Origin: a candidate division WOR-3 bacterium
GTDB taxonomy: Bacteria; Hydrothermota; Hydrothermia; Hydrothermales; Hydrothermaceae
NCBI GenBank assembly: GCA_039803745.1
Contig: JBDRZD010000005.1
Span: 1-34,802, forward strand
Reading direction: 5' to 3'
Length of the DNA stretch: 34,802 nt
A program made the translations under genes and the position numbers. Shown here piece after piece: positions 1 to 34,802 of this stretch (position 1 is the first letter of the stretch; each line of letters starts with the position of its first letter). The notes beneath the pieces are model-generated. The model made no database searches and had not been told where the DNA came from. It saw nothing but the letters and a program-made list of their open reading frames with translations.

Positions 1-85
1 TGCGAGGGAGGGGATTTGAACCCCCACGGGCTTTCGCCCACCAGATCCTAAATCTGGTGCGTCTGCCAGGTTCCGCCACCCTCGC
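1..85 (-). tRNA. tRNA-Leu (anticodon TAG)
   Basis: Reverse complement GCGAGGG-TGGCGGAACCTGGCAGACGC-A-CCAGA-TTTAGGA-TCTGG-TGGGCGAAAGCCCGT-GGGGG-TTCAAAT-CCCCT-CCCTCGC-A folds as a cloverleaf with a long variable arm; discriminator A is base 1 of the window. Confidence 0.97.
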
Positions 86-86
86 A

Positions 87-1460
87 TCAAAAATTACTTA
101 AATCAACTTCAGGAAATTTTCTTAGTTCTTTCAAAATTATCTCTTTTATATTACCAAGTTTTTCTTCTGTTTTCCCTTCAAATCTTAAAACAAGGACAGG
201 CTGAGTATTTGATGCTCTCACAAGCCCAAAACCATCCTCAAATTCTATCCTTGCTCCATCTATGTCAATAACTTCATATTTCTCTTTAAGTCTCTCTTTT
301 ATTTTTTCAACAACCTCAAATTTTTTCTCATCAGGACAGGGAACCCTTATTTCAGGTGTTGAATAATAAAAGGGGATTTCATCATGCAATTCTGATAACT
401 TTTTATTCTCCTCTTCCATCAATTCAAAAATTCTTATTGATGCGTATATTGCATCATCATATCCATAATATCTATCATTAAAGAAAATATGACCTGACAT
501 CTCTCCTGCAATTGGTGCATTCTCCTCCTTCAATTTTGCCTTAACAAGGGAATGACCTGTTTTCCATATAATCGGCTTCCCACCAAGTTTTTTAATGTAT
601 TCAACAACCCCTTTTGATGTCTTAACATCAAATATTATCTTTGAACCTGGATAATCCTTTAAAATCTTCTTTGATAATATTGCAAGGATTTTATCACCAA
701 AAATTACTCTTTTTTTATCATCTATAATACCAATTCTATCACCATCACCATCAAATCCTATTCCACCATCAAATTTATCTTCTTCCATAATTTTGAATAA
801 ATCATCTAAATATTCTTTAACCGTTGGATCAGGTAAATGGGAGGGGAAATTGCCATCGGGTTCCATATTTATTCCTTTAAATTCTATTTTGTAACTCTTC
901 CATAATTTTTCTATAACAGGTCCACATGTCCCATTCCCTGGATCAACTGCAAATTTGAATCTTTTATTTATCTTAACCTTTTTATTAACATCCTCAATAT
1001 AATCATCGATTATTTTTTCATATAATTTTTCTTTCCCTTTTCCTTTCTCAAAATCTTCATTTTCAATAATTTCCTTTAATTTCTGTATACCCTCTCCATA
1101 AAGAGTTTCTTTAAAAACCATAAGTTTCATACCATTGTATTCTTTTGGATTATGACTGCCTGTTATTTGTATTCCTCCATCAGTTTCAAGTTTAAATACT
1201 GAAAAATAAAGTAAAGGTGTTGGAACAATACCAATCTCTATAACATCAATCCCTGTTTCAAGGACCCCTTCTTTAACATTTTCCTTAATCCTTTCAGAAG
1301 AGAGCCTTACATCATATCCAATCGTTATTTTTTTTCCACCTTTCCTTTTTAAAATTGTGCCAAAAGCCCTTCCAATATTTTTTACAACTTCTTCATTTAA
1401 ATCAATATCTGCAACTCCTCTTATATCATATTCCCTGAATATATAAGGATTAACCTTCAT
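87..1460 (-). CDS. Phosphomannomutase/phosphoglucomutase (AlgC-like)
   Basis: IFREYDIRG N-terminus, TGSHNP phosphoserine loop, FDGDGDR metal loop, GEMSGH sugar loop, RASNTQP; SD AGGAG 5 nt upstream. Confidence 0.93.
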   Translation of the reverse strand: MKVNPYIFREYDIRGVADIDLNEEVVKNIGRAFGTILKRKGGKKITIGYDVRLSSERIKENVKEGVLETGIDVIEIGIVPTPLLYFSVFKLETDGGIQITGSHNPKEYNGMKLMVFKETLYGEGIQKLKEIIENEDFEKGKGKEKLYEKIIDDYIEDVNKKVKINKRFKFAVDPGNGTCGPVIEKLWKSYKIEFKGINMEPDGNFPSHLPDPTVKEYLDDLFKIMEEDKFDGGIGFDGDGDRIGIIDDKKRVIFGDKILAILSKKILKDYPGSKIIFDVKTSKGVVEYIKKLGGKPIIWKTGHSLVKAKLKEENAPIAGEMSGHIFFNDRYYGYDDAIYASIRIFELMEEENKKLSELHDEIPFYYSTPEIRVPCPDEKKFEVVEKIKERLKEKYEVIDIDGARIEFEDGFGLVRASNTQPVLVLRFEGKTEEKLGNIKEIILKELRKFPEVDLSNF

Positions 1461-1482
1461 ATTTTCTCCTTTTTAGTTTTTA

Positions 1483-1512
1483 ATTATAAATTATTTTTAA
1501 AATTTTTTCCAA
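1483..1512 (-). promoter_or_regulatory. Sigma70-type promoter TTGGAA-N18-TATAAT for PMM/PGM and tRNA-Leu
   Basis: -35 at 1512..1507 and -10 at 1488..1483, upstream of SD and ATG at 1460. Confidence 0.6.
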
Positions 1513-1513
1513 T

Positions 1514-1543
1514 TTGAAAATTAATAGGAGTATCTTTTAAAAT
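1514..1543 (+). promoter_or_regulatory. Sigma70-type promoter TTGAAA-N18-TAAAAT, probably leaderless
   Basis: -35 at 1514-1519, -10 at 1538-1543; ATG at 1550 follows after only 6 nt. Confidence 0.6.
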
Positions 1544-1549
1544 TAATTT

Positions 1550-2719
1550 ATGAATTTTTTATTTTCTCTAATTTTTAATCTCTATATAGGAATAAATTTT
1601 AAATTCTGCGAGAATATGCCCTCTGAAATAATACAATATCAAAAAGAGAAAATATTTGATTTTTTTAAGGGATATGATTTAAAAGAAATTCAGGAATTTC
1701 CTGAAAAGAATGTTTTCGAATTAAAAGAATTAGAATTTCTTTTAAAAATTGATTTTGAAGAATATGATTTTGAAGAAAACTATGCAAAGACAAAATGCAA
1801 TATAAGAGTTTTTGATATAAAAGGGAAAAGAATTTATGAAAAGGATTTTGATAAAAGTTTATATATTGAAGAAAATATTTATCCCTTTTTAGATTTTTTG
1901 AATTACAGTATTTTTTCTTTTCTTTCTCAGATTTTTCCTCCAGTTCTTGAAATAAAGGATATAAGAAAAAATCTATTTTTAATTTCTAATCCTCATTTTC
2001 CAGAAATATCAAAACTTACATGGATAAAAATATTTGATGAGAAAAATGAACCCATTGCCTATTTAAAAGTTGTTGATATAAAAGATGAGGAGATTTATGC
2101 AAAATGCATTTATTCAAAGGGCAAATTAAAGAAAGGATTAAAAGGTATTCTTTCTTATTCACCTTCAAATGAATCAGGAATATCCCTTTCTTTTTCTTCA
2201 ATTTTTTTAAAGGCAGTTTCAGGGGATTATGGAAAAGAAAAGAACATAAAGGGATTTGAAAAATTTAAGTATGGATTTGATTTGGGAATATATTACAAGT
2301 GGATTTCCCTTTCACTTCTTAATTTAAATATCTCCTTTTATCCAGTTTTAAACTTCAATTTATGGGATATAAAATTAGGTCTTTTAAAGGGTTTCAATCT
2401 TAAAAAATTCTTTTTGTTTACAGGTGGGGAGATTGGAACTTTTATTGGCTCACAAAAAGCAGAAAATGGAATAAATGTAACATCTCTATCCTTTGCAATA
2501 TCACCATCTTTAAAATTTGAATTACCGATTTTTGAAAACCTCTACTTTTCCTCTTATTTTTCCTATCCTTTTTCACAAAGCCTTAACTCATTCTGGTATG
2601 AAAGGAAAGGTGGAACAGAATATGTTCCTGACTCAATTTTAATTTATAAAGATGTTAAAATTAAAGGACCAAATATTAAAATTTCTATAAATTATAAATT
2701 TAATAAATTTGAATTTTAA
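1550..2719 (+). CDS. Hypothetical exported protein with probable C-terminal outer-membrane beta-barrel
   Basis: 389-aa ORF with hydrophobic N-terminus, alternating Gly/aromatic beta-strand pattern in the C-terminal half, and terminal Phe; abuts ahcY with no gap. Confidence 0.6.
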   Translation: MNFLFSLIFNLYIGINFKFCENMPSEIIQYQKEKIFDFFKGYDLKEIQEFPEKNVFELKELEFLLKIDFEEYDFEENYAKTKCNIRVFDIKGKRIYEKDFDKSLYIEENIYPFLDFLNYSIFSFLSQIFPPVLEIKDIRKNLFLISNPHFPEISKLTWIKIFDEKNEPIAYLKVVDIKDEEIYAKCIYSKGKLKKGLKGILSYSPSNESGISLSFSSIFLKAVSGDYGKEKNIKGFEKFKYGFDLGIYYKWISLSLLNLNISFYPVLNFNLWDIKLGLLKGFNLKKFFLFTGGEIGTFIGSQKAENGINVTSLSFAISPSLKFELPIFENLYFSSYFSYPFSQSLNSFWYERKGGTEYVPDSILIYKDVKIKGPNIKISINYKFNKFEF

Positions 2720-3949
2720 ATGAAAGAGGAAGGGCTCAAGAAAATAATATGGGCAAAAAATTCAATGAATGTCCTTTCCCTATTAGAAGAAGAATTCAAA
2801 AGAGAAAAACCATTTAAGGGCCTTAAAATTTCTGCATGCCTTCATATTACTTCTGAAACTGCAAACCTTGCAATTGCTTTAAAAGAAGGAGGTGCTGAAA
2901 TAAGACTCTGTGCTTCAAACCCGCTTTCAACAAAGGATGATATTGCACAGGCTCTAAGAGAATATTTTGGGATTGAAGTATTTGCAAGATATAATGAAAC
3001 AAAAGAAGAATATTATGAAAATATCCATAAGTGTCTTGAAATAAAACCAGATATAACACTTGATGATGGTGCAGATTTAACAGCAACACTTATAGAAAAT
3101 TTTAAAGAATATGGAAAGAATATGATAGGTGGAACAGAAGAAACAACAACAGGTGTTATAAGATTGAAAGCGATGGAAAAAAGAAAGGAACTTTTATTTC
3201 CTGTTATTGCAGTCAATGATTCAAAAACAAAGTTTTTATTTGATAACAGGTACGGAACAGGACAGAGCACAATTGATGGAATATTAAGGGCAACAAATAT
3301 ACTCCTTGCAGGAAAAATATTCGTTGTATGTGGATATGGATGGTGTGGAAAGGGTGTGGCAATGAGGGCAAAAGGTATGGGTGCAAGGGTAATAATAACA
3401 GAGGTTGACCCAATCAAGGCATTAGAAGCAGTTATGGATGGATTTGAAGTAATGAAAATAGAGGAGGCTGCAAAAATAGGTGATATATTTGTAACTGTCA
3501 CAGGAAATAAAAATGTAATAGATGAAGAGGCTATTTTAAAAATGAAGGATGGGGTAATTCTTGCAAATTCAGGGCATTTTGACGTGGAAATAAATAAAGA
3601 ATTTCTTGAAAAAAATTCAATTAAAAAGGAAAGAATAAGAGAGAATGTAGATGAATATACTTTAAAAAATGGTAAAAAAATATATCTCCTTGCAGAAGGA
3701 AGACTTGTGAATCTTTCTGCAGCAGAAGGACATCCTGCATCTGTAATGGATATGAGTTTTTCAAATCAGGCACTTGCTGTTAAATTTTTAAAGGAAAATG
3801 GTAAAAATCTTGAAAAAAAAGTTTATGTGCTTCCAGAAGAGATTGACAGAAGAATAGCAATTTTAAAACTTAAAACAATGGGAATAGAGATAGATGAGTT
3901 AAAAGAAGAGCAAAGGAGATATTTAGAATCATGGAGGGAGGGAACATGA
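2720..3949 (+). CDS. ahcY: Adenosylhomocysteinase (short form)
   Basis: [59 protein letters not shown] and GHP motifs. Confidence 0.97.
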
Positions 3950-6210
3950 AAAAATTAAATTTAAGTGAGAATGCATTAAAGGTTCTTGAAAAAAGATATT
4001 TAAGAAGAAATGAAAGGGGAGAAATAATTGAAACACCTGAAGAACTTTTTAGAAGGGTTGCAAAAGCAATTGCTGAAGTTGATAAAGATTATCCTGCTTT
4101 TAAAAATAAAGTTTCAAAGATAGAAGAAAAATTCTATGAGATAATGGCCCAAGGCTATTTCCTTCCAAATTCACCAACTTTAATGAATGCAGGGACTCCA
4201 CTTGGACAACTTTCTGCCTGTTTTGTCCTGCCAGTTGAGGATTCAATGGAGGGAATATTTGAAACACTAAAGCATACTGCAATTATTCATAAAACTGGTG
4301 GAGGAACAGGTTTTTCTTTCTCAAGATTAAGACCAAAGGGTGATATTGTAAGAACAACAGGACAGATAGCATCAGGTCCTGTATCATTTATGAAGGTATT
4401 TAATGCAGCAACAGAAGCAGTTAAACAGGGAGGAAGAAGAAGAGGAGCAAATATGGGTGTTTTAAGTGTCCATCATCCAGACATTTTTGAATTTATAACA
4501 TGTAAGGATGATGTTAAAGAAATAACAAACTTTAATATTTCTGTCACTGTAACAGAGAAATTTATGAAAGCTCTATTAAATGATGAAGAGTATGAACTCA
4601 TAAATCCAAGAACTGGTGAGCCTGTTAAAAGGATAAAGGCAAAAGAAATTTTTGAAAAAATTGCATATCAAGCATGGAAGAATGGAGAACCCGGCATTAT
4701 TTTCATTGATAGAATTAATGAAACCCATACATTAAGGGGACTTGGAGAGATTGAGGCAACAAATCCCTGTGGTGAAAAACCTCTTCTTCCCTATGAATCC
4801 TGCAATCTTGGTTCAATAAATGTGGCAAAATTTTTTAAAGGAACTCCATGGTATTTAATAGAAAGAAGAAGTGCAAGATGGGAAGAAGTTAAAGATAAAT
4901 TTGACTGGGATAAATTTGGAGAGGTAATTGATATTTCAGTTCATTTCCTTGATAATGTTGTAGATGCAAATGTATATCCTTTAAAAGAAATTGAGGAAAT
5001 AACAAAGAAGAATAGAAAAATAGGTCTTGGAATAATGGGATTTGCTGACCTTTTGTATATGCTTGGAATCCCATATAAATCTGAGGAGGCAATAAAGGCA
5101 GCAGAAGAAATAATGAAATTTTTACAGGAAAGAGCACATAAAAAATCAATAGAACTTGGTGAATTAAAAGGTCCTTTCCCAAATATTGATAAAAGCATTT
5201 TTAAAGGAACAAAAAGAAGAAATGCAGTTGTTACAACAATTGCACCAACAGGAACAATATCAATGATTGCTGATACATCAGCAGGTATAGAGCCTAACTT
5301 TTCCCTTGTCTATGTAAAAAATGTTATGGAAGGAGAAAGACTTTTATATATTAACAAATATTTTGAGCAAGCAGCAATCCAGTATGGATTTTATTCACAG
5401 GAATTGATGGAAGAAATTTCAAAAGTTCCATCAATTAAATCCTTTGAAGAAATTCCTGATTTTGTAAGGGAGATATTTGATACAACCTTTGATGTACCTT
5501 TTGAACAGCATGTAAGAATACAGGCGGCTTTCCAGAAATATACTGAGGATGCAGTTTCAAAAACAATAAACATGCCTGAAAGCGCAACTGTTGATGATGT
5601 AAAAAGGGCTTTCCTTTTAGCCTATGAACTTGGCTGCAAGGGAATAACTGTTTATAGAACTGGCTCTCGTCCGGGTCAGGTTTATGAAACACCTCTTAAA
5701 AAAGAGGAAGAGAAAAAAATCGGTATTTTAAGACCGAGACCAAGACCAAAAGTGGTATCAGGAAAAACTTATAAGATGCCTTCTGGACTTGGAACTTTAT
5801 ATATAACAATCAATGAAGATGAAGAAGGTCTTTTAGAAGTATTTGTTCAGGTTGGTAAAAGTGGAGGACATGCAAATGCATTAACTGAGGCAATAGGTAG
5901 ATTAATCTCACTTGCTTTAAGATCAGGAGTCTCCCCGGTAGAAGTTGTAAAACAATTAAAGGGGATAAGGTCTGCAAATCCTGTTTGGGAAGATGGCGAA
6001 GTTTATTTTTCAATTCCTGATGCAATTGCAAAAGTTCTTGAAAAACATATGGGTAAAGGTGAACAGTTAAAGATATTCCCTGAACCAAAAAGAAAAATAG
6101 AAAGGGAAATAAAACCATCAGGTGAGATATGTCCTGAATGTGGAGCAGCACTTGTTATAATGGAAGATTGTGCCACATGTCTTTCCTGTGGTTATTCAAA
6201 GTGTGATTAA
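3946..6210 (+). CDS. nrdJ: Class II (adenosylcobalamin-dependent) ribonucleotide reductase with C-terminal TSCPD/Zn-ribbon region
   Basis: [56 protein letters not shown], terminal CPECG...CLSCGYSKC. Start placed at ATG 3946 (GGAGGGAGG upstream, ATGA overlap with the ahcY stop) rather than 3931. Confidence 0.95.
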
Positions 6211-6213
6211 AAT

Positions 6214-7398
6214 ATGTTTTTAATAGCAAAAGAAGAAGAAATTAAAAAGGGATTAACAACAGATATATATTTTAAAAGAACAGAAGAGATTTTATTGAAA
6301 AAAAATATAAATAAAATTGTATGGGCAGAATTTACAACACAGAGTATACCTTATGAATTTGTTGTTTTTGCAGGTCTTGAAGAATGTGCAAAACTTTTAG
6401 AAGGAAAGGAAATTGATCTATGGGCAATAAAAGAGGGAACAATCTTTAAGGGAGTTGATATAAATGGAATTCCTGTTCCTGTTATGGCTATTGAAGGGAA
6501 CTATGTAAATTTTGCAATTTATGAAACACCATTACTGGGATTTATATGTCAGGCATCAGGAATAACAACAAAAGCAACAAGATTTAGAATAGCCTCTCGT
6601 GATGCAATACTTCTATCTTTTGGAATAAGAAGAATGCATCCAGCAATTTCACCTTTTATAGATTATTTTGCCTATATGGGTGGATGTGATGGAGTATCAA
6701 GCATTAAAGGGGCAGAAGTGATAAACAAAAACCCAAGAGGGACGATGCCCCATTCATTAATAATTCTTCTTGGTGAAGAAAATGCCTGGCTTTCCTTTGA
6801 TGAAATTATTGATAAAGATGTTCCAAGGATAGCATTAATAGATACATACGGTGATGAAAAGGTAACTGCGATTAAAGCTGCTGAGATTTTAAAAAATTTA
6901 AGTGGTGTAAGGCTTGATACTCCTTCCTCAAGAAGGGGAGATTTTGCAAAAATTGTTAGGGAAGTTAGATGGGAACTTGACATAAGGGGATATAAGGATG
7001 TGAAAATATTTGTATCAGGCGGTCTTGATGAAGATACAATTCCTTTACTTTATGAAGCAGGAGCAAGGGGATTTGGTGTTGGAACAAGTTTGTCAAATGC
7101 AAAAACAATAGATTATGCAATGGATATAGTGGAGGTTGAAGGGAAACCATGCGCTAAAAAGGGAAAATTTGGAGGGAAAAAGAAAGTATTTAGATGTAAA
7201 AATTGTTTAGAACTTTTAGTTTTAAAATATGATGAAGAAATTAAAGAATGTCCTTTATGTAAAGGGGAAATGGAAAACTTTTATTTTAAGATAATTGAAA
7301 GAGGGAAAATCATTTATAAATTCCCTGATATAGATGAAAAGAGAAAATATGTAATTGAACAAATTCAAAGATTAAAAATTTCTAAACTAAATAAATAA
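6214..7398 (+). CDS. pncB: Nicotinate phosphoribosyltransferase (archaeal-type, C-terminal Zn ribbon)
   Basis: TTDIYF, SFGIRRMHP, GTMPHS, LIDTY, VRLDTPSSRRG, SGGLD, FGVGT; CKNC...CPLC at the C-terminus. Confidence 0.9.
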   Translation: MFLIAKEEEIKKGLTTDIYFKRTEEILLKKNINKIVWAEFTTQSIPYEFVVFAGLEECAKLLEGKEIDLWAIKEGTIFKGVDINGIPVPVMAIEGNYVNFAIYETPLLGFICQASGITTKATRFRIASRDAILLSFGIRRMHPAISPFIDYFAYMGGCDGVSSIKGAEVINKNPRGTMPHSLIILLGEENAWLSFDEIIDKDVPRIALIDTYGDEKVTAIKAAEILKNLSGVRLDTPSSRRGDFAKIVREVRWELDIRGYKDVKIFVSGGLDEDTIPLLYEAGARGFGVGTSLSNAKTIDYAMDIVEVEGKPCAKKGKFGGKKKVFRCKNCLELLVLKYDEEIKECPLCKGEMENFYFKIIERGKIIYKFPDIDEKRKYVIEQIQRLKISKLNK

Positions 7399-8757
7399 GA
7401 ATAAATAAGCAATTGAAAAATAAATAAATAATCCACATATATCAATTAAAGTGGTAATTAATGGAGATGAAGAAACAGCAGGGTCTATTTTGAGTTTTTT
7501 AAATATCATTGGCAAAAAAATTCCAAGAAGATTTGAAAAAATTATAACTACAAGAAGAGCAAAAAATACAATGTGAGCAACTTTCAATGAGTGAGTAATT
7601 ATAAATCCAACAGTCCCCCCCACAGTTCCAAGAACTATTCCCATCCCTATACCTGTTAAAATTTCTTTTAAAATTATTCTTAATAAATCCTTAAATTCAA
7701 TCTCTCCAAGCGCCATCGCCCTTACAGCAAGAGTAACTGATTGGGTTCCAGTATTTCCTCCTGTTCCTATAAGCATCGGGATAAAATATGAGAGAAAAAC
7801 TGCTGATTCAATCAATGCATCAAAGGACTTTATAACTGTTGCTGTAATCAGCTCAAATATTAAAAGAGAGATAAGCCATGGAACCCTCTTTTTCACCTTC
7901 TCACCCAAACTTAATTTAAAATATTCTTCCTCTGGATAGGGTGCCCTCAATGCACCAAGTTTGTGTATATCTTCTGTTGCCTCTTCTTCAATTATATCTA
8001 TAATATCATCAACTGTTAAAACCCCCAATATTCTGTTCTCAGAATCAACAACAGGTAAACTTATAAGGTCATGATCCTTTATTATGTGTGCTGCTTCTTC
8101 CTGGTCAGTAAAAACGTTTACGGCAAAAGGTTTTTCTTCCATTATTTCGTAAACTCTTTTTTCAGGATCTGAAATCACAAGTTTTGGAAGTTTTACTTTA
8201 CCTATAAGCCTATTTTTTTCATCAGTTACATATATTTCTCTTATAATTTCTTCATCAAGTTTTTCTTTCCTTATCTCTTCAAGTGCTTCTTTAATTTTTT
8301 TATCTCCACTTATCTTTGCAAAAAATGGATTCATTCTGTGACCAGCAGAACCATAAGGATAATTAAGGAGTAATATAATTTCATCTCTTTTATCTTTATC
8401 AAGAATTTTTATGAGTTTTTCCACAATACCTGATGGTAATTCATCAAATATTCTTACTCTATCATCAGGATCCATAGAAGATATTATTTCTTTCACCTCT
8501 TTACTTGTAAGGTATTTTACTATCTCCTCTACTTCACTCTTTGACATCTCTATAAGAGTATCAGCAGCTTTTTCTTTGCTTAAAAGTCTAAAAACAAGTG
8601 CTTTTTCAGCAGAGGGTAAATCATCTATTATCTTAACTATTTCAGAAGGAGCAAGTTCTTGAAGAAAATTTTTTATTTCCTCAAAATTTTTTTCCTGAAT
8701 TGCTTCAATAATATCAGGAATTAATATTTTATACCAGCTTAAACTTGTTTTTTTCAT
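7387..8757 (-). CDS. mgtE: Magnesium transporter MgtE
   Basis: N-terminal helical domain, CBS pair, TVDDIIDIIEEEATED, GTGGNTGTQS, DPAVSSSPLITTLID. Confidence 0.96.
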   Translation of the reverse strand: MKKTSLSWYKILIPDIIEAIQEKNFEEIKNFLQELAPSEIVKIIDDLPSAEKALVFRLLSKEKAADTLIEMSKSEVEEIVKYLTSKEVKEIISSMDPDDRVRIFDELPSGIVEKLIKILDKDKRDEIILLLNYPYGSAGHRMNPFFAKISGDKKIKEALEEIRKEKLDEEIIREIYVTDEKNRLIGKVKLPKLVISDPEKRVYEIMEEKPFAVNVFTDQEEAAHIIKDHDLISLPVVDSENRILGVLTVDDIIDIIEEEATEDIHKLGALRAPYPEEEYFKLSLGEKVKKRVPWLISLLIFELITATVIKSFDALIESAVFLSYFIPMLIGTGGNTGTQSVTLAVRAMALGEIEFKDLLRIILKEILTGIGMGIVLGTVGGTVGFIITHSLKVAHIVFFALLVVIIFSNLLGIFLPMIFKKLKIDPAVSSSPLITTLIDICGLFIYFSIAYLFLFI

Positions 8758-8771
8758 AGTTCTTTATTATA

Positions 8772-8801
8772 TTGAAATAAAACAAATAAAATCCATATAA
8801 T
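8772..8801 (+). promoter_or_regulatory. Sigma70-type promoter TTGAAA-N18-TATAAT for the tRNA-Ala/tldD operon
   Basis: -35 at 8772-8777, -10 at 8796-8801, tRNA begins at 8818. A divergent TATAAT (8771..8766) lies 8 nt upstream of the mgtE ATG. Confidence 0.7.
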
Positions 8802-8817
8802 TTTATTCCCCAATTAC

Positions 8818-8889
8818 GGGGGTGTAGCTCAGTGGGAGAGCACTGCCCTCGCACGGCAGGGGACAGGGGTTCAAATCCCCTCACCTCCA
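8818..8889 (+). tRNA. tRNA-Ala (anticodon CGC)
   Basis: GGGGGTG/CACCTCC acceptor stem with the G3:U70 Ala determinant, anticodon arm CTGCC-CTCGCAC-GGCAG, T-loop TTCAAAT; CCA not encoded. Confidence 0.97.
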
Positions 8890-8902
8890 TTTAAATTTAA
8901 AA

Positions 8903-10339
8903 ATGAAAGAAATTATTGAAACTGCATTAAATACTTTTGAAGGGAAAAATATTGAATATGGTGAGATAAGAATTGTTGAGAGAATGTCACAGGGGATAGT
9001 TATAAGAAATGGAGCAATTGAAAGTTTAGTAGAGGAAATGGACAAAGGTTTTGGAATAAGGGTATTCAAAAATGGAGGAATGGGCTTTGCCTCTTCTACT
9101 ATTTTAACAAAGGATTCTGTTTATAATACTGTAATTTTAGCAATAAGAATTGCTGAAGCATCTTCAAGACTTTCTAAAGGAAAAGTTATTTTATCAGAGG
9201 AAAAAGTTTTAAAGGATATTTATAAAACACCTTATAAAAAGGACCCCTTTGAAATTCCAATTGAAAAAAAACTCTCTATTCTTTTTCAAATCGATGAAAT
9301 TTTAAGAAAAAAACCTGAAATAGTTTTAACGATGCTTCAAATGAATTTTTTCAAAACAAAAAAATATTTTGCATCAACAGAAGGACATTATATAGAGCAG
9401 GAAATAATTGAATCAGGAGGAGGATACACTGCATATGCCTTTAAAGATGGAGAACTTCAGCAAAGGTCTTATCCTGCAAGCCACGGAGGAAATTATCATA
9501 CAGAGGGATGGGAATTTATTGAGAATATGAAATTACTTGAAAATGCAGAAAAAATAAGGGATGAGGCAATTGCACTACTTTCTGCAAAACCCTGTCCAGA
9601 AGGTGTATTTGATTTAATCCTTTTACCAGGACAAATGGTTTTGCAAATCCATGAATCAATTGGTCATCCTTTAGAACTTGATAGGGTTTTAGGATATGAG
9701 GCTTCTTATGCAGGAACAAGTTTTGCAACAATAGATAAACTTGGAAATTTCAAATATGCTTCAGAAATAGTAAACATTACATCTGACAATACTTATCCTG
9801 GAGGACTTGGAACATATGGTTATGATGATGAAGGTGTTCCTGCAAGAAAGGTTTATTTAATAAAAGAAGGAATCTTGAATGATTATCTTTCATCAAGAGA
9901 TACTGCACCGGTTATTGGAAGGAAATCAACTGCTGCTGCGAGAGCATCAAGTTATAATAGAATTCCAATTGTAAGGATGACAAATGTAAATTTAGAGCCA
10001 GGAGATAAAAAACTTGAAGAACTTATAGAAGGAATTGAGGAAGGAATAATGATGGATGTTAATAAATCATGGAGTATAGATGAAAAAAGGCTTAACTTCC
10101 AATTTGGATGCGAAATTGCATGGAAAATAGAGAAAGGAAAAATAAAAGAAATGCTTAAAAACCCGATTTATTTTGGAATAACACCCAATTTCTGGAATTC
10201 CTGCGATGGAATAGGAGAAAAGGCGGAACTTTTTGGTATTTTAAACTGTGGAAAGGGTGAGCCAGGGCAAACCATGCATGTAGCCCATGCAACACCTCCT
10301 GCAAGATTCAGGAAAGTAAATTGTGGCTCCAAAAAATAA
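8903..10339 (+). CDS. tldD: TldD/PmbA family metalloprotease, TldD subunit
   Basis: HESIGHPLELDR (HExxxH), YDDEGV, PIVRMTN, C-terminal CGKGEP. Confidence 0.92.
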   Translation: MKEIIETALNTFEGKNIEYGEIRIVERMSQGIVIRNGAIESLVEEMDKGFGIRVFKNGGMGFASSTILTKDSVYNTVILAIRIAEASSRLSKGKVILSEEKVLKDIYKTPYKKDPFEIPIEKKLSILFQIDEILRKKPEIVLTMLQMNFFKTKKYFASTEGHYIEQEIIESGGGYTAYAFKDGELQQRSYPASHGGNYHTEGWEFIENMKLLENAEKIRDEAIALLSAKPCPEGVFDLILLPGQMVLQIHESIGHPLELDRVLGYEASYAGTSFATIDKLGNFKYASEIVNITSDNTYPGGLGTYGYDDEGVPARKVYLIKEGILNDYLSSRDTAPVIGRKSTAAARASSYNRIPIVRMTNVNLEPGDKKLEELIEGIEEGIMMDVNKSWSIDEKRLNFQFGCEIAWKIEKGKIKEMLKNPIYFGITPNFWNSCDGIGEKAELFGILNCGKGEPGQTMHVAHATPPARFRKVNCGSKK

Positions 10340-11627
10340 AATATTTATCTTATTTATCTTTTTAAATTCCTGTATAGCCTTTAAAGCCTATTTTAACACT
10401 TTTTATAATGCAAAGAAAATATTTAAAGAAACAGAAGAAAGTTATATAAAAAATAATTATACATTAAATCAGGGAATAAAACAGGGATACGAAAAGGCGA
10501 TTCAGAAATTTCTCTATGTGATAAAATACTATCCTTCCTCACCTTTTCTTGATGATGCCCTTTATTATTTAGTAATTTCATATATAAGAATAGAAGAATA
10601 TGAAAAGGCAATGAGAAAATTTGAAGAAATTTTAAGATATGCTTCAAAAAGTAAATTCTCATCCCTTGCATTTCTTGAACTTTCTAAAGAATTAATAAAT
10701 AAAGGAAGAAACGAAGATTTTGAATATGTATATATATTAACAAGGGATACAGAAGCATTTAAAAGGATAGATGAAAAAGAAAAAATATTTTACAAAATAT
10801 TCTATGATTTTATGAATGAAGATTATGGAAGTGTGGTAAGGGAAGGGGAAAATTTTTTAAGAAAATTTAAGAAACATAATTTAAAAGAGAAAATTACTCA
10901 AATGATTTTGAAAAGTTATATAAAACTGCATCAAGAGGAAAAAGCAATTTCCTTTTTAAGGGAATTTTATAAAGAAGAAGAAATGCCCATTTCCCATTAT
11001 TTAATCTTATCAGATGTATATGTTTCAAAAGGTGATACCCAAAGAGGAATAGAAATACTTGAAAATGTTTATAAAAAAACTTCTTCAAAAGAGGCTTTTT
11101 TTAAAATTGTTGAAATAAAAAAAAGCAAAGGAGAATTTATAAGAAGTCTTTTAAACGATTTTAAAGATAAAATAAAAGAGGATAGTTTGAAACAAAGGGT
11201 TTTATTTGAAATTGCAGAAACTTATGATGAAAGAGACAGTTTGGAAAAGAAAGAGGAAATATTAAAAGAAACATTAAGGATTTCTTCCTATACAGAATAT
11301 GGTAAGAAAGCAAATGAATATATAGAAGTTTTAGAAAAATTTAAAAATTTAGAAAAAAAAGAGAATAAAGAAGGAAGGGATTATTTTTTGCTTGCAGAAG
11401 ACTATTATATAAAACTTTCAAAACCTTTATTTAGCGAATATTTTTTAAAAAAGGCAATAGAGTATAATGACCCCATATATACACCAAAGGCTTATTATTT
11501 TTTATTCTTTTTGCAGAAAGAAATTCTAAAAAAAGAAGATGCTAACGCTACTTTTGAAGAGTTTAAAAAAAGATATCCAAAAAGTTTTTATATTGAAGAA
11601 ATAGAAAGGAGATTAAATGTTCGTTGA
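10323..11627 (+). CDS. Tetratricopeptide-repeat lipoprotein
   Basis: GTG start, signal peptide with lipobox-like FLNS-C, TPR pattern AIQKF..VIKYYPSSPFLDDALYYL, terminal YPKSFY. Confidence 0.75.
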   Translation: MAPKNKIFILFIFLNSCIAFKAYFNTFYNAKKIFKETEESYIKNNYTLNQGIKQGYEKAIQKFLYVIKYYPSSPFLDDALYYLVISYIRIEEYEKAMRKFEEILRYASKSKFSSLAFLELSKELINKGRNEDFEYVYILTRDTEAFKRIDEKEKIFYKIFYDFMNEDYGSVVREGENFLRKFKKHNLKEKITQMILKSYIKLHQEEKAISFLREFYKEEEMPISHYLILSDVYVSKGDTQRGIEILENVYKKTSSKEAFFKIVEIKKSKGEFIRSLLNDFKDKIKEDSLKQRVLFEIAETYDERDSLEKKEEILKETLRISSYTEYGKKANEYIEVLEKFKNLEKKENKEGRDYFLLAEDYYIKLSKPLFSEYFLKKAIEYNDPIYTPKAYYFLFFLQKEILKKEDANATFEEFKKRYPKSFYIEEIERRLNVR

Positions 11628-12378
11628 AGAAAAAGCAGAAATAATCAATATCATAGACCTGGATAAAGATTATTATGAAATAATACTTTCTTCACCACAA
11701 ATATCAAAACTTGCAAAACCAGGGCAGTTCGTAAATATAAAAATTCAGGAAGGAGATTTTCCCCTTTTAAGAAGACCATTCAGCATATGGAGTGCAAAAG
11801 AAAATTATATAGAACTTTTGATAAAAGAAATTGGAATAGGGACAAAAATACTCAGAAAAGAAAAAAAAGGAAAAATATCTGTAATAGGTCCTCTTGGAAA
11901 ACCCTTCCCTTCTCCTCAAAAAGATGATATAATAGTTCTTTTAGGAGGAGGAACAGGGATTGTTCCTCTTTGTTTTTATGCAGAAAAAATAGAAAATAAA
12001 AAAATATTCTTTATAGGATTTAAACATTCTCCAAATCCATATATTTTAAAGAGGATTGAAGAAATAAGTGATAAAATTTTTATTTCCACAGAAGACGGAT
12101 CTTTTGGTTTTAAAGGAATTTTAAGCGAACTATTCAAAGAGGAAATTGAAGATATTGACTCAGAAAAAACAAAATATTTTTTGTGTGGTCCTTATGAAAT
12201 GCTCAAAACTTTTGAAAAAATACTTCCTATTGATAGAACATTTGTCTCCCTTGAAGGGATAATGGGTTGTGGTTTTGAAATATGTATGGGATGTGCTGTG
12301 AAAAAAAGGGATGAGGATAGATATATAAGAGTATGTAAGGAAGGACCATTATTTTTATTAAAAGATGTAGAGATATGA
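11617..12378 (+). CDS. pyrK: Dihydroorotate dehydrogenase electron transfer subunit
   Basis: PGQFV, LRRPFS, GPLG, GGGTG, CGP and the 2Fe-2S motif MGCGFEICMGC...VCKEGP. Confidence 0.93.
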   Translation: MFVEEKAEIINIIDLDKDYYEIILSSPQISKLAKPGQFVNIKIQEGDFPLLRRPFSIWSAKENYIELLIKEIGIGTKILRKEKKGKISVIGPLGKPFPSPQKDDIIVLLGGGTGIVPLCFYAEKIENKKIFFIGFKHSPNPYILKRIEEISDKIFISTEDGSFGFKGILSELFKEEIEDIDSEKTKYFLCGPYEMLKTFEKILPIDRTFVSLEGIMGCGFEICMGCAVKKRDEDRYIRVCKEGPLFLLKDVEI

Positions 12379-13274
12379 AAATAAGAATAAAGAATATTGA
12401 ATTTAAAAACCCAGTTTTTACTGCATCAGGAACATTTGGTTATGGAGATGAACTTAAAGATATTTTACCCCTTGAAAAACTTGGAGCAATTGTTACAAAA
12501 GGAATAAGTTTGAAAGAAAGGAAGGGAAACCCACCACCAAGACTCGCTGAAACTCCTTGCGGTCTTTTAAATTCAATAGGGCTTGAAAATATTGGAATTG
12601 AAAGATTTGTTAAAGAAAAGCTCCCGAGTTTAAAAAATATAGGAACAGAAATAATAGTAAATGTATTTGGAGAAAAAATTGAAGAATATGTTGAGATTTC
12701 AAAAATTCTTGAAAAGGAAGGAATAAGGTGTATTGAACTAAACCTTTCCTGTCCAAATGTAGAAAAAGGAGGAATGGAATTTGGAAGAGATGAAAAGATT
12801 GTAAGAAAAATAGTTGAGAAAGTAAGAGAAAATTTCAATGGGGTAATATTTGTCAAACTTTCACCTAATTTTGTTGATATATTGAAAATATCAAAATCTG
12901 CTGAAAAAGGTGGAGCAGATGCTTTAACACTTATAAATACGATTATTGGAACAAGTATTGATGTTGAAAACTTATGTTTTAAATTAAAAAGAGGATTTGG
13001 CGGTCTTTCAGGTCCTGCAATAAGACCGATTGCCCTTTATATTGTTTATAGAGTTTATCAGGAGGTTGATATACCAATTGCTGGGGTTGGCGGAATAAGT
13101 GATGCAAAAAGTGCAATTGAGTTTTTACTTGCAGGTGCAACATGTATACAAATTGGAACGCAGAATTTCATTGATCCATGGATTTCCTTTAAAATAATAG
13201 ATGGAATTAAAGAATTTTTAAAAAGAAAAAATATGAAATTAGAAGAAATTATAGGATATTTAAACAAAAAATGA
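12375..13274 (+). CDS. pyrD: Dihydroorotate dehydrogenase 1B catalytic subunit
   Basis: ASGTFG, GNPPPR, NSIGLEN, ELNLSCPN, KLSPN, GGLSGPAI, GVGGI. Confidence 0.96.
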   Translation: MKIRIKNIEFKNPVFTASGTFGYGDELKDILPLEKLGAIVTKGISLKERKGNPPPRLAETPCGLLNSIGLENIGIERFVKEKLPSLKNIGTEIIVNVFGEKIEEYVEISKILEKEGIRCIELNLSCPNVEKGGMEFGRDEKIVRKIVEKVRENFNGVIFVKLSPNFVDILKISKSAEKGGADALTLINTIIGTSIDVENLCFKLKRGFGGLSGPAIRPIALYIVYRVYQEVDIPIAGVGGISDAKSAIEFLLAGATCIQIGTQNFIDPWISFKIIDGIKEFLKRKNMKLEEIIGYLNKK

Positions 13275-13993
13275 AACCAGAAGAAAGGATAATTCTTGCA
13301 TTGAATACAAATTCTCCTGATAGAGCAAGACAATGGATAGATATATTTAAAGAAAGGATTAAATGGTTTAAAATAGGAATTCCCCTTTATATTTCAGGAG
13401 GGAATAGATTCATCGAAGAATTAAAAAAAGAAAATTTGAGGATTTTCCTTGATTTAAAATTCCATGACATACCTTCTGTTGTGGCTCAATCTATTGAAGC
13501 AGCCTCCCTTCTTGAAATTGATATGCTTACAGTTCATACACTTGGTGGTTTTGAAATGCTTGAGCAGAGTGTTAAAACTGCATGGGATTTTGAAAAAAGA
13601 TATGGAAAAAGACCACTTATTATAGGAGTTACGATATTAACAAGTATGCAGGAAGCAGCGGTTGAGGATCTTGTAGGTTTTTCAATTTCAAAAGGTGCAG
13701 AAATACTTGCGAATATGGCAAAAAGTGCAGGACTTGATGGGATTGTCTCCTCTCCTCTTGAAGCAAGAAAAATAAGAGAAATATGTGGAAAAGATTTTAT
13801 AATAATAACACCTGGTATAAGGCTTCCTGAAGATGAGAGTTTTGACCAGGAAAGGGTAGCAACACCATCATTTGCAATAAAAGAAGGAGCAACATATATA
13901 GTTGTTGGAAGACCATTAACTCATGCAAGGGAGCCAATTAAAAAATTGGAAAGATATATTGAGGATATTGAAAAAGGATTAAAATTTGATTGA
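13271..13993 (+). CDS. pyrF: Orotidine-5'-phosphate decarboxylase
   Basis: FLDLKFHDIP, VTILTS, TPGIR, DQERV, VVGRP. Confidence 0.96.
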   Translation: MKPEERIILALNTNSPDRARQWIDIFKERIKWFKIGIPLYISGGNRFIEELKKENLRIFLDLKFHDIPSVVAQSIEAASLLEIDMLTVHTLGGFEMLEQSVKTAWDFEKRYGKRPLIIGVTILTSMQEAAVEDLVGFSISKGAEILANMAKSAGLDGIVSSPLEARKIREICGKDFIIITPGIRLPEDESFDQERVATPSFAIKEGATYIVVGRPLTHAREPIKKLERYIEDIEKGLKFD

Positions 13994-14019
13994 AATTTTA
14001 TTCTCTTTATCTTTATTAT
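13990..14019 (+). promoter_or_regulatory. Sigma70-type promoter TTGAAA-N18-TATTAT for the tRNA-Phe/Thr-glmM-dnaX operon
   Basis: -35 at 13990-13995 overlaps the pyrF stop; -10 at 14014-14019; tRNA-Phe begins at 14035. Confidence 0.6.
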
Positions 14020-14034
14020 ATAAATACTTGAAAT

Positions 14035-14107
14035 GCCGGGGTAGCTCAGTCGGTAGAGCACTGGACTGAAAATCCAGGTGTCCCCGGTTCGATTCCGGGC
14101 CCCGGCA
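14035..14107 (+). tRNA. tRNA-Phe (anticodon GAA)
   Basis: GCCGGGG/CCCCGGC acceptor stem, CTGGA-CTGAAAA-TCCAG anticodon arm, TTCGATT T-loop; CCA not encoded. Confidence 0.98.
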
Positions 14108-14120
14108 TTTTTTATTATAA

Positions 14121-14192
14121 GCCAGGGTAGCTTAGCAAACAAGGTGGTAGATTGAAAAACAAGGGTTTGTGGTGCGATTCTAAGGCTTTAAA
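14121..14192 (+). pseudogene. Degenerate tRNA-Phe-like copy
   Basis: Colinear with the upstream tRNA-Phe: 13 of the first 15 nt identical, GAA at tRNA positions 34-36 (14154-14156), GGTGCGATTC T-loop remnant; acceptor and anticodon stems are disrupted. Confidence 0.7.
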
Positions 14193-14199
14193 GGATTTT

Positions 14200-14272
14200 G
14201 CCGGGGTAGCTCAAGGGTTAGAGCAGCCGCTTCGTAAGCGGCAGGTTGCAGGTTCAAATCCTGTCCCCGGCT
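14200..14272 (+). tRNA. tRNA-Thr (anticodon CGT)
   Basis: GCCGGGG/CCCCGGC acceptor stem, GCCGC-TTCGTAA-GCGGC anticodon arm, TTCAAAT T-loop; CCA not encoded. Confidence 0.97.
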
Positions 14273-14283
14273 TAAATTAAAAA

Positions 14284-15612
14284 GTGGGTAATTTATTCTT
14301 CACAATTTCAGGACTAAGGGGAATAATCGGGGAGAGTTTAACTCCTGAACTTGTTGCAAGGATTAGTGCTCATTTTGGAAATTTTTCAGGAAAAGGTGAA
14401 ATAATAATAGGAGAGGATACAAGAAAATCAAGTGAAATGATAAAGTCTGCAGCAATTTCAGGACTTTTAGGGGTGGGTATCACTCCAGTTGATATAGGAG
14501 TTGTACCGACGCCAACAATTCTTTTTGCAGTTAGAGAAAAGAAAGCAAAAGGTGGGATAGCAGTAACAGGAAGTCATAATCCACCTGAATGGAATGCTTT
14601 AAAGTTTATAGGGGAAAATGGAACATTTTTAAAGGAAAAAGAAATAAAAATCTTAAAAAATCTTTTAAAGAAAAAACCAAAATATAAAAAGAGTGAAGAA
14701 ATAAAAAAGGTTGAAAAGGAGTATTATATTGAGAAACATATAAATGCAATACTTAATGAAAAAATATTTAATATAAAAAAGATAAAAGAAAAAAGATTTA
14801 ATGTTGGTATAGATGGAGCAAATGGTGCTGCATCTTTAGCAATTCCATTACTCTGTGAAAAACTCAACTGTAAAGTTTTTAAAATAAATTGTGATAAACC
14901 GGGATATTTTGAAAGAGAACCAGAGCCAACTGCAAACAACCTTGATTCTTTAAGAAATCTTGTTCTGGAAAGAAATCTTGATATTGGATTTGCAACCGAT
15001 GCTGACGGGGATAGACTTGTTATTATTTTAAAAGGTGGAAAAATTTTATCAGAAGAGCATACTCTCCCACTTTTTATATATTATATGCTCTCAAAAATAA
15101 AGGAAAAGAAACCTGTTATAACAAACTATTCAACATCAAGAATGGTTGATGAAGTTGCTAAAAAATTTGGAGCATCTGTGAAAAGAACAAAGGTTGGGGA
15201 AGCCTTTGTTGTTGAAAAAATGGAAAAGGAAAAGGCAATTTTGGGGGGGGAAGGAAATGGAGGAGTAATATACAGAAACATAAATTTTACAAGGGATTCT
15301 TTGATAGGGGTTGCGGCTATTCTCTCTTTACTATGTGAAGTTGAGGATTCAAGAGATTTTGAAAAATTGGTTCCAGAATTTTTTATGAAAAAAATAAAAA
15401 TACCCTATAAAAGGATAAATTTTGATAAATTTATTAAAATTTTAAAACCAAAAGAAATAAATATGGAAGATGGCTTGCTTTTGAATTTTGATGACGGTTT
15501 TTTGCACATAAGAAAATCAAATACCGAACCAATAATAAGGGTTATAGGAGAGTTCAAAGAAAATAAAAAAACTGAAGAAATATTTAAAAAAATAAAAAAT
15601 TTCTTAAAATGA
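14284..15612 (+). CDS. glmM: Phosphoglucosamine mutase-like phosphohexomutase
   Basis: GTG start; TISGLRG, TGSHNP, TDADGDR, GEGNGG, RKSNTEP. Substrate specificity is inferred. Confidence 0.8.
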   Translation: MGNLFFTISGLRGIIGESLTPELVARISAHFGNFSGKGEIIIGEDTRKSSEMIKSAAISGLLGVGITPVDIGVVPTPTILFAVREKKAKGGIAVTGSHNPPEWNALKFIGENGTFLKEKEIKILKNLLKKKPKYKKSEEIKKVEKEYYIEKHINAILNEKIFNIKKIKEKRFNVGIDGANGAASLAIPLLCEKLNCKVFKINCDKPGYFEREPEPTANNLDSLRNLVLERNLDIGFATDADGDRLVIILKGGKILSEEHTLPLFIYYMLSKIKEKKPVITNYSTSRMVDEVAKKFGASVKRTKVGEAFVVEKMEKEKAILGGEGNGGVIYRNINFTRDSLIGVAAILSLLCEVEDSRDFEKLVPEFFMKKIKIPYKRINFDKFIKILKPKEINMEDGLLLNFDDGFLHIRKSNTEPIIRVIGEFKENKKTEEIFKKIKNFLK

Positions 15613-17054
15613 ACCTTGCAAGAAAATATAGACCAAAAACTTTTTCAGAAGTTGTGGGACAGGAGATTACAACAAGGGTTTTAAGGAATGCAATAAGTAT
15701 AGGTAAAATAGGTAAAGATATAACTGCAATTTTATTCTCAGGGCAAAGGGGAATAGGAAAAACAACACTTGCAAGGATAGTTGCAAAGTCTTTAAATTGT
15801 GAAAAAGGTGTGTCTTACGAGCCCTGTAATGTATGTGAAAATTGTATATCAATTTCTGAGGGAAAGAATATGGATGTCCTTGAAATAGATGGTGCTTCAA
15901 ATAGGGGAATAGATGAAATAAGAATTTTAAGAGAAAATGTAAAACTTGTTCCTGTTAAATCAAGATATAAGATAATAATAATTGATGAAGTTCATATGCT
16001 TACACAGGAAGCCTTCAATGCTCTTTTAAAAACCCTTGAAGAGCCTCCACCAAATGTTGTGTTTATATTTGCAACAACCGAAAAACAAAGGGTTCCTGAT
16101 ACAATAATCTCAAGGACGCTCGCTTTTGACCTCTTTCCAATAAAAAAAGAGGAAATTTTAAAAAGATTAAAAGAAATTGCTGAAAAGGAAAAAATAAATA
16201 TTGAAGAAAAAGCATTAGAAAGAATTGCAGAAAACTCAGAAGGGAGTTTAAGAGATGCCTTAACCCTTTTAGAAAAAGCATATATGTATAATCCTGAAAA
16301 AATAAGCTTAAAGGATATAAATGAAATAATAGGATTTGCTCCTGAAGAAATATATAAAGAGATATGGAGTGAAATAATAAAAGGGAATTTTTCCTCCTGT
16401 CTTTCACACATTAAAAAAATATTTGAAAGAGGTATTAGCGAAATAAATTTTATAAGGGGCTTTCAGGAATACTTAAATGAAATTCTTAAAGAGCATGTGT
16501 TAGAGGGTAGAGAATTGCCTTCAAATTTAAAGGAGATTGACATTATAAGAATGATAAAATTACTACTTGATGCCGAAGGATATTTAAGATGGGTTTCTAA
16601 TCCAGGAATTTATATTGAATTTCTAATATCAAAAATGTGTTATTTGCCGAGAAGCCTGGATGTGGAAAAAATGCTTGAAGCAGTTTCTATAAGGGAAACA
16701 AAGGAAATAATTATACCTAAAGAAGTTAAAGAGGTTAAAATAGAAGAAAAGGATAAATGGGAAATATTTCTTGAAAAAATTAAAGAAATAAATAGTGCAA
16801 TCTTTTTAGCCATTAAAAATATTAAACCAAAAATAAAGGAAAAGGAAATTTTAATAGAAATGAACTCGGCAATTTACGAAATGATTGAAACAAAAAGAGA
16901 AATTGTGGAAGAAAAGATTAAAGAAGTATATGGAAGTGAAATGAAATTAAATATTGCTCTTAAAAAAGAAGAAGTTAAAAAGTCTGAGATAAGAGAAACA
17001 ATGGAAAAATTATTTAATCTGGAATTATTCGGAACTGATGAAAGTAAGAGTTAA
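15609..17054 (+). CDS. dnaX: DNA polymerase III subunit gamma/tau
   Basis: LARKYRP, GQRGIGKTT Walker A, Zn-binding Cys cluster, EIDGASNRGID, IIDEVHML, ALLKTLEEPP. Confidence 0.96.
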   Translation: MNLARKYRPKTFSEVVGQEITTRVLRNAISIGKIGKDITAILFSGQRGIGKTTLARIVAKSLNCEKGVSYEPCNVCENCISISEGKNMDVLEIDGASNRGIDEIRILRENVKLVPVKSRYKIIIIDEVHMLTQEAFNALLKTLEEPPPNVVFIFATTEKQRVPDTIISRTLAFDLFPIKKEEILKRLKEIAEKEKINIEEKALERIAENSEGSLRDALTLLEKAYMYNPEKISLKDINEIIGFAPEEIYKEIWSEIIKGNFSSCLSHIKKIFERGISEINFIRGFQEYLNEILKEHVLEGRELPSNLKEIDIIRMIKLLLDAEGYLRWVSNPGIYIEFLISKMCYLPRSLDVEKMLEAVSIRETKEIIIPKEVKEVKIEEKDKWEIFLEKIKEINSAIFLAIKNIKPKIKEKEILIEMNSAIYEMIETKREIVEEKIKEVYGSEMKLNIALKKEEVKKSEIRETMEKLFNLELFGTDESKS

Positions 17055-17457
17055 AAAATTTGAAGGACTGAAACTCGTGGGAGAGAGCGCTTCAGGGCAT
17101 AGTATAGTAATAGATACAAAAAGAGAGGTTGGGGGATTTGAAAGCGCTCCTTCTCCAATGGAATACCTTCTTATGGCCTGTGGTGCATGCACTTTAATGG
17201 ATGTTATTTCAATTTTAGAGAAAATGAAGGTAAATTATAAAGAAATTGAAATTGAAGTGGAGGGAAAAAGAAAAGAAGAACACCCAAAATATTTTGAAGA
17301 AATTAAATTGAATTATATTTTAAAGGGTGAAAATATTGAAAAAGAAAAAGTAGAAAAAGCAATAAATCTTTCTCTTGAAAAGTATTGTTCAGTTTCAAAC
17401 AATTTGAAACCAAAGACAAAAATAATTTACAATATAGAAATAAAAAAAGGAGAATAA
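17038..17457 (+). CDS. OsmC/YhfA family protein
   Basis: PSPMEYLLMACGACT and LSLEKYCSVS motifs. Confidence 0.9.
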   Translation: MKVRVKKFEGLKLVGESASGHSIVIDTKREVGGFESAPSPMEYLLMACGACTLMDVISILEKMKVNYKEIEIEVEGKRKEEHPKYFEEIKLNYILKGENIEKEKVEKAINLSLEKYCSVSNNLKPKTKIIYNIEIKKGE

Positions 17458-17458
17458 A

Positions 17459-17680
17459 ATGAAAGAAACAGCAATTTTTATTATAATATGGATGTTTTTT
17501 ATATTTTTTTCTTTAATATTTTTATCAAAAAGAATTGCACTTCTATCAATTGTTCCAATTTTTTGTGCAGTTATTGCCTATTTTTCCCATAATACAAAAA
17601 TTCTTGCAATGATTTTTTTAATCTTATTTTTAATTTATTTATTCAGTTCAAAAATTATATTAAAAGGAGAAAAATCATGA
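17459..17680 (+). CDS. Small hypothetical membrane protein
   Basis: 73-aa highly hydrophobic ORF; SD AGGAG upstream; ATGA overlap with the next gene. Confidence 0.65.
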   Translation: MKETAIFIIIWMFFIFFSLIFLSKRIALLSIVPIFCAVIAYFSHNTKILAMIFLILFLIYLFSSKIILKGEKS

Positions 17681-18528
17681 AGATAAAAAAAATATTGTGT
17701 CCTATTGAAATTGAAAGAGAGTCAGAAATCTTAATTTCCTCCTCTTTATTTTTAGCAAAAAGTTTAAAAGCAAAATTATATCTTTTAAATGTTGTTGAAA
17801 AAATAGAAACACCACTTGTAAAAATTTTGGGTTATGAAGAAAAGGTTGAGAAATTTTTGAAGGAAGAAGGGGAGAAAAGGGAAAAAGAAATGAATAATAA
17901 AATTGAAGAACTCAAAAAAGAAAAAATTGAAGTTGAAGGGAAAATAAGGTATGGAAAGGCAAGTGCACAGATAATAGAATTTGCAGAAGAGATAAAACCG
18001 GATCTGATTATAATGGGAACCCAGACAACATATGGAATAGAAAGATATTTTATAGGCTCAACAACATGGAGGGTAATAGAAAGTAAGAAATTTCCTGTTC
18101 TTACAACAAGAGTAAAAATTGAAAAAAAACCCGAAGTAATACTTGTGCCAGTTGATCTTTCACCAATATCTTTTCAAGCAGTATCTTATGCAAATATTAT
18201 GAAAGAAATTTTTGATTCAAAAATCTATTTTTTACATGTACTGGTTATACTGGAAAGCATGGCAAAATGGGAAGCAGCAGAAAAAATGGAAGAGGAAATA
18301 AAAAAGAAAATAGGACAGGAAAAGAAAATATCAGGTGAGATAATTATTGAAAAATCACCTGATGCTGCAAGCGGAATATTAAAAGCTTGCAAAGATATAA
18401 AAGCGGATATGATAATAATGACAACCCATGGAAGAGGAGGAATTGAAAAAGCATTATTTGGCTCTATTGCTGAAAGAATCATAAGAGAAAGTGAAGTGCC
18501 TGTTTTGTCCTTGCCTCCTTTAGCTTAA
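17677..18528 (+). CDS. Universal stress protein (tandem USP domains)
   Basis: KILCPI...DLIIMGT...IGSTT and ILVPVDLS...DMIIMTTHGRGG...FGSIAERIIR...PVL. Confidence 0.92.
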   Translation: MKIKKILCPIEIERESEILISSSLFLAKSLKAKLYLLNVVEKIETPLVKILGYEEKVEKFLKEEGEKREKEMNNKIEELKKEKIEVEGKIRYGKASAQIIEFAEEIKPDLIIMGTQTTYGIERYFIGSTTWRVIESKKFPVLTTRVKIEKKPEVILVPVDLSPISFQAVSYANIMKEIFDSKIYFLHVLVILESMAKWEAAEKMEEEIKKKIGQEKKISGEIIIEKSPDAASGILKACKDIKADMIIMTTHGRGGIEKALFGSIAERIIRESEVPVLSLPPLA

Positions 18529-19463
18529 CCTTCTATCTCTTCCTTTCCAGGTCCTAAAAGAAGGTATAATACAGCCATCCTTATGGCAACACCATTTTCA
18601 ACCTGCTCTAATATAATATTTCTATTTGAATCAAGAACTTCATAATCAAGTTCAACTCCCCAGTTTACAGGTCCTGGATGCATTATTAGTGCATCTTCTC
18701 TTATATATTTAAGTCTTTCATAGGTTATTCCATAAATTTTTCTATATTCACGAAAAGAAGGTATTAAGGATTTACCACCCCTTTCCTTTTGAACCCTCAA
18801 AGCCATTATCACATCTACATCTTTTAAAACTTCGTCAAGTTTATAAGAAATTTTACACCCTGTTACTTCAAACTCCTTTGGTAAAAGTGTTGGAGGGCCA
18901 CAGAGTGTAACATCCATTCCCATCTTTAGCATCCCGTAAATATTTGACCTTGCAACCCTTGAATGAAGTATGTCTCCTACTATTAAAACTTTTAGACCTT
19001 CAAGTTTTCCCTTTTTTTCTTTAATTGTATAAATATCTAAAAGTGCCTGTGTTGGGTGTTCATTTATTCCATCACCTGCATTTATTACAGAAGCAGAGGT
19101 ATGCTTTGCAAGAAAATGTGGGGCACCTGAGAAAGAATGTCTTATTACAAAGGCATCTACTCTCATTGCAGCAATATTTTTTAAAGTATCAAGGGTTGTT
19201 TCACCTTTTGTAATTGAAGATGTGCTGGCTGAAAAATTTAATGAATCTGCTGAAAGCCTTTTTTCAGCCAGTTCAAAGGAAGACCTTGTTCTTGTTGAAG
19301 GTTCAAAGAAAAGGTTACAAACTGTTTTTCCTCTTAAAGAAGGAACCTTTGGTATAGGTCTTCTTAAAACTTCCTTAAAGGATGTAGCAACATCAAAAAT
19401 CATTTCAATCTCCTCTCTATCTAAATCCCTCAAAGATATTAAATCTTTTCTTTTAAGTTTCAT
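18525..19463 (-). CDS. pyrB: Aspartate carbamoyltransferase catalytic subunit
   Basis: FFEPSTRTRSSFE, NAGDGINEHPTQALLD, GDILHSRVARS, LRVQKER, MHPGP. Confidence 0.97.
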   Translation of the reverse strand: MKLKRKDLISLRDLDREEIEMIFDVATSFKEVLRRPIPKVPSLRGKTVCNLFFEPSTRTRSSFELAEKRLSADSLNFSASTSSITKGETTLDTLKNIAAMRVDAFVIRHSFSGAPHFLAKHTSASVINAGDGINEHPTQALLDIYTIKEKKGKLEGLKVLIVGDILHSRVARSNIYGMLKMGMDVTLCGPPTLLPKEFEVTGCKISYKLDEVLKDVDVIMALRVQKERGGKSLIPSFREYRKIYGITYERLKYIREDALIMHPGPVNWGVELDYEVLDSNRNIILEQVENGVAIRMAVLYLLLGPGKEEIEG

Positions 19464-20008
19464 AATGAAAGTAATTCATCTATTTTTTGCATACTTTCTA
19501 AACATATTTTTAAAAATTCATCAAGGGAAATACCAAGATTTTCACACTTTTTAATCTGCTCCCTATCAGCTCCCTGAGCAAATCTTTTTTCTTTAAATCT
19601 TCTCTTCATAAAATCTAAATCAATGTTTTTAATCTTTTTTGAAGGATGCATTAAGGCACAGGCAACTATGAATCCTGAAGCAGGGTCTACTGAATACAAA
19701 GCCCACTCAATTTTCTTTTCACAATCTTTTTTAGAAGAGTGAGCAAGAATGGCATTAAAAACTTCTTCATCATTAAAACCGTTTTCTTTAAGTATTTGAA
19801 TTGTTATAATTCCATGTTCTTCAGGTTTTTCTTTTGTAAATTCATAATCAAGGTCGTGTAAAATACCTGTGATTTCCCATTTCTCTATATCTTCATTCAA
19901 TCTTTCCGCAAGTCCTTTCATGCACGATGAAACAGCAAAAGAATGTTTTAATAATCTATCATTCTTTATATATTTTTTTAAGAGCTGGGTTGCTTTCTCT
20001 TTATTCAT
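19460..20008 (-). CDS. HD-domain (HDIG-type) phosphohydrolase
   Basis: LLKHS, GILHDLDYE, HG, AILAH, KRFAQGADRE pattern. Confidence 0.85.
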   Translation of the reverse strand: MNKEKATQLLKKYIKNDRLLKHSFAVSSCMKGLAERLNEDIEKWEITGILHDLDYEFTKEKPEEHGIITIQILKENGFNDEEVFNAILAHSSKKDCEKKIEWALYSVDPASGFIVACALMHPSKKIKNIDLDFMKRRFKEKRFAQGADREQIKKCENLGISLDEFLKICLESMQKIDELLSL

Positions 20009-20009
20009 C

Positions 20010-22067
20010 TTAAAATTTTATAAACTTGTTCAAATAAATTATAATTGGTGTAAAAACAAGAGATACTATTGCCATAAGTTTTAAAAGTATATTTAGAGAA
20101 GGTCCAGCAGTATCCTTAAATGGGTCTCCCACTGTATCACCTTCAACCGAAGCCTTATGCTCCTTTGAACCTTTTCCTCCTAAATTTCCTGCTTCAATCC
20201 ATTTTTTTGAATTATCCCATAATGCTCCTGAATTTGCCATAAAAAGCGCCATTGGAACCCCTGTAATAAGGGAACCTGCAATAAGACCACCAAGCGCGTT
20301 TGGTCCGAGAATTATTCCCACTATTAAAGGAGTTATAAATACAACAAGCCCTGGTATAAGGAGATTTTTTAATGCTCCCTTTGTTGTAATATCTACGCAT
20401 CTTGCATATTCGGGTTTTGCCTTCCCCTCCATTAATCCTTTTATTTCTTTAAACTGCCTTCTAACTTCTTCAACAACAAGTTTCGCAGTTCTTCCAACAG
20501 CCCTTATTGTTGAAGAGGAAAAGAAGAATGGTATCACACCACCTATGAAAAGACCTGCTGTAACTTTCGGATCAAGGATACTAAGATCAATTTTAATTCC
20601 AAGACTCTTTAAAGTCTGAGCATAAGCACTGAAAAGGGCAAGAGCAGTAAGCGCTGCCGAACCTATTGCAAAACCTTTACCTATCGCAGCAGTTGTATTT
20701 CCTGCTGCATCAAGGGAATCCGTTATTTTTCTTATATTTTCACCAAGATGAGCCATCTCTGCAATTCCTCCTGCATTATCCGCAATGGGTCCATAAGCAT
20801 CAACAGAAATTGTTATTCCTGCAGTAGCCAGCATACCAATTCCTGCAAGAGCTACTCCAAAAAATCCTGAAGAAAGAAAGGATATTATTATTGCAAATGC
20901 TATCAATATTACAGGAAGAACTGCACTTCTCATACCTATTGATATACCTGTAAGAATATTGGTTGCAACCCCAGTTGTTGAAGATTCTGCAACCTCTTTT
21001 AAAAATTTTTTATTTATTGTATAATACTCAGTGAAAATCCCTATTATCACACCCACAAAGATACCTGAAAAGATTGGCCAGAAATTCGTTATGTTTCCTT
21101 TGTATAAAAAATAAACAGTTAAAAAGGAAAAAATTACAAAAAATAAAGCAGAAAATAAAACTGAATTAAGAAGTGCTTTTGAGGGTTCTCCCTTTGCTGT
21201 TTTTATCAAAAATATACCCAAAATTGAAGAAATAATTCCGAGTGCAGGAGTAAATATTGAAAGAAGCATTCCTTCCATGCTTCCCATACTTCCTGCAATT
21301 ATAAGTCCAGAAATTATTGAACCTACAAAAGATTCATAGAGGTCAGCACCCATTCCTGCAACATCACCAACGTTATCCCCAACATTGTCCGCAATCACTG
21401 CAGGATTTCTTGGATCGTCTTCCGGAATCCCTGCTTCAACTTTACCAACTAAATCCGCACCAACATCTGCAGCCTTTGTATAAATTCCGCCTCCAACCCT
21501 TGCAAAAAGAGCAACAGTTGAAGCACCCATTGAAAAGCCAGCGAGTATAGAAGCAGCCTCCACTGCCTTTAATATAGGAGTTCCTTCTTTCGAAAGATTT
21601 GAAAATATCAGGAAAAGAAGAGAGATCCCTAAAACACCAAGAGAAACAATCATTATCCCCATCACAGAACCACCAAAAAATGCAAGGGAAAGTGCTTGAT
21701 TAAAACCTTTCTTTGCTGCCTGAGCGGTTCTTGTATTTGCTCGTGTAGAAATTTTCATTCCAAACCACGCTGAACCAAGAGAGAAAGAAGCACCGATTAC
21801 ATAAGAGATACAGGTTGCAAGGGCAAATTTAATTGATTTTGTTAAAAGGGATAAAAATAAAAGTATTATAACAAATATAACAAAGAAAAAAATTGTGATA
21901 AATTCTCTTTTCAGGAACGCCATCGCACCTTCATGAACTGCATCTGAAATTTTCATCATTTCCTCTGTTCCTGGATCCTGTCGCATAACATACCTTGCAA
22001 TAAGAATTGAATAAACAATTGAAAGCAAACTTATAAAAAGTGATACGAATATTAACACATCATTCAT
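20010..22067 (-). CDS. hppA: Membrane-bound K+-dependent, probably Na+-translocating pyrophosphatase
   Basis: [41 protein letters not shown] (Ala indicates K+ dependence), [17 protein letters not shown]. Start is ATG 22067 (GAGAGG upstream) or 22073. Confidence 0.95.
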
Positions 22068-22613
22068 GTTCATCCTCTCTAAAACTGTTTATAAAATTCA
22101 TTGCTTTATTTACTCCTTCATTAAAAAGCACCTTAACACCTTTTTTTAAAAAAGGGAAAAGAGTTTCAAATAAAAAATTTTTTTCCTCTTCTTTAAGCTG
22201 GGATAGAACATATTTCTTCAAAGGTTTTTCTCTTCCTATCCCTATTTTCAATCTCAGGAAATTTTCACTTTGAAGATAATAAATAATTGAAGAAATCCCC
22301 TTATGACCCCCTGCACCTCCCTTTATTTTCAATTTTGGCTTACCAAAAGGAAGAGCAGCATCATCATGAACCACTAAAATTTCTTCATTTTTTATCATAA
22401 ATTTTTTTTTAAATCATTTAATACTTTGCCACTTTCATTCATATATAAATTTGGTATTATAAGAAATCCATACTCTGTCTCTTTATAAAAAAAATCACCT
22501 TCCCCCGGTAAAAAATTGCTCTCACCAAGATAAAGAACAAAAAGTTTGCCTACATTATGTCTTGTAAACTCATAAATTTTTCCAGGATTCCCAAGCCCAA
22601 TTATATAAAGCAT
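22060..22613 (-). pseudogene. pth: Peptidyl-tRNA hydrolase split into two ORFs (22395..22613 and 22060..22398) at an A9 run
   Basis: 5' ORF has GLGNPG, TRHNVG and YMNESG; 3' ORF has VVHDD, GGAGGHKG and RLKIGIG. One extra A in the run at 22402-22410 restores a single frame. Conserved prs-rplY-pth order. Confidence 0.9.
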
Positions 22614-23254
22614 TATTCCTCCTCTTTTTCTTCCTCCTCTTTCTTTTCTTCAGAAGGAACTTCTTCCATTACTACTTTTTCAGAAGGTATTTCTGCAGCC
22701 TTTTTAGGTGAAAGAACAGTACATACTGTCTCTTCCGGGTTTTCCACAATATGGACTCCTTCTGGAAGCTTTAAATCCTTTATATGAATAGATTCACCTA
22801 TTCGGAGTTTACTCACATCAACTTCAATATGCCCAGGGATTTTTGACGGAATTGCTCTTATATTTACCTCCCTTTTAAGATGCTCCAAGGTGCCACCCAG
22901 TTTTAAACCTTCAGGAATGCCGATAAGAACAACAGGAATTGAAACAGTTATCATTTCCTTTTCGTGTAAAATCTGAAAATCAGCATGGATTGGAAAACCC
23001 ATTATAAAATCTCTCTGAAGTTCCTTAAGGATACATTTATAATTCTGGCCATTTATTTCAAGATCAATCAGAACCGTTTCCTTTTTTACTTCTTTTAAAA
23101 ACTTCTGAAAATCTTTTGCATTTATTTTTATATGAATATTCTTCTCGTGGGCACCATACATTTCACCTGTTATAAAACCTTTTCTTCTTAATCTCCTTGC
23201 TTCATTTGTTCCAATTTTTTCTCTTATTTCACCCTTTAATTTATATATTTTCAT
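22613..23254 (-). CDS. rplY: 50S ribosomal protein L25/Ctc (long form)
   Basis: [25 protein letters not shown], acidic tail; lies between prs and pth. Confidence 0.94.
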
Positions 23255-23265
23255 ATTCCTCCCCT

Positions 23266-24201
23266 TTAAATGAATAAAGCACTAATACTTCTTTCCTCGT
23301 GAATTCTTTTGATTGCTTCAGCAATTAAACCTGAAACAGTTAAAATTTCTAATTTTCTCATCTTTTTATGTTCAGGAATTGGTATTGTGTCTGTAACTAT
23401 TATTCTATCAATTGGGCTATTTTCAAGCAAAGAAACAGCATCACCCGATAAAATTGCATGAGTTGCACATACCCATATTGCTTTCGCACCAAGTTCTTTA
23501 AGTTTTTGAGAAGCAAAATAAATTGTTCCACCAGTATCTATTATATCATCAACAATTATAATATTCTTATCCTCAACATTACCTATCACATGCATAACTT
23601 CTGACATATTTGGAGCAGGTCTTCTCTTGTCAACAACTGCAAGAGGTAAATCACCAAGTCTCTTTGCAAATGCTGTTGCCCTATTTGTTCCACCAACATC
23701 AGGAGAAACAATAGAAAAAAATCTTGCATCCAAAGGCCCAAGATATTCCTTAAACACGGGAAAGGCATAAATATTATCTAAAGGAATATCAAAGAATCCC
23801 TGGATCTGATCAGAATGAAGGTCAATCGTTACAACTCTATCAACCCCTGCTGTTTGAATCAGGTTTGCTATAAGTTTTGCAGAAATTGGAACCCTTGGCC
23901 TATCCTTTCTATCCTGCCTTGCATAACCGAAATAAGGAATAATTGCTGTTATTCTCTTTGCAGAGGCTCTTTTAGCAGCATCTATCAAAAGTAAAAGTTC
24001 AAGAAGATTTTCTGCTGGTGGATGTGTACTCTGTACTATAAATATATCGCATCCCCTTATATTTTCCTTTATCTGTATTCTTATTTCACCATCTTTAAAT
24101 CTTGACACTTCAAGAGCGCAAGGCTCTACGCCAAGTTTTACACATATATCCTCTTTTAATTTCCAGGAAGTAAGACCGGATAAAATTTTTATTTCGTTCA
24201 T
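23266..24201 (-). CDS. prs: Ribose-phosphate pyrophosphokinase
   Basis: FKDGE, PYFGYARQDRK, DLHSDQIQGFF, SPDVGG, VDDIIDTGGT. Confidence 0.97.
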   Translation of the reverse strand: MNEIKILSGLTSWKLKEDICVKLGVEPCALEVSRFKDGEIRIQIKENIRGCDIFIVQSTHPPAENLLELLLLIDAAKRASAKRITAIIPYFGYARQDRKDRPRVPISAKLIANLIQTAGVDRVVTIDLHSDQIQGFFDIPLDNIYAFPVFKEYLGPLDARFFSIVSPDVGGTNRATAFAKRLGDLPLAVVDKRRPAPNMSEVMHVIGNVEDKNIIIVDDIIDTGGTIYFASQKLKELGAKAIWVCATHAILSGDAVSLLENSPIDRIIVTDTIPIPEHKKMRKLEILTVSGLIAEAIKRIHEERSISALFI

Positions 24202-24686
24202 TTTAATAGCTCTTTAATTTTTTCTTCAAAAAACTCTTTATCTCTATATCCTATGATTTTTTCAACAATTTCACCCTTTTTATTTATTATAAAAGTAGTT
24301 GGTATTGCACTTATACCACCATAGGATTCAACAACCTCTCTATTTGCAACAAGTACAGGATAGTTTATTCCATTTTCCTCACAAAATGATTTGACCCTTT
24401 CAATTCCTTCCCTTGCAAAGGCAATTCCTATTATTAAAACTCCCTTATCTTCATAATCAGAATAAATTTCTATGAAATGGGGAATTTCGGCTCTGCAAGG
24501 TGGACACCATGTATCCCAGAAATCTATAATCACAACCTTATTCTTTATATGCTCGTAAAGATGAAATTTTTCACCATTTATTTCTTCTAAAACAAAATCA
24601 GGAGTTTTTTTTAATCTGGAAGTTTTACTATAACAGAATAAAAGGAGTAAAGATAAAAGAAAAGAAAATTTAAAATTAGTTTTCAT
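24198..24686 (-). CDS. TlpA/ResA-family thiol-disulfide oxidoreductase (exported)
   Basis: Signal-like N-terminus, DFWDTWCPPCRAEIP, AIPTTFIINKKG. Confidence 0.9.
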   Translation of the reverse strand: MKTNFKFSFLLSLLLLFCYSKTSRLKKTPDFVLEEINGEKFHLYEHIKNKVVIIDFWDTWCPPCRAEIPHFIEIYSDYEDKGVLIIGIAFAREGIERVKSFCEENGINYPVLVANREVVESYGGISAIPTTFIINKKGEIVEKIIGYRDKEFFEEKIKELLK

Positions 24687-24694
24687 CTTACCTC

Positions 24695-25552
24695 CTATAA
24701 AACATCTTTTAAAATATCTGCAATTTTTTCAAGGAAATTTTTGTCTCTTGTGGTAAAAGCAGATGGTGTCTCTGAGTCAATATCAATCTCTCCTTTTACT
24801 TCTCCATTTTTTATTATGGGTACAACTATTTCAGACTTTGTTTCTTCAAAACATGAAATATACCTTGGATCTTTCTTCACATCATTAACTATTATTGTAT
24901 TTTTCTCCTTTGCTGCTGCTCCACATATTCCCTTACCAATTGGTATAATTTTATGTTCTGTCTCCTTCTCCCCTTTCCATGGACCCAGAACAAGTTTGTT
25001 CTCTTTGATAAAATATATGCCAACCCAATCATAATGTTTGAAATTGTCATAAAGAAGACAAACTGTTTTTTCGAAAAGTTTATCAGGTTCTTTTTCCTTA
25101 GTCCATTTTATTTCTTTCAATATGCTTTCCATTCTAAGTTTTTCTTGGGAAAGATCAAACTCTTCTTCCCATGTGATTATAGAATGATAATAAACCTGGT
25201 CTCCTTCATCTATTCCTCTTGTAATCTCAGATATATGAACAGAAGTTGCTTTAAATTCCTCAAGAATATAATTAACTGCTTCCTCAGGATTTGCATGCTC
25301 CCCACATGTATATATATCTAAAGCTGCATATCCATATTCTGGCCATGTATGTATTGAAAGATGGGATTCTGAAATCACTATCACACCGGATACTCCATTT
25401 GGTGGAAACCTGTGAAATGAAACAGCCCAGACCTGAACATTTGCCTTTTCTGCGGCCTTGACAAGAATATGTTGAACTCTTTCAATATCCCCTATTATTT
25501 CTGAATTACAGCCAGATGCTTCTACTATATAATGTTCTCCAATTGTTCTCAT
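24695..25552 (-). CDS. speD: S-adenosylmethionine decarboxylase proenzyme (class 1B) fused to a GAF/fRMsr-like domain
   Basis: aa 1-135 carry GVSG...SESHLSIHTWPEYGYAALDIYTCG (pyruvoyl cleavage E62/S63); aa 141-285 carry DWVGIY, LGP, GKGICG, YISC, SEIVVP, IDIDS. Confidence 0.88.
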   Translation of the reverse strand: MRTIGEHYIVEASGCNSEIIGDIERVQHILVKAAEKANVQVWAVSFHRFPPNGVSGVIVISESHLSIHTWPEYGYAALDIYTCGEHANPEEAVNYILEEFKATSVHISEITRGIDEGDQVYYHSIITWEEEFDLSQEKLRMESILKEIKWTKEKEPDKLFEKTVCLLYDNFKHYDWVGIYFIKENKLVLGPWKGEKETEHKIIPIGKGICGAAAKEKNTIIVNDVKKDPRYISCFEETKSEIVVPIIKNGEVKGEIDIDSETPSAFTTRDKNFLEKIADILKDVL

Positions 25553-25577
25553 TTTTTATTCCTTTTTTTTGTTTTTA

Positions 25578-25607
25578 ATTTTAATATATCCTTATAGAAA
25601 TTTTCAA
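25578..25607 (-). promoter_or_regulatory. Sigma70-type promoter TTGAAA-N18-TAAAAT for the speD...pyrB operon
   Basis: -35 at 25607..25602 and -10 at 25583..25578. Confidence 0.62.
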
Positions 25608-25615
25608 ATATTTTA

Positions 25616-25645
25616 TTGAATTTTACATTAATTTTTTATTATAAT
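25616..25645 (+). promoter_or_regulatory. Sigma70-type promoter TTGAAT-N18-TATAAT, probably leaderless
   Basis: -35 at 25616-25621, -10 at 25640-25645, ATG at 25652 after 6 nt, no SD. Confidence 0.62.
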
Positions 25646-25651
25646 TTAAAA

Positions 25652-26539
25652 ATGAAAAAGATAATTTTAATAATAATACCTTTTTATCTTTTTTCAGGAA
25701 CCTACGATTATTTAAAGATACCTGCTTCTTCAAAGGAAAGTGCACTTTTAAATCTTTTAGGACTTTTTGAAAAATACCCTTCTGCACTTTTTGTAAACCC
25801 ATCAGGAATTTTTGAAGTTGAAAGAATGATTGAAGCAGGTTATGGAAATTATATAGTTGATATGCATCAAGGATATTTAACATTTCCAATTGGTAAATCT
25901 CCTACTTTCTGGATTTTGATTCGTTTTTTGCATCTCGGAAAATTCACAAAAACAGATACATTTGGAAATGAAATAGGAGAATATAATGGAGAAAATCTCT
26001 CTATAAGTTTTTGTTTTCCCATAACTCAAAAATATAAGATTGGCGGGAGTTTTGAATTACTTTATAATATTCTTGATAAGTATTCATCCTTAGGAACTGC
26101 TCTTTCTTTCGGATATAATTTTTATGAAAGAAAAGTTTTTAAGGATGCTTTATGGAGAAACTCTTTCACATTAAAGTATATTGGATTTGAAATAAAACCA
26201 TTTAATAAAGAAAGAAGCACATTTCCTTTAAAATTTACATATAGTAGTGGTTTAAAATTCAGCACTTTTGAAACAGGATTTTCCTTATTTTATATAATAA
26301 ATGAAGGAATAAATGGGGAAATATCTTATTTATATAGATGGGGAAAAAATTTAAGAATATCCATATCATATACAACTTATAATAGGGATACAAAAATAGG
26401 TGAAGGTATAAAAGAATTATTTTCAGGATTTTCAAGCGGGATGGGAATTGAAATAAAGAAAATAAATTTGTTTTACTCTTATACACCCTTTGGGGTTTTT
26501 GGAGATATCCATAGAATAGATATTTCTTATAAATTTTGA
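25652..26539 (+). CDS. PorV/PorQ-family outer-membrane beta-barrel protein
   Basis: MKKIIL signal peptide (start moved to ATG 25652), YLKIPASSK...SALFVNPSG, terminal YSYTPFGVFGDIHRIDISYKF. Confidence 0.7.
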   Translation: MKKIILIIIPFYLFSGTYDYLKIPASSKESALLNLLGLFEKYPSALFVNPSGIFEVERMIEAGYGNYIVDMHQGYLTFPIGKSPTFWILIRFLHLGKFTKTDTFGNEIGEYNGENLSISFCFPITQKYKIGGSFELLYNILDKYSSLGTALSFGYNFYERKVFKDALWRNSFTLKYIGFEIKPFNKERSTFPLKFTYSSGLKFSTFETGFSLFYIINEGINGEISYLYRWGKNLRISISYTTYNRDTKIGEGIKELFSGFSSGMGIEIKKINLFYSYTPFGVFGDIHRIDISYKF

Positions 26540-28257
26540 AAATATTTTTAATCTCTATTCTTTCTCTGGTTCTTGGAATTTTAATCTATTTCAAAAATTT
26601 TAATTCTCTACTCTTTTTATTAAGATTTCTATGGCTTTTTCTATTTCTCAATTTAATCCTGAGTCCTGTATTTTATTTGAATTTAAAACAAAAGAGAGAA
26701 AACCTTGTAATATTTGATAAAAGACCGAGTATGAATTACGGGAATAAAATAGAAGAGGGGGAGAAATTTTTAAAGAATATAAAAGGAGATTATAAAATAT
26801 TTTTTCTTAAAGATGAAGATGAATTACTCCAAAAAATTAAAACAGAAAATATTTATGAGATCCTTTTAATTTCTGATGGCAATTTTAGCGAAAGTTTTAA
26901 AAAATTTATTGAAGAGATAGGGGTACCGGTAAATGTCTATACTTTTCCTCAAATAGGGATTCCTGAGGAAATAAATGTTCAATTCCCGAGTTATGTTTTT
27001 GAAAAAGAAGAATTCTTAATAGAAATTTTTTTAAATTCAAAGAAAAATTCAAAAGGAAAAATAGAAATAAATGGTGAGGGAATAAATATTAATAAGGAAA
27101 TAGATATAAAGGAAGGAGAGAATAAATTTAATTTTAAGATTTCTTTTAAAAATGAAGGCAGAAAAAAGATATCTATGTCAATTTTAAAAAATGGGGAGAG
27201 GATTAAAAAGGAATTTGAAGTAAATGTTCTTAAAAAGGGTGTAGATGTAGTAATAATATGTGAAAAGCCAATGCCAATTTTAAAAATTTTAAGAGAATTT
27301 ATTAAAAAAAGAATTACGGAAAACATAAATATTTTTGTGAGGGTTTCCCCTGACAGGATTGTAAAAATAAATGAAAAAATAGAAAAGGGAGAAATCCCGC
27401 CCCAAACCGATTTTTTAATAGTTCTTTCCCCTAATCTAATGAAAGATTATAAAAAAATTTTAAATTCAAAAAGAATATTTTATTTTTATGAAGGGATTGA
27501 ATCTCAAGAGATCAAAGGTAAAAACATTTTAAAAGGAGAAAATTTTGGGATTGAAATTCATGCGCCTTTAAAAATTTTTTCAAAAAAAATATATGGGAAT
27601 AAAATTCTTTTAATTGAATCAGACTCAAAAGAATTTGAAGCAGCTATTCAAAGTGATAAAGAAACCCATGTTCTTATAGCGAACTTTTTTGAGATTCTAT
27701 TTCCCTATGAGGAAAAATTAAGGGATACCATTTTAAATCAAATATTTAAAACAGGTGAATTAAAAAATCCAGAAATTTCTTACTTTGAGATAAAAGGGAG
27801 TTTAAAGGAGGATGAGGAGTTCTTAATTAAATGTTTTCTATTCACTCCGCTTTTAAAACCTTCCTTTGATTCGGATGTGAGAATCAGAATAAATGATAAG
27901 AATTATCCTATGGTTTATGAAGGTAAAGGAGCATATGCTTCTCCGCCTTTAAGAATGAAAAAGGGAAAATATGATTTTGAGATAAACATAAAAAGGAATA
28001 ATTTTGAAAAGAAAATTTATGGAAATTTTGAAATTTTTGAAAGGGAAATAATTCAAGGTATTGATAGAGAATGTCTATTATCAATTGCAAGAAAAACAGG
28101 AGGGAATGAAATAAAGAATGGTTTTGAGTTTAAAGAAAAAAAATACTTTGAAAAGAAATACGAATTTGATTTAAGAAAAAACATGTTATCCTATATCTTT
28201 ATAACACTCATTTTCTTAATTGAGATATTTTTTAGAAAAAAAGAAGGATATTTATAA
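26536..28257 (+). CDS. Hypothetical membrane-anchored protein with degenerate vWA-like region
   Basis: TTG start overlapping the upstream TGA; two N-terminal TM helices, IFDKRPSM and LLISDG vWA-like remnants, LLSIARKTGG, C-terminal TM helix ending EIFFRKKEGYL. Confidence 0.6.
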   Translation: MKIFLISILSLVLGILIYFKNFNSLLFLLRFLWLFLFLNLILSPVFYLNLKQKRENLVIFDKRPSMNYGNKIEEGEKFLKNIKGDYKIFFLKDEDELLQKIKTENIYEILLISDGNFSESFKKFIEEIGVPVNVYTFPQIGIPEEINVQFPSYVFEKEEFLIEIFLNSKKNSKGKIEINGEGININKEIDIKEGENKFNFKISFKNEGRKKISMSILKNGERIKKEFEVNVLKKGVDVVIICEKPMPILKILREFIKKRITENINIFVRVSPDRIVKINEKIEKGEIPPQTDFLIVLSPNLMKDYKKILNSKRIFYFYEGIESQEIKGKNILKGENFGIEIHAPLKIFSKKIYGNKILLIESDSKEFEAAIQSDKETHVLIANFFEILFPYEEKLRDTILNQIFKTGELKNPEISYFEIKGSLKEDEEFLIKCFLFTPLLKPSFDSDVRIRINDKNYPMVYEGKGAYASPPLRMKKGKYDFEINIKRNNFEKKIYGNFEIFEREIIQGIDRECLLSIARKTGGNEIKNGFEFKEKKYFEKKYEFDLRKNMLSYIFITLIFLIEIFFRKKEGYL

Positions 28258-28601
28258 TGTGGATATTAAAGGTAAAAAGAAAGTTTAGTGCAATTCACTT
28301 TTTACCGATTTATAAAGGGAAAAGAGAAAAGAACCATTCCCATAGATTTGTATGTGAAGTTGAGATAGAGTGTGAAGAGCTTAATAAAGAAGGTTATGGT
28401 ATCGATTTTTTTGAAATAGAAAATTATCTTAAAGAAATCTTACCAGAGGGTAAAAATTTGAATGAGGAGTTTGAATTTATAACATCAACAGAAAATTTTG
28501 CAAAATGGATATATTATAAAGTAAAGGAAAGATTTCCTAATGTAAAAAGGGTTATATTATGGGAAAATCCAAGATTCTGTGCAATTTATGAGGAGGACTG
28601 A
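28257..28601 (+). CDS. 6-pyruvoyl-tetrahydropterin synthase/QueD family protein (Cys-less, ExxHxH variant)
   Basis: FSAIH, HSH Zn ligands, IDF, LNE, STENFA, LWEN T-fold motifs. Confidence 0.82.
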   Translation: MWILKVKRKFSAIHFLPIYKGKREKNHSHRFVCEVEIECEELNKEGYGIDFFEIENYLKEILPEGKNLNEEFEFITSTENFAKWIYYKVKERFPNVKRVILWENPRFCAIYEED

Positions 28602-28603
28602 AT

Positions 28604-30391
28604 ATGAAACTTGTTGAATGTGTTCCAAATTTTTCTGAGGGAAGAAATAAAAGGATAATTGATGAAATAGTTAATGAAATTAGTTCTATTGAAGGTATAG
28701 AAATTCTTGATATATCAATGGGATATGAAACAAATAGAACTGTTATCACATTTATAGGAACTCCTGAAAGAGTGAAGGAAGCAGCATTTTTGGGAATTAA
28801 AAAAGCAGTAGAATTAATAGATATGAGAAAACATAAAGGAGCGCATCCGAGAATAGGTGCTGCTGATGTTGTCCCTTTTATCCCTTTAAAAAATGTTTCT
28901 TTTGAAGAATGTATAGAGATTGCAAAGGAAGTTGCAAAAAGGGTTGGTGAAGAATTAAGGATTCCTGTTTATCTTTATGGAAAGGCTGCAACAAAACCTG
29001 AAAGGGAAAATCTTGCAAATATAAGGGAAGGGGAATATGAAGGCTTAAAAGAAAAATTAAAAAGTCCTGAATGGAAACCTGATTATGGACCAAGTGAATT
29101 TAATCCTAAATCAGGTGCAACAATAATTGGTGTTAGAGACTTTTTGATTGCTTATAATATAAATTTGAATACAAGGGAAACAAAGTATGCAACAGATATA
29201 GCCTTTGAATTAAGGGAAAAGGGAAGAAGTGTAAGAAAAGGAAATATAAAACCTTTTTATTATAAAGGTGAAATAGTAAGGTATAAAGAAGATTATTTCC
29301 CCTGCGGAAATTGTGATTTTATAGGAAAAACAATTGATGAAACAGTAAAACATTGTAAAGAGAAACATGGATATGATTTAAAAGAACTCTTAAAGATGCA
29401 TAATATTGATCCAGAAAATCCGATAGGCAAACCTGTTAAAAAACCTGGGAAATTTAAAGAATGTAAGGCAATAGGATGGAAAATACCTGAATATGATAGG
29501 GTTCAGATAAGTATTAATCTTACAAATTATAAAATAACAAATGTGCATCATGTTTATGAAGAAGCAAAAAAACTTGCAGATGAAAGGGGATTAACTGTTA
29601 CAGGAAGTGAAATAGTTGGACTCATTCCCTATGAGGCAATTTTGGAGGCAGGTAAATATTATTTAAAAAAGCAGGGAAAAAGTCTTGGTATCCCTTTAAA
29701 AGATATTCTTGAAACAGCAGTTCAATCTCTCGGTCTAAGAGATGTTTCTTCTTTTGAAATTGAAAAAAAAGTAATCGGGCTTCCAGAAACATTCAAAGCA
29801 GAACTTTTAAATAAAAAGTTGATTGATTTTGTTGACGAAATTTCAAGGGAAAGTCCTTCTCCTGGTGGTGGTTCTGTAAGTGCTTTATGTGCTTCATTAG
29901 CCTCTTCTCTCTCTTTAATGGTTTTAAATCTTTCTTTTGATAGAATAAAGAATAAAAGGGTGAAGGAAAAATTTTATGAAATTTCTGATAAATTAAGGGA
30001 ATTAAAGGAATTCGCCCTTTTAGGTATAGAGAAGGATAAGGAAGCCTTTGAAAAATATCTAAAGGCTTTAAAGGAAAAAAGGGATAAAAAAGAAGCACTT
30101 ATAGAAGCAATAGATGTGCCTTTGAGTATAATGGAAAAATCTGTTGAAATAGTAAAAATTTCTGAATTTGTTTTAAAATATGGAATGAAATCTGCCTTAT
30201 CGGATATTGGCTGCTCCTTCTTAAATCTATATTCTTCCTTTTATGGGGCATATATGAATGTACTCATAAATTTGAAAAATCTTGAAGGGGAAGAAAAGGA
30301 AAAAATTCTGGAAAAAACAAAAAAGATGGAAAAAGAATTTTTAAAGATTTTTAGAAGAAATATAAAGAAAATATTTAAAGAATTAAGTTAA
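28604..30391 (+). CDS. ftcD: Bifunctional glutamate formiminotransferase/formiminotetrahydrofolate cyclodeaminase
   Basis: LVECVPNFSEGR, HKGAHPRIGAADVVPF, IREGEYEGL, LIAYNINL, GSEIVGLIP, then the cyclodeaminase motif SPSPGGGSVSAL...NVLINL. Confidence 0.95.
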   Translation: MKLVECVPNFSEGRNKRIIDEIVNEISSIEGIEILDISMGYETNRTVITFIGTPERVKEAAFLGIKKAVELIDMRKHKGAHPRIGAADVVPFIPLKNVSFEECIEIAKEVAKRVGEELRIPVYLYGKAATKPERENLANIREGEYEGLKEKLKSPEWKPDYGPSEFNPKSGATIIGVRDFLIAYNINLNTRETKYATDIAFELREKGRSVRKGNIKPFYYKGEIVRYKEDYFPCGNCDFIGKTIDETVKHCKEKHGYDLKELLKMHNIDPENPIGKPVKKPGKFKECKAIGWKIPEYDRVQISINLTNYKITNVHHVYEEAKKLADERGLTVTGSEIVGLIPYEAILEAGKYYLKKQGKSLGIPLKDILETAVQSLGLRDVSSFEIEKKVIGLPETFKAELLNKKLIDFVDEISRESPSPGGGSVSALCASLASSLSLMVLNLSFDRIKNKRVKEKFYEISDKLRELKEFALLGIEKDKEAFEKYLKALKEKRDKKEALIEAIDVPLSIMEKSVEIVKISEFVLKYGMKSALSDIGCSFLNLYSSFYGAYMNVLINLKNLEGEEKEKILEKTKKMEKEFLKIFRRNIKKIFKELS

Positions 30392-31027
30392 ATAAATATA
30401 AATTTCTGAGAAAAGCCCTTTTTGCACAAGTTTTATTTTTTTATTCTTTAAAAGCTCCAGAAGGGCAAGAAAATAAACAATCACCTCTATTTTTCTTTTG
30501 CAATTCTGAAAAATTTCTTTAAATCTCAAAGATTTTTTAAATTCTAATTTTTCAATTATTTCTTTCATTTTTTCCTCTATTTTTGGTATATCATCAAAAA
30601 TAATTTTTTCTTCTTTAAATTGAGAAATTATTTCTGTAAATATCTTATAAAGATTGTATGGTTCAATTTTTATCTCTTCTTCCAAAAATACTTCTCTTTT
30701 AAAGAGATTTTCAAAAATTTCTTTTCTTTTTAAAAGAAAATCTGCAATAACACTTATCTTTTCATCATCATCAGTTAAACTTATTAAAATTTCAGAAACC
30801 TCTTCATCCCTTTCTTTTGCTCCTAAAAATCTCAAAATCTTTAAATGTATTAAAAGTGCTATTAAAAGTAAACATTCCATATACTTTTCCAAATCCTTTA
30901 CCCTTTTTTCCTTCAAAAATAAAAAGAATTCTTCGAGTAGTAAAGAAATTGAAATATAAAAAGGGTCAACTTCATTCTTATAAATAAGATCAATCGTATT
31001 TTCCAATTTATTTATAAACTCATCCAC
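30383..31027 (-). CDS. scpA: Segregation and condensation protein A (kleisin)
   Basis: DLIYKNEVDPFYISIS N-terminus and VIVYFLALLELLK...QKGLFSEI winged-helix C-terminus; GTG start. Confidence 0.85.
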   Translation of the reverse strand: MDEFINKLENTIDLIYKNEVDPFYISISLLLEEFFLFLKEKRVKDLEKYMECLLLIALLIHLKILRFLGAKERDEEVSEILISLTDDDEKISVIADFLLKRKEIFENLFKREVFLEEEIKIEPYNLYKIFTEIISQFKEEKIIFDDIPKIEEKMKEIIEKLEFKKSLRFKEIFQNCKRKIEVIVYFLALLELLKNKKIKLVQKGLFSEIYIYLT

Positions 31028-31214
31028 CAGAAATAACCTTTATTATTTCTATTTCATCATCGGGATTTAATTTATCATTTTCAATAAGAACCTTCTTGTC
31101 TTTTATAACAATAACTTCCTCTGATGAAAGTTCTAACCTTTTTAAAAGTTCATATACATTTTCAGGAAAATTTTCATTTATTTCATAAACTTTACCAGAA
31201 AATTTAATTTTCAT
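31020..31214 (-). CDS. ThiS/MoaD-family ubiquitin-like sulfur carrier (TtuB/SAMP2-like)
   Basis: 64 aa, VYELLKRLEL..EEVIV...DEIEIIKVISGG with C-terminal GG. Confidence 0.88.
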   Translation of the reverse strand: MKIKFSGKVYEINENFPENVYELLKRLELSSEEVIVIKDKKVLIENDKLNPDDEIEIIKVISGG

Positions 31215-31221
31215 AATAAAA

Positions 31222-31842
31222 TTATAACTTAAAGGGATTATAAATTACAAAGGGAAATTTTGCTTTCGAAAGATAATATATTTTTTCTTTTTTATAAAAT
31301 AGATAAGATATATAGGCACATATAAAACTATCAAGTTCATCAGGAGTTTGAAATTTAAGTTCATATCCTAAAATTTTTTCAAGAATCCTCTGGAGTTCTT
31401 TAAAAGTTTGAAAATTTCTTTTATATTTCAAAAAATCTTTTAACTCTAAATTGTTTTCATAAAGAATAAGAAAAATTGAAATTGTTGGATGTGTTTCAAT
31501 CACCTTTACTCCTTTTAATGAATTCTTAATTTTTATCCCCCTCTTTGTTAAAATTTTCATTCCAGGTAAAAAGGGAGGAAGAATAAATTTTTTCAAATAT
31601 GAAAGGTTTTTTCTCTCTAAAAATTTCCTCAATTTTTTATCTGAATATCTGAAATAATTTTTTTTAGGAAAGGAAAGAGGAGAATCTATTGCAAGAATAA
31701 CATCTTTTTTTATACTTATAAGTTTTATTATATCATCATCTTCCAAACCTTTATAAACACTTATATCTTTGTCTTCTATAAAACTTAAAACAGTCTTACT
31801 TTTTTGTTTATATCCTGAAAGGTCAAGACCTGCAAATATCAT
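31222..31842 (-). CDS. DUF429-family protein (predicted RNase H-like fold)
   Basis: FAGLDLSG, AIDSPLSFP, R..D..L, IETHPT, DELDSFICA motifs. Confidence 0.8.
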   Translation of the reverse strand: MIFAGLDLSGYKQKSKTVLSFIEDKDISVYKGLEDDDIIKLISIKKDVILAIDSPLSFPKKNYFRYSDKKLRKFLERKNLSYLKKFILPPFLPGMKILTKRGIKIKNSLKGVKVIETHPTISIFLILYENNLELKDFLKYKRNFQTFKELQRILEKILGYELKFQTPDELDSFICAYISYLFYKKEKIYYLSKAKFPFVIYNPFKL

Positions 31843-32414
31843 TTATATTCATATATAAAACCCATTTCAACTCCAAAAAATATTTCAAAATAAGAATGAT
31901 TTCTTGAGATTAAATAATCATAGGGTGCATCAAGGAATGCTCCTGCAATTCTTTTATAATTTGCTCCAAATGCAAATGCAAGATAGCCCGGTTTTTCTTT
32001 TGTCAAAATTAAATGATTTTCAAATCCAAAAGAAATCCCATAGGTTAAGCCTTCAAACCTTTTTGAAATCTTCACAATTTGATTTTCCACACCAAATCCA
32101 ATTAATGGATAAAAGGAAAAAATTTTATTCCCGAATACTTTTGCTCCACCTTCAATCCATCCCTCCTCACTATAAAATTTTGTTTTTGAATTTTCTGAAA
32201 AAATTTGTGAGAATTTACCCCTTATTAAAAAATAATCGGGATGGAAAAAACCCATACCAAAGGAAAATCCAGGTGAAATCTCTTTAAAACCTTCATATCC
32301 ATGATTTTCTATATCCTTTTTTAAAGAAGGATTAAATATATAATTACCATTTCCCCTTATCCCCATTGTTATGCATCCATATAAAAATATAAACAAAAAT
32401 AAAATTTTTTTCAT
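31839..32414 (-). CDS. Hypothetical lipoprotein, outer-membrane beta-barrel-like
   Basis: MKKILFLFIFLYG-C lipobox; amphipathic Gly/aromatic strands; GGAGG SD and ATGA coupling. Confidence 0.65.
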   Translation of the reverse strand: MKKILFLFIFLYGCITMGIRGNGNYIFNPSLKKDIENHGYEGFKEISPGFSFGMGFFHPDYFLIRGKFSQIFSENSKTKFYSEEGWIEGGAKVFGNKIFSFYPLIGFGVENQIVKISKRFEGLTYGISFGFENHLILTKEKPGYLAFAFGANYKRIAGAFLDAPYDYLISRNHSYFEIFFGVEMGFIYEYK

Positions 32415-33040
32415 CTTTCACCTCCTCCTATAACTATCATTCCACCAATAATTGATGCAATTATTCCTTCAGGAGGAACATTAAAGGAATAACCAAAGGA
32501 AATATAAGGTCCATTAAAAAGTTCATAAAAGGAAAATACATATCCACCTCTTAAATAAAAAGAAGTATAAAAATTCTTCTTCCAGAATTTTTTTTCAAAG
32601 GGAATTAAAAATTCACTTCCGATTTCAAAGGCAGGATATCCATAATCAATATGGATTGTTCTTGATATACCCTGAATATCCGCTGAAATTATTCCTCCAC
32701 CAATTCCAAAATATGGATAAAAAATTAATGGCTTTCTCGGAAATGGAATAACTCCGAGTTCAAGAAAGCCCTGTGCATGGGTAAAACGCGTTTCAACTCC
32801 TGCTTCATAATTACCACATATTTTTGATTCACCTGACCATGAATATCCAAGATTTCCTGAAAGTGCTAATAAAACATTTTTCTCCATACTGAATAAACGG
32901 GCTTCGCAGCCAAAAATTTCCTTTGAAGGGTTTGCAGCATCACTTTCTCTTGCTTCTTCTTTAAGTCTTTGAGTATTGGAGTTCATAAAATAAATTCCAC
33001 ATCCCCACATTAACATAAAAAGAATCAAACATTTTTTCAT
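32411..33040 (-). CDS. Hypothetical lipoprotein, outer-membrane beta-barrel-like (probable paralog of the downstream gene)
   Basis: Likely start is ATG 33040 with AGGAGG SD (33050..33045); MKKCLILFMLMWG-C lipobox; FYPYFGIGGG and YISFGYSF strands. Confidence 0.65.
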   Translation of the reverse strand: MKKCLILFMLMWGCGIYFMNSNTQRLKEEARESDAANPSKEIFGCEARLFSMEKNVLLALSGNLGYSWSGESKICGNYEAGVETRFTHAQGFLELGVIPFPRKPLIFYPYFGIGGGIISADIQGISRTIHIDYGYPAFEIGSEFLIPFEKKFWKKNFYTSFYLRGGYVFSFYELFNGPYISFGYSFNVPPEGIIASIIGGMIVIGGGER

Positions 33041-33094
33041 AAAACCTCCTTTTAAATATATTATGAAATTTTTATGCCTGTTTTTAAAAATATT

Positions 33095-33115
33095 TTTGCA
33101 CATAAACTGTGCAAA
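33095..33115. promoter_or_regulatory. Perfect inverted repeat TTTGCACA-N5-TGTGCAAA (operator or hairpin)
   Basis: 8-bp arms at 33095-33102 and 33108-33115 in the intergenic gap upstream of the lipoprotein pair. Confidence 0.5.
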
Positions 33116-33120
33116 CAAAA

Positions 33121-33960
33121 TCAAAAGTATTCAAAAATTGGGTCACAGGAAATTGTATCTTTTAATTCAAAAAATCCTTCCCTGCAAATTCCAAATTTCA
33201 AATTATATTTTTTAACAATATTTTTAATCTTAAAAAGCATTTCAAATCTTTTCTCTTTTTTAATATATCTATAACCCCTTATTTTATTCTCATCAAAATC
33301 CATTTTTATATTTTTAAAAACCTCTTTTAATCTCTTGAAATTATCGGGTTTTGCTTTATATGTTGAAACAGAAACCATATTTATATAAGGAGATATTTCT
33401 TTTAAAAAATCATCTATTAAATCATAATCATCGTTTATTCCAGGGATTATAGGGTCTATTCTTATACATAAAGGGATTTTATATTTTGAAACTTCTTTTA
33501 TTGCATAAATTCTTTCAGAAGGTAAGGGTGCATCTGGTTCAAGTTTTTTTGCGATATCGTTTAAGGGTGTTGTAATTGTAATACTTATTGTTGCTTTCAT
33601 ATCCTTTAAAATATCAACATCCCTTAAAAAAATAGGAGATTTTGTAATTATTGAAACCTTAAAATCGTTTTCCCTTAATATTTCAAGAATCCTTCTTGTT
33701 ATCTTTAATTTTTCTTCAATTTTTGGATAAGGATCAGAACTGTTTGATATTGAAAATGGTAAATTTTTATCAAGTTTTTTTAATTTATTCTCAAAACTTT
33801 TAAAATTTATATTTTTAACCCTTAAATTGAATCCATCCTTTACATAACCTGTTATATAACAGTATAAGCAATGATGCATGCATCCTGTATATGGATTTAA
33901 AGTATATTTCTTTTTACATGTGCAAAGACCACCTTTCCATGGATCAAAAATGTTTATCAT
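33121..33960 (-). CDS. Radical SAM protein, SplB/Rv2578c-like
   Basis: LNPYTGCMHHCLYCY (CxxxCxxC), SNSSDPYP, IITKS, LEPDAP, RIDPIIP; extra N-terminal LCTC. Confidence 0.85.
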   Translation of the reverse strand: MINIFDPWKGGLCTCKKKYTLNPYTGCMHHCLYCYITGYVKDGFNLRVKNINFKSFENKLKKLDKNLPFSISNSSDPYPKIEEKLKITRRILEILRENDFKVSIITKSPIFLRDVDILKDMKATISITITTPLNDIAKKLEPDAPLPSERIYAIKEVSKYKIPLCIRIDPIIPGINDDYDLIDDFLKEISPYINMVSVSTYKAKPDNFKRLKEVFKNIKMDFDENKIRGYRYIKKEKRFEMLFKIKNIVKKYNLKFGICREGFFELKDTISCDPIFEYF

Positions 33961-34799
33961 ATATTTTTTAAAAAATTTGAAACCCCTATAAGAATTTCCT
34001 TCATTTTTCCATAATCAAGTTTTTCATAAGTATCAAGATTTGTATGATAATAGGGATTTCTATAAAAAGCAGTATCTGTTATCATACATGCCTTAAATCC
34101 ATTCTTATAAAAACTCCAGTTATCTGAAAAGTCAATTCCGGGAACAAAAAATGGTGATGCGTAAAGGTATTCACAGTTTATCTTTGAATATTTTTTTATA
34201 CCTTCAGCAATATTTTTAACAAGATTTTTTGATTTTAAATTTCCAACAACCCCTATAAAATCACCTTTATCAGGATATTTAAAGTTTAAAAAAAGAGGAT
34301 AACTCTGTGAATTTTTTTTAGAAGAAAAATAACCAACCGATTCAAAACATATCATACCTTCTATTTTATATTTCTCTTTTTTTAAAAATTTTGCAAAAAC
34401 ATAAGAACCCATAATTTCTGTCTGAAAAAATGGTGGCTCTTCATTTGGGAAAAAAGAAAATATTATACCATAATTTAAATTTTCATCTTTTAGAATTTCT
34501 GAAATTAAAAGATTTATTGCAACACCTGATGCATTGTCATCAGCACCTTTTGAACCAATCACTGTATCATAATGGGAACCAAGAACAATAAAACTTTCTC
34601 CTTTCCCTTTTTTTATAACATATATATTTTCAAATTCTTTTTCATCAATTTTATAATCCAAAACATTAACTTTATAATTTTTTGAAAGAAAATCCTTTAT
34701 ATAATCTGAACATTTTTTTAAATTTTCATATTTCCAGAAATTCCTCTCACCTATTTTTTCTGAAATAAAAAACACAATCTCTTTTAACCTTTCCTCCAT
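33957..34799 (-). CDS. M28 family metallopeptidase
   Basis: GSHYDT, GADDNASGVA, NEEPPFF, FSDNWSF, YRNPYYHT..D; the start lies at the window edge and could extend further. Confidence 0.88.
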   Translation of the reverse strand: MEERLKEIVFFISEKIGERNFWKYENLKKCSDYIKDFLSKNYKVNVLDYKIDEKEFENIYVIKKGKGESFIVLGSHYDTVIGSKGADDNASGVAINLLISEILKDENLNYGIIFSFFPNEEPPFFQTEIMGSYVFAKFLKKEKYKIEGMICFESVGYFSSKKNSQSYPLFLNFKYPDKGDFIGVVGNLKSKNLVKNIAEGIKKYSKINCEYLYASPFFVPGIDFSDNWSFYKNGFKACMITDTAFYRNPYYHTNLDTYEKLDYGKMKEILIGVSNFLKNI

Positions 34800-34802
34800 T
34801 TT

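Follow-up and report, generated by a model that had tools for sequence, protein, structure and literature searches.

A hot-spring bacterium of candidate division WOR-3 encodes, in one open reading frame (ORF), a pyruvoyl S-adenosylmethionine decarboxylase (AdoMetDC, SpeD) followed by a GAF domain resembling a free methionine-R-sulfoxide reductase (fRMsr). This raises the question of whether the two proteins are truly joined and, if so, what the GAF domain does on a decarboxylase. The window that we analyzed is a stretch of 34,802 nucleotides of contig JBDRZD010000005.1. As a first-pass annotation of this DNA had claimed, it contains a single in-frame ORF of 285 amino acids, and the motifs of both halves were found at the expected residues: E62-S63, HTWPE (68 to 72), and TCG (82 to 84) in SpeD and WVGIY (176 to 180), LGP (189 to 191), GICG (208 to 211, including C210), YISC (231 to 234, including C234), SEIVVP (240 to 245), and IDIDS (256 to 260) in the GAF domain. 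The ORF is laid out as follows.

24695..25552, minus strand: SpeD-GAF fusion, a single 285-aa ORF with its stop codon at 24695-24697, stop-free in relatives
25160..25552, minus strand: residues 1-131, the pyruvoyl AdoMetDC domain of class 1b with its conserved C-terminal extension (114-131, ...EGDxxxxHSxxTWEE)
25364..25369, minus strand: codons of E62-S63, where self-cleavage is predicted; S63 aligns with S63 of Thermotoga maritima
25103..25159, minus strand: linker, residues 132-150, predicted to form a long helix (AF2 helix 132-154)
25139..25143, minus strand: junctional A5 run (T5 on the plus strand), indel-free in contigs of runs X9, X11, and X12
24698..25102, minus strand: fRMsr-type GAF domain (type II, two-Cys), residues 151-285, according to phmmer against the PDB, Foldseek, and Pfam GAF/GAF_2
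24923..24925, minus strand: codon of C210 (GICG), aligned with Cys60 of Thermoplasma fRMsr
24851..24853, minus strand: codon of C234 (YISC), aligned with the catalytic Cys84 of Thermoplasma fRMsr

The junction reads ...GAAAAACTTAGAATG... with the A5 run at 25139-25143, as described in the first-pass annotation, which had cautioned that an A might be missing there. One more A would indeed create a TAG followed by the ATG of Met141, hence a speD gene and a separate GAF gene, and another gene of the window, pth, is also out of frame at a homopolymer. However, three independent studies yielded contigs with the same junction and no indel (X9, 24153-25600; X12, 24738-25535; X11, 25041-25553). The ORF was a single full-length, stop-free frame in four out of five genomes of the source family, the three relatives being 92, 88, and 78% identical, and in all six genomes of a sister family SpeD and a short C-terminal domain likewise shared one frame, so that these relatives do not encode the two parts separately. 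Among the best 120 proteins listed, 9 clusters (285 to 299 aa) carried PF02675 plus GAF, 7 clusters (254 to 261 aa) were matched with 99 to 100% query coverage, and the remaining 104 were SpeD alone; the 16 clusters with a continuous frame were drawn from NCBI, JGI, ENA, and Logan. Furthermore, Met141, the putative start of a separate GAF gene, is not conserved, being replaced by R in two of the nine source-family clusters and by Q in 7/7 sister clusters. As for pth, annotated as one A short, the frame is indeed broken at a homopolymer, but this is a conserved A9 frameshift site present in all four family genomes examined for pth rather than an error. An assembly artifact therefore has virtually no chance of explaining the ORF: the SpeD-GAF fusion is genuine and inherited across one bacterial order.

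The N-terminal half has what is expected of a class 1b AdoMetDC, since the processing serine after a glutamate, the histidine, and the cysteine are all present. Pfam AdoMet_dc (PF02675) matched residues 7 to 113 (E, 3.3e-42; 143.6 bits for a cutoff of 25) and NCBIfam TIGR03330 scored 149.4 bits, for a cutoff of 75.65. Residues 1 to 114 could be aligned without gaps to the AdoMetDC of T. maritima (1tlu; E, 1.8e-31), with S63, H68, and C83 in register, and Foldseek retrieved the same structure (TMt, 0.87; rmsd, 0.9). PMC10407285 names these three residues as those of SpeD processing and catalysis. The annotation of SpeD as complete over residues 1 to 135 thus stands with respect to the residues for processing and catalysis, but the domain boundary had to be revised to approximately 131/135, with a helical linker behind it, because the extension up to residue 131 (...HSIITWEEE) is common to unfused SpeDs of 156 to 170 aa. 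In the linker itself, K138, L139, E142, and L145 are invariant in alignments of the source and sister families. Compared to the class 1b AdoMetDC of T. maritima (1tlu, 1vr7, and 3iwb), the fusion has the same fold, the same S63/H68/C83 positions, and the same domain in a predicted dimer. However, T. maritima has a stand-alone enzyme of 130 aa, whereas the alpha chain of the fusion runs on into the 114-131 extension, the helical linker, and a GAF domain of 135 residues.

Structure prediction gave a homodimer with an ipSAE of 0.67 versus 0.00 for the best control, at least 90% of contacts agreeing between runs, and a partner pLDDT of at least 87; the ipSAE mark is reached by 20 out of 30 proteins solved as pairs and by 1 out of 23 solved as single chains, and this pass may simply reflect how similar the protein is to the T. 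maritima dimer of known structure. The predicted interface consists of SpeD residues 2 to 129 only, extension 114-131 included. No GAF residue takes part in this confident interface, which does not address GAF-GAF or GAF-SpeD contacts. In the full-length AF2 model (pTM, 0.54), residues 118 to 135 had a pLDDT below 50, and the relative orientation of SpeD and GAF was not predicted with confidence.

It is through AdoMetDC that SAM becomes committed to polyamine synthesis, and aminopropyltransferases need the product of this step, dcSAM. Could the SpeD half nevertheless be a neofunctionalized pyruvoyl arginine or ornithine decarboxylase? According to PMC10407285, such neofunctionalization is widespread among class 1b SpeDs and hard to tell by sequence. 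Yet this is the only SpeD homolog of a genome that harbors two Spermine_synth genes, one of which adjoins an agmatinase gene, and the genome already has a separate pyruvoyl arginine decarboxylase (PvlArgDC type) along with this agmatinase. In addition, the TIGR03330 score is twice the cutoff and unfused SpeDs of the same class share 75 to 81% identity with the domain. We thus regard a change of substrate as very unlikely.

The C-terminal half matched the Pfam families GAF (PF01590; residues 156 to 280; E, 9.8e-13; 49.2 bits) and GAF_2 (PF13185; 44.1 bits). Its ten best PDB sequence matches all belong to the fRMsr family, either as solved reductases or as close uncharacterized homologs; 3ksg (4.1e-27) and 4mmn (3.8e-26) led a set with 3ksf, 1f5m, 1vhm, and 3mmh that spans E values of 4e-27 to 6e-18. 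Similarly, 4mmn was the top Foldseek match (TMt, 0.86) and the top 11 were all fRMsr structures, with GAFs of cyclic nucleotide monophosphate-binding proteins and regulators lower in the list. C210, C234, E241, D257, and D259 are kept in 9/9 source-family clusters, and the last three are identical in the aligned 3ksg and 4mmn; the Glu of SEIVVP and the Asp-x-Asp of IDIDS are what we take to be the acidic residues of the fRMsr substrate pocket. The dN/dS of the domain is 0.09 to 0.31.

That this is an fRMsr of the two-Cys kind, as first annotated, was borne out by the alignment with the type II enzyme of Thermoplasma, in which C210 falls on Cys60 and C234 on Cys84; according to PMC6211008, Cys84 is the catalytic cysteine and Cys60 the second essential one. 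The first Cys of Escherichia coli MsrC is missing as well, no Cys being aligned with the cysteine of the Staphylococcus aureus "...PAC..." motif. Lacking this third Cys, presumably the resolving one in the type I fRMsrs of bacteria and yeast, the GAF domain is of the type II kind, like Ta0848 of Thermoplasma acidophilum and the free-standing homologs of the class. The resemblance to Ta0848 (4mmn) includes the E value of 3.8e-26, the TMt of 0.86, the two Cys, and the lack of the extra one in both; however, Ta0848 is free-standing (149-residue PDB chain), while the GAF domain of the fusion, with a predicted reductase activity, makes up the C-terminal half of a decarboxylase. The structure 4mmn is said to be that of the type II fRMsr of T. 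acidophilum from Kim et al., 2014. Instead of being a stand-alone single-domain protein, as is characteristic of fRMsrs, the domain is fused to SpeD. Like regulatory GAFs, which share a protein with an output or enzymatic domain, it accompanies an enzyme, to which it is C-terminal.

The fusion's GAF domain is the sole fRMsr homolog of the source genome, and a free-standing fRMsr was found in none of the 11 genomes of the order, compared to 6 of the 30 other genomes of the class. Those free-standing type II fRMsr-like proteins (G040, G032, G028, G030, G021, and G035) are 40 to 58% identical to residues 141 to 285 and share the two-Cys pattern with the fusion, but they are encoded by separate genes of approximately 135 to 151 codons. 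Neither speD nor tlpA lies beside them at any of five loci, where speD matches were on other contigs. On the basis of these five loci, we rejected the idea that the fusion arose by simple read-through of a conserved speD-fRMsr pair.

An exhaustive search of 1.84 billion representatives placed the SpeD+GAF architecture in one representative cluster only within the best 150 matches, and none of the 23 multi-domain or long representatives picked from these 150 carried it. Likewise, the SpeD ORFs of three other families that matched past residue 135 (G014, G020, and G017) were unfused, with short tails. Because the architecture is confined to this one cluster within the best 150, the fusion probably goes back to a single event in the common ancestor of an order within a WOR-3-type lineage, an origin also favored by the homologous linker, with its four invariant residues, and by the same tlpA-like neighbor at 10/10 loci. 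Our literature search retrieved no paper describing a SpeD-GAF or SpeD-fRMsr protein, and no names are on record for the proteins of the relatives. To our knowledge, no regulatory or accessory domain is known on a small bacterial class 1b AdoMetDC, and the searches did not reveal any either. The known SpeD fusions, double-pyruvoyl SpeD-SpeD(C) and SpeD-SpeE, likewise have a bona fide class 1b SpeD at the N terminus (PMC10407285), and examples of these types were among the representatives (P0131, P0148, P0150, P0224, P0211, and P0233). However, their partners are polyamine enzymes, and a GAF or fRMsr partner is not mentioned in that paper ("gaf" occurs 0 times). The same paper describes a Victivallis case in which one lineage keeps a degraded second domain.

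The sister family offers a parallel to this case. A deletion of 32 residues (32 alignment columns) removes the stretch from GICG to YISC, hence both Cys, and IDIDS is replaced, so that D257 and D259 are lost while E241 is kept. The pocket loop and most of the ligand pocket are thus gone, yet the fusion is retained. This "mini-GAF" is predicted to fold as a reduced GAF core (pLDDT, approximately 77 to 89). It is under purifying selection, with a dN/dS of 0.071 to 0.118 in the four pairs with dS below 1.2; 3 of the 15 pairs gave no value, most others had a dS above 1.4, and many were saturated. That the sister family keeps the fusion under purifying selection without both Cys and most of the pocket suggests that the appended domain has a role for which neither reductase chemistry nor binding of methionine or its sulfoxide is required. 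For the same reason, the intact Cys of the source-family GAF could serve another purpose, e.g., redox sensing.

Directly downstream of the fusion lies a thioredoxin-fold gene, and an upstream promoter-like sequence was also recorded.

24198-24686, minus strand: TlpA/ResA-like thioredoxin-fold lipoprotein (WCPPC; Pfam AhpC-TSA/Redoxin), 8 nt downstream of the fusion
25578..25607, minus strand: weakly supported promoter-like sequence, TTGAAA-18-TAAAAT, upstream of the start codon

The thioredoxin-fold gene had been noted as close by and apparently exported, which agrees with its signal/lipoprotein-like N terminus. It scored 112.5 bits with the NCBIfam ResA subfamily, under the 170-bit cutoff, and it follows the fusion at 10/10 loci of the order. 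Judging from the sequences, it is probably cotranscribed with the fusion and its product probably exported, all 10 orthologs having an N-terminal signal peptide and 9 a lipobox-like Cys. Because of these signal peptides, we rejected the downstream protein as the reductant of the GAF domain. The promoter-like hexamers are no better than chance, as 16 such sites were found in the AT-rich window versus 16.2 expected from shuffles; a scan for terminators found 0 versus 1.9 expected. Rfam, at gathering thresholds, detected no riboswitch or other known RNA upstream of the fusion, the whole window containing four tRNAs, none of them nearby. The contigs of the single RNA run, X15, covered only prs and tlpA (23299-23534 and 24209-24395) and not the fusion.

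How the two halves work together can be read in several ways. The reading that we favor, at about even confidence, is that of a bifunctional AdoMetDC/fRMsr whose C-terminal domain also serves SpeD independently of reductase chemistry, probably structurally. SpeD would cleave itself between E62 and S63, S63 becoming the pyruvoyl group; residues 1-62 would then form the beta chain and residues 63-285 a pyruvoyl alpha chain with the GAF domain attached via the conserved helical linker. The two aminopropyltransferases encoded in the genome would receive their dcSAM from this decarboxylase. The GAF domain probably still reduces free methionine-R-sulfoxide in a thioredoxin-dependent manner, because all residues known to matter in two-Cys fRMsrs are kept and no other fRMsr homolog is present in the genome, which also encodes a thioredoxin (119.4 bits) and a thioredoxin reductase (397.8 bits). 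In the simplest option, the appended domain would in addition stabilize or structure the alpha chain or the oligomer. The sequences show how the protein is built, which residues are conserved, a probable single origin, purifying selection, and the gene neighborhood, whereas self-cleavage, the two activities, and the structural role are inferred. Against this reading, the dimer model gives no positive sign of a structural role of the GAF domain, and MsrA and MsrB were absent from both genomes of the genus (93% complete), so that methionine oxidation may matter little in its niche; the low-confidence domain orientation, the saturated dN/dS pairs, and the possible other use of the intact Cys also weigh against it. 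A less probable, though not negligible, view is that the two genes were joined by chance and stayed so since splitting them is costly, the GAF domain being only an fRMsr without effect on SpeD and the sister remnant being kept since its loss would destabilize the polypeptide. Each half indeed looks complete and self-sufficient, the predicted dimer requires SpeD alone, and fRMsr domains fuse promiscuously: Cys-intact fRMsr-type GAFs are also found in P0219, attached to a PLP enzyme of Cys/Met metabolism, in P0215, attached to an FAA hydrolase, and in P0199, attached to a periplasmic-binding-protein-like domain. However, a dN/dS of 0.07 to 0.12 in a catalytically dead remnant in six genomes is strong constraint for a mere leftover, and the free-standing fRMsr genes adjoin neither speD nor tlpA at five out of five loci.

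GAF domains are typically small-molecule sensors, and the same fusions to other proteins, as well as the nucleotide-binding and regulator GAFs lower in the Foldseek list, would also fit a domain that is not, or not only, an enzyme. The first-pass annotation had proposed such a coupling. Binding of methionine or its R-sulfoxide, or oxidation of C210/C234, would alter how AdoMetDC processes itself or turns over its substrate, and SAM would enter polyamine synthesis only if the methionine pool or redox state allows it; the sister family would have kept the structural half only. The conservation of the linker and of the first GAF helices, beyond what a passive tether needs, argues in the same direction. 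On the other hand, the sister family keeps the fusion without the pocket loop, both Cys, and two Asp, and ligand-dependent control is therefore dispensable there; nor do the models show any confident GAF-SpeD contact. Allosteric coupling is possible but unsupported, and we consider a built-in sensor improbable.

Were the fusion only a passenger, it would be a modest addition to the catalog of SpeD fusions. If the GAF domain did act as a sensor, no prokaryotic AdoMetDC would have had a small-molecule regulatory domain before this one, and in a thermophile the state of the methionine pool would be directly linked to whether SAM is committed to polyamines. The fusion is also a further indication that metabolic enzymes, the Cys/Met PLP enzyme among them, reuse two-Cys fRMsr domains as modules. 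Overall, it is a natural and vertically inherited protein for which the sister family represents a built-in evolutionary control, with the reductase chemistry deleted and the domain kept, and this pair of families makes the noncatalytic contribution of a GAF/fRMsr fold to a pyruvoyl enzyme testable.

The SpeD-GAF fusion and the other genes of the window considered here are as follows.

24695-25552, minus strand: speD-GAF fusion, one 285-codon ORF
24198-24686, minus strand: TlpA/ResA-like thioredoxin-fold gene
25616-26539, plus strand: divergent ORF of 307 aa with a hydrophobic N terminus and no Pfam match
22060-22613, minus strand: pth, in two frames (22395-22613 and 22060-22398)

Pfam assigned AdoMet_dc to residues 7 to 113 of the fusion protein (E = 3.3e-42) and GAF/GAF_2 to residues 156 to 281 (E = 9.8e-13 and 3.1e-11), and the NCBIfam equivalog TIGR03330 matched with 149.4 bits (cut-off 75.65). 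Every motif listed in the first-pass annotation was found at its position, and the single in-frame ORF that it had described keeps its frame across relatives.

A sequencing or assembly error at the junction could have created the fusion, since one more A in the A5 run (25139-25143) would split the gene just before Met141. We found no such indel in Logan contigs (not raw reads) from three runs, each of a different study and none marked as a potential source of the window: the junction was spanned without any difference by X9 (24153-25600) and X12 (24738-25535) and with one substitution by X11 (25041-25553). Furthermore, a search of 41 related genomes for the same architecture, 11 of them from the order formed by the window's family and its sister family, recovered it fused in one frame: the full-length, stop-free frame is present in 4/5 genomes of the window's family (the three relatives' fusions are 92, 88, and 78% identical), and SpeD shares a frame with a shorter C-terminal domain in 6/6 sister-family genomes. 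The fifth family genome (G002, 75% complete) gave no SpeD match. Additionally, the best 120 matches listed from a collection of 5.8 billion proteins comprised nine clusters of 285 to 299 aa with PF02675 and GAF (77 to 99% identity; from NCBI, JGI, ENA, and Logan), seven clusters of 254 to 261 aa with 99 to 100% query coverage, and 104 SpeD-only proteins of 156 to 182 aa. Where a separate GAF gene would start, at Met141, two of the nine family clusters have arginine and all seven sister clusters have glutamine. On these four grounds (contigs, genomes, protein clusters, and variation at Met141), the fusion is real; the suspicion of a missing A was unfounded, and an artefact is extremely improbable.

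The N-terminal 114 residues aligned without gaps to Thermotoga maritima AdoMetDC (1tlu, E = 1.8e-31), with E62-S63, H68, and C83 in register with its processing and catalytic residues, as marked in excerpts of PMC10407285. An extension up to residue 131 (RG..EGD....HS..TWEE) is common to unfused SpeDs of 156 to 170 aa from other phyla, where short basic tails follow it. The SpeD module thus corresponds to residues 1 to 131; in the AlphaFold2 model, it is followed by a helix (132-154) and then by the GAF core.

The C-terminal 145 residues matched 11 distinct PDB sequences, the best 10 of which belong to the fRMsr family (solved fRMsr or close uncharacterised homologues). Matches were obtained to Staphylococcus aureus 3ksg/3ksf (4e-27) and Thermoplasma Ta0848 (4mmn, 3.8e-26), and also to yeast 1f5m, Escherichia coli YebR 1vhm, and Neisseria meningitidis 3mmh. 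The residues equivalent to E241, D257, and D259 bind the amino-acid moiety of the fRMsr substrate, and the solved enzymes in the alignment have the same residue at all three positions. According to excerpts of PMC6211008, Cys60 and Cys84 are critical in the Thermoplasma type II fRMsr, Cys84 being the nucleophile, and this enzyme has no intrachain disulfide, unlike the bacterial and yeast enzymes. In our alignment, C210 and C234 of the fusion pair with Cys60 and Cys84, while no cysteine stands where the S. aureus enzyme has its additional one, in good agreement with the earlier assignment to the two-Cys kind. The same pattern occurs in free-standing homologues from six genomes of the same bacterial class, and C210, C234, E241, D257, and D259 are all kept in 9/9 family clusters.

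The sister-family proteins, two of which are named "candidate division WOR-3" and "Candidatus Hydrothermales" in their sources, can be aligned with the protein of the window over their entire length. They lack GICG...YISC, which falls in a 32-column gap, and have other residues in place of IDIDS. Residues L167, F171, G178, E241, I242, P245, F266, D270, F273, and K276 are nevertheless invariant, as are K138, L139, E142, and L145 of the linker. AlphaFold2 modelled the reduced GAF core as two helices, four strands, and a C-terminal helix (block pLDDT 77 to 89). Pairwise Nei-Gojobori dN/dS, computed per domain, was 0.086 to 0.306 for GAF and 0.021 to 0.050 for SpeD in the window's family. For the sister-family remnant, it was 0.071 to 0.118 in the four pairs with dS below 1.2; values were obtained for 12/15 pairs (0.071 to 0.146), most of them unreliable with dS above 1.4, and three pairs were saturated. 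The appended domain is therefore under purifying selection even where no cysteine-reductase function is possible.

The model of the 285-aa protein (mean pLDDT 82.8) gave fold matches to 4mmn (TMt 0.86) and 1tlu (TMt 0.87), in agreement with the sequence matches. The confident interface of a homodimer model lay entirely within residues 2 to 129, including the extension (119-129), with an ipSAE of 0.67 (best control, 0.00); the mark set for such models was reached by 20/30 proteins solved as pairs and by 1/23 solved as single chains. Runs agreed in at least 90% of contacts, and the partner pLDDT was at least 87. With a solved T. maritima dimer already available, this result may reflect likeness to it only.

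We then considered the best 150 HMMER matches among all 1.84 billion 50%-identity representatives. Only P0016, which stands for this clade, matched both halves as SpeD then GAF. A Pfam scan of 23 multi-domain or long matches picked from these revealed SpeD-SpeD (4), SpeD-SpeE (2), and SpeD with N-terminal extensions (2), as well as fRMsr-type GAFs joined to HD_5 (P0147), DUF4396 (P0162), a second GAF (P0244), Cys_Met_Meta_PP, FAA_hydrolase, Peripla_BP_2, or N-terminal regions without assignment. Both cysteines were kept in all five fused or tandem GAFs aligned. Two-Cys domains with intact catalytic residues are also carried by a Cys/Met-metabolism PLP enzyme (P0219, 550 aa), an FAA-family hydrolase (P0215, 444 aa), and a periplasmic-binding-protein-like domain (P0199, 402 aa); metabolic enzymes seem to have gained the fRMsr fold as an extra module repeatedly. 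In other families, three SpeD ORFs with a match past residue 135 proved unfused. Of the 30 genomes of the class outside the order, six had free-standing fRMsr genes, against 0/11 within it, and the five loci examined adjoin neither speD nor tlpA. Since both families share linker and neighbour gene, the data point to a single fusion in the order's ancestor.

That neighbour, the TlpA/ResA-like gene, lies directly 3' of the fusion in 10/10 loci of the order and is missing from two unfused speD loci of another family. The gap is 8 nt in the window, and in the sister family the two genes overlap. The products of the TlpA/ResA-like gene carry signal peptides (10/10), as the first-pass annotation had suspected, and mostly a lipobox-like cysteine (9/10); they are therefore extracytoplasmic, which rules them out as helpers of a cytoplasmic reductase. 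This CxxC lipoprotein gene stays with speD-GAF (L002-L010) though other neighbours differ between families, and nothing obvious connects its function with that of a decarboxylase or reductase in the cytoplasm. The 307-aa ORF adjoins speD-GAF in four family genomes (61 to 84% identity) and not in the sister family.

The window, whole or in part, occurs in eight studies, seven of them with hot-spring metagenomes. Its pth gene had been thought one A short in a homopolymer. The frame indeed changes at an A9 run (22402-22410; T TTA AAA AAA AAT TT), and full-length Pth is regained with a single additional A or with a shift of -1. However, the identical run and shift are present in all four family genomes examined, from two genera, which speaks against an error, and no insertion or deletion was seen there in contigs of three independent studies. 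In three of these genomes, out-of-frame stops flank the run at close range; G003 has its 0-frame stop at a greater distance downstream. In one genome of the sister family, pth is intact. The arrangement looks like slippage-dependent expression that has been conserved: an essential gene of a free-living thermophile probably undergoes transcriptional slippage or programmed -1 frameshifting. No obvious report was found among nine literature titles.

The window's genome (93.5% complete) encodes a PvlArgDC-type arginine decarboxylase, thioredoxin, thioredoxin reductase, and two Spermine_synth aminopropyltransferases, on contigs C25 (loci L013/L016) and C28 (L014). One lies directly beside an agmatinase-family gene, a layout reminiscent of the aminopropylagmatine route of thermophiles. 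MsrA and MsrB were not found in this genome or in the one congener tested (each about 93% complete), so that the fused GAF is the sole recognisable Msr-type domain in both. Both enzymes are present in the family's other genus and in two of three sister-family genomes tested. Two sister-family genomes join the MsrA and MsrB domains in one ORF of 377 to 381 aa, and in the related genome G004 they are adjacent.

Full-text literature searches did not retrieve any account of SpeD fused to GAF or fRMsr, and the word GAF is absent from the main text of PMC10407285, the principal survey of how SpeD has been fused and neofunctionalised. While both families are well known, their combination appears new to us.

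Judged from sequence, the SpeD half would most simply be a true AdoMetDC, because the genome has no other SpeD homologue but does have two enzymes that consume dcSAM and a separate arginine decarboxylase; the same context makes a neofunctionalised SpeD very unlikely. Likewise, the GAF half would most simply still be a reductase: no other fRMsr homologue occurs in the genome, and purifying selection acts on a domain that keeps every known critical residue. A pure passenger fusion is less likely than the best reading given below, and allosteric coupling of methionine redox state to SAM use, as first proposed, is less likely still. The sister family keeps the domain without reductase chemistry, and the domain therefore also matters apart from that chemistry. 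The best reading, to which we give about an even chance, is a predicted bifunctional AdoMetDC/fRMsr whose GAF domain would additionally support SpeD structurally.
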